Part shown: piece after piece, positions 1 to 9,385 of the stretch
How the letters are laid out: each line of letters opens with the position of its first letter
How positions within the stretch are numbered: the stretch's first letter is position 1
DNA from: a virus
Lineage: Duplodnaviria > Heunggongvirae > Uroviricota > Caudoviricetes
Strand: one strand, 5' to 3'
Length of the DNA: 9,385 bases
Virus record (IMG/VR): IMGVR_UViG_2690316099_000013
Program-made: the position numbers and the translations under genes
Notes under the pieces: model-generated
Seen by the model: the letters and a program-made list of their open reading frames with translations, nothing else
Databases searched by the model: none
Told to the model about the DNA's origin: nothing

Positions 1-73
1 AAATCAATATTGTGCGCGGTCAGCTCGTTCCTGGGGGGCGGCTGGGCGTGAAGATTTACAAAATTGAGAGTGA

Positions 74-628
74 GTGATCGTAAATATGATATATCCGGAA
101 ATTACAGGCAAAAGCGGCGAGCATTTACGTCTAAAAACGCTGGAAGCCGTCTGGATCCAGGGGAAATTACGGATGTGGGGGCGTTGGTCGTATATAGGTG
201 GTGGCAAACCAGGAAATATGTTCAATCAGTTGCTGGCATCCAAAAAACTGACAAAAACCGCGGTCAATGAAGCCCTGCGTAGAATCAGGGAGTCAGGGAT
301 TGATAAACCAGAGCTGGAAGCATTCTTGCGAGAGATGATCGCTGGCAGACAGAAGAGCTGGTTGTCTCACTGTACTGATGCAGAGGCGTTACGCATTGAT
401 GGGGTGATAAGTAAAGCGCTTGCACGTTATCCTGGATTGATTGATATCCTGCGGCAAAGGTACGAAGGGCGGGGGATGAGTAAACGCAAAATGGCTGAAT
501 TGTTGAATGAGGTGCACCCGGAATGGTGTTTTAGTACATGCGAAAAGCGAATTGCTAATTGGTTGGCTGTTGCTGAATATGCGCTATACATCCCTATGCG
601 AGAATCGTTTGCTCAAAAAATGTCTTGA
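74..628 (+). CDS. Putative late-gene antiterminator (Q-like), assigned by position rather than recognised sequence
   Basis: Complete 184-aa ORF (GTG 74; alternative ATG 86; stop TGA 626-628), bounded upstream by an in-frame TGA at 71-73. It is the last ORF before a promoter-like element and a strong intrinsic terminator at 713-737, which is the Q / PR' / tR' arrangement of lambdoid phages. I do not recognise the protein as lambda Q and see no classical CxxC...CxxC zinc motif. Confidence 0.5.
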   Translation: MIVNMIYPEITGKSGEHLRLKTLEAVWIQGKLRMWGRWSYIGGGKPGNMFNQLLASKKLTKTAVNEALRRIRESGIDKPELEAFLREMIAGRQKSWLSHCTDAEALRIDGVISKALARYPGLIDILRQRYEGRGMSKRKMAELLNEVHPEWCFSTCEKRIANWLAVAEYALYIPMRESFAQKMS

Positions 629-653
629 TTTTTTACGCATAAACTGTTTCAAT
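625..653 (+). promoter_or_regulatory. Candidate PR'-like late promoter (-35 TTGATT, 17-bp spacer, extended -10 TGtTTCAAT)
   Basis: TTGATT at 625-630 and TTCAAT at 648-653 are separated by 17 bp, with TG at 645-646. The element lies between the Q-like stop and the terminator at 713-737, where PR' and the qut site lie in lambdoid phages. Hexamer match is moderate and no transcription start is known. Confidence 0.3.
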
Positions 654-712
654 CCAGCTACGCTTCGCAAAGCTATACCGCGAGGCGAATAGCAGACATG
701 GACACCTGAAAG

Positions 713-737
713 AACCCGCTTTATGCGGGTTTTTTTG
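713..737 (+). terminator. Rho-independent terminator, tR'-like
   Basis: Perfect 7-bp stem AACCCGC (713-719) / GCGGGTT (725-731) with 5-nt loop TTTAT, followed directly by a T-run to 736. Position matches tR' downstream of Q and PR'. Confidence 0.75.
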
Positions 738-859
738 TGCCCGAAAAGCGGTACAGGACGTTAAATGCGCTGGTGGTTGCGAATGCCGGTCTTTCAGCTT
801 GCTGGCTTTTTCGACAAGAGGTATTGGTATGTCACGTTAACCGGAAAAGGGAAAAAGGC

Positions 860-1057
860 ATGCTAAAACAGCAGGATATGACCGAAACCGCCAGAGTGGT
901 GTTTAATGAATTAAGCGTCACCGAACCGGCGACCGTCGGGGAAATTGCGCAGAATACTTACCTTTCACGCGAACGCTGCCAGTTAATCCTGACCCAGCTT
1001 GTTATGGCGGGTCTGGCAGATTATCAGTTCGGTTGTTACAGACGCCTTCCGCAGTGA
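860..1057 (+). CDS. Small hypothetical protein (66 aa), possible winged-helix/HTH DNA-binding fold
   Basis: ATG 860 is preceded by AAGGG at 847-851; stop TGA 1055-1057. The segment ATVGEIAQNTYLSRERCQLILTQLVMAGL looks HTH-like. The longer ORF-track version (737..1057) would start inside the terminator T-run, so the internal ATG is preferred. Confidence 0.4.
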   Translation: MLKQQDMTETARVVFNELSVTEPATVGEIAQNTYLSRERCQLILTQLVMAGLADYQFGCYRRLPQ

Positions 1058-1207
1058 AGGCTTTTTAATTTGTGGTAATGGGCGGCTGGTGGGTGTTAGC
1101 GGCACCTGCCAGCCATCTGCTCATGCGTTGGGGTCACAAGCAAACCTCAGGCCCATCTGCTTTGCGCAAAAGCGGTATGAGCCTATCAGAGAAGTGCTTA
1201 TTGATCT

Positions 1208-2257
1208 ATGGCCAATACTGTAAAAATATCCAGTTGTGAGTTAATCAACGCTGATTGCCTGGAATTTATCCAGACCTTACCGGAAAATTCTGTCGATCTG
1301 ATAGTCACAGACCCGCCATACTTTAAAGTGAAGCCCGAGGGCTGGGATAACCAGTGGGAGGGCGACGATGATTACCTGAAATGGCTGGACCAGTGTCTGG
1401 CGCAGTTCTGGCGGGTGCTGAAACCTGCCGGAAGTCTTTACCTGTTCTGTGGTCATCGCCTGGCATCTGACACCGAAATCATGATGCGTGAGCGCTTTAA
1501 TGTGCTGAACCACATTATCTGGGCGAAGCCGTCCGGACGCTGGAACGGGTGCAATAAGGAAAGTCTGCGGGCGTATTTTCCGGCAACAGAGCGCATTCTG
1601 TTTGCAGAACATTATCAGGGACCGTATCGCCCGAAAGATGATGGCTATGTGGCACAGGGGCGCGAGCTAAAACAGCACGTCATGGCCCCGCTGATTTCTT
1701 ACTTTCGTGATGCGCGTAAATCACTGGGAATAACGTCAAAACAGATAGCGGAAGCCACCGGAAAGAAAAACATGGCTTCGCACTGGTTTGGTGCCAGTCA
1801 GTGGCAGTTACCGAACGAGGGTGATTACAATAAATTGCAGGCGTTGTTTGCGCGTGTTGCGGCAGAAAAACATCAGCGCGGGGAACTGGAAAAGCCACAC
1901 CACCAGCTGGTCAGCACATACAGTGAGCTGAACCGGCAGTATACGGAACTGCTGAGTGAATATAAAAATTTGCGGCGGTATTTCGGTGTGACGGCGCAGG
2001 TTCCGTACACCGATGTCTGGACGCATAAACCGGTGCAGTACTATCCAGGGAAACATCCGTGCGAAAAACCGGCAGAAATGCTGCAGCAGATAATCAACGC
2101 GAGCAGTCGTCCGGGAGACCTGGTTGCAGATTTTTTTATGGGTTCAGGTTCAACGGTAAAAGCGGCGATGGCACTGGGGCGTTGTGCGATTGGTGTTGAG
2201 CTGGAGACCGGACGTTTTGAACAGACAGTCAGGGAAGTTCAGGATTTAATCGTTTGA
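1208..2257 (+). CDS. DNA methyltransferase, beta-class amino-MTase (N6-adenine or N4-cytosine); no cognate restriction gene seen
   Basis: 349-aa ORF with the catalytic DPPY motif near the N-terminus (LIVTDPPY) and the AdoMet-binding motif FxGxG near the C-terminus (DFFMGSGST). This motif order (IV before I) is typical of beta-group amino-methyltransferases. Stop TGA 2255-2257. Confidence 0.85.
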   Translation: MANTVKISSCELINADCLEFIQTLPENSVDLIVTDPPYFKVKPEGWDNQWEGDDDYLKWLDQCLAQFWRVLKPAGSLYLFCGHRLASDTEIMMRERFNVLNHIIWAKPSGRWNGCNKESLRAYFPATERILFAEHYQGPYRPKDDGYVAQGRELKQHVMAPLISYFRDARKSLGITSKQIAEATGKKNMASHWFGASQWQLPNEGDYNKLQALFARVAAEKHQRGELEKPHHQLVSTYSELNRQYTELLSEYKNLRRYFGVTAQVPYTDVWTHKPVQYYPGKHPCEKPAEMLQQIINASSRPGDLVADFFMGSGSTVKAAMALGRCAIGVELETGRFEQTVREVQDLIV

Positions 2258-2306
2258 AACGGATGAGATTGCAGAATTAATTACGCACCATTATTATTCT
2301 GCTCCC

Positions 2307-2382
2307 GGCCCTTTAGCTCAGTGGTGAGAGCGAGCGACTCATAATCGCCAGGTCGCTGGTTCAAATCCAGCAAGGGCCACCA
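2307..2382 (+). tRNA. ileZ: tRNA-Ile2 (anticodon CAU, presumably lysidine-modified; reads AUA)
   Basis: 76-nt cloverleaf: acceptor GGCCCTT/AAGGGCC, D-arm GCTC..GAGC, anticodon loop CTCATAA, T-loop GGTTCAAATCC, 3' CCA encoded. Closely resembles E. coli ileX-type tRNA as I recall it. Symbol is by analogy with the ileZ-argN-argO triplet of Stx phages. Confidence 0.85.
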
Positions 2383-2389
2383 TCACATA

Positions 2390-2466
2390 CCGCCATTAAC
2401 TCATCAGGATAGAGCGCCAGCCTTCGAAGCTGGTTGCGCGGGGTTCGAGTCCTCGATGGCGGTCCA
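2390..2466 (+). tRNA. argN: tRNA-Arg (anticodon UCG; reads CGA/CGG)
   Basis: 77-nt cloverleaf: acceptor CCGCCAT/ATGGCGG, anticodon stem CCAGC/GCTGG with loop CTTCGAA (anticodon TCG), T-arm CGGGG-TTCGAGT-CCTCG, discriminator T, CCA encoded. The unusual 5' C and a 3-bp D-stem lower confidence slightly. Confidence 0.75.
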
Positions 2467-2479
2467 TTATCTGTACCCT

Positions 2480-2556
2480 GCGTTGTTAGCTCAGCCGGAC
2501 AGAGCAATTGCCTTCTAAGCAATCGGTCACTGGTTCGAATCCAGTACAACGCGCCA
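2480..2556 (+). tRNA. argO: tRNA-Arg (anticodon UCU; reads AGA/AGG)
   Basis: 77-nt cloverleaf: acceptor GCGTTGT/ACAACGC, D-arm GCTC-AGCCGGACA-GAGC, anticodon stem ATTGC/GCAAT with loop CTTCTAA (anticodon TCT), T-arm ACTGG-TTCGAAT-CCAGT, discriminator G, CCA encoded. An N-gap follows 3 nt downstream. Confidence 0.85.
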
Positions 2557-2715
2557 CGCNNNNNNNNNNNNNNNNNNNNNNNNNNNNNNNNNNNNNNNNN
2601 NNNNNNNNNNNNNNNNNNNNNNNNNNNNNNNNAGAGCCTTATACTGAAATATACCTGGCTCAGGATATTGTTGAAAATATTTTATGTTTGTCAAAAATAA
2701 AAGTTCTGTTAAGTA

Positions 2716-3069
2716 TTGATTGAGTGTTTGTTATACGGTCTAATGGTTTTTTCAGCATTAAATATTTATCATTCATATGGTGTGGGTAGAGTGAATATTG
2801 ATGAGGCGTCGGGGTGTTTCATCCTTAGGCAGCGTATTGATATAGTCAATGCAGCACGAGCAAAGGCCTTCAGCCGTTTGACAGTTTTGTTCTGTACTCC
2901 TGATCGTCTTTCGGGAAGAGACGTTATTATTCTGAATAGTGATGCTATACAGAGGGTTTGCGATGAGTTCATGGTTGCTAATTCAGAATTATTTGCTCTT
3001 GTTCAGGAGTACAACAGAATAGCCAGGACCTGTGGTATGGATGAACTTCGGATTACTCATCTGGGGTAG
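2716..3069 (+). CDS. Orphan hypothetical protein in the stx-equivalent cargo slot; start uncertain (ATG 2716 or 2743, GTG 2782 or 2791)
   Basis: Open frame ending TAG 3067-3069 with an AT-rich leader at 2633-2790. From the GTG at 2791, 10 of 93 codons are AGG, AGA, AUA, CGA or CGG, the codons decoded by the three adjacent tRNAs. I recognise no family. No convincing Shine-Dalgarno precedes any candidate start. Confidence 0.4.
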   Translation: MIECLLYGLMVFSALNIYHSYGVGRVNIDEASGCFILRQRIDIVNAARAKAFSRLTVLFCTPDRLSGRDVIILNSDAIQRVCDEFMVANSELFALVQEYNRIARTCGMDELRITHLG

Positions 3070-3149
3070 ATACATATCTGGATTATCACCTGTTACGGTA
3101 AAAAGTGATTGCTTACTGTTTTTGTGAATGGCATTGCAGCAGCCGGATA

Positions 3150-3236
3150 ATGTCAGTGCTGGCTGACGGTGTGCTGGTGGCGGGTGTGGTGGTTGTTGCT
3201 TTCCCGTTGCTGAAAAAGAAAACGCCAGACTGTTAG
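3150..3236 (+). CDS. Small hydrophobic peptide (28 aa, MSVLADGVLVAGVVVVAFPLLKKKTPDC); paralogue of the 3' part of the 3797-3949 gene
   Basis: ATG 3150, TAG 3234-3236. The first 11 codons are identical in protein to codons 26-36 of the downstream gene and differ only at synonymous third positions. DNA upstream (3098-3149) resembles the 5' part of the downstream gene but carries an in-frame stop, so this may be a decayed copy expressed from an internal ATG, or a remnant. Confidence 0.35.
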   Translation: MSVLADGVLVAGVVVVAFPLLKKKTPDC

Positions 3237-3374
3237 CCGGGTATCAGTTAGCGGGAGAAATTTTTAAATACTTCACAATTCAGGCGGTTGACTGTTGNNN
3301 NNNNNNNNGTGTGACTTTCTCTGTGGGCTGGTCACCCCCGGGCGCAGGCTCACCCACTAAAAGGAAAAGTCACG

Positions 3375-3800
3375 ATGTTTGGTATTTTCAAAAAGAAAAC
3401 CCGCAAGGCCATTACCGAGGTGAAGAAGATGGAGAACCGTGACGCAGTGGAGGCGACCGTCTGGGGCGCGTACTCCATTGCATACGCTGACGGCACCTGT
3501 GACGCGAAAGAAATCGCGGTACTGGAAAAAACCATTGCAGCACTTCCTGTCTTTGCGCCGTTCTCCGGTGAGATTGCACAAATGAGTGCAAATATCCGCG
3601 CCCGTTATGAAGCGTCGCCGCGTTCTGCCAATGCCGAAGCTCTTCGTCAGCTGGCTGATGTTGCCGGTACTGATGATGCAGTTAATGTGCTGTGCCTGTG
3701 TCTGGATATCGCTGACCAGGACGGTATCGCTCAGGAAGAAGAAGCGCAACTGAAGAAAATTGCGCAGGCGCTGCAGTTGCCGCTGGAGCAGTACCTGTGA
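3375..3800 (+). CDS. TerB-like domain protein (tellurite-resistance TerB / DjlA-N-like fold)
   Basis: 141-aa ORF, ATG 3375 preceded by AAGGA; stop TGA 3798-3800. It contains two segments with the TerB signature pattern (AYADGTCDAKEIAVLEKTIAAL and DIADQDGIAQEEEAQLKKIAQALQL), compared against the plasmid TerB sequence from memory. Codon usage is ordinary for E. coli, with no AGA, AGG or AUA. Confidence 0.6.
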   Translation: MFGIFKKKTRKAITEVKKMENRDAVEATVWGAYSIAYADGTCDAKEIAVLEKTIAALPVFAPFSGEIAQMSANIRARYEASPRSANAEALRQLADVAGTDDAVNVLCLCLDIADQDGIAQEEEAQLKKIAQALQLPLEQYL

Positions 3801-3949
3801 AAAGTGCGCGCCTTGTGCTGGCTGTCATCCTGTTGTTTCTGGTAGTGGTGGTTGATTTCACCGGACGACTGATGTCGGTGCTGGCAGATGGTGTGCTGGT
3901 GGCGATGGCGCTGGTCGTGCTCCGGCCTTTACTGCGTAAATCTGAATAA
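3797..3949 (+). CDS. Small two-TM membrane protein (50 aa, MKSARLVLAVILLFLVVVVDFTGRLMSVLADGVLVAMALVVLRPLLRKSE), translationally coupled to the TerB-like gene
   Basis: GTG 3797 overlaps the TerB-like stop (GTGA, 3797-3800). Alternative starts are GTG 3815 or ATG 3872. Two hydrophobic helices and a basic C-terminal tail. Stop TAA 3947-3949. Confidence 0.45.
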   Translation: MKSARLVLAVILLFLVVVVDFTGRLMSVLADGVLVAMALVVLRPLLRKSE

Positions 3950-3958
3950 CATCACACA

Positions 3959-3995
3959 AAAGGCATCTGCGGATGCCTTTGACGGGGTGTTTTTT
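3959..3995 (+). terminator. Candidate hairpin / weak terminator between the cargo module and the lysis cassette
   Basis: 9-bp stem AAAGGCATC (3959-3967) / GATGCCTTT (3972-3980) with loop TGCG, followed by a T6 run at 3990-3995 after a 9-nt spacer. A second T-rich tract lies at 4014-4024. Non-canonical spacing, so this is tentative. Confidence 0.3.
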
Positions 3996-4035
3996 ACGGG
4001 TCGCTGGTGGCCCTTTTTTATTTTCAGGAGGAAGT

Positions 4036-4428
4036 ATGTCTGAACCCTTATCCGGTTCCGGCACGGCTGCGGCGCTGGGGGGCGCGACGGTATTCGGGCT
4101 GTTTACCGGGATGGATTTCGGGATTGTGTTTGGCGCGTTCGCCGGGGCGTTATTTGTGGCAACGATGCCGCAGTCACTTTCAGTCTGGCGCGTGGTGGCG
4201 CATTTTCTGGTGTCGTTTATTGTCGGCGTGCTGGGAGCGCGTGTGCTGTCAGCCTGGATTGCATCAAAAACAGGGTATGACGGTACATCAGCAGATGCGC
4301 TTTGCGCGGTGCTGGTCTCGGTGGTGTCGGTGAAGATTCTCTCGTTCATCCACCAGCAGGATATTGCATCGCTGGTGTCCGGTGTGTTCTCCCGCCTGCG
4401 GGGTGGAGGAGGCGGCAATGTTAAGTAA
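4036..4428 (+). CDS. Holin-like multi-TM membrane protein (130 aa), first gene of the lysis cassette
   Basis: ATG 4036 with a strong Shine-Dalgarno AGGAGG at 4026-4031. It has 3-4 predicted hydrophobic helices, Gly-rich segments and a charged C-terminus (RLRGGGGGNVK), and sits directly upstream of the endolysin. Call is by topology and synteny, not recognised homology. The ORF-track start at 3973 includes the terminator region and is rejected. Confidence 0.55.
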   Translation: MSEPLSGSGTAAALGGATVFGLFTGMDFGIVFGAFAGALFVATMPQSLSVWRVVAHFLVSFIVGVLGARVLSAWIASKTGYDGTSADALCAVLVSVVSVKILSFIHQQDIASLVSGVFSRLRGGGGGNVK

Positions 4429-4693
4429 CCTTCCCGGATTGCTGAATGTGGCGTTATGCACGGTTATCGTGCTGACGCTCTTTTTTTATCGTCGCCGTGA
4501 TTCCAGACATAAACCGCTGGTGTCATGGCTGGCCTGGCTGCTGATGCTGCTGTATGCCTTTGCGCCCCTCAGCTATCTGTGTGGTCGCCCGTTAGCAACG
4601 GGCTGGCTGGAAGTGTTTTTTAACCTGCTGTTCTGCGTGCTGGTGATACGCGCACGCGGGAACGTCACAAAAATCTTTCCATTGTTGAGGTGA
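4418..4693 (+). CDS. Second small membrane protein of the lysis cassette (91 aa; holin or antiholin-like, 2-3 TM)
   Basis: ATG 4418 preceded by GGAGGAGG at 4405-4412 with a 5-nt spacer. It overlaps the upstream gene by 11 nt, and its stop TGA 4691-4693 abuts the endolysin start. Hydrophobic helices LLNVALCTVIVLTLFFY, LVSWLAWLLMLLYAFAPL and WLEVFFNLLFCVLVI. Confidence 0.5.
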   Translation: MLSNLPGLLNVALCTVIVLTLFFYRRRDSRHKPLVSWLAWLLMLLYAFAPLSYLCGRPLATGWLEVFFNLLFCVLVIRARGNVTKIFPLLR

Positions 4694-4695
4694 AT

Positions 4696-5031
4696 ATGCC
4701 GGGTAAATTCAGATTCAGCCGTCGCAGTGAAAAAAATCTGGAGGGTGTCAAACCACAGCTGGTTGCTGTAGTTCGCCGTGCGCTGGAGCTGACGGAGGTT
4801 GATTTCGGTATTACGGAAGGCCTGCGCAGTAAGTATCGCCAGAAACAGCTGGTTGCGGAAGGGAAAAGCCAGACCATGAACAGCCGCCACCTGACCGGTG
4901 ATGCGGTGGATGTTGTGGCCTACATTGGCAGTCAGGTGTCATGGGAGTGGCCTCTGTACGAGAAAATCGCACAGGCATTTAAGCAGGCTGCCGCAGAGCT
5001 GGGGATCGCTATCGAATGGGGCGGGGACTGG
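4696..5031 (+). CDS. Endolysin, peptidase M15-like (VanY / L-alanyl-D-glutamate peptidase type), 3' end lost in the N-gap
   Basis: ATG 4696 preceded by GAGG at 4687-4690. The first 112 aa (MPGKFRFSRRSEKNLEGVKPQLVAVVRRALELTEVDFGITEGLRSKYRQKQLVAEGKSQTMNSRHLTGDAVDV...) resemble small phage M15-family endolysins from memory, and the gene sits directly after two holin-like genes. Truncated at 5032. Confidence 0.7.
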
Positions 5032-5482
5032 NNNNNNNNNNNNNNNNNNNNNNNNNNNNNNNNNNNNNNNNNNNNNNNNNNNNNNNNNNNNNNNNNNNNN
5101 NNNNNNNNNNNNNNNNNNNNNNNNNNNNNNNNNNNNNNNNNNNNNNNNNNNNNNNNNNNNNNNNNNNNNNNNNNNNNNNNNNNNNNNNNNNNNNNNNNNN
5201 NNNNNNNNNNNNNNNNNNNNNNNNNNNNNNNNNNNNNNNNNNNNNNNNNNNNNNNNNNNNNNNNNNNNNNNNNNNNNNNNNNNNNNNNNNNNNNNNNNNN
5301 NNNNNNNNNNNNNNNNNNNNNNNNNNNNNNNNNNNNNNNNNNNNNNNNNNNNNNNNNNNNNNNNNNNNNNNNNNNNNNNNNNNNNNNNNNNNNNNNNNNN
5401 NNNNNNNNNNNNNNNNNNNNNNNNNNNNNNNNNNNNNNNNNNNNNNNNNNNNNNNNNNNNNNNNNNNNNNNNNNNNNNNNNN

Positions 5483-5604
5483 GTAGCGATACTGGTGCCT
5501 TTTTTATTGGTGGGGTGCGTCAGCCTGGATAAGGCGCGCCAGCTTTTCGATACCGCGTCTCAGGTCTGTGAAATTGTCGACGGTGTTCGGCAGTGTCTGC
5601 AGAA
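5483..5604 (+). CDS. Fragment of a putative spanin or outer-membrane lipoprotein, both ends in N-gaps
   Basis: The frame-2 translation VAILVPFLLVGC|VSLDKARQLFDTASQVCEIVDGVRQCLQ shows a hydrophobic stretch ending in a lipobox-like LVGC, with no Asp at +2. Its position downstream of the endolysin is where Rz/Rz1-type spanins lie. Only 122 bp is available. Confidence 0.25.
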
Positions 5605-5872
5605 NNNNNNNNNNNNNNNNNNNNNNNNNNNNNNNNNNNNNNNNNNNNNNNNNNNNNNNNNNNNNNNNNNNNNNNNNNNNNNNNNNNNNNNNNNNNNNNN
5701 NNNNNNNNNNNNNNNNNNNNNNNNNNNTAAATTCTTTCTGTCGCCGCGAATACTCAAATGTTGATCAGTGCCCGGTGCGGCGACGGGCTTCGATATCAGG
5801 AGACGATGATGGAAAAAAACAGAAAACAAACCGATTGTAATTGGTGCTGATGCTGCTCCGTTTAAGTTTGAG

Positions 5873-6202
5873 TTGTCTCAACTGGTGGAGATGCGTATCA
5901 GTGATGAATGGGGTGAGGTTAAAGCCCGCGCGCAGTATGCGGATGGCGAAAACCAGTACTTGATCCACTACAAAGCAGCTGATGGTCGCGCCACGACGGA
6001 GTGGTTTGGTGAGTCAATGCTGGAAGCAACAGAAGATGATCGTCATCCGGGTTGTCCGGTATTTGCCGGTATGAAATTACCGGAAGGTGCAGTTGAACTG
6101 CAGCCGGGTGAGGTGTTCGTAATGACAGACATCATTGATGGTAAACCGCAGTATTCGCGTATTGAAATGAATAGTAAGAGTGCTCGCCTGATTCGTGAGT
6201 AA
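5873..6202 (+). CDS. Hypothetical protein; probably the 3' part of a longer gene starting at ATG 5806/5809 that is split at an A7 homopolymer (5813-5819)
   Basis: Frame is open from 5810 to TAA 6200-6202; the track start is TTG 5873. An AGGAG Shine-Dalgarno at 5798-5802 precedes ATG ATG at 5806-5811, but that frame stops after 14 codons. Removing one A from the A7 run fuses it to the long ORF. Confidence 0.5.
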   Translation: MSQLVEMRISDEWGEVKARAQYADGENQYLIHYKAADGRATTEWFGESMLEATEDDRHPGCPVFAGMKLPEGAVELQPGEVFVMTDIIDGKPQYSRIEMNSKSARLIRE

Positions 6203-6210
6203 CAGGCATT

Positions 6211-6241
6211 ACAGCAGCCCTTCACTCTAAGGGGTTGCTGT
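6211..6241. terminator. Hairpin between convergent genes (possible bidirectional terminator)
   Basis: About 10-bp stem ACAGCAGCCC (6211-6220) / GGGGTTGCTGT (6231-6241) with one G-T wobble and a 10-nt loop. It lies between the + gene stop (6202) and the minus-strand region. No clean U-tract. Confidence 0.25.
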
Positions 6242-6812
6242 AATGTGAGAAATAAAAAACCGGTCACAGGGAGCAGCTACACAGAAGCGGCCGGCGAAGA
6301 CCGCCAATACCACCCATGCATTGATGCAACATACTAATGACAATAGCCGCTATTGATGTAAATGCAATGTTATGCATCGACGAAAATAAAAAACCNNNNN
6401 NNNNNNNNNNNNNNNNNNNNNNNNNNNNNNNNNNNNNNNNNNNNNNNNNNNNNNNNNNNNNNNNNNNNNNNNNNNNNNNNNNNNNNNNNNNNNNNNNNNN
6501 NNNNNNNNNNNNNNNNNNNNNNNNNNNNNNNNNNNNNNNNNNNNNNNNNNNNNNNNNNNNNNNNNNNNNNNNNNNNNNNNNNNNNNNNNNNNNNNNNNNN
6601 NNNNNNNNNNNNNNNNNNNNNNNNNNNNNNNNNNNNNNNNNNNNNNNNNNNNNNNNNNNNNNNNNNNNNNNNNNNNNNNNNNNNNNNNNNNNNNNNNNNN
6701 NNNNNNNNNNNNNNNNNNNNNNNNNNNNNNNNNNNNNNNNNNNNNNNNNNNNNNNNNNNNNNNNNNNNNNNNNNNNNNNNNNNNNNNNNNNNNNNNNNNN
6801 NNNNNNNNNNNN

Positions 6813-7037
6813 ATTTTTTGAAAATCTTACATTTACAACCTTACCCTGTCCTTTTATTAAAACCGTATTATCGTTTTCAAGAACAAGATGAATATTCTCT
6901 GTGGCTAAATAGTAAATGTAATGTGAGACATTGTGACGTTTTAGTTCAGAATAAAACCAGTGATAGTTTAAATTATTTCGCACTTTATCGAATATTTGTT
7001 TAAAAATGGCAACCTGAGCCATTGTAGTACCTTCCAT
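6813..7037 (-). CDS. AT-rich hypothetical protein, N-terminal 75 codons only (rest lost in the 417-nt N-gap)
   Basis: Minus-strand ORF beginning [37 protein letters not shown]... The second ATG (minus-strand codon at 7022-7020) has a good Shine-Dalgarno (GGAAGG, 7-nt spacer) and is the more likely start. Low GC relative to flanking DNA, with AUA, AGA and CGA codons present. It lies 57 nt downstream of the RHH gene on the same strand. Confidence 0.5.
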
Positions 7038-7079
7038 GTGATATGAGGGGGCGTAGTCTGCACGATTATCTAAATTGCT

Positions 7080-7313
7080 TCAATCTGGTCTAACCTGTTT
7101 TCTGAGCAATTCAGTAATGTCACTCTTTTCTTTGTTTGCTTCAGGCGAAACTCTTTTTTCTGAGCACAGTCTCCGGCGGCAGGCTTCAATGACCCAGGCT
7201 GAGAAATTCCCGGACCCTTTTTGAACAAGAGCGATGTTAATTTGTTCAATCATTTGGTTAGGAAAGCGGATGTTGCGGGTTGTTGTTCTGCGGGTTCTGT
7301 TCTTCGTTGACAT
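7080..7313 (-). CDS. Ribbon-helix-helix (Arc/MetJ/CopG-type) DNA-binding protein, 77 aa
   Basis: The segment RNIRFPNQMIEQINIALVQKGSGNFSAWVIEACRRRL fits the RHH strand-helix-G-helix pattern, compared with P22 Arc/Mnt and TraY from memory. Basic N-terminal tail; 6 of its Arg codons are AGA. Start ATG on the minus strand at 7313-7311; stop at 7082-7080. Confidence 0.6.
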   Translation of the reverse strand: MSTKNRTRRTTTRNIRFPNQMIEQINIALVQKGSGNFSAWVIEACRRRLCSEKRVSPEANKEKSDITELLRKQVRPD

Positions 7314-7317
7314 GAGG

Positions 7318-7363
7318 TTGCCCTGTATTCAGTGTCGCTGATTTGTATTGTCTGAAGTTGTTT
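7318..7363. repeat. 46-bp exact direct repeat, copy 1, abutting the N-gap
   Basis: TTGCCCTGTATTCAGTGTCGCTGATTTGTATTGTCTGAAGTTGTTT is identical to 7469-7514 on the other side of the 105-nt gap. Confidence 0.9.
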
Positions 7364-7468
7364 NNNNNNNNNNNNNNNNNNNNNNNNNNNNNNNNNNNNN
7401 NNNNNNNNNNNNNNNNNNNNNNNNNNNNNNNNNNNNNNNNNNNNNNNNNNNNNNNNNNNNNNNNNNNN

Positions 7469-7514
7469 TTGCCCTGTATTCAGTGTCGCTGATTTGTATT
7501 GTCTGAAGTTGTTT
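7469..7514. repeat. 46-bp exact direct repeat, copy 2, abutting the N-gap
   Basis: Identical to 7318-7363. The sequence continues into lambda-like right-end DNA (TTACGTTAAGTTGATGCAGATC...). Confidence 0.9.
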
Positions 7515-7629
7515 TTACGTTAAGTTGATGCAGATCAATTAATACGATACCTGCGTCATAATTGATTATTTGACGTGGTTTGATGGCGTAGATGCACGTT
7601 GTGACATGTAGATGATAATTATTATCATT

Positions 7630-7852
7630 TTGCGGGTCCTTTCCGGCGATCCGACAGGTTACGGGGCGGAAGGCGCGCGGGTTTTCGCTATTTATGAAAA
7701 TTTTCCGGTTTAAGGCGTTTCCGTTCTTCTTCTCCGTAACTTCATGTTTTTATTTAAAACACCCCCTGAAAAGAAAGGAAACGACAGGTGCTGAAAGCGA
7801 GCTTTTTGGCCTCTGTCGTTTCCTTTCTCTGTTTTTGTCCGTGGAATGAACA
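7630..7852 (+). other. cos: cos site (cosQ-cosN-cosB) of a lambda-type packaging module
   Basis: The sequence ...CCGACAGGTTACG | GGGCGGAAGGCG | CGCGGGTTTTCGCTATTTATGAAAATTTTCCGGTTTAAGGCGTTTCCGTTCTTC... aligns with the lambda right-end / left-end junction as I recall it. cosN cohesive-end positions are 7664-7675, and the cosB R-sites and IHF region extend to the Nu1 start. Confidence 0.85.
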
Positions 7853-8392
7853 ATGGAAGTCAACAAAAAGCAGCTGGCTGACATTTTCGGTGCGAGTATC
7901 CGTACCATTCAGAACTGGCAGGAACAGGGAATGCCCGTTCTGCGAGGCGGTGGCAAGGGTAATGAGGTGCTTTATGACTCTGCCGCCGTCATAAAATGGT
8001 ATGCCGAAAGGGATGCTGAAATTGAGAACGAAAAGCTGCGCCGGGAAGTTGAAGAACTGCGGCAGGCCAGCGAGACAGATCTCCAGCCAGGGACTATTGA
8101 GTACGAACGCCATCGACTTACGCGTGCGCAGGCCGACGCACAGGANAATGCCAGAGACTCCGCTGAAGTGGTGGAAACCGCATTCTGTACTTTCGTGCTG
8201 TCGCGGATCGCAGGTGAAATTGCCAGTATTCTCGACGGGATCCCCCTGTCGGTGCAGCGGCGTTTTCCGGAACTGGAAAACCGACATGTTGATTTCCTGA
8301 AACGGGATATCATCAAAGCCATGAACAAAGCAGCCGCGCTGGATGAACTGATACCGGGGTTGCTGAGTGAATATATCGAACAGTCAGGTTAA
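7853..8392 (+). CDS. nu1: Terminase small subunit gpNu1
   Basis: ATG 7853, TAA 8390-8392. The translation [74 protein letters not shown]...[14 protein letters not shown] matches lambda Nu1 almost residue for residue from memory. An N at 8146 coincides with an apparent in-frame loss of about 2 codons. Confidence 0.95.
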
Positions 8393-9385
8393 CAGGCTGC
8401 GGCATTTTGTCCGCGCCGGGCTTCGCTCACTGTTCAGGCCGGAGCCACAGACCGCCGTTGAATGGGCGGATGCTAATTACTATCTCCCGAAAGAATCCGC
8501 ATACCAGGAAGGGCGCTGGGAAACACTGCCCTTTCAGCGGGCCATCATGAATGCGATGGGCAGCGACTACATCCGTGAGGTGAATGTGGTGAAGTCTGCC
8601 CGTGTCGGTTATTCCAAAATGCTGCTGGGTGTTTATGCCTACTTTATAGAGCATAAGCAGCGCAACACNNNNNNNNNNNNNNNNNNNNNNNNNNNNNNNN
8701 NNNNNNNNNNNNNNNNNNNNNNNNNNNNNNNNNNNNNNNNNCCGTGGTATGGCAAAAAGCACCGGGATAACACGCTCACCATGAAGCGTTTCACTAATGG
8801 TCGTGGCTTCTGGTGCCTGGGCGGTAAAGCGGCAAAAAACTACCGTGAAAAGTCGGTGGATGTGGCGGGTTATGATGAACTTGCTGCTTTTGATGATGAT
8901 ATTGAACAGGAAGGCTCTCCGACGTTCCTGGGTGACAAGCGTATTGAAGGCTCGGTCTGGCCAAAGTCCATCCGTGGCTCCACGCCCAAAGTGAGAGGCA
9001 CCTGCCAGATTGAGCGTGCAGCCAGTGAATCCCCGCATTTTATGCGTTTTCATGTTGCCTGCCCGCACTGCGGGGAGGAGCAGTACCTTAAATTTGGCGA
9101 TAAAGAGACGCCGTTTGGCCTCAAATGGACGCCGGATGACCCCTCCAGCGTGTTTTATCTCTGCGAGCATAATGCCTGCGTCATCCGCCAGCAGGAGCTG
9201 GACTTTACTGATGCCCGTTATATCTGCGAAAAGACCGGGATCTGGACCCGTGATGGCATTCTCTGGTTTTCGTCATCCGGTGAAGAGATTGAGCCACCTG
9301 ACAGTGTGACCTTTCACATCTGGACAGCGTACAGCCCGTTCACCACCTGGGTGCAGATTGTCAAAGACTGGATGAAAACGAAAGG
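8367..9385 (+). CDS. A: Terminase large subunit gpA, 5' portion (continues beyond the window)
   Basis: GTG 8367 overlaps the Nu1 3' end in the +1 frame. The translation [100 protein letters not shown]... matches lambda gpA from memory. The frame stays open across the 8669-8741 gap to 9385. It is absent from the ORF track only because no stop lies within the window. Confidence 0.95.
   Translation, partial: MNISNSQVNRLRHFVRAGLRSLFRPEPQTAVEWADANYYLPKESAYQEGRWETLPFQRAIMNAMGSDYIREVNVVKSARVGYSKMLLGVYAYFIEHKQRNXXXXXXXXXXXXXXXXXXXXXXXXXPWYGKKHRDNTLTMKRFTNGRGFWCLGGKAAKNYREKSVDVAGYDELAAFDDDIEQEGSPTFLGDKRIEGSVWPKSIRGSTPKVRGTCQIERAASESPHFMRFHVACPHCGEEQYLKFGDKETPFGLKWTPDDPSSVFYLCEHNACVIRQQELDFTDARYICEKTGIWTRDGILWFSSSGEEIEPPDSVTFHIWTAYSPFTTWVQIVKDWMKTK

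Follow-up and report, generated by a model that had tools for sequence, protein, structure and literature searches.

A tciA-tciB gene pair and a probably misplaced contig in the toxin slot of a phiP27-like late operon

Background

In Shiga toxin (Stx) phages, a Q-like gene, PR'/tR', a methyltransferase gene and an Ile2/Arg/Arg tRNA triplet precede stxAB. The same order is found in the DNA analysed here, a stretch of 9,385 nt referred to as the window; the question is what occupies the slot between the tRNAs and the lysis genes. A first-pass annotation, made from the letters of the sequence, took the ORFs in this slot for a candidate undescribed system. Taken at face value, this would put a new cargo system in the place of Shiga toxin. 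The evidence points instead to a named and widespread gene pair, and to an odd combination that probably arose from the scaffolding of repeated prophage DNA. With a probability of about three in four, the best overall explanation is an stx-negative, phiP27-like prophage of an ETEC-like E. coli, in which the true slot cargo is a moron of two genes, tciA-tciB, together with a conserved leader, and into which a piece of other DNA has been misplaced.

An Stx-type late operon without toxin genes

The window and the scaffolded draft record CXDD01000164.1 (GCA_001253215.1; 9385 nt) are one and the same, with identical gene coordinates (Table 1). Ahead of the slot lie a Q-type antiterminator gene, tR', a methylase gene and the ileZ-argN-argO tRNAs, as in Stx-converting late operons. 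The proposed backbone runs from the Q-like gene through the tR'-like terminator, a 65-aa ORF, the methylase and the Ile2/Arg/Arg tRNAs to the slot, and on to two holins and an M15 endolysin. Complete genomes have the same Q-like gene 5' of the methylase. Its start is at 74 in Table 1 and at 86 according to the gene caller of the source. The tR'-like hairpin lies 84 nt past its stop, in a 91-nt stretch with a fold z of -5.9. A candidate PR' (TTGATT-17-TTCAAT, about 624-652) was picked by eye; it is not among the results of a consensus promoter scan of the window.

Table 1. Features of the window in and around the slot
Feature	Position	Strand	Evidence and remarks
Q-like late antiterminator candidate, DUF1133 family	74..628	+	PF06576 E 5.6e-103; weak PF06530 Phage_antitermQ
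tR'-like intrinsic terminator	712..737	+	hairpin AACCCGC/GCGGGUU, then U7
65-aa ORF, phrog_331	860..1057	+	weak TrmB-like wHTH; phiP27 counterpart P27p23; also in Stx2 phages
Terminator-like hairpin 3' of 65-aa ORF	1044-1061		
N6/N4 DNA methyltransferase, orphan type II-like	1208..2257	+	PF01555 E 2.6e-44; PADLOC MTase_II E 1.2e-159
tRNA(CAT)	2307-2382	+	ARAGORN, Rfam; Ile2 per PGAP in relatives
tRNA-Arg(TCG)	2390-2466	+	ARAGORN, Rfam, PGAP names in relatives
tRNA-Arg(TCT)	2480-2556	+	ARAGORN, Rfam, PGAP names in relatives
Scaffold gap, 73 N	2560..2632		terminator hairpin and 5' half of tciA leader here in intact relatives
665-nt piece, separate contig	2633..3297	+	AT-rich start; N-runs at both ends
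ORF92, 92-aa small protein gene, phrog_2873	2791..3069	+	GTG start; conserved core
43-aa DUF3927 ORF	3105..3236	+	PF13064 95.6 bits (cut-off 25)
Scaffold gap, 11 N	3298..3308		
tciA leader, 3' 66 nt (full ~133 nt)	3309..3374	+	leader alignment; includes RBS
tciA, TerB-family, 141 aa, predicted all-helical	3375..3800	+	= WP_000466941.1; phrog_632; PF05099
tciB, DUF3927 peptide, 50 aa	3797..3949	+	PF13064 E 1.4e-14, 54.2 bits (cut-off 25); phrog_1470; WP_000833653.1 (RefSeq)
Two hairpins, tciB-holin interval	3959..4013	+	second (3998-4013) followed by T-run
Holin PF16931	4036-4428	+	profile match; phiP27-type lysis cassette (4036..5031)
Holin PF05449	4418-4693	+	profile match; phiP27-type lysis cassette
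M15 endolysin	from 4696	+	ended by N-run; phiP27-type lysis cassette (4036..5031)

Comparison with Stx phages bore out the layout. Positions 725-2557, with the 65-aa ORF, the methylase and the tRNA block, share 90.6% identity with phiP27 and 88-90% with many Stx2a/c/d phages; at about 90% identity, this block is found ahead of stxAB in phiP27 and in over 170 Stx2 phages. In many Stx2a/c/d phages, stxA begins about 90 nt past the same tRNA-Arg. The holin-holin-M15 cassette is also shared with phiP27 (90% identity). As first proposed, this is the position of stx in such a late operon, here a phiP27-like one, and it holds neither stxA nor stxB, no ORF in it having Stx-like domains. No stx gene is hidden in its two N-runs, because these total just 84 nt.

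The difference from phiP27 lies within the slot. There, the leader, tciA and some 58 nt at the 5' end of tciB have given way to stxA2e, stxB2e and a single reverse ORF, and the last ~95 nt of tciB are kept beside the holin gene as a stump. The two sequences diverge exactly where stx2e sits; in the window the pair is intact and toxin genes are absent. In phiP27, stx2e has displaced tciA, leaving the tciB stump, and tciAB and stx behave as alternatives to one another in this slot. A TciA homologue is present in 94 phage records, of which none is named as an Stx phage. Comparing stx-positive with stx-negative slots upheld the layout; in place of undescribed cargo it gave the known tciAB.

A probable contig from another prophage

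Positions 2560-3308 are composed of 73 N, 665 nt and 11 N. In all likelihood the 665-nt piece is a mis-scaffolded contig from another prophage, a conclusion drawn from comparison with relatives and not from direct sight of the join. The blocks on either side (1-2559 and 3309-5031) are 99.9% identical to AST85 and other complete ETEC genomes, where 106 nt separate them; the same arrangement is seen with the identical methylase in 10 more contexts. The first-pass annotation had read one contiguous cargo of four ORFs. The ORFs do lie where it placed them; their contiguity was not confirmed, given the short interval in the relatives.

The piece is complete in 1,184 complete genomes, and in none of these is it found beside tciA. 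ETEC6 and TW10722 carry it in one prophage, and in another the block up to the tRNA-Arg joined to tciAB. At 99.2-100% identity, with both ORF92 and the truncated DUF3927 ORF, it is present in the post-Q slot of Qin/mEp460-like prophages (mEp460_ev081, E. coli strain 64, ETEC6); identity is 99.8-100% to loci L003 and L016 and 99.2% to phage mEp460. In these prophages it is preceded by a different Q and a two-tRNA block, and it is followed by PasD-like sequence, then by iraM or TolA-like genes, then by a class II holin with lysozyme, and never by tciA. The native piece starts 29 nt past a tRNA-Arg and runs into ...TCTGGTTTGCGGGG. Its end continues with (G/C)TCTGGTTTGCGGGG in all 121 viral copies, and a tciA leader lies within 1.5 kb of that end in none of them. 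In other genomes the PasD-like sequence starts ~33 nt past its natural end. A 2026 preprint places Pas sRNAs near prophage TerB genes; PasA, PasC and PasD were sought in the window, and only a 14-nt match within DUF3927 coding sequence was obtained. The piece is probably a small contig of a second, Qin/mEp460-like prophage in the same genome, where it would natively follow a near-identical tRNA-Arg; the scaffolder would have put it into the gap between the tRNA-Arg and tciA.

The order of tRNA side, 665-nt piece and tciA side could also be real. It would then represent a rare recombinant with two cargo cassettes in tandem, ORF92 with a truncated tciB followed by tciA-tciB; the N-runs would be ordinary unresolved gaps, and the end of the piece would run into GTGTGACTTTC. 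Lambdoid late regions are highly mosaic, and a combination of ORF92 with tciAB is biologically possible, since the lineage of loci L030-L033 has an ORF92-family gene (44% identical) directly 5' of an intact leader-tciA-tciB-holin cassette. However, the order is absent from all 5,426 complete genomes searched, from 80 viral tciA loci (none has the piece or an ORF92-family gene upstream of tciA) and from the 121 viral ends. Scanning genome contigs for the junction of piece, N11 and tciA side gave no match, nor did scans of viral contigs for both hypothetical real junctions. A real order would also mean that the 5' 70 nt of the leader have been lost, though the leader is intact in 161 of 164 loci. 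Finally, the window has eight N-runs, and every departure from synteny in the scaffold falls exactly at one of them; a second scaffold join (5728-6395 to 6813-7363) is absent from all 5,426 genomes. A real tandem order is therefore considered unlikely.

The sizes of the scaffold gaps are demonstrably unreliable. N-runs of 451, 123, 73 and 1 N stand against true lengths of 346, 97, 97 and 7 nt, respectively, and a 46-nt duplicate is found on both sides of the N-run at 7364-7468, where E2348/69 has a true overlap. Treating the N-runs as length-faithful masks was rejected, because several lengths differ from every relative and one run conceals this overlap. One coincidence favours a real junction: in intact relatives the 8-mer AGAGCCTT lies 72 nt past the tRNA, and in the window the 73-N run is followed by AGAGCCTT. 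It was set aside for two reasons: the scaffold's other gap estimates miss by 24-151 nt, and the two prophage types are homologous over the 30 nt that directly follow the tRNA. That the N-gaps might hide a join of unrelated DNA had been foreseen in the first-pass annotation. This is largely what was found, two prophages having very probably been joined.

ORF92 and a tciB remnant

ORF92 is a genuine coding gene. It had been annotated as an orphan ORF at 2716-3069; the gene is real, but the TTG start at 2716 was given up, as the 5' extension is non-conserved and the core begins at GTG 2791. Compared with a homologue of equal length and 57% identity, it has a dN/dS of 0.27 and no indels, and its family comprises 19 representative clusters. 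The AF2 model is a helical hairpin (pLDDT 84.6). A fold search against viral models and the PDB returned generic helical hairpins, none at E <= 0.001. Database and structure searches placed ORF92 in a catalogued family with no specific fold match, and matched the TerB-like protein and peptide to a known pair.

The 43-aa DUF3927 ORF corresponds to residues 23-51 of a JLK-2012-type tciB (97% identity), the first hydrophobic helix being missing, and positions 3137-3297 are 92% identical to the JLK-2012 tciB region. It is the 3' remnant of such a tciB. The tciB stumps beside stx2e and beside ORF92 mark a recurrent exchange point, which helps to account for the entry of toxin cassettes into lambdoid late operons.

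The tciA-tciB pair

TciA matches PF05099 with 33 bits (cut-off 24.4; E 8.3e-08), a partial match over model positions 60-106 of 118; PF05099 is preassigned on nearly all of its homologues. TerB was reportedly defined by Anantharaman et al. in 2012 through an acidic D-G-x(n)-E motif that occurs twice and has a proposed role in metal binding. TciA has both acidic motifs (D-G...E), and residues D39, G40, E46, D114 and G117 are invariant among 27 homologues. Its AF2 model has six helices (pLDDT 83). The best PDB match of the model is 2h5n (PG1108), which we take to be TerB-like (prob 1.00, TM 0.49-0.52, E 0.03); a sequence search of solved structures gave chance matches to PNPase and none to a solved TerB. 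According to hydropathy, TciB has hydrophobic helices at residues 5-20 and 27-43, with positively charged ends. The GTG start of tciB overlaps the tciA stop (GTGA, 3797-3800), and tciB lies immediately 3' of tciA in all 80 viral loci.

Roughly one in three complete E. coli genomes (~1,890 of 5,426) has the pair, in a position from which it would be expressed upon induction. What had been called a candidate undescribed system, a TerB-like protein with a hydrophobic peptide, is by homology a known gene pair, named in P1 and catalogued as phrog_632 and phrog_1470, and not a new system. The suggestion that it has no demonstrated function held: the P1 names tciA, tciB and tciC rest on homology, and in P1 these genes are non-essential in a CRISPRi screen and tciABC is dispensable for plaques (PMC10695390; PMC9603915). 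PADLOC v2.0.0, including Shango and Bunzi, gave 0 matches at E <= 0.01 for TciA, ORF92 and both DUF3927 ORFs; its MTase_II models were matched within the window by the methylase only. An NCBIfam search gave nothing for the cargo proteins.

The ~133-nt tciA leader is strongly conserved. Its 3' 66 nt, the part present in the window, directly precede tciA in all of 80 viral loci. An Rfam covariance search of the window gave only tRNAs above gathering score, and the leader of an intact relative gave nothing at E <= 1. RNAalifold on 35 distinct leaders produced a stable fold with 2 double-change pairs and a covariation term of -0.52. This does not demonstrate an RNA structure, because there is almost no covariation.

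A possible role at the membrane

tciA and tciB are probably translationally coupled, and would be transcribed by Q-modified polymerase passing the flanking hairpin terminators; low-level transcription from their own leader is also possible. TciB may form a helical hairpin in the inner membrane with both ends cytoplasmic, and may keep the soluble TciA, with its presumed TerB fold, at the inner face of that membrane. By analogy with TerB proteins from ter operons and from defence systems that contain TerB, the pair could sense membrane state or protect the membrane, blunting superinfecting phage or pore-forming colicins. This function as a membrane sensor or protector is proposed tentatively. 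A more far-reaching reading, which we consider doubtful, would make tciAB and its conserved leader a minimal phage-borne TerB membrane-surveillance module and the ancestral occupant of the slot. A TerB sensor tethered by a two-helix peptide would then keep out superinfecting phages or colicins, or act against TerB-type defences of the host; stx2e (phiP27) and the ORF92 cassette (Qin/mEp460-like) would have invaded later, each leaving a tciB stump. In a weaker variant, the novelty would lie in a genuine tandem of ORF92 and tciAB in this strain.

The position just 5' of the holin genes would be explained if tciAB were a lysis-timing accessory, with the peptide and its partner modulating holin triggering. 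The pair does lie beside holins in phiP27-like prophages, and TciB is holin-sized with two hydrophobic helices. However, the P1 pair is found among tRNAs in the C1-controlled ban operon, far from lysis genes, and a 1.9-kb esterase gene lies between pair and holin in JLK-2012 and PPyecE. Homologues are also present in virulent N4-like and jumbo phages, and a lysis role is regarded as improbable. Resistance of the lysogen to tellurite or oxidative stress, as the database name would have it, is very unlikely. TciA does belong to the TerB family, and names in the source include 'tellurite/colicin resistance protein'; these names rest on homology only, and tellurite resistance through ter operons requires TerC, TerD, TerE, TerZ and others (PMC9603915; PMC7371120). 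Neither the window nor the neighbouring loci that were inspected contain any of these genes.

Comparison with known systems

One of the closest known systems is tciA-tciB-tciC of P1 (NC_005856 70233-70929; annotation of Lobocka et al. 2004), with TciA 85% identical over all 141 residues. As in P1, the window has a TciA orthologue whose stop is overlapped by a DUF3927 gene, tRNA genes are close by, and function is assigned by homology only. A tblastn search of the window with P1 TciC gave chance matches only (E of 7 or more). The systems differ in that the P1 genes belong to a C1-controlled early operon, ban, whereas here the pair lies in a Q-dependent operon and would be expressed late; the conserved leader is not found in P1.

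The terZABCDEF clusters are associated with tellurite resistance, phage inhibition and colicin resistance. TciA resembles their TerB in Pfam family, in its predicted all-helical structure and in its two conserved acidic D-G...E motifs. In contrast to these clusters, tciAB stands alone, with a tiny membrane peptide instead of TerC, TerD, TerE and TerZ. TerB proteins are reported to be membrane-associated, as cited in bioRxiv 10.1101/2022.05.11.491447.

Anti-phage systems are increasingly found to contain TerB domains. Shango, Bunzi and Dionysus combine a TerB domain with membrane-embedded partners, and 'membrane surveillance' has been proposed for them (bioRxiv 10.1101/2022.05.11.491447; 10.1101/2025.09.30.679545). 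tciAB differs from these in having no PADLOC match, helicase/ATPase or pore-forming effector gene, and in being carried by phages rather than in defence islands; it resembles them in joining a TerB domain to a predicted membrane partner.

Late-operon layout and relation to Stx phages

All of the elements listed in the first-pass annotation are present in the window. That annotation described a Stx-phage-like late operon with uncharacterised cargo in the slot between the tRNA triplet and the lysis cassette, where Stx phages carry stxAB. The Stx-type layout is correct: over window 725-2557, identity is 90.6% to phiP27 and 88-90% to Stx2a, Stx2c and Stx2d phages, and more than 170 Stx-named records match. 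In the matching Stx2 phages and phiP27, the 65-aa ORF, the methylase and ileZ/argN/argO are followed by stxA about 90 nt on. The lysis cassette is also of the phiP27 type (window 3855-5031, 90% identity). Together, these two blocks identify the prophage as a stx-negative, phiP27-like phage. Downstream of the lysis cassette there is a 109-aa ORF (window 5873-6202) which is 98-100% conserved in phiP27 and ETEC prophages; it belongs to phrog_1935, where no function is assigned.

Features of the late operon and slot, in window order
Feature	Coordinates	Remarks
Q-like DUF1133 gene	74-628	upstream of slot
Strong hairpin with U7 tract	~712-737	
65-aa ORF	860-1057	
N6/N4 DNA methylase	1208-2257	
Three tRNA genes	2307-2556	CAT (Ile2 per RefSeq relatives), Arg-TCG, Arg-TCT
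N-run		73 N
665-nt piece	2633-3297	contains the two ORFs below
'Orphan' ORF (ORF92 is its 2791-3069 part)	2716-3069	
43-aa DUF3927 ORF	3105-3236	
N-run		11 N
Leader	3309-3374	66 nt
tciA	3375-3800	TerB-family ORF
tciB	3797-3949	50-aa DUF3927 ORF; GTG start overlaps TerB stop
Two hairpins, then holin-holin-M15 endolysin cassette		3' of tciB

A probably misplaced contig in the slot

NCBI record CXDD01000164.1, from draft assembly GCA_001253215.1, corresponds in full to the window, with identical gene coordinates; it contains eight N-runs. On either side of the 665-nt piece, the window (1-2559 and 3309-5031) matches AST85 and other complete ETEC genomes at 99.9% identity. The spacer between tRNA-Arg and the sequence at 3309 is exactly 106 nt long there, and further contigs with the identical methylase share this arrangement. 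The 665-nt piece itself matches a segment of Qin/mEp460-like prophages at 99.8-100% identity. In those prophages it starts 29 nt after a tRNA-Arg which has a 69-nt identical core in common with the tRNA-Arg of the window, and it continues naturally with ...TCTGGTTTGCGGGG..., followed by iraM or TolA-like genes and by a class II holin. Both prophages are found, at separate loci, in the complete genomes of ETEC6 and TW10722.

The four cargo ORFs had been read as contiguous. However, the 665-nt piece adjoins the tciA half in none of 5,426 complete E. coli genomes, and is upstream of tciA in none of 80 viral tciA loci. Its end continues naturally in all 121 viral copies, none of which has the tciA leader within 1.5 kb. 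The window keeps only the last 66 nt of this leader, a further sign that the join is artificial.

The scaffold is unreliable elsewhere. Two N-runs of 451 and 123 stand for 346 and 97 nt of true sequence. Inside the large terminase gene, 73 N (8669-8741) stand for 97 nt, and at 8146 a single N stands in for 7 nt of lambda-type Nu1; each shortfall is divisible by three, but scaffolding gap estimates are the simplest explanation. N-run 7364-7468 has 46 nt duplicated on either side (7317-7363 and 7469-7514). In E2348/69 the corresponding contig ends truly overlap, and the gap estimate is about 151 nt off. A 46-nt duplicate is the k-1 overlap for k = 47, and the pattern fits de Bruijn assembly at this k followed by scaffolding and gap filling. 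A second join, of 5728-6395 to 6813-7363, brings together segments that are adjacent in none of the 5,426 complete E. coli genomes. Yet another prophage may be the source of the lambda-like right-hand end of the scaffold, with its YnfO-like ORF, cos, Nu1 and terminase A.

Two points favour a real junction. A member of the ORF92 family (95 aa, 44% identical) lies directly 5' of an intact leader-tciA-tciB-holin-holin-M15 cassette at comparison locus L030 (3001-4063; GCA_002042945.1) and at L031-L033. The family recurs in the slot in this other lineage, and both cargos can therefore coexist in nature. The 8-mer AGAGCCTT also lies 72 nt after the tRNA in intact relatives, and the window has 73 N and then AGAGCCTT; this coincidence is given no weight because the gap estimates of the scaffold are 24-151 nt off. 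From the contiguous flanks in other genomes, the different natural context of the 665-nt piece and the unreliable scaffold, it is concluded with about 85% confidence that scaffolding inserted a small contig of a second prophage between tRNA-Arg and tciA. The N-gaps thus very probably hide a contig join, which the first-pass annotation had itself named as a ground for refuting its reading. Its reading of the slot stands; contiguity and novelty of the cargo do not. The feature is a known, widespread module combined with a probable assembly artefact.

Alternative occupants of the slot

The 'orphan' ORF is a genuine gene. Its conserved core, ORF92, comprises 92 aa from the GTG at 2791, and dN/dS is 0.27 against a 57%-identical homologue of equal length. 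An exhaustive search gave 19 representative clusters, some just 35-44% identical. The AF2 model is a long helical hairpin (pLDDT 84.6); fold and family searches returned no informative match. The 43-aa ORF, a 'DUF3927 family protein' in RefSeq, is 97% identical to residues 23-51 of JLK-2012-type TciB, and the first hydrophobic helix is missing. It is a 5'-truncated tciB of that type, and probably a remnant rather than a working gene. An AT-rich ORF92 cassette has thus taken the place of tciA and of the start of tciB in the Qin/mEp460-like lineage, as stx2e did in phiP27. In other genomes a PasD-like sRNA starts about 33 nt past the natural end of the 665-nt piece (comparison locus L003, 5699-5738). 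The PasA sRNA terminator stem has a 14-nt exact match to DUF3927 coding sequence at window 3152-3165; no Pas sRNAs are present in the window.

Right-hand homology to phiP27 (locus L204) starts within tciB, the last ~95 nt of which are kept beside the holin (7395-7490, against window 3855-3949). The terminator hairpin after tRNA-Arg is kept on the left of stx2eAB (5836-5882). With stx2eAB flanked by this hairpin and the tciB stump, the toxin genes and one reverse ORF have taken the place of the leader, of tciA and of the first ~58 nt of tciB. This makes at least three alternative occupants for the slot, with a recurrent right-hand breakpoint inside tciB.

The tciA-tciB module

The TerB-like protein is 85% identical to phage P1 TciA over its full length. 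It falls in phrog_632 ('tellurite resistance') and the DUF3927 peptide in phrog_1470 ('TciB-like'); identical proteins are in RefSeq (WP_000466941.1 and WP_000833653.1). The cargo, proposed to be novel, is therefore already known and named. Of 5,426 complete E. coli genomes, 1,892 contain matching tciAB DNA. The TciA family extends across chromosomes of Enterobacterales and contigs of ~110 kb, which by their size may be P1-like plasmid prophages; remoter homologues are found in N4-like, jumbo and Pseudomonas phages. In all 80 viral contigs with a close TciA, tciB is directly 3' of tciA. Database protein P0060 (196 aa, from a 33.9-kb Logan contig) has TciA and TciB as one fused ORF (PF05099 and PF13064); such a fusion would fit a joint role for the two, but it could be a frameshift error.

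A leader of ~133 nt upstream of tciA (e.g. comparison locus L004, 8099-8231) is nearly invariant in 161 of 164 loci with varied upstream contexts (mean column identity 89%). It is conserved even in the JLK-type clade, where TciA is 41% identical. The predicted fold is stable (z = -3.95), with almost no covariation and no match to Rfam families. The leader may act as a regulatory RNA, as a control site in the DNA or as a linker for recombination.

The AF2 model of TciA is all-helical (pLDDT 83), with PG1108 (2h5n) as a modest best structural match, and two acidic D-G...E motifs in the protein are invariant. TciB contains a pair of hydrophobic helices, and its ends carry positive charge. No PADLOC model matches TciA, which therefore does not belong to any described defence system. 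The genes are coupled, co-occur strictly, and combine TerB family features with a hydrophobic-hairpin peptide; they are flanked by hairpin terminators within a Q-type late operon and are allelic with stx. The leading proposal for their function, which might well prove wrong, is that tciAB would be made on induction via read-through, that TciB would hold TciA to the inner membrane on its cytoplasmic side, and that the pair could sense the state of the membrane or protect against superinfecting phage or colicins. The models for this are the inhibition of phages and the resistance to colicins associated with ter clusters, together with the 'membrane surveillance' role suggested for the TerB-domain defence systems Shango, Bunzi and Dionysus (PMC7371120; bioRxiv 10.1101/2022.05.11.491447; 10.1101/2025.09.30.679545). 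Control of lysis timing and tellurite or stress resistance are less likely candidate functions. The gene order is that of phage P1, in which, as in the window, tciA is followed by the DUF3927 gene tciB with overlapping stop and start.

Follow-up and report, generated by a model that had tools for sequence, protein, structure and literature searches.

In lambdoid phages, morons are extra genes that lie between conserved neighbours, for example bor, lom and stx in the Q-S interval. In Stx phages, stx is located downstream of the tRNA cluster ileZ-argN-argO, and these tRNAs have been proposed to boost or gate translation of stx. Phage tRNAs are known to correspond to codons used more by the phage than by its host. 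One of the tRNAs concerned, tRNA-Ile2 (anticodon CAT), decodes AUA once it is lysidine-modified.

We analyzed a 9,385-nt stretch of DNA (the window), a lambdoid prophage late region that reads from left to right on the + strand. An open reading frame of 92 codons (ORF92) was found in the same slot as stx, with the same kind of tRNA cluster upstream and lysis genes downstream. As with stx, AGA, AGG and AUA are more frequent in it than in host genes. However, ORF92 has no sequence or structural relation to Stx, and its codon content is explained by absent codon bias and does not depend on whether family members have tRNAs nearby. Taken as a whole, the locus is best explained as a real, uncharacterised accessory gene of Enterobacterales phages that sits in a moron-type cassette and has unbiased codons, not codons matched to the tRNAs; we consider this explanation probable.

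The late region and its cassette

The left part of the window contains a DUF1133/Q-like antiterminator gene (74-628), a small winged-helix-like ORF (orf737, 737-1057) and a DNA methyltransferase gene (1208-2257), all on the + strand. They are followed on the same strand by three tRNA genes. ARAGORN placed a tRNA with anticodon CAT at 2307-2382, a tRNA-Arg (anticodon UCG) at 2390-2466 and a tRNA-Arg (anticodon UCU) at 2480-2556, and the Rfam tRNA model matched them with 72.5, 48 and 70.1 bits, respectively. An identical sequence to the CAT tRNA is present in E. coli AST85 (L022), where PGAP names it tRNA-Ile. The 3′ ends of the three tRNA genes are 235-409 bp before the GTG at 2791, in agreement with the first-pass annotation, which had put them roughly 200-400 bp upstream.

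The cassette of 665 bp (2633-3297, + strand) was delimited by local blastn, the L022 annotation and GC content. It starts with an AT-rich untranslated leader (2633-2790, GC ∼24-26%) with possible weak promoter-like sites. ORF92 occupies 2791-3069 with its stop codon at 3067-3069. The second cassette gene starts 35 bp after ORF92 and encodes a DUF3927/TciB-like small protein of 43 residues (3105-3236, + strand), as identified by Pfam PF13064 (E 1.7e-27), phrog_1470 (TciB-like) and PGAP. To the right of the cassette is a TerB-like (TciA-like) gene (3375-3800, + strand; Pfam TerB, E 8.3e-8; phrog_632). Holin and lysis genes are found downstream of it, and the small terminase subunit gene is farther on. 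When 2560-3310 was searched with Rfam, no RNA family matched, so no known sRNA accounts for this stretch.

E. coli AST85 matches the window flanks (2201-2559 and 3309-3500) with 100% identity; in this genome the TerB gene comes directly after the tRNA triplet and the cassette is missing. The window from 2633 to 3297 is 99.85% identical to the Qin-like module of another E. coli locus (L001). Because the flanks match a genome that lacks the insert and the insert matches L001, ORF92 and the DUF3927 gene are read as one 665-bp insertion. The GC content is 24-47% across 2500-3299, compared with 50-57% in the flanks. The first-pass annotation had called the ORF foreign and AT-rich, and its place within a low-GC cassette missing from the closest relatives bears this out.

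The cassette resembles lambdoid morons in being a discrete insert relative to near-identical relatives, in having lower GC than its flanks and in occupying the classic Q-to-lysis slot. Judged by these sequence features, ORF92 and the DUF3927 gene are a moron-type insert with the classic moron pattern. No convincing promoter or terminator of their own was found. Weak sigma-70-like matches lie at 2671-2698, and the promoter-like matches score 9-10 out of 12; none makes a convincing promoter for ORF92. No terminator was found downstream of the gene.

The window contains eight runs of N, and both cassette junctions fall within such runs, one of 73 bases on the left (2560-2632) and one of 11 bases on the right (3298-3308). 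None of the complete E. coli genomes of the collection has the full arrangement of the window, and the best coverage was 85%. Such an arrangement could be a rare mosaic or could stem from an assembly artefact; the gene itself is unaffected either way.

A 92-residue gene and its protein family

We compared three E. coli variants of ORF92, namely variant A (the window), variant B (L006) and variant C (L003 and L007). Variants B and C have 62% and 59% amino-acid identity to ORF92, and the range among the three is 59-63%. Each of them is 279 nt long, and they align with zero indels at 67-72% DNA identity. The substitutions at codon positions 1, 2 and 3 number 19-24, 18-23 and 40-44, so third-position differences are twice those at the first or second position. 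Nei-Gojobori dN/dS is 0.26-0.27 in the ORF92 frame and 0.8-1.25 in the other two frames. Outside ORF92 the alignments of the variants contain many indels on both flanks, including the leader (2633-2790) relative to variants B and C. This pattern indicates clear purifying selection on ORF92, and on these comparative grounds 2791-3069 encodes a real protein of 92 residues, as the first-pass annotation had argued. Indels and stops in homologues, which it had named as evidence that would speak against coding, were looked for and none appeared in the three variants, all of 279 nt.

ORF92 is carried at ≥99% identity by ∼1300 of 5426 complete E. coli genomes, or about a quarter, and the RefSeq/PGAP annotation leaves the stretch blank in these. 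In mEp460_ev081, the one phage record with ORF92, the gene is likewise unannotated. Such annotation implies that ORF92 is a chance open frame in an AT-rich non-coding spacer, a view that also agrees with its weak ribosome-binding site and with the lack of a Pfam or NCBIfam match. The dN/dS of 0.26 and the zero indels over three lineages, next to flanks full of indels, are hard to reconcile with a spacer. In addition, same-length homologues down to ∼20% identity were found in six other genera, and the structure prediction is confident. We regard a chance frame as very improbable, and the comparative data already refute it. PGAP annotates variant B as a hypothetical protein of 92 aa with the same GTG start (WP_001017777.1). 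The blank for ORF92 in RefSeq is probably due to the GTG start and the weak ribosome-binding site in AT-rich DNA.

The first-pass annotation had also raised a minus-strand gene as a possibly better explanation of the region. An ATG-initiated minus-strand ORF of 67 aa is present at 2769-2972, and the corresponding minus frame is open in L006. Over the homologous stretch, however, that frame has two stops in the window and two in L003, the substitution pattern fits the plus-strand frame, and the minus ORF has no family match. Its chance of being the true feature is negligible in our judgment, and the alignment refutes it through stops in two of the three variants. ORF92 on the plus strand is presumably transcribed and translated.

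The start codon of ORF92 is most likely the GTG at 2791, as had been proposed, according to the comparison of variants. This GTG is kept in variants A, B and C within the invariant GTGAATATTGATGA. In variant B, the frame is closed by a stop 13 codons before the GTG, which fixes the start region. Variant B also has an AGGAG ribosome-binding site, whereas the sites of variants A and C are poor, and the GTG of variant A has no good Shine-Dalgarno sequence. The usual choice of gene callers is the ATG at 2743, which gives a product of 108 aa, and this exact product was found in 7259 blocks of a public collection. Upstream of the GTG, alignment with variant C requires gaps of 2 nt and 1 nt. Given these gaps and the stop in variant B, extensions from TTG 2716 and ATG 2743 are unlikely. 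The stretch 2743-2790 (+ strand) is probably untranslated, and the longer ATG 2743 form is possible in variant A. An N-terminal extension of 11 residues looks coding in the subfamily from Morganella, Serratia and Xenorhabdus. A terminator-like hairpin at 2905-2923, inside the coding sequence, was treated as chance because it is not conserved in variant C.

The first-pass annotation recognised no family for ORF92 and called it an orphan. Remote-homology searches overturned this. ORF92 matches phrog_2873 with an E value of 5.6e-58, residues 1-92 aligning to profile positions 17-108, and variants B and C match the same profile. The profile has 108 positions, as in the ATG 2743 gene call, whereas the comparative data favor the shorter product of 92 residues. 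A distant relative is phrog_4827 (E 2e-5 to 5e-8). When 1.84 billion cluster representatives were searched exhaustively with a profile, 22 proteins were returned, and a profile search of a 5.8-billion set returned 45 clusters across Enterobacterales, from Escherichia, Shigella, Salmonella, Citrobacter, Morganella, Serratia, Providencia and Xenorhabdus. The family members are all 90-110 residues long and all named "hypothetical", and the conserved positions include C9, L12, R23, E66, Y74, N75 and A78. phrog_2873 is catalogued without a function. The family is therefore already catalogued, but it is uncharacterised and under-annotated.

No relative of ORF92 was found among Pfam, NCBIfam or PDB sequence profiles. 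Matches to defence systems in PADLOC were dismissed, since they were weak and partial (E ≥8e-4), fell on coiled-coil parts of long proteins and involved few members; those to HEC-07, JetC and Csm2 reflect weak coiled-coil similarity. A hypothetical gene of 92 aa between rem and a DUF968 gene in L001 is not a paralogue of ORF92. A literature search on ileZ/argN/argO, tciA/tciB and WP_001017777 returned nothing useful.

Structure prediction had been suggested in the first-pass annotation. AlphaFold2 predicted an antiparallel two-helix hairpin with a pLDDT of 87.7, with helices at residues 3-33 and 50-81, and the product is predicted to be soluble. The fold matches, which number in the hundreds, are generic coiled-coil hairpins. 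ORF92 resembles TraM, prefoldin beta and Rop only as such a generic hairpin and has no sequence relation to them.

Genomic contexts, codon content and the neighbouring tRNAs

Ten E. coli loci with the identical protein have, in this order, RusA, Q (PF03589), ORF92, DUF3927, IraM/PmrD-like or TolA-like genes and holin, and DUF3927 was called in nine of the ten. This arrangement is that of a Qin-like prophage late region. In the three loci that were scanned for tRNAs (L001, L002 and L005), tRNA-Ile2 and tRNA-Arg(UCU) are located between Q and ORF92. Variant A normally lies 190-480 bp downstream of these two tRNA genes, and tRNA-Arg(UCG) is absent from its usual Qin-like context. Variant B occupies the same slot after a methyltransferase gene, and no tRNA gene is present anywhere in its locus. 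In variant C, an AraC-family gene stands immediately upstream, where the tRNAs would be.

Outside E. coli, the Salmonella locus (L013) has Q, then tRNA-Thr and tRNA-Gly, the ORF and a holin. The two Morganella loci (L014 and L015) have Q, a methyltransferase, the ORF and a holin, with or without tRNA-Asn before the ORF, and the two Serratia loci (L016 and L017) have Q, three tRNAs, the ORF and lysis genes. For most of the family, the order is Q or the tRNA slot, the ORF, and then holin or lysozyme. In Escherichia, Salmonella, Serratia and Morganella, the gene follows the tRNA slot directly and precedes the holin. Members in Providencia and Xenorhabdus are found among tail genes. One member is plasmid-borne in E. 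coli, next to a K88-like fimbrial operon. A decayed tRNA is still found upstream of it; the tRNA linkage has survived on this phage remnant. Because some members are in tail regions or on plasmids, it is not certain that the function is linked to the late or lysis region.

The Qin prophage of K-12 has no ORF92 gene. A weak tblastn match in that prophage lies on the wrong strand and seems spurious. A scan of species-representative genomes with narrow peptide patterns returned one E. coli locus only, because the patterns were narrow.

The first-pass annotation proposed that ORF92 is enriched in the codons read by the three tRNAs and that its expression is tuned to them. Counted from GTG 2791, ORF92 has AGG three times, AGA twice, ATA three times, CGA once and CGG once, or 10 target codons in 92 sense codons (10.9%). 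These counts are exactly those first reported, and the TerB-like gene has none (0/141), also as reported. The average for E. coli K-12 genes is ∼1.7% of codons, and against this average the content of ORF92 has a P of ∼3e-6. Compared with the other window genes pooled (3.9%), P is 0.003-0.005. When the amino-acid sequence of ORF92 was combined with the synonymous usage of its neighbours, 5.9 target codons were expected (P 0.03). A random sequence of the same base composition would contain 7.4, and uniform synonymous usage, with 10 Arg and 9 Ile codons, gives 9.7 (P(≥10) 0.53). Whether the enrichment exceeds chance depends on the null model. The claim of enrichment therefore holds against the host average and fails against uniform usage.

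Rare codons make up 7 of the 10 Arg codons and 3 of the 9 Ile codons of ORF92, and an unbiased gene would have 4/6 and 1/3. The high frequency per codon is mainly because 21% of the residues are Arg or Ile. The enrichment is real relative to host genes, yet it is no more than missing codon bias in an Arg/Ile-rich gene of 44% GC. In terms of mechanism, the Arg/Ile richness of ORF92 together with the lack of synonymous codon bias accounts for the high AGA, AGG, AUA, CGA and CGG content. The phage tRNAs may help ORF92 translation incidentally, as they would for other late genes with equal use of these codons.

If ORF92 were cargo with codons selected to depend on the adjacent tRNA-Ile2, tRNA-Arg(UCG) and tRNA-Arg(UCU), these tRNAs would boost or gate its translation in the manner proposed for stx. 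The excess over pooled neighbours and the mildly high count given the amino-acid sequence are in favor of this. So is variant A, usually near tRNA-Ile2 and tRNA-Arg(UCU), which has 10 target codons against 6 each in variants B and C, a difference that is not significant (P = 0.24). Some tRNA gene is also present within 1 kb upstream in 5 of the 7 contexts that lie between Q and the lysis genes or derive from there. The excess of variant A and the P of 0.03 against neighbours are too weak to carry the claim. The observed 10 equals the expectation under uniform usage and is near that from base composition, and off-frame triplets over the same stretch are equally rich or richer, with 9 in the +1 frame and 15 in a minus frame. 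When codon usage was compared across the window genes, the Q-like gene, orf737, DUF3950 and nu1 used rare Arg codons as often as ORF92 (fractions of 0.62-0.70, against 0.70), which goes against a special adaptation of ORF92.

The homologues give the same answer. Variants B and C, which have no tRNA immediately upstream, still have 6/92 (6.5%) target codons each. Ten family members were grouped by whether a tRNA gene lies within 1 kb upstream; target codons make up 7.0% in those that have one and 7.8% in the others (P = 0.71). The homologues range from 3% to 10%, and all but two are at or below the base-composition or uniform-usage expectation. The codons ACA, GGA and AAC show no enrichment in members whose upstream tRNAs read them, namely Thr(UGU), Gly(UCC) or Asn(GUU). 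The rare positions are not conserved either. The sole rare codon common to variants A, B and C is CGA at codon 23. Two variants have a rare codon in common at three further positions, 77 (ATA; A and B), 76 (AGA; A and C) and 89 (ATA; B and C), and each of the remaining 12 of 16 positions is rare in a single variant.

Moreover, tRNA-Arg(UCG) is missing from the surroundings in which variant A usually occurs, and these do not provide the full triplet. Lambdoid phages in general have a slot for tRNA genes just downstream of Q (PMC3636060). We consider codon selection of this kind unlikely. The claim that expression is tuned to the phage tRNAs is not supported, and we see no sign of selection on the codons of ORF92 to match its neighbouring tRNAs. 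ORF92 shows no codon signal beyond the known pattern of phage tRNAs.

Proposed role of the ORF92 protein

Under the preferred explanation, ORF92 and the 43-residue DUF3927 gene form an AT-rich moron-type cassette between the Q antiterminator/tRNA cluster and the lysis genes. ORF92 would most likely be expressed by read-through on the Q-dependent late transcript, because all genes from the Q-like gene to the holin are on the + strand and no separating terminator is present in the readable sequence. Translation from the GTG is probably inefficient. Two-helix hairpin proteins usually dimerise into helical bundles and bind a partner protein. The ORF92 protein may likewise be a helical hairpin, probably dimeric, that binds a partner, judging from the structure model; this mechanism is a guess because the fold matches are generic coiled-coil hairpins. 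Our best guess is that ORF92 is an accessory protein of the late operon that binds a partner protein.

Such a partner could be a transcription factor, with ORF92 acting as a small anti-activator or co-regulator in the way that the hairpin protein TraM does, or the ANR proteins on AraC-family regulators. What suggests this is variant C, located 94 bp downstream of a prophage AraC-family regulator of the YdeO/GadX-like type. In 80 genomes, many of them STEC, variant C follows this 241-aa HTH_18 regulator, which resembles YdeO (E 4e-35) and GadX. The TraM chain of an anti-activation complex (2q0o_C) is also among the fold matches, with TM scores of 0.70/0.74; however, its E value is 1.4 and it is one of hundreds of generic hairpins. 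No regulator is adjacent to variants A and B or to any homologue in other genera, and ORF92 has no sequence similarity to known families in Pfam, NCBIfam or PDB. We rate an anti-activator role as quite improbable. The linkage of variant C to the AraC-family regulator is a lead for a regulatory partner and is not general to the family. The regulator is of the kind described as PatE/PsrA/PsrB (PMC10877973).

It is also conceivable, and in our view doubtful, that the family is no random passenger and serves as the conserved, dedicated first protein of the lambdoid late transcript, a helical hairpin controlling some late-stage process, for instance lysis timing or the use or protection of phage tRNAs.

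The idea of a codon-tRNA match adds nothing new to what is known of phage tRNAs. For annotation, the lesson is that the RefSeq pipeline has left blank a gene which is under purifying selection and occurs in about one in four complete E. coli genomes. The ORF92 family is a candidate for functional study because its position just upstream of the lysis genes is conserved in several genera.

Junctions and possible mosaic origin of the ORF92 cassette

The low-GC cassette (window 2633-3297) carries the 92-residue gene ORF92 (2791-3069) and a 43-residue DUF3927 gene (3105-3236), and its 665 bp and flanks were compared with related loci. Over the flanks, the window matches L022, the E. coli AST85 locus, at 100% identity, and L022 has no cassette. 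Over the insert, it matches L001, an E. coli locus with a Qin-like module, at 99.85% identity. Both junctions coincide exactly with runs of N, at 2560-2632 and 3298-3308. The full window arrangement was found in no complete E. coli genome, and the best coverage was 85%. Either a rare mosaic or chimeric assembly may account for the arrangement.

The last bases of the TerB-like gene (3375-3800) overlap a second DUF3927 gene, which codes for 50 aa and lies at 3797-3949. This second gene carries a PGAP annotation in L022. Since the cassette has a DUF3927 gene of its own, the window holds two paralogues of this family, a native copy and a cassette-borne one. These paralogues could be a source of homology for recombination.

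Terminator-like hairpins and the region downstream of the Q-like gene

In L022, the closest relative, a terminator-like hairpin stands at 3070-3093, directly 3′ of tRNA-Arg(UCU); its sequence is GGCUCGC-UUCG-GCGGGCC and then UUUUU, and its folding z-score is only -1.2. It corresponds to the masked stretch 2560-2632 of the window, where it is hidden by the Ns. Another terminator-like hairpin with a T-rich tract was found inside the ORF92 coding sequence (window 2905-2923). This one is probably due to chance, because it is not conserved in ORF92 variant C (L003 and L007).

Just downstream of the Q-like gene (window 74-628), where a pR′-type short leader transcript would be expected, positions 662-735 gave a weak Rfam match to IsrK, an Hfq-binding sRNA of Salmonella, which at 21.6 bits falls short of the gathering score (E 0.31). 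Next to it, at 737-1057, is an ORF of 106 aa with weak winged-helix matches (TrmB/MarR-like). For this ORF, PGAP gives only a 65-aa hypothetical protein (WP_000917767.1) in L022 and in L006, the variant B locus.

ORF92 relatives in other genetic contexts

A family member of 91 aa with 34% identity is present in the 4347-5276 region of four E. coli plasmid-like contigs (L009-L012), adjoining a fimbrial operon similar to that of K88 as well as a Rep3 replicon. The tRNA-like gene 5′ of it, whose anticodon is now TGT, can be aligned with a phage gene, the tRNA-Gly of Salmonella locus L013. This stretch resembles the degraded remains of a late region from a phage. In a Serratia prophage (L016/L017:4571-4645), ARAGORN reported a tRNA with a two-base anticodon, "tt", and assigned it no identity. 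It is flanked by tRNA(CAT) and tRNA-Gly, upstream of the ORF92 family member.

Variant C lies 94 bp downstream of a gene for a 241-aa AraC-family regulator (L003:164-889; L007:2647-3372), which resembles YdeO (E 4e-35) and GadX. In L003, the regulator gene sits after the methyltransferase gene and before ORF92, the place of the tRNA genes in the window. Of 5426 complete genomes, 80 contain this module of regulator and variant C, and many of the 80 are STEC. This regulator may be a prophage regulator of the Psr/PatE type.

Follow-up and report, generated by a model that had tools for sequence, protein, structure and literature searches.

A 5′-damaged tciB copy near an intact tciAB pair in a gapped lambdoid prophage scaffold is most likely an ordinary gene fragment

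The closest described relatives of the small hydrophobic protein genes studied here are found in phage P1, where tciA, tciB (54 aa) and tciC form an operon beside tRNA genes under names that are based on homology only. The P1 tci genes were non-essential in a CRISPRi screen (PMC10695390), and the operon varies among P1-like phage-plasmids (PMC9603915). A second relevant group is that of the prophage sRNAs STnc100 and PasD, which are linked by descent (2026 preprint, bioRxiv 10.64898/2026.05.13.724894). In EPEC E2348/69, the PasD2 gene (741157–741328; PMC8550237, table S6) begins 41 nt past a DUF3927 stop codon. The families DUF3927/TciB, TerB/TciA and STnc100, as well as the protein WP_000562553.1 discussed below, are all already catalogued.

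We analysed a 9,385-nt stretch of DNA (the window), which corresponds to the whole of public scaffold CXDD01000164.1 (assembly GCA_001253215.1) and contains eight runs of N, all of them present in the public record. It represents the late region of a P27-like lambdoid prophage, with a DUF1133/Q-like gene followed by a DNA methylase gene (1208–2257), three tRNAs (2307–2556), the genes described below and, 3′ of tciB, two holins and an M15 endolysin. Two of the N runs enclose a 665-bp contig (2633–3297, + strand; hereafter the island), a Qin/Stx-type prophage module that holds an orphan gene of 92 codons, a damaged copy of tciB and a spacer. The scaffold gap on its left separates it from the tRNA cluster (73 N, 2560–2632), and the one on its right from the region upstream of tciA (11 N, 3298–3308).

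An intact pair of + strand genes lies beyond the right gap. The first, tciA (3375–3800), encodes a 141-aa TerB-domain protein that is homologous to phage P1 TciA and scores 33 bits against Pfam TerB (PF05099, cut-off 24.4) and 215 bits against phrog_632 (“tellurite resistance”). The second, tciB (3797–3949), encodes a 50-aa DUF3927 protein recognized by both Pfam and phrog_1470, and its GTG start overlaps the tciA stop by 4 nt (GTGA, 3797–3800) with a GGAG Shine-Dalgarno sequence (−5.6 kcal/mol). Two hydropathy peaks bear out the two-TM layout that a first-pass annotation of this DNA had proposed for it, and its exact sequence is present on at least 1000 contigs under the name “DUF3927 family protein.” Between this gene and the holin gene lie a hairpin and a stem that resembles a terminator and carries a T-run (3945–4021, + strand): an inverted repeat at 3945–3994 and a terminator-like site at 3998–4013, then TTTTTTATTT.

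Coupling of tciB to tciA is a regular feature of the family. An intact tciB of 49–54 aa with the GTGA overlap is present in 80/80 loci of a first viral set, and a second, more diverse set (80 loci) holds about 75 intact copies (50–55 aa), nearly all directly after tciA; the few exceptions look like failures of the adjacency test. Distant tciB genes in Pantoea stewartii and in a proteobacterial MAG likewise follow a TciA, 39–43% identical to that of the window. A protein search for the family returned 756 clusters, with most of the returned sequences 50 or 54 aa long and from Escherichia and Citrobacter, and a scan of one genome per species found seven family loci only. Because intact tciB regularly follows tciA and overlaps it, we infer that TciB may serve as membrane partner to TciA, a soluble TerB-domain protein; NCBIfam gives no family for either protein. 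A sequence search of the PDB returned no meaningful close structure for TciA, and PADLOC defence models gave no match at E ≤ 0.1 for TciA, for either DUF3927 ORF or for the orphan protein. The first-pass annotation had proposed a modular architecture in which the peptide joins differing partners, but TciA is the only regular partner of TciB in both viral sets.

The window encodes the peptide start MSVLADGVLVA twice, as had been noticed from the sequence. ATGTCAGTGCTGGCTGACGGTGTGCTGGTGGCG stands at 3150–3182, and the second copy at 3872–3904 differs by three mismatches (tca/tcg, gct/gca and gac/gat), all of them at third codon positions; a second match to ATGTCAGTGCTGGCTGACGGTGTGCTGGTGGCG arose in 0/200 dinucleotide-preserving shuffles. 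Both copies sit in a wider repeat of 64 nt at 75% identity (3133–3196 versus 3855–3918). The upstream copy is a 28-aa ORF on the + strand (3150–3236) that opens at the family's conserved internal Met, within the core motif [ML]SVL[AS]DG, and spans TM2 and the basic tail PLLKKKTPDC. An in-frame TAA lies 5′ of it (3099–3101); this stop, the ATG and the basic tail are all as first described. A GTG at 3105 also opens the frame, giving a 43-aa ORF (3105–3236, + strand) that PGAP annotates, with identical sequence, as WP_000562553.1, “DUF3927 family protein.” Under that name the exact 43-aa sequence occurs on at least 999 contigs and the 28-aa sequence on 529, and our literature search found no papers mentioning either form of the peptide. 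The proposed homology of the upstream and downstream ORFs as one small hydrophobic protein family is confirmed by Pfam DUF3927 (PF13064, curated cut-off 25 bits), against which the 43-aa ORF scores 95.6, the 28-aa ORF 58.3 (profile positions 26–53) and the downstream 50-aa ORF 54.2 bits. The phrog_1470 family (“TciB-like”) scores the upstream copy at 49 and the downstream copy at 82 bits.

Comparison with intact loci shows how the upstream copy is damaged. At 3085–3103 (+ strand) there remains a relic of the tciA-stop/tciB-start junction, an exact match to that of intact loci at 18/19 nt, in which GGAG now reads GGAT, and GTG now reads GTT. This 19-nt trace is what is left of the junction, and the gene that precedes it is the phrog_2873 orphan. 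The following segment (3104–3136, + strand) is a degenerate, shortened and out-of-frame 5′ half of tciB, the TM1 region: 32 nt stand where intact alleles have 52–61, so that at least 20 nt net are gone, and the old tciB frame closes at a TGA (3125–3127). TM1 codons that specify LLLFLVVM in intact alleles are read here as YCFCEWHC, and the mean hydropathy of the remnant is 0.2–0.5, against 2–3 for TM1. The copy has therefore lost its GTG start, its GGAG ribosome-binding site and TM1, and has one hydrophobic segment only in place of the family's two-TM full-length feature. No recognizable translation start is present at the 28-aa or 43-aa ORF: coupling to tciA is lost, and predicted Shine-Dalgarno duplexes (−3.0 kcal/mol for GTG 3105 and −3.3 kcal/mol for ATG 3150) are at background level (window median −2.9). 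The only promoter-like match near the ORF (3122–3151) cannot serve the 28-aa form because transcription would begin 3′ of ATG 3150. We also considered an RNA gene here; Rfam finds three tRNAs only in the window and folding of 3070–3297 gives no structure signal (z = +0.78), so the region itself is not an RNA gene.

Beyond this segment, all 161 nt up to the end of the island (3137–3297, + strand) agree at 100% with an intact tciB allele of 57 aa (P0094, in locus L291), covering its 3′ part and 61 nt of non-coding spacer past the stop codon. The P0094 gene is preceded by its own tciA. This identity changes the reading of the differences between the two copies in the window. Codons 1–11 differ by three synonymous and no non-synonymous changes (Nei-Gojobori), codons 12–25 have diverged strongly (pN 0.53, Nei-Gojobori), and omega over codons 1–25 is 0.37; an intact JLK-2012-type allele compared with the intact downstream type gives 0.38. 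As the upstream copy carries no substitution relative to the intact allele, all differences between the copies predate the truncation and therefore say nothing about selection on the 28-aa ORF. The purifying-selection signal is real, but these alignments place it before the truncation, between intact phage lineages, and the claim that synonymous-only differences prove selection on the upstream ORF is not sustained.

Other lineages carry tciB fragments that are broken in other ways. In L006 and L300, a truncated tRNA-Arg is fused to codon 9 of tciB, and the loss of 1 nt puts the basic tail out of frame (VAGVWLLLSRC*), leaving a 38-aa form; this lineage, which occurs in E. coli ECONIH6 and E. 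albertii, constitutes the 80–90% identity class with 327 genome records. Strain FDAARGOS_448 (L005) retains the last ~50 nt of tciB as a 15-aa ORF, and two species-level matches (L296 and L298) are 5′-truncated and without tciA. The upstream copy of the window thus shows what is expected of a pseudogene: an intact homologue exists, its start, frame and TM1 have been lost, and differently broken copies occur elsewhere.

Together, these results suggest, with a probability that we put at roughly 0.7, that what is left in the upstream ORF is the 3′ end of a second tciB rather than a working gene, and that its adjacency to the intact pair is either an artefact or a one-off recombinant. On this reading the downstream ORF (3797–3949) is an intact tciB for a two-TM hairpin protein, with translation coupled to tciA, as in P1 and many lambdoid prophages. 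The upstream ORF (3105/3150–3236) would derive from the tciB of another lineage, with the order tRNAs, tciA, tciB, STnc100 sRNA, in which recombination put an unrelated accessory (moron) gene of 92 aa in place of tciA and scrambled the 5′ end of tciB. That event would have removed the start codon and ribosome-binding site of the original gene, its reading frame and its first TM segment, and ATG 3150 would be merely the internal methionine that the family conserves. Both the 28 codons and the spacer of 61 nt may have been kept because they lie next to a gene for an STnc100/PasD-type sRNA, to judge from the linkage described below, and because the truncation is recent. Several observations sit less easily with a relic. 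The 43-aa form counts as a family member in RefSeq and in Pfam, and its Pfam score is above those of intact proteins; the 28 codons are unbroken across population samples (below); and leaderless or Shine-Dalgarno-free initiation could still operate.

The orphan gene (2791–3069, + strand; 92 aa, GTG start) matches phrog_2873 at 234 bits. Its homologues in L009 and L010 align without gaps over 92 aa at ~75% DNA identity with omega ~0.26. The orphan ORF is a real, independent 92-aa protein gene. No PGAP annotation of it appears among the complete-genome matches listed. It has no similarity to TerB, and no DUF3927 gene follows it in L009 or L010. The suggestion that it is the partner of the upstream peptide fails on these diverged homologues.

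The island itself is common. It is 99.8% identical to E. coli strain 64 (L004), and at least 80% of it is present in 1184/5426 complete E. coli genomes (~22%), where it lies between Q/tRNA genes and STnc100/iraM. It is absent from the closest gap-free relative, L007, and from nine other contigs with an identical methylase, in all of which tRNA-Arg leads directly to tciA. The two tciB copies belong to different phage modules, Qin/Stx-like upstream and P27-like downstream, and because the N runs on either side of the island are scaffold gaps, they are not joined by continuous sequence. Both copies occur together in 0/5426 complete E. coli genomes, and tciAB lies downstream of the module in 0/120 module loci. 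Searches for the right junction, with a fixed 11-nt or a variable 0–30-nt gap, found none in genome, viral or metagenome contigs, and the guessed left junction was found in no viral contig. The 11-N gap is also too short for the ~190-nt sRNA gene that follows the fragment everywhere else.

A scaffolding artefact is somewhat more likely than a singleton recombinant as the source of this arrangement. The latter possibility, which concerns the arrangement only and leaves the nature of the fragment as it is, holds that in one isolate the 665-bp Qin/Stx-type segment was inserted by microhomology between tRNA-Arg and tciA; we regard this as a serious but tentative option, a little short of even odds. 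Both parents share a 9-nt microhomology, CAGAGCCTT, at the left edge of the island, and the distance from the tRNA end to the AGAGCCT motif in the gap-free L007 is 72 nt. The left gap of 73 N thus comes close to the length expected for insertion at CAGAGCCTT, and the juxtaposition could therefore be real. The other small pieces of the scaffold are ordered as in L007, and these prophages commonly recombine as mosaics, a variety of junctions having been seen among them. However, the multi-copy flanks (the tRNA cluster and STnc100) are typical sites of short-read breaks and mis-joins, the gap estimates of this scaffold are imprecise elsewhere (451 N versus 346 nt), and a second example was found in none of the collections searched.

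A less probable alternative is that the upstream ORF is functional, a single-TM microprotein of 28 (or 43) aa derived from TciB by retention of TM2 only, that would act alone or modulate the full-length TciB of co-resident prophages. We consider this unlikely. Support comes from a population sample of ~115 IMG/VR viral loci, ~1% diverged, that we anchored on the orphan gene with a 31-nt DNA pattern. The 28 codons contain no frameshift or stop in 114 of these loci, and the ORF is intact in 113/114, its ATG having changed to ATA in the remaining one. The only indel in it is an in-frame 3-nt deletion (five loci). Variable sites in the 28-aa ORF divide into 7 synonymous and 6 non-synonymous, where the synonymous fraction would be expected at ~0.3 (P = 0.04–0.09 depending on the assumed transition bias, with very low power), which gives a weak hint of possible constraint. 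The breadth of the module among complete E. coli genomes and the number of contigs on which both forms are annotated are also in its favor, and late phage transcription should cover the region, judging by its place after Q and the tRNA genes.

Against a microprotein, the absence of any substitution since the split from the intact allele means that intactness needs no selection, the Shine-Dalgarno signals are at background, and the literature is silent on the peptide. Eight viral loci have lost the 43-aa start or carry a stop after it (GTG 3105 to GTT in 6/116, and a nonsense mutation at 3126 in two), the other orphaned tciB fragments are broken differently, with no short form conserved among them, and SNP density is higher in the 28-aa ORF (0.155 per nt) than in its flanks (~0.06). 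IS elements have inserted at 3071 and directly past the stop codon among the viral loci. The polymorphism test is itself of low power, since in this sample even the clearly genuine orphan gene counts 5 synonymous against 11 non-synonymous sites. Frame-disrupting variation in homologous loci, which the first-pass annotation had named as grounds for rejecting its own reading, is found in part: a frameshift, start losses and a nonsense mutation affect orphaned copies. We rate as more doubtful still the specific version in which a TM2-only fragment of 28 aa is translated from the internal Met as a single-pass membrane microprotein, which might pair with or poison the TciB/TciA complexes of co-resident prophages. 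If true, a gene fragment carried by about one fifth of E. coli genomes would be a newly “born” small protein.

A further alternative, in which a “partner + peptide” cassette was locally duplicated in tandem inside a single phage and the partners then diverged, would account for two copies 722 nt apart on the same strand, each after an ORF in this scaffold, but it is highly improbable, as the upstream copy is 100% identical to alleles of another lineage and 75% identical to its neighbor, the orphan gene is unlike TerB and has homologues without DUF3927, and the island is bounded by scaffold gaps in an arrangement unique to this record. Of the two alternatives offered earlier, a separately expressed 28-aa peptide or a decaying duplicate, the second comes close to the truth; a local duplication is not upheld, the copies coming from different modules that are adjacent only across gaps, in an order seen in no other searched sequence.

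Why a 3′ remnant of tciB should persist may be explained by its neighborhood. The spacer at 3237–3297 (+ strand) lies 5′ of an STnc100/PasD-type sRNA gene in complete loci, and the island ends 4 nt before that gene: the Rfam STnc100 match begins at L004 position 4169, 5 nt past the equivalent of window position 3297, and 112/112 viral loci run on into the same STnc100 sequence after 3297. In complete loci, STnc100 (RF02076, 100–165 bits) lies within a few to ~70 nt of the fragment or of the lineage's intact tciB. The three truncation types that we examined all keep >100 nt 5′ of the sRNA gene, which fits deletions that spare the sRNA promoter. The fragment probably survives by linkage to the STnc100 gene, hitch-hiking on sequence retained for the sRNA. 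We also considered a link to PasA through its probe, which contains GTCAGTGCTGGC, a match to 12 nt of the repeat; PasA in EPEC lies ~2 kb off on the other strand, after an esterase gene, and we treat the match as chance.

The most likely identity of the upstream copy is an ordinary fragment of a prophage gene, and neither its 28-aa nor its 43-aa form is likely to be a working gene. Biologically the result carries little weight; for annotation it carries some. The “DUF3927 family protein” WP_000562553.1 (43 aa), which is very common in E. coli, appears to be a fragment of a gene, and that Pfam scores it above intact proteins suggests that the DUF3927 model is biased toward the relic. Two cautions apply more widely. 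Synonymous-only differences between paralogues can be wholly inherited from intact ancestors and are no proof that both copies are alive, and adjacency in a gapped short-read scaffold should not be taken as gene architecture. The role of the widespread, tightly coupled TciA–TciB pair of P1 and lambdoid phages is not made easier to test by this locus.

Comparison with known systems places each part of the window. The downstream copy resembles P1 TciB (YP_006541.1) in length class (50 versus 54 aa) and two-TM layout, shares its core motif, and likewise lies directly after a TerB-like tciA and near phage tRNA genes, although the window, unlike P1, has no tciC. For the upstream copy, the match is to the C-terminal half of the family profile; unlike P1 TciB, it is without TM1, the original start and a tciA partner. 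Relative to the STnc100/PasD loci of EPEC and EHEC prophages, the sRNA gene of related loci starts a few nt past the equivalent of the island end, and PasD2, with its 41-nt distance from a DUF3927 stop codon, lies in EPEC PP2; the window itself differs in containing no such gene, and P27-type tciAB pairs have no STnc100 after them. WP_000562553.1 of Qin-like E. coli prophages has the same sequence as the 3105–3236 ORF; RefSeq treats it as an ordinary member, whereas here it reads as a 5′-scrambled fragment whose N-terminal 14 residues are the out-of-frame remains of TM1. The upstream copy also resembles the gene remnants at mosaic junctions that moron exchange leaves in lambdoid prophages: it is, like them, a 3′ fragment kept where modules meet, its neighbor is an AT-rich accessory gene unrelated to it, and several independent breakpoints are found in one small gene. 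Its sole peculiarity among such remnants is that it passes for a full member of its family in automatic annotation and in the Pfam model.

The window is the entire WGS scaffold CXDD01000164.1 (GCA_001253215.1). Each of its eight N runs (2560-2632, 3298-3308, 5032-5482, 5605-5727, 6396-6812, 7364-7468, 8146, and 8669-8741) marks a gap in the scaffold, which means that genes on either side of a run are not linked by continuous sequence. For one gap, the estimated size is 451 N vs. 346 nt in the closest relative. The orphan gene (2791-3069, + strand), which lies directly upstream of the 5′-damaged tciB copy (the relic), is conserved, encoding 92 aa assigned to phrog_2873 with omega ~0.26 against homologues at ~75% identity. 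The gene is preceded by an ileZ-argN-argO-type tRNA cluster. The region containing it occurs in ~1180 complete E. coli genomes, yet the gene lacks PGAP annotation in every one of the matches listed. IS elements have inserted right behind the orphan-gene stop codon in L213 and L260 (after the equivalent of window position 3071) and right behind the relic stop codon in L268 (after the equivalent of 3236), where the insertion end, GGAAGGTGCGAATAAG, is presumably IS5-like.

The relic's 43-aa ORF scores 95.6 bits against Pfam DUF3927, while intact TciB proteins reach only 54-72 bits, and positions 7-25 of the model align to the out-of-frame N-terminus of the relic. For both reasons, the DUF3927 model seems to be weighted towards the relic sequence. 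In the protein cluster to which the 43-aa ORF belongs, many database entries for this ORF are partial because a contig stops inside the gene. Breaks in short-read assemblies are therefore frequent at this site, which fits a prophage repeat present in multiple copies. tciB is broken differently in a widespread prophage lineage (L006 2380-2470; L300 around 2960-3084), where its codon 9 is joined directly to a tRNA-Arg gene cut in the anticodon arm. PGAP still names the 38-aa ORF arising from this fusion a DUF3927 family protein (WP_000226111.1).

Between intact tciB and the first holin gene, two stem structures lie on the + strand at 3945-4021: the hairpin AAAGGCATCTGCGGATGCCTTT and another stem, rich in GC, with TTTTTTATTTT after it. 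Together the two look like a terminator, or they may represent a 3′ UTR-derived small RNA; Rfam gave no family match.

In Stx/Qin-type prophages, tciB or its relics are followed by the STnc100 sRNA gene (RF02076), as at L004 (E. coli strain 64; 4169-4358), L001 (3166-3338), L291 (an intact 57-aa tciB allele with its own tciA; 3240-3448), and L005 (which retains only the last ~50 nt of tciB; 2625-2814). Some loci carry two STnc100 copies downstream of tciB or the relic, including L006 (2665-2858 and 3134-3322). Just past STnc100, on the opposite strand, lie the anti-sRNA genes AgvB or AsxR (L100, L091, and L095). The order tciA, tciB, STnc100 appears to be a recurrent module.

Follow-up and report, generated by a model that had tools for sequence, protein, structure and literature searches.

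The analysed DNA, a 9,385-nt stretch from a tailed virus (Caudoviricetes; IMG/VR record IMGVR_UViG_2690316099_000013), is called the window here. Gene assignments from Pfam, PHROGs and Rfam identified it as the late region of a lambdoid, E. coli-type prophage (Table 1). Two adjacent genes, tciA and tciB, were flanked by a Q-like antiterminator, a methylase and tRNA genes on one side and by holin and endolysin genes on the other. The three tRNAs were the only Rfam matches found in the window. No ORF of the window scanned against Pfam matched TerC or TerD, and no TerC, TerD, TerZ, TerA or TerE gene stood beside tciA. The locus differs in this from the ter operon (terZABCDE), in which terC and terD-family genes adjoin terB.

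Table 1. Positions of genes and sequence signals in the window
Feature	Position	Strand	Remarks
Q-like antiterminator	74-628		DUF1133 and Phage_antitermQ
DNA methylase	1208-2257
Three tRNA genes	2307-2556		Rfam
Gene without assigned role	2716-3069		phrog_2873
43-aa DUF3927 ORF, apparent tciB relic	3105-3236	+	Pfam DUF3927, 95.6 bits
Second Chi octamer, GCTGGTGG	3173-3180		In the tciB relic
Shine-Dalgarno-like AGGA for tciA	3362-3365	+	9 nt 5' of ATG
tciA, 141-aa cytoplasmic TerB-family protein	3375-3800	+	ATG start
Shine-Dalgarno-like GGAG for tciB	3785-3788	+	Within the 3' end of tciA, 8 nt 5' of GTG
tciB, small membrane protein of 50 aa, two hydrophobic segments	3797-3949	+	GTG start, DUF3927
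Chi octamer, GCTGGTGG	3895-3902	+	In conserved V-L-V codons of tciB
9-bp G+C-rich hairpin, AAAGGCATC-tgcg-GATGCCTTT	3959-3980	+	Just 3' of tciB
Terminator-like stem (3998-4013) and T run	3998-4023	+	Pattern scan; follows tciB and precedes the holin start (4036)
Phage_holin_8 gene	4036-4428		Pfam
Phage_holin_3_7 gene	4364-4693		Pfam
M15 endolysin	from 4690
Nu1 small terminase	7853-8392

The product of the first gene was compared with protein families and structures. TciA matched Pfam TerB (PF05099) with 33 bits at a cut-off of 24.4 (E = 8.3e-8) and matched phrog_632 ('tellurite resistance') from end to end (1e-63). When 10 diverse relatives of TciA were combined into a profile, it matched the TerB chain 2JXU_A with E = 3.5e-19, residues 13-138 being aligned to residues 19-145 of 153, and matched 2OU3 more weakly. 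The entry 2JXU is the NMR structure of TerB from Klebsiella pneumoniae. The AlphaFold model of TciA, computed from 28 sequences, reached a pLDDT of 87.5 and a pTM of 0.83; six helices followed about 10 disordered N-terminal residues, and the model matched all-alpha TerB-type folds. TciA is a full-length, all-helical TerB homologue. TciA and the ter-operon protein share family and fold along almost their entire length (141 aa in TciA, 153 aa in 2JXU). However, this similarity was visible with profiles only and not with BLAST or phmmer: the single TciA sequence searched with phmmer against PDB sequences gave chance matches to PNPase only. In the NCBIfam search, the tciA-tciB pair had nothing above cut-off and a weak similarity to DjlA only (E = 0.017).

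Two acidic motifs of the form ADG...E (D39-G40...E46 and D116-G117...E122) were invariant or nearly so across the relatives of TciA. These motifs and the hydrophobic-basic N-terminus MFGIFKKK were kept in relatives at 25-40% identity. Paired A-D-G...E acidic motifs of TerB domains have been proposed as metal-binding in published TerB domain analyses.

TciB scored 54.2 bits against Pfam DUF3927 (PF13064; cut-off 25) and 3e-23 against phrog_1470 ('TciB-like'). DUF3927 was its sole Pfam match at E ≤ 1, with no TerC (PF03741) and no holin family. By hydropathy, residues 6-19 formed an uncharged, strongly hydrophobic run, and residues 25-42 formed a hydrophobic segment with one Asp (D31) embedded. 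Both ends of the protein are basic (K2 and R5; R43, R47 and K48), so both termini would be cytoplasmic under the positive-inside rule. The turn was placed at TGR (22-24) by hydropathy and at a helix break at D31-G32 by a low-confidence AlphaFold model. The DUF3927 family had 143 representatives among 1.84 billion representative proteins, nearly all shorter than 90 aa, and the exhaustive profile search of this set gave no large membrane protein such as TerC. TciB as a fragment or miniature of TerC was rejected on the basis of that search and of the sole DUF3927 match. Three longer 'DUF3927' proteins (P0253, P0297 and P0276) were chimeric or frameshifted ORFs and not domain fusions. In P0016 and P0045, the apparent TciA-TciB fusion seems to result from a frameshift at the junction and not to be genuine; over the TciB part of P0016, the AlphaFold model had low confidence (pLDDT 53-73).

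The original prediction, made from the letters of the window alone, had described a TerB-like protein of 141 aa followed by a membrane protein of 50 aa with two hydrophobic helices. The first part was borne out by the Pfam score, the profile match to 2JXU and the modelled fold, and the second in outline by hydropathy and the DUF3927 match. It had also likened the pair to TerB and its membrane partner TerC. As a functional comparison this stood, since a membrane-protein partner, TerC, is reported or implied for ter-operon TerB as well. As a relationship it did not, because TciB, with its 50 aa and two hydrophobic segments, has no detectable similarity to TerC.

The two genes overlap in the tetranucleotide GTGA (3797-3800), in which the GTG start of tciB (3797-3799) shares two letters with the TGA stop of tciA (3798-3800). 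Both ORFs and this overlap, as first described, were confirmed in the sequence and in the ORF list. The start at 3797 was backed by the aligned N-termini of homologues, some of which have ATG at the equivalent position (MVIKARL... in P1 and MGKLRCL... in the L061 type). The same GTGA overlap was found in at least 66 of 86 closely related loci. In more distant phages, the junction was an overlap of 1, 4, 8 or 17 nt or a gap of 2-9 nt, with one of 92 nt. The tight, conserved overlap and the Shine-Dalgarno-like site belonging to tciB fit the translational coupling that had been predicted. TciA and TciB would then be made together from one mRNA at a fixed ratio.

A scan of positions 3250-3374 (10 nt masked) gave no sigma-70-like promoter directly upstream of tciA. 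Because no promoter-like site was found there, an autonomous promoter-gene-terminator unit was dropped as the main model. Downstream of tciB, the RNA fold of 3945-4010 had a free energy of -21.9 kcal/mol (z = -2.85). The role of the hairpin just 3' of tciB as a terminator is uncertain because a T run does not directly follow it. The terminator-like stem closer to the holin gene does carry a T run, and a Q-antiterminated late transcript would be expected to read through this site. The location in a lambdoid late region, together with the empty promoter scan, agrees with the earlier description of the pair as late-expressed cargo.

Two holin genes come immediately after the pair, and for this reason a role as a lysis-timing accessory, either antiholin-like or as a holin modulator, was considered. 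Only 87 nt separate the end of tciB from the Phage_holin_8 gene, which is followed by Phage_holin_3_7 and the M15 endolysin, and related prophages show the same gene order. Furthermore, TciB resembles small class II holins and antiholins in its size and its two hydrophobic segments. However, the two downstream ORFs, and not TciB, matched holin families in Pfam, and the position serves lambdoid phages as a cargo site in general. An esterase gene of 1.8 kb lies between the pair and the holin in JLK-2012 and PPyecE. In P1 and P7, the pair is located in the ban operon, far from the lysis genes, and in Pollock, Zuri and Erwinia, Pantoea and Vibrio phages it has an early or replication-gene setting. 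A function in lysis timing is therefore very unlikely.

The pair is practically certain to be the tciA-tciB accessory module first named, together with tciC, in phage P1 (Lobocka et al. 2004, J Bacteriol 186:7032; GenBank AF234172). TciA showed 85.1% identity to P1 TciA across 141 residues, and TciB showed 48% identity to P1 TciB. As in the window, P1 has a DUF3927 TciB directly 3' of tciA with touching or overlapping stop and start, and tRNA genes are adjacent. Two differences were observed. P1 carries tciC (35 aa, one TM), for which tblastn found no counterpart in the window or in close viral loci; the spacer between tciB and the holin gene has a hairpin where P1 has tciC. In addition, the P1 genes lie between tRNA genes in the C1-controlled (C1-repressed) ban operon, whereas the pair in the window lies in a Q-dependent late region beside lysis genes. 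According to GenBank AF234172, the function of P1 tciA, tciB and tciC was assigned 'by homology', and the tci name includes 'inhibition of cell division'. All three tci genes were non-essential for P1 in a genome-wide CRISPRi screen (PMC10695390). No functional test of TciA or TciB was found in the literature searched, in which papers repeat the homology-based label.

The view of the original prediction that this was not a described system does not hold, because the tciA-tciB pair is already named in P1, in PHROGs (phrog_632 and phrog_1470) and in RefSeq, where it is labelled 'tellurite resistance TerB family protein' and 'DUF3927 family protein'. The clade was present at a coverage of at least 80% in 159 of 5426 complete E. 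coli genomes. TciA homologues were also found on 804 plasmids, mostly non-mobilizable and about 90-115 kb long, which is the size of P1-like phage-plasmids. Among the plasmid matches listed by tblastn with TciA, none was a ter-operon terB; TciA is therefore too distant from plasmid ter-operon TerB for this search.

The lambdoid relatives JLK-2012 and PPyecE_EH1910 have the pair after Q and tRNA genes, with the same gene order and overlap as in the window. PPyecE_EH1910 shares an identical stretch of 92 nt with the window, made up of 66 nt upstream of tciA and its first 26 nt. However, the TciA proteins of both relatives are only 41-43% identical to that of the window and belong to another type.

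The association between the two genes was counted in three sets of loci. Besides the window, the close set of 86 loci contained 80 viral contigs that are close relatives and 5 loci from reference phages, and an intact small ORF lay directly 3' of the TerB-like gene in every one of them. The species set comprised 22 loci from different bacterial (Enterobacterales) species; one ends at a contig edge, and a DUF3927 ORF was directly downstream in all 21 informative loci. The distant set of 81 loci was made up of 80 distant viral loci and L107, a re-examined locus that also belongs to the species set. A small membrane partner followed the TerB-like gene in 78 of these 81 loci. The partner was of the DUF3927 family in 69, a different conserved one-TM protein in 6 (Pseudomonas Zuri/AF type) and another small hydrophobic ORF in 3. 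The remaining 3 loci had a TerB-like gene without a small partner, so TciA can exist alone.

The pair was present in P1, P7, lambdoid phages, N4-like podoviruses, Erwinia jumbo phages and Pantoea and Pseudomonas phages. Its virulent carriers include N4-like phages such as Pollock (PMC4319500) as well as jumbo phages. The pairing was annotated in Erwinia jumbo phage Caitlin, Pantoea LIET2 and P7; in Pseudomonas phiK7B1, it was found by HMM, the downstream ORF being annotated merely as hypothetical. The order of a TerB-like gene followed by a small membrane protein gene is kept across very different temperate and virulent phages. The co-occurrence counts, together with the exchange of partners in Pseudomonas phages, strengthen the initial idea of a TerB protein with a small membrane partner.

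In phage AF, the Zuri/AF-type partner carries no annotation. In a Vibrio N4-like phage, TerB, TerC and TerB genes were consecutive instead.

Selection on both genes was analysed from substitution patterns. In tciA, the pN/pS ratio was 0.076, and 104 of 134 variable sites fell at third codon positions, which indicates strong purifying selection. Among 33 close variants of tciB, pN/pS was 0.45 in the annotated frame compared to 0.72 and 1.09 in the other two frames; selection on tciB between close relatives thus appears only moderate. Between distant phages, tciB showed pS of 0.49-0.78 and pN of 0.29-0.48, a far greater divergence at synonymous sites. The codon patterns show both genes to be under purifying selection. 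The alignment with P1 TciB had S27, L29, D31, G32, L34, V35 and P44 as invariant residues, and a motif of D20-F-T, S27-x-L-x-D31-G-x-L-V and W/R43-P44 persisted between distant phages.

These data bear on the reading of the 50-aa ORF as a chance overlapping frame, for which its shortness, its GTG start and the moderate selection among close relatives could be cited. However, an ORF bearing the motif was found in essentially every locus examined, including those with TciA only 30-40% identical, and the annotated frame had the lowest pN/pS of the three. Moreover, pS exceeded pN between distant phages, and a curated Pfam family was matched above its cut-off. The comparative sequence data contradict the chance frame, which we regard as extremely unlikely. 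Both checks that could have refuted the original prediction came out in its favour, since TciA has TerB similarity and the small ORF is kept as a coding frame.

The types of TciA and TciB were shuffled between phages. The window and P1 shared 85% identity in TciA and 48% in TciB, whereas the window and JLK-2012 shared 41% in TciA and 60% in TciB. This shuffling argues against a tightly co-evolving interface. The near-universal coupling of the TerB-like gene to a small membrane protein and the swapping of the partner, both read from comparative sequence analysis, appear to be the new findings here. No paper reporting either was found, and the usual wording in papers on phage genomes is 'a single TerB gene'.

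The homology to TerB suggests a lysogenic-conversion cassette, in which a lysogen would express tciAB and so withstand tellurite, pore-forming colicins or phages, in the manner of TerB within terZABCDE. The TerB homology of TciA is genuine, and the literature associates ter operons with resistance to tellurite, to phages (Phi) and to colicins (PacB). The pair also occupies a cargo ('moron') site with a hairpin and a terminator-like site after it. Such a role has also been suggested in reviews of P1-like elements (PMC11652158). However, the region directly upstream of tciA gave no sigma-70-like promoter in the scan described above, and the P1 genes lie in an operon repressed by C1. Lysogenic conversion cannot apply in the strictly virulent phages that keep the pair. 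Furthermore, TerC, TerD and TerZ are missing here, and TerC-TerD has been reported as the minimal tellurite-resistance unit (PMC12054061). The authors describing phage PMBT3 doubt that tellurite resistance arises from a lone phage TerB, and the distance of TciA from plasmid ter-operon TerB among the listed tblastn matches also speaks against this reading. A lysogenic-conversion role is improbable for these reasons.

In another reading, TciB would be toxin-like, for example by perturbing the membrane as a peptide or by inhibiting cell division or a host membrane protein, and TciA would restrain or time it. Coupling would keep TciB low relative to TciA. TciB is short and hydrophobic, and its GTG start is weak and relies on translation of the gene before it. 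Its conserved charged residues D20 and D31 lie within or beside the hydrophobic segments. The TerB-like gene persists where its partner has been exchanged, and the P1 name refers to inhibition of cell division. Relics lacking TerB keep the second segment only, which would fit selection against lone TciB; decay explains this equally well. However, TciB matched no holin or known toxin family in Pfam, NCBIfam or PADLOC, and some phages have TciA without a small partner. Knock-down of P1 tciA by CRISPRi, which should lower or uncouple tciB too, was without a phenotype (PMC10695390). On balance, a toxin with its regulator is unlikely.

An anti-defence decoy was also considered, in which the phage copy of TerB would compete with host TerB systems such as ter Phi and Shango and disarm them. 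TerB domains do occur in these anti-phage systems (for Shango, PMC10250203), and the gene is present in virulent phages. However, neither TciA and TciB nor the relic and the upstream ORF had a match (E ≤ 1) in PADLOC-DB 2.0, which includes the TerB-containing Shango. Ter operons are, as far as is known, missing from the majority of E. coli hosts, which also counts against a decoy, and the conserved membrane partner would be left unexplained. The decoy is thus quite unlikely.

We rather favour the reading that TciA and TciB act together as a membrane-associated pair. TciB may serve as an inner-membrane site for TciA, by analogy with the role reported for TerC toward TerB. A TerB-TerC complex in ter systems has been attributed to Turkovicova et al. 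2016, as that work is cited in PMC12054061 and PMC11003894. The conserved N-terminus MFGIFKKK of TciA could help membrane retention, and the acidic motifs may bind a divalent cation, as proposed for other TerB domains. However, the cytoplasmic tails of TciB are about 5 and 8 residues long and therefore offer little surface for docking, which speaks against anchoring.

Use in the lytic phase is suggested because the pair occurs in virulent N4-like phages and in the C1-repressed operon of P1, and because no promoter-like site was found here. The complex may change or protect the inner-membrane or ion physiology of the infected cell during lytic growth. Possible effects would be the exclusion of DNA from superinfecting phages or a shield against pore-forming colicins or membrane-depolarising abortive infection. 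In this proposal, tciAB would be helpful to the phage and not essential. HK97 gp15 and T4 Imm are small phage-encoded inner-membrane exclusion proteins carried as non-essential cargo. They may be functional analogues of TciB and differ in having no paired TerB-like protein. Taken as a whole, a membrane-associated TerB module acting at the inner membrane during lytic growth is the best explanation, with roughly an even chance of being correct; the specific physiological role outlined here is tentative.

A broader reading, which is possible but doubtful, is that TciA and its small partner form a self-contained two-protein membrane system that has one specific lytic role and is shared between phages of both lifestyles, temperate and virulent, in Enterobacterales, Pseudomonas and relatives. 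As the partner, most phages have DUF3927 and the Zuri/AF-type Pseudomonas phages have an unrelated one-TM protein. Candidate roles would be guarding the membrane potential against abortive-infection or colicin-type pores and excluding superinfecting phages. If true, this would give a first simple handle on TerB-domain biochemistry. TerB domains are widespread in ter operons, in DjlA and in some anti-phage systems, and tciA-tciB is the smallest natural TerB setting with a dedicated membrane partner. The module is dispensable in laboratory phage growth yet kept by very different phages, strictly lytic ones included. Therefore, tciAB is a convenient two-gene system for the action of TerB at the membrane.

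Upstream of tciA, the 43-aa DUF3927 ORF (3105-3236) is, judged by its similarity, what remains of the 3' part of a second tciB, one of the JLK-2012 type. It retains the second hydrophobic segment only. Positions 3137-3297 of the window were 92% identical to the 3' half of JLK-2012 tciB and its flank, with the breakpoint in the conserved core. Other E. coli prophages likewise have relics of 38-43 aa that lack TerB and follow the Q-tRNA region. Both the relic and the intact tciB contain a Chi octamer (Table 1), and the octamer was kept in 24 of the 39 unique DNA variants that encode V-L-V at that site of tciB.

Among complete E. coli genomes, none carries 2600-4050 of the window as a continuous stretch. 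Sequence up to 3297 (left part) and sequence from 3309 on (right part) are found in separate prophages, and therefore a mosaic joint lies in the window at about 3298-3308, just upstream of tciA. The first 92 nt on the right side (3309-3400) displayed 100% identity to phages in which the rest of tciA belongs to another type. On the left side, the block of the 117-aa gene and the second-type tciB relic is carried at 99% identity by many E. coli genomes. The 43-aa relic retains the second hydrophobic segment as its only one. TerB-less DUF3927 relics similar to that of the window were also observed in other prophages, where they are located after the Q-tRNA region (a Q-like antiterminator with tRNA genes).

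The Chi octamer GCTGGTGG occurs seven times in the 9.4 kb window; shuffled sequences contain 0.26 copies on average and 2 at most. The same V-L-V codons of both DUF3927 copies each contain one Chi. Among related loci, Chi was kept in 24 of the 39 unique DNA variants encoding V-L-V at this site, despite variation at the neighboring synonymous sites. Furthermore, mosaic breakpoints in tciB coincide with the V-L-V Chi site. The Chi site in tciB may act as a recombination hot spot, or it may provide protection from RecBCD.

Location of features in the window and in the compared loci (L-numbers)
Feature	Locus	Position	Strand
tRNA genes beside tciAB	window	2307-2556	
tRNA genes beside tciAB	L003, L004, L086, L087, L091		
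117-aa gene of unknown role (phrog_2873), then 43-aa second-type tciB relic	window	2716-3236	
Chi octamer GCTGGTGG	window	769, 1085, 3173, 3895, 4003	+
Chi octamer GCTGGTGG	window	1900, 4350	-
Two unlike holin-family genes in tandem: Phage_holin_8 (130 aa), Phage_holin_3_7 (109 aa)	window	4036-4693	
Alternative partner ORF	L088 (Pseudomonas phage AF)	~1930-2150	
Alternative partner ORF	L092 (phage Zuri)	1943-2146	

The two holin ORFs overlap by about 65 nt in the ORF listing, and an M15 peptidase endolysin gene lies downstream of them. The DNA of this E. coli-type late region is 94% identical to that of "Actinobacillus phage vB_Apl-pPE4" (L001, PP818812.1); the genes for Hok/Gef, the tciAB pair, the two holins, and the endolysin are among those shared. 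The deposited host of this phage is Actinobacillus pleuropneumoniae, an assignment that looks doubtful.

Phage tRNA genes adjoin tciAB in unrelated phages: the phage of the window, P1, P7, JLK-2012, Erwinia phage Caitlin, and Pseudomonas phage phiK7B1.

In the Pseudomonas phages AF and Zuri and those of loci L117-L122, another conserved protein, 63-74 aa long, is encoded after the TerB-like gene. This alternative partner has a single TM segment and is marked by the motif C-x-x-YG-x-QT-x-R-x-T-x-YA-x-FVGC; it gave no Pfam match and is without annotation in the phage AF record. In the N4-like Vibrio phage PhiImVa-1 (L089, 1-1926), three consecutive genes encode TerB, TerC, and again TerB; the second TerB gene is followed by an 84-aa non-hydrophobic ORF that is not DUF3927.

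Follow-up and report, generated by a model that had tools for sequence, protein, structure and literature searches.

The window considered here, that is, the whole stretch of DNA that was analysed (9,385 nucleotides; IMG/VR virus record IMGVR_UViG_2690316099_000013), is the late region of a chromosomal lambdoid prophage, with a Q-like gene, a methyltransferase gene, tRNA genes and lysis genes, and in this it differs from the phage-plasmids discussed below. The open reading frame for the 349-aa DNA methyltransferase lies at 1208-2257. Immediately 3' of it lie three tRNA genes, spanning 2307-2556 (CAT anticodon, Arg-TCG and Arg-TCT), the first of which is called Met by ARAGORN, while its equivalent in AST85 is a tRNA-Ile according to RefSeq. 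The layout of the late region matches that of the AST85 prophage inserted between potC and potB, and ETEC H10407 is among the other listed matches.

It is important to point out that the window is a gapped draft scaffold with eight N runs (2560-2632, 3298-3308, 5032-5482, 5605-5727, 6396-6812, 7364-7468, 8146 and 8669-8741), and that these runs do not preserve length: in gene A 97 bases are represented by 73 N, and in Nu1 7 bases are represented by one N. The 105-N gap at 7364-7468 is flanked on either side by the same 44-46 nt (7320-7363 and 7469-7512). Both copies map to a single place in E. coli 582, and they look like the unmerged ends of overlapping contigs.

The packaging module occupies the right-hand part of the window. 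The cosQ heptamer GGGTCCT (Table S1 of PMC9026076), the packaging-termination element, is found on the plus strand at 7634-7640, corresponding to cos bp -30 to -24. It is an exact lambda match and has the same spacing to cosN. The three R sites of cosB are likewise exact matches at the same offsets as in lambda, namely the TerS binding site R3, AAGGCGTTTCCGTTCT, on the plus strand at 7712-7727 (R3 is located at about bp 50-65; PMC9026076), R2, an inverted 16-mer CTGTCGTTTCCTTTCT, on the minus strand at 7772-7787, and R1, CTGTCGTTTCCTTTCT, on the plus strand at 7813-7828. They are followed on the plus strand by Nu1, the terminase small subunit (TerS), at 7853-8392, and by the 5' part of gene A, the terminase large subunit (TerL), which starts at 8367, runs past the window end at 9385 and contains the N run 8669-8741. 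Nu1 reads as 179 aa, which is an artefact of the single N at 8146 standing for 7 bases, so that it looks two codons short. This aside, two substitutions, A75T and L132I, distinguish it from lambda Nu1. Where gpA can be read (101/101 and 214/214 residues, 315 in total), it is 100% identical to lambda gpA. The first-pass annotation of this DNA had stated that the cosB sites, Nu1 and A match lambda, and the alignments bear this out, with cosQ, R3, R2 and R1 exact, two substitutions in Nu1 and none in 315 residues of gpA. The locus is thus organized as a lambda-like cos, with cosQ at the lambda spacing, R3, inverted R2 and R1 before terS, and lambda-type TerS and TerL genes adjoining.

The cosN site and its right half

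The nicking site cosN, with the sequence CG + GGGCGGAAGGCG + CG, is located on the plus strand at 7662-7677 and can be aligned column for column with lambda cosN, for which PV340536.1 (locus L003) was used as reference. The predicted 12-nt 5' cohesive end at 7664-7675 reads GGGCGGAAGGCG, whereas the same columns of PV340536.1 read GGGCGGCGACCT. The flanks, ...CCGACAGGTTACG and CGCGGGTTTTCGC..., are the same in the window and in the reference. The first-pass annotation had described a 6-nt substitution at 7670-7675. The difference is real, but it amounts to five of the six bases: the block reads AAGGCG instead of CGACCT, and the cosN differences are confined to 7670, 7671, 7672, 7673 and 7675, i.e. 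bp 7, 8, 9, 10 and 12 (AAGG-G against CGAC-T in lambda), while the C at 7674 (bp 11) is the lambda base. Seven of the 12 bases are the same, and bp 1-6 with the left half GGGCGG, the CG dinucleotides flanking the nicks, cosQ, R3/R2/R1 and all spacings are as in lambda. By placement from lambda (PMC9026076), we infer that the top strand would be nicked between 7663 and 7664 and the bottom strand between 7675 and 7676.

The clustering of the changes in bp 7-12 is non-random. Between 7469 and 7860 the window has 21 mismatches to lambda, 16 of which are outside cosN, giving a background of 4.2%. At this background, the probability of five or more changes in a 6-bp block is ~8e-7, or ~3e-4 when corrected for every position. 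The rotational symmetry of cosN is changed from five pairs in lambda to four in the variant, with (3,10) and (6,7) lost and (4,9) gained. The GC content of the overhang is 10/12 in both cases, and the predicted duplex energies of the matched overhangs are very similar, −18.6 kcal/mol for variant/variant compared to −19.0 kcal/mol for lambda/lambda. For the mixed lambda/variant duplex, pairing is predicted for bp 1-6 only, with an energy of −9.5 kcal/mol, to be compared with −15.3 kcal/mol for lambda/N15.

Two further features of the block can be mentioned. Together with the adjoining bases it creates GCGCGC, a BssHII-type site with two overlapping GCGC, spanning the position of the bottom-strand nick (7670-7679), where lambda has CCTCGCG. 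In addition, the hexamer at 7670-7675 is the same as the first six bases of R3 (7712-7717). We considered R3 as a local template for AAGGCG and discarded it, as a given hexamer is expected within ~250 bp on either strand ~12% of the time. The TerS contacts have been placed at bp 55-63, beyond the AAGGCG copy in R3, and the copy is probably a coincidence.

That the right half of cosN varies in nature and that this variation is tolerated by terminase is already known from the work of Feiss and colleagues (PMC4669245). Lambda-like phages often differ in bp 7-12; the positions concerned are bp 9 and 12 in N15 and phiD326 and bp 8, 9 and 11 in Gifsy-1. For many mutations in this half the phenotype is minimal, with little effect on cos cleavage, whereas the symmetric changes in the left half are severe (Feiss et al. 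2015, PMC4669245). Right-half variants are nicked efficiently by lambda TerL, and lambda with the cosN of N15 gives a normal burst. The asymmetry between the two halves has been ascribed to TerS anchoring TerL at cosB (PMC4669245). Other natural cosN alleles are those of N15 (GGGCGGCGTCCG), PICI-B/C (GGGCGGCAGACG) and PICI-G (GGGCGACGACCT), listed in Table S1 of Feiss 2022 (PMC9026076), and that of LLS/mEp213 (GGGCGGCGCGCT; PMC12315714).

The present site resembles those of N15, phiD326, Gifsy-1, PICI-B/C and LLS/mEp213 in that only bp 7-12 are changed, the left half and the nick-flanking CGs being kept, and it shares the G at bp 12 with N15 and PICI-B/C. It differs from the other right-half variants in having five changes instead of two to four. 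It also differs from N15 in its setting, since it adjoins a TerL and a cosB that are nearly identical to those of lambda, while N15 TerL is ~65% identical to the lambda protein (PMC4669245). AAGGCG is the most divergent cosN allele found here beside a lambda-identical terminase.

Occurrence and backgrounds of the allele

To count the variant in complete E. coli genomes, we used a 50-mer centred on it, chosen such that each of its 28-base seeds includes part of the changed block. It is present at 169 places in 158 of 5426 genomes, compared to 8412 places in 4486 genomes for the equivalent lambda 50-mer, and the variant accordingly makes up ~2% of the lambda-type cos sites. Sixteen of the 169 places are on records annotated as plasmids. 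The 12-mer is also present in 56 IMG/VR contigs, among the gathered loci in L001, L002 and L004-L008, and in the deposited genomes of two phages, PhiR46_1 and YDC107_1. Scans of IMG/VR with an N6 pattern and fixed flanks, from which the allele frequencies are rough only, gave at least 118 lambda, at least one CGACCG and at least one AAGGCG (with a GGTTACG flank) among the matches listed; with a relaxed flank, the number was 4 of 29 additional loci, again among the matches listed.

The 12-mer is found on ~40 distinct flank haplotypes, and in the IMG/VR contigs there is wide variation in the cosQ-cosN spacer, with unrelated genes upstream. Loci with the lambda allele match the flanks of the window as closely as the nearest variant locus does (0 differences in 76 bp on the left and 5 in 180 bp on the right), which makes the AAGGCG block a discrete allele, as opposed to one stage of a graded divergence. 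We conclude that AAGGCG is a minority polymorphism of cosN that is spread over many lambdoid backgrounds.

The allele is shared with the N15-like phage-plasmids (Ravinvirus) PhiR46_1, YDC107_1 (L004) and pAH01-1, which carry telL/telR or protelomerase, ParA/ParB and a large RepA-type primase. These differ from N15 in having lambda-type head, tail and terminase (Nu1/A) genes and a cosB with three R sites, compared to the single R site of N15.

A further group of loci, comprising L135 (~4770-5600), L174, L131 and L167 from IMG/VR and ~1000 E. coli genomes, has cosQ and the AAGGCG cosN followed by a different cosB, GGTGGTGGTTTTGTTGTT, which resembles R3 of N15, and an N15-like TerS of 170-180 aa. 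In the loci with this cosB there is no TerL gene after TerS, and a gene for an AlpA-type regulator is located immediately upstream. Such an arrangement suggests a satellite or PICI-like element that encodes a TerS of its own.

We have also looked for a donor outside E. coli by scanning one genome per species for TACGGGGCGGAAGGCGCGC, and the only match in a cos context was Escherichia sp. E1V33. The six other matches are in GC-rich genomes without cos context and were taken as chance, and the scan yielded no outside donor. The exact 12-mer and its complement were absent from phage papers in the literature searched, where only unrelated plant and Streptomyces papers matched; Vahanian et al. 2017 (Virology 509:140) may already list the allele.

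Interpretation of the variant

Taken together, the site is best described as a functional lambda-type cos in which the right half of cosN is represented by a natural allele, on an otherwise lambda-identical prophage packaging module, a reading to which we assign a probability of roughly 85%. We now turn to the alternatives.

The first of these is that the two alleles are cohesive-end compatibility classes held by selection and not by drift. Chromosomes with mixed ends would carry 5/12 mismatches and cyclize and ligate badly, new single-base variants would be eliminated, and AAGGCG would remain as a class of its own, partly isolated from the lambda-type phages. The energetics given above are in line with this, the mixed lambda/variant duplex being far weaker than the matched ones (−9.5 compared to about −19 kcal/mol) and also weaker than lambda/N15 (−15.3 kcal/mol), and a 2-bp end mismatch already cuts the viable yield about fourfold (PMC4669245). 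The pattern of variation points in the same direction. In 78 loci gathered via the Nu1 protein, and hence in a way that places no condition on cos, there is no variation at bp -3 to +5, 11 and 13-16, and the changes at bp 7, 8, 9, 10 and 12 are completely linked. Variants that differ from either allele by one base are rare, and apart from these each allele hardly varies, while there is polymorphism in the cosQ-cosN spacer, and both alleles occur on many flank backgrounds. Free drift at six sites without constraint would not be expected to link five changes completely and to leave so few single-step variants.

However, conservation in these 78 loci is just as high in the whole of cos downstream of cosN as in the two alleles, so that recent common ancestry of this very conserved region may be all that is needed to explain why each allele varies so little. 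Furthermore, related alleles exist, such as GGGCGTCAGGCG and GGGCGGCGACCG and the PICI allele GGGCGGCAGACG, so that the sequence space is not strictly two-state, and a new cosN mutation sits at both ends of its own concatemer, which means that selection would act only in mixed situations. Another possibility is that the 12-bp overhang moves as a unit via mismatched-end heteroduplexes, which Feiss et al. demonstrated. We consider selection for end compatibility an improbable, though not negligible, source of the linkage, and maintenance of the two alleles by such selection is in our view unlikely. It is similarly doubtful that the E. coli lambda-type phages form two end classes, CGACCT and AAGGCG, that share one terminase and whose ends are not productively joined across classes.

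The rare further cosN alleles found beside lambda-type Nu1 are GGGCGTCAGGCG, GGGCGACGACCT, GGGCGGTGACCT and GGGCGGCGACCG. The first of these (L256 and L280; cos bp 1 at 2812) has AGGCG at bp 8-12 as in the variant and a changed bp 6, and GGGCGGCGACCG is the lambda sequence with the variant's G at bp 12. The loci of the remaining rare-allele entries are L062/L250, L253/L276 and L282.

The second alternative, put forward in the first-pass annotation, is that the changed cosN cripples nicking and that the window represents a packaging-defective cryptic prophage. It is true that bp 12, which adjoins the bottom-strand nick, is changed, that two of the five rotationally symmetric pairs are lost, and that the nearest complete relatives of the window prophage, AST85 and APEC E14033, are both degraded. 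However, their decay is due to an integrase-bearing insertion in a head gene and not to cos: the portal gene of AST85 is truncated (L220, 29626-34600), and the major capsid gene of APEC E14033 is cut short likewise (L005, 15150-18050). In both cases the break leads directly to a tyrosine integrase, a small HTH regulator and a YlcI/YnfO-family gene, and the AST85 insertion additionally has BRO-N and Icd-like genes, which suggests a mobile element inserting into, or recombining with, prophage head genes.

The same cosN is, on the other hand, found in genomes with complete morphogenesis modules. In the stretch of E. coli 582 that was examined, the head genes and the first tail genes are intact downstream of the variant cos. 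The 46.9-kb N15-like phage-plasmid pAH01-1 has a complete lambda-like head and tail set together with the variant cos and plasmid genes for protelomerase, SopA/ParB and a RepA-type protein. PhiR46_1, also an N15-like phage-plasmid, has a complete lambda head and tail gene set and is deposited as a complete phage genome, the record of which annotates telL/telR and gives ECOR13 as laboratory host. According to PMC13190303, which cites Brenes and Laub 2025, PhiR46_1 belongs to a panel of lambda-related temperate phages used in plaque assays; its growth as a phage is taken from this citing paper and from the GenBank record with its host ECOR13. We also considered EcCICFT073, a PICI packaged by lambda, as a direct test of AAGGCG, but it carries the lambda allele instead.

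Moreover, right-half changes, including bp 12 of N15, leave the yield unaffected, and those in bp 7-12 have a minimal effect on cos cleavage (PMC4669245). Unlike a decaying site, the allele is unchanged on its ~40 flank haplotypes. A packaging defect is thus unsupported and very unlikely. The variation lies in the half of cosN where terminase is reported to tolerate changes, and the variant is therefore an ordinary allele with no sign of a broken prophage. We infer the function of the AAGGCG site itself from the genomes in which it is found and from experiments with alleles that diverge less from lambda (N15, with two changes).

A third scenario is that TerL has co-evolved with cosN, resulting in a new nicking specificity. 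In its favour, mutations in lambda cosN can reportedly be suppressed by changes in gpA, according to work of the Feiss laboratory. However, in an alignment of 58 full-length gpA sequences, seven of them from variant-cosN loci, no column separates the variant from the lambda-type loci, and co-evolution is therefore rejected as extremely improbable. The seven proteins are 98.9-99.8% identical to lambda gpA (one of them 99.84%), the enriched substitutions (positions 9, 21 and 466) are present in both allele groups, and residues 496-520 are identical. Also against it are the identity of the window gpA to lambda over its 315 readable residues and the occurrence of the allele with two types of Nu1 and with an N15-like TerS. 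AAGGCG is enriched with the Nu1 type of E. coli 582, yet it is also found with lambda-type Nu1, and the lambda allele is found with both; we do not claim any coupling between Nu1 and cosN, because the sample is biased by the query. The absence of gpA covariation is consistent with cleavage of AAGGCG by lambda TerL at normal efficiency. The variant cos specificity proposed at first pass is thus retained for the overhang, which differs and is predicted to pair poorly with lambda ends, but not for the terminase, which is that of lambda and has no co-varying residue.

Finally, an error of sequencing or assembly in a low-quality draft, also raised in the initial description and prompted here by the gapped scaffold, the N runs that lose length and the repeated 44-46 nt around the gap at 7364-7468, has a negligible probability and is rejected because the identical 12-mer recurs on many different flanks in finished genomes, phage records and IMG/VR contigs, and four complete E. 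coli chromosomes match the variant 50-mer at 100%.

Packaging at the variant site and its implications

On the reading of a functional cos with a natural cosN allele, packaging would proceed as follows. TerS (Nu1) bound to R3 of cosB would anchor TerL (gpA), as in lambda. TerL would then nick the bottom strand between bp 12 and 13, largely indifferent to the sequence of bp 7-12, and a second TerL would nick the top strand at the conserved left half (CG|GGGCGG). The packaged DNA would bear 12-nt 5' overhangs, GGGCGGAAGGCG and its complement; these virion ends are a prediction that the intact phage genomes carrying the allele back indirectly. After injection, a genome with variant ends would be expected to cyclize normally, because the GC content and the predicted stability of the overhang are like those of lambda. 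The only functional consequence to be expected, with the terminase unchanged, is that variant ends would pair poorly with lambda-type ends.

These results mean that AAGGCG at this position should not be taken to indicate that the prophage is dead, that the terminase has a new specificity or that the assembly is wrong. Predictors of termini and annotation pipelines that use the exact lambda 12-mer miss ~2% of the E. coli lambda-type cos sites. The allele also constitutes a natural reagent, in which a lambda-identical terminase and cosB are combined with an overhang differing at 5 of 12 bases, and which would allow tests of the mismatch tolerance of cyclization and of the sequence-independent nicking of the bottom strand. 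In cosmid work or in vitro packaging with such phages, the ends would not anneal to standard lambda arms.

If the less probable selective scenario were true, the linkage of the five changes and the scarcity of single-step variants would be the mark of selection for compatible ends in a phage community that recombines. The 12-bp overhang would then act as a mobile cassette that is exchanged by way of mismatched-end heteroduplexes, and at the same time it would partly block the formation of hybrids.
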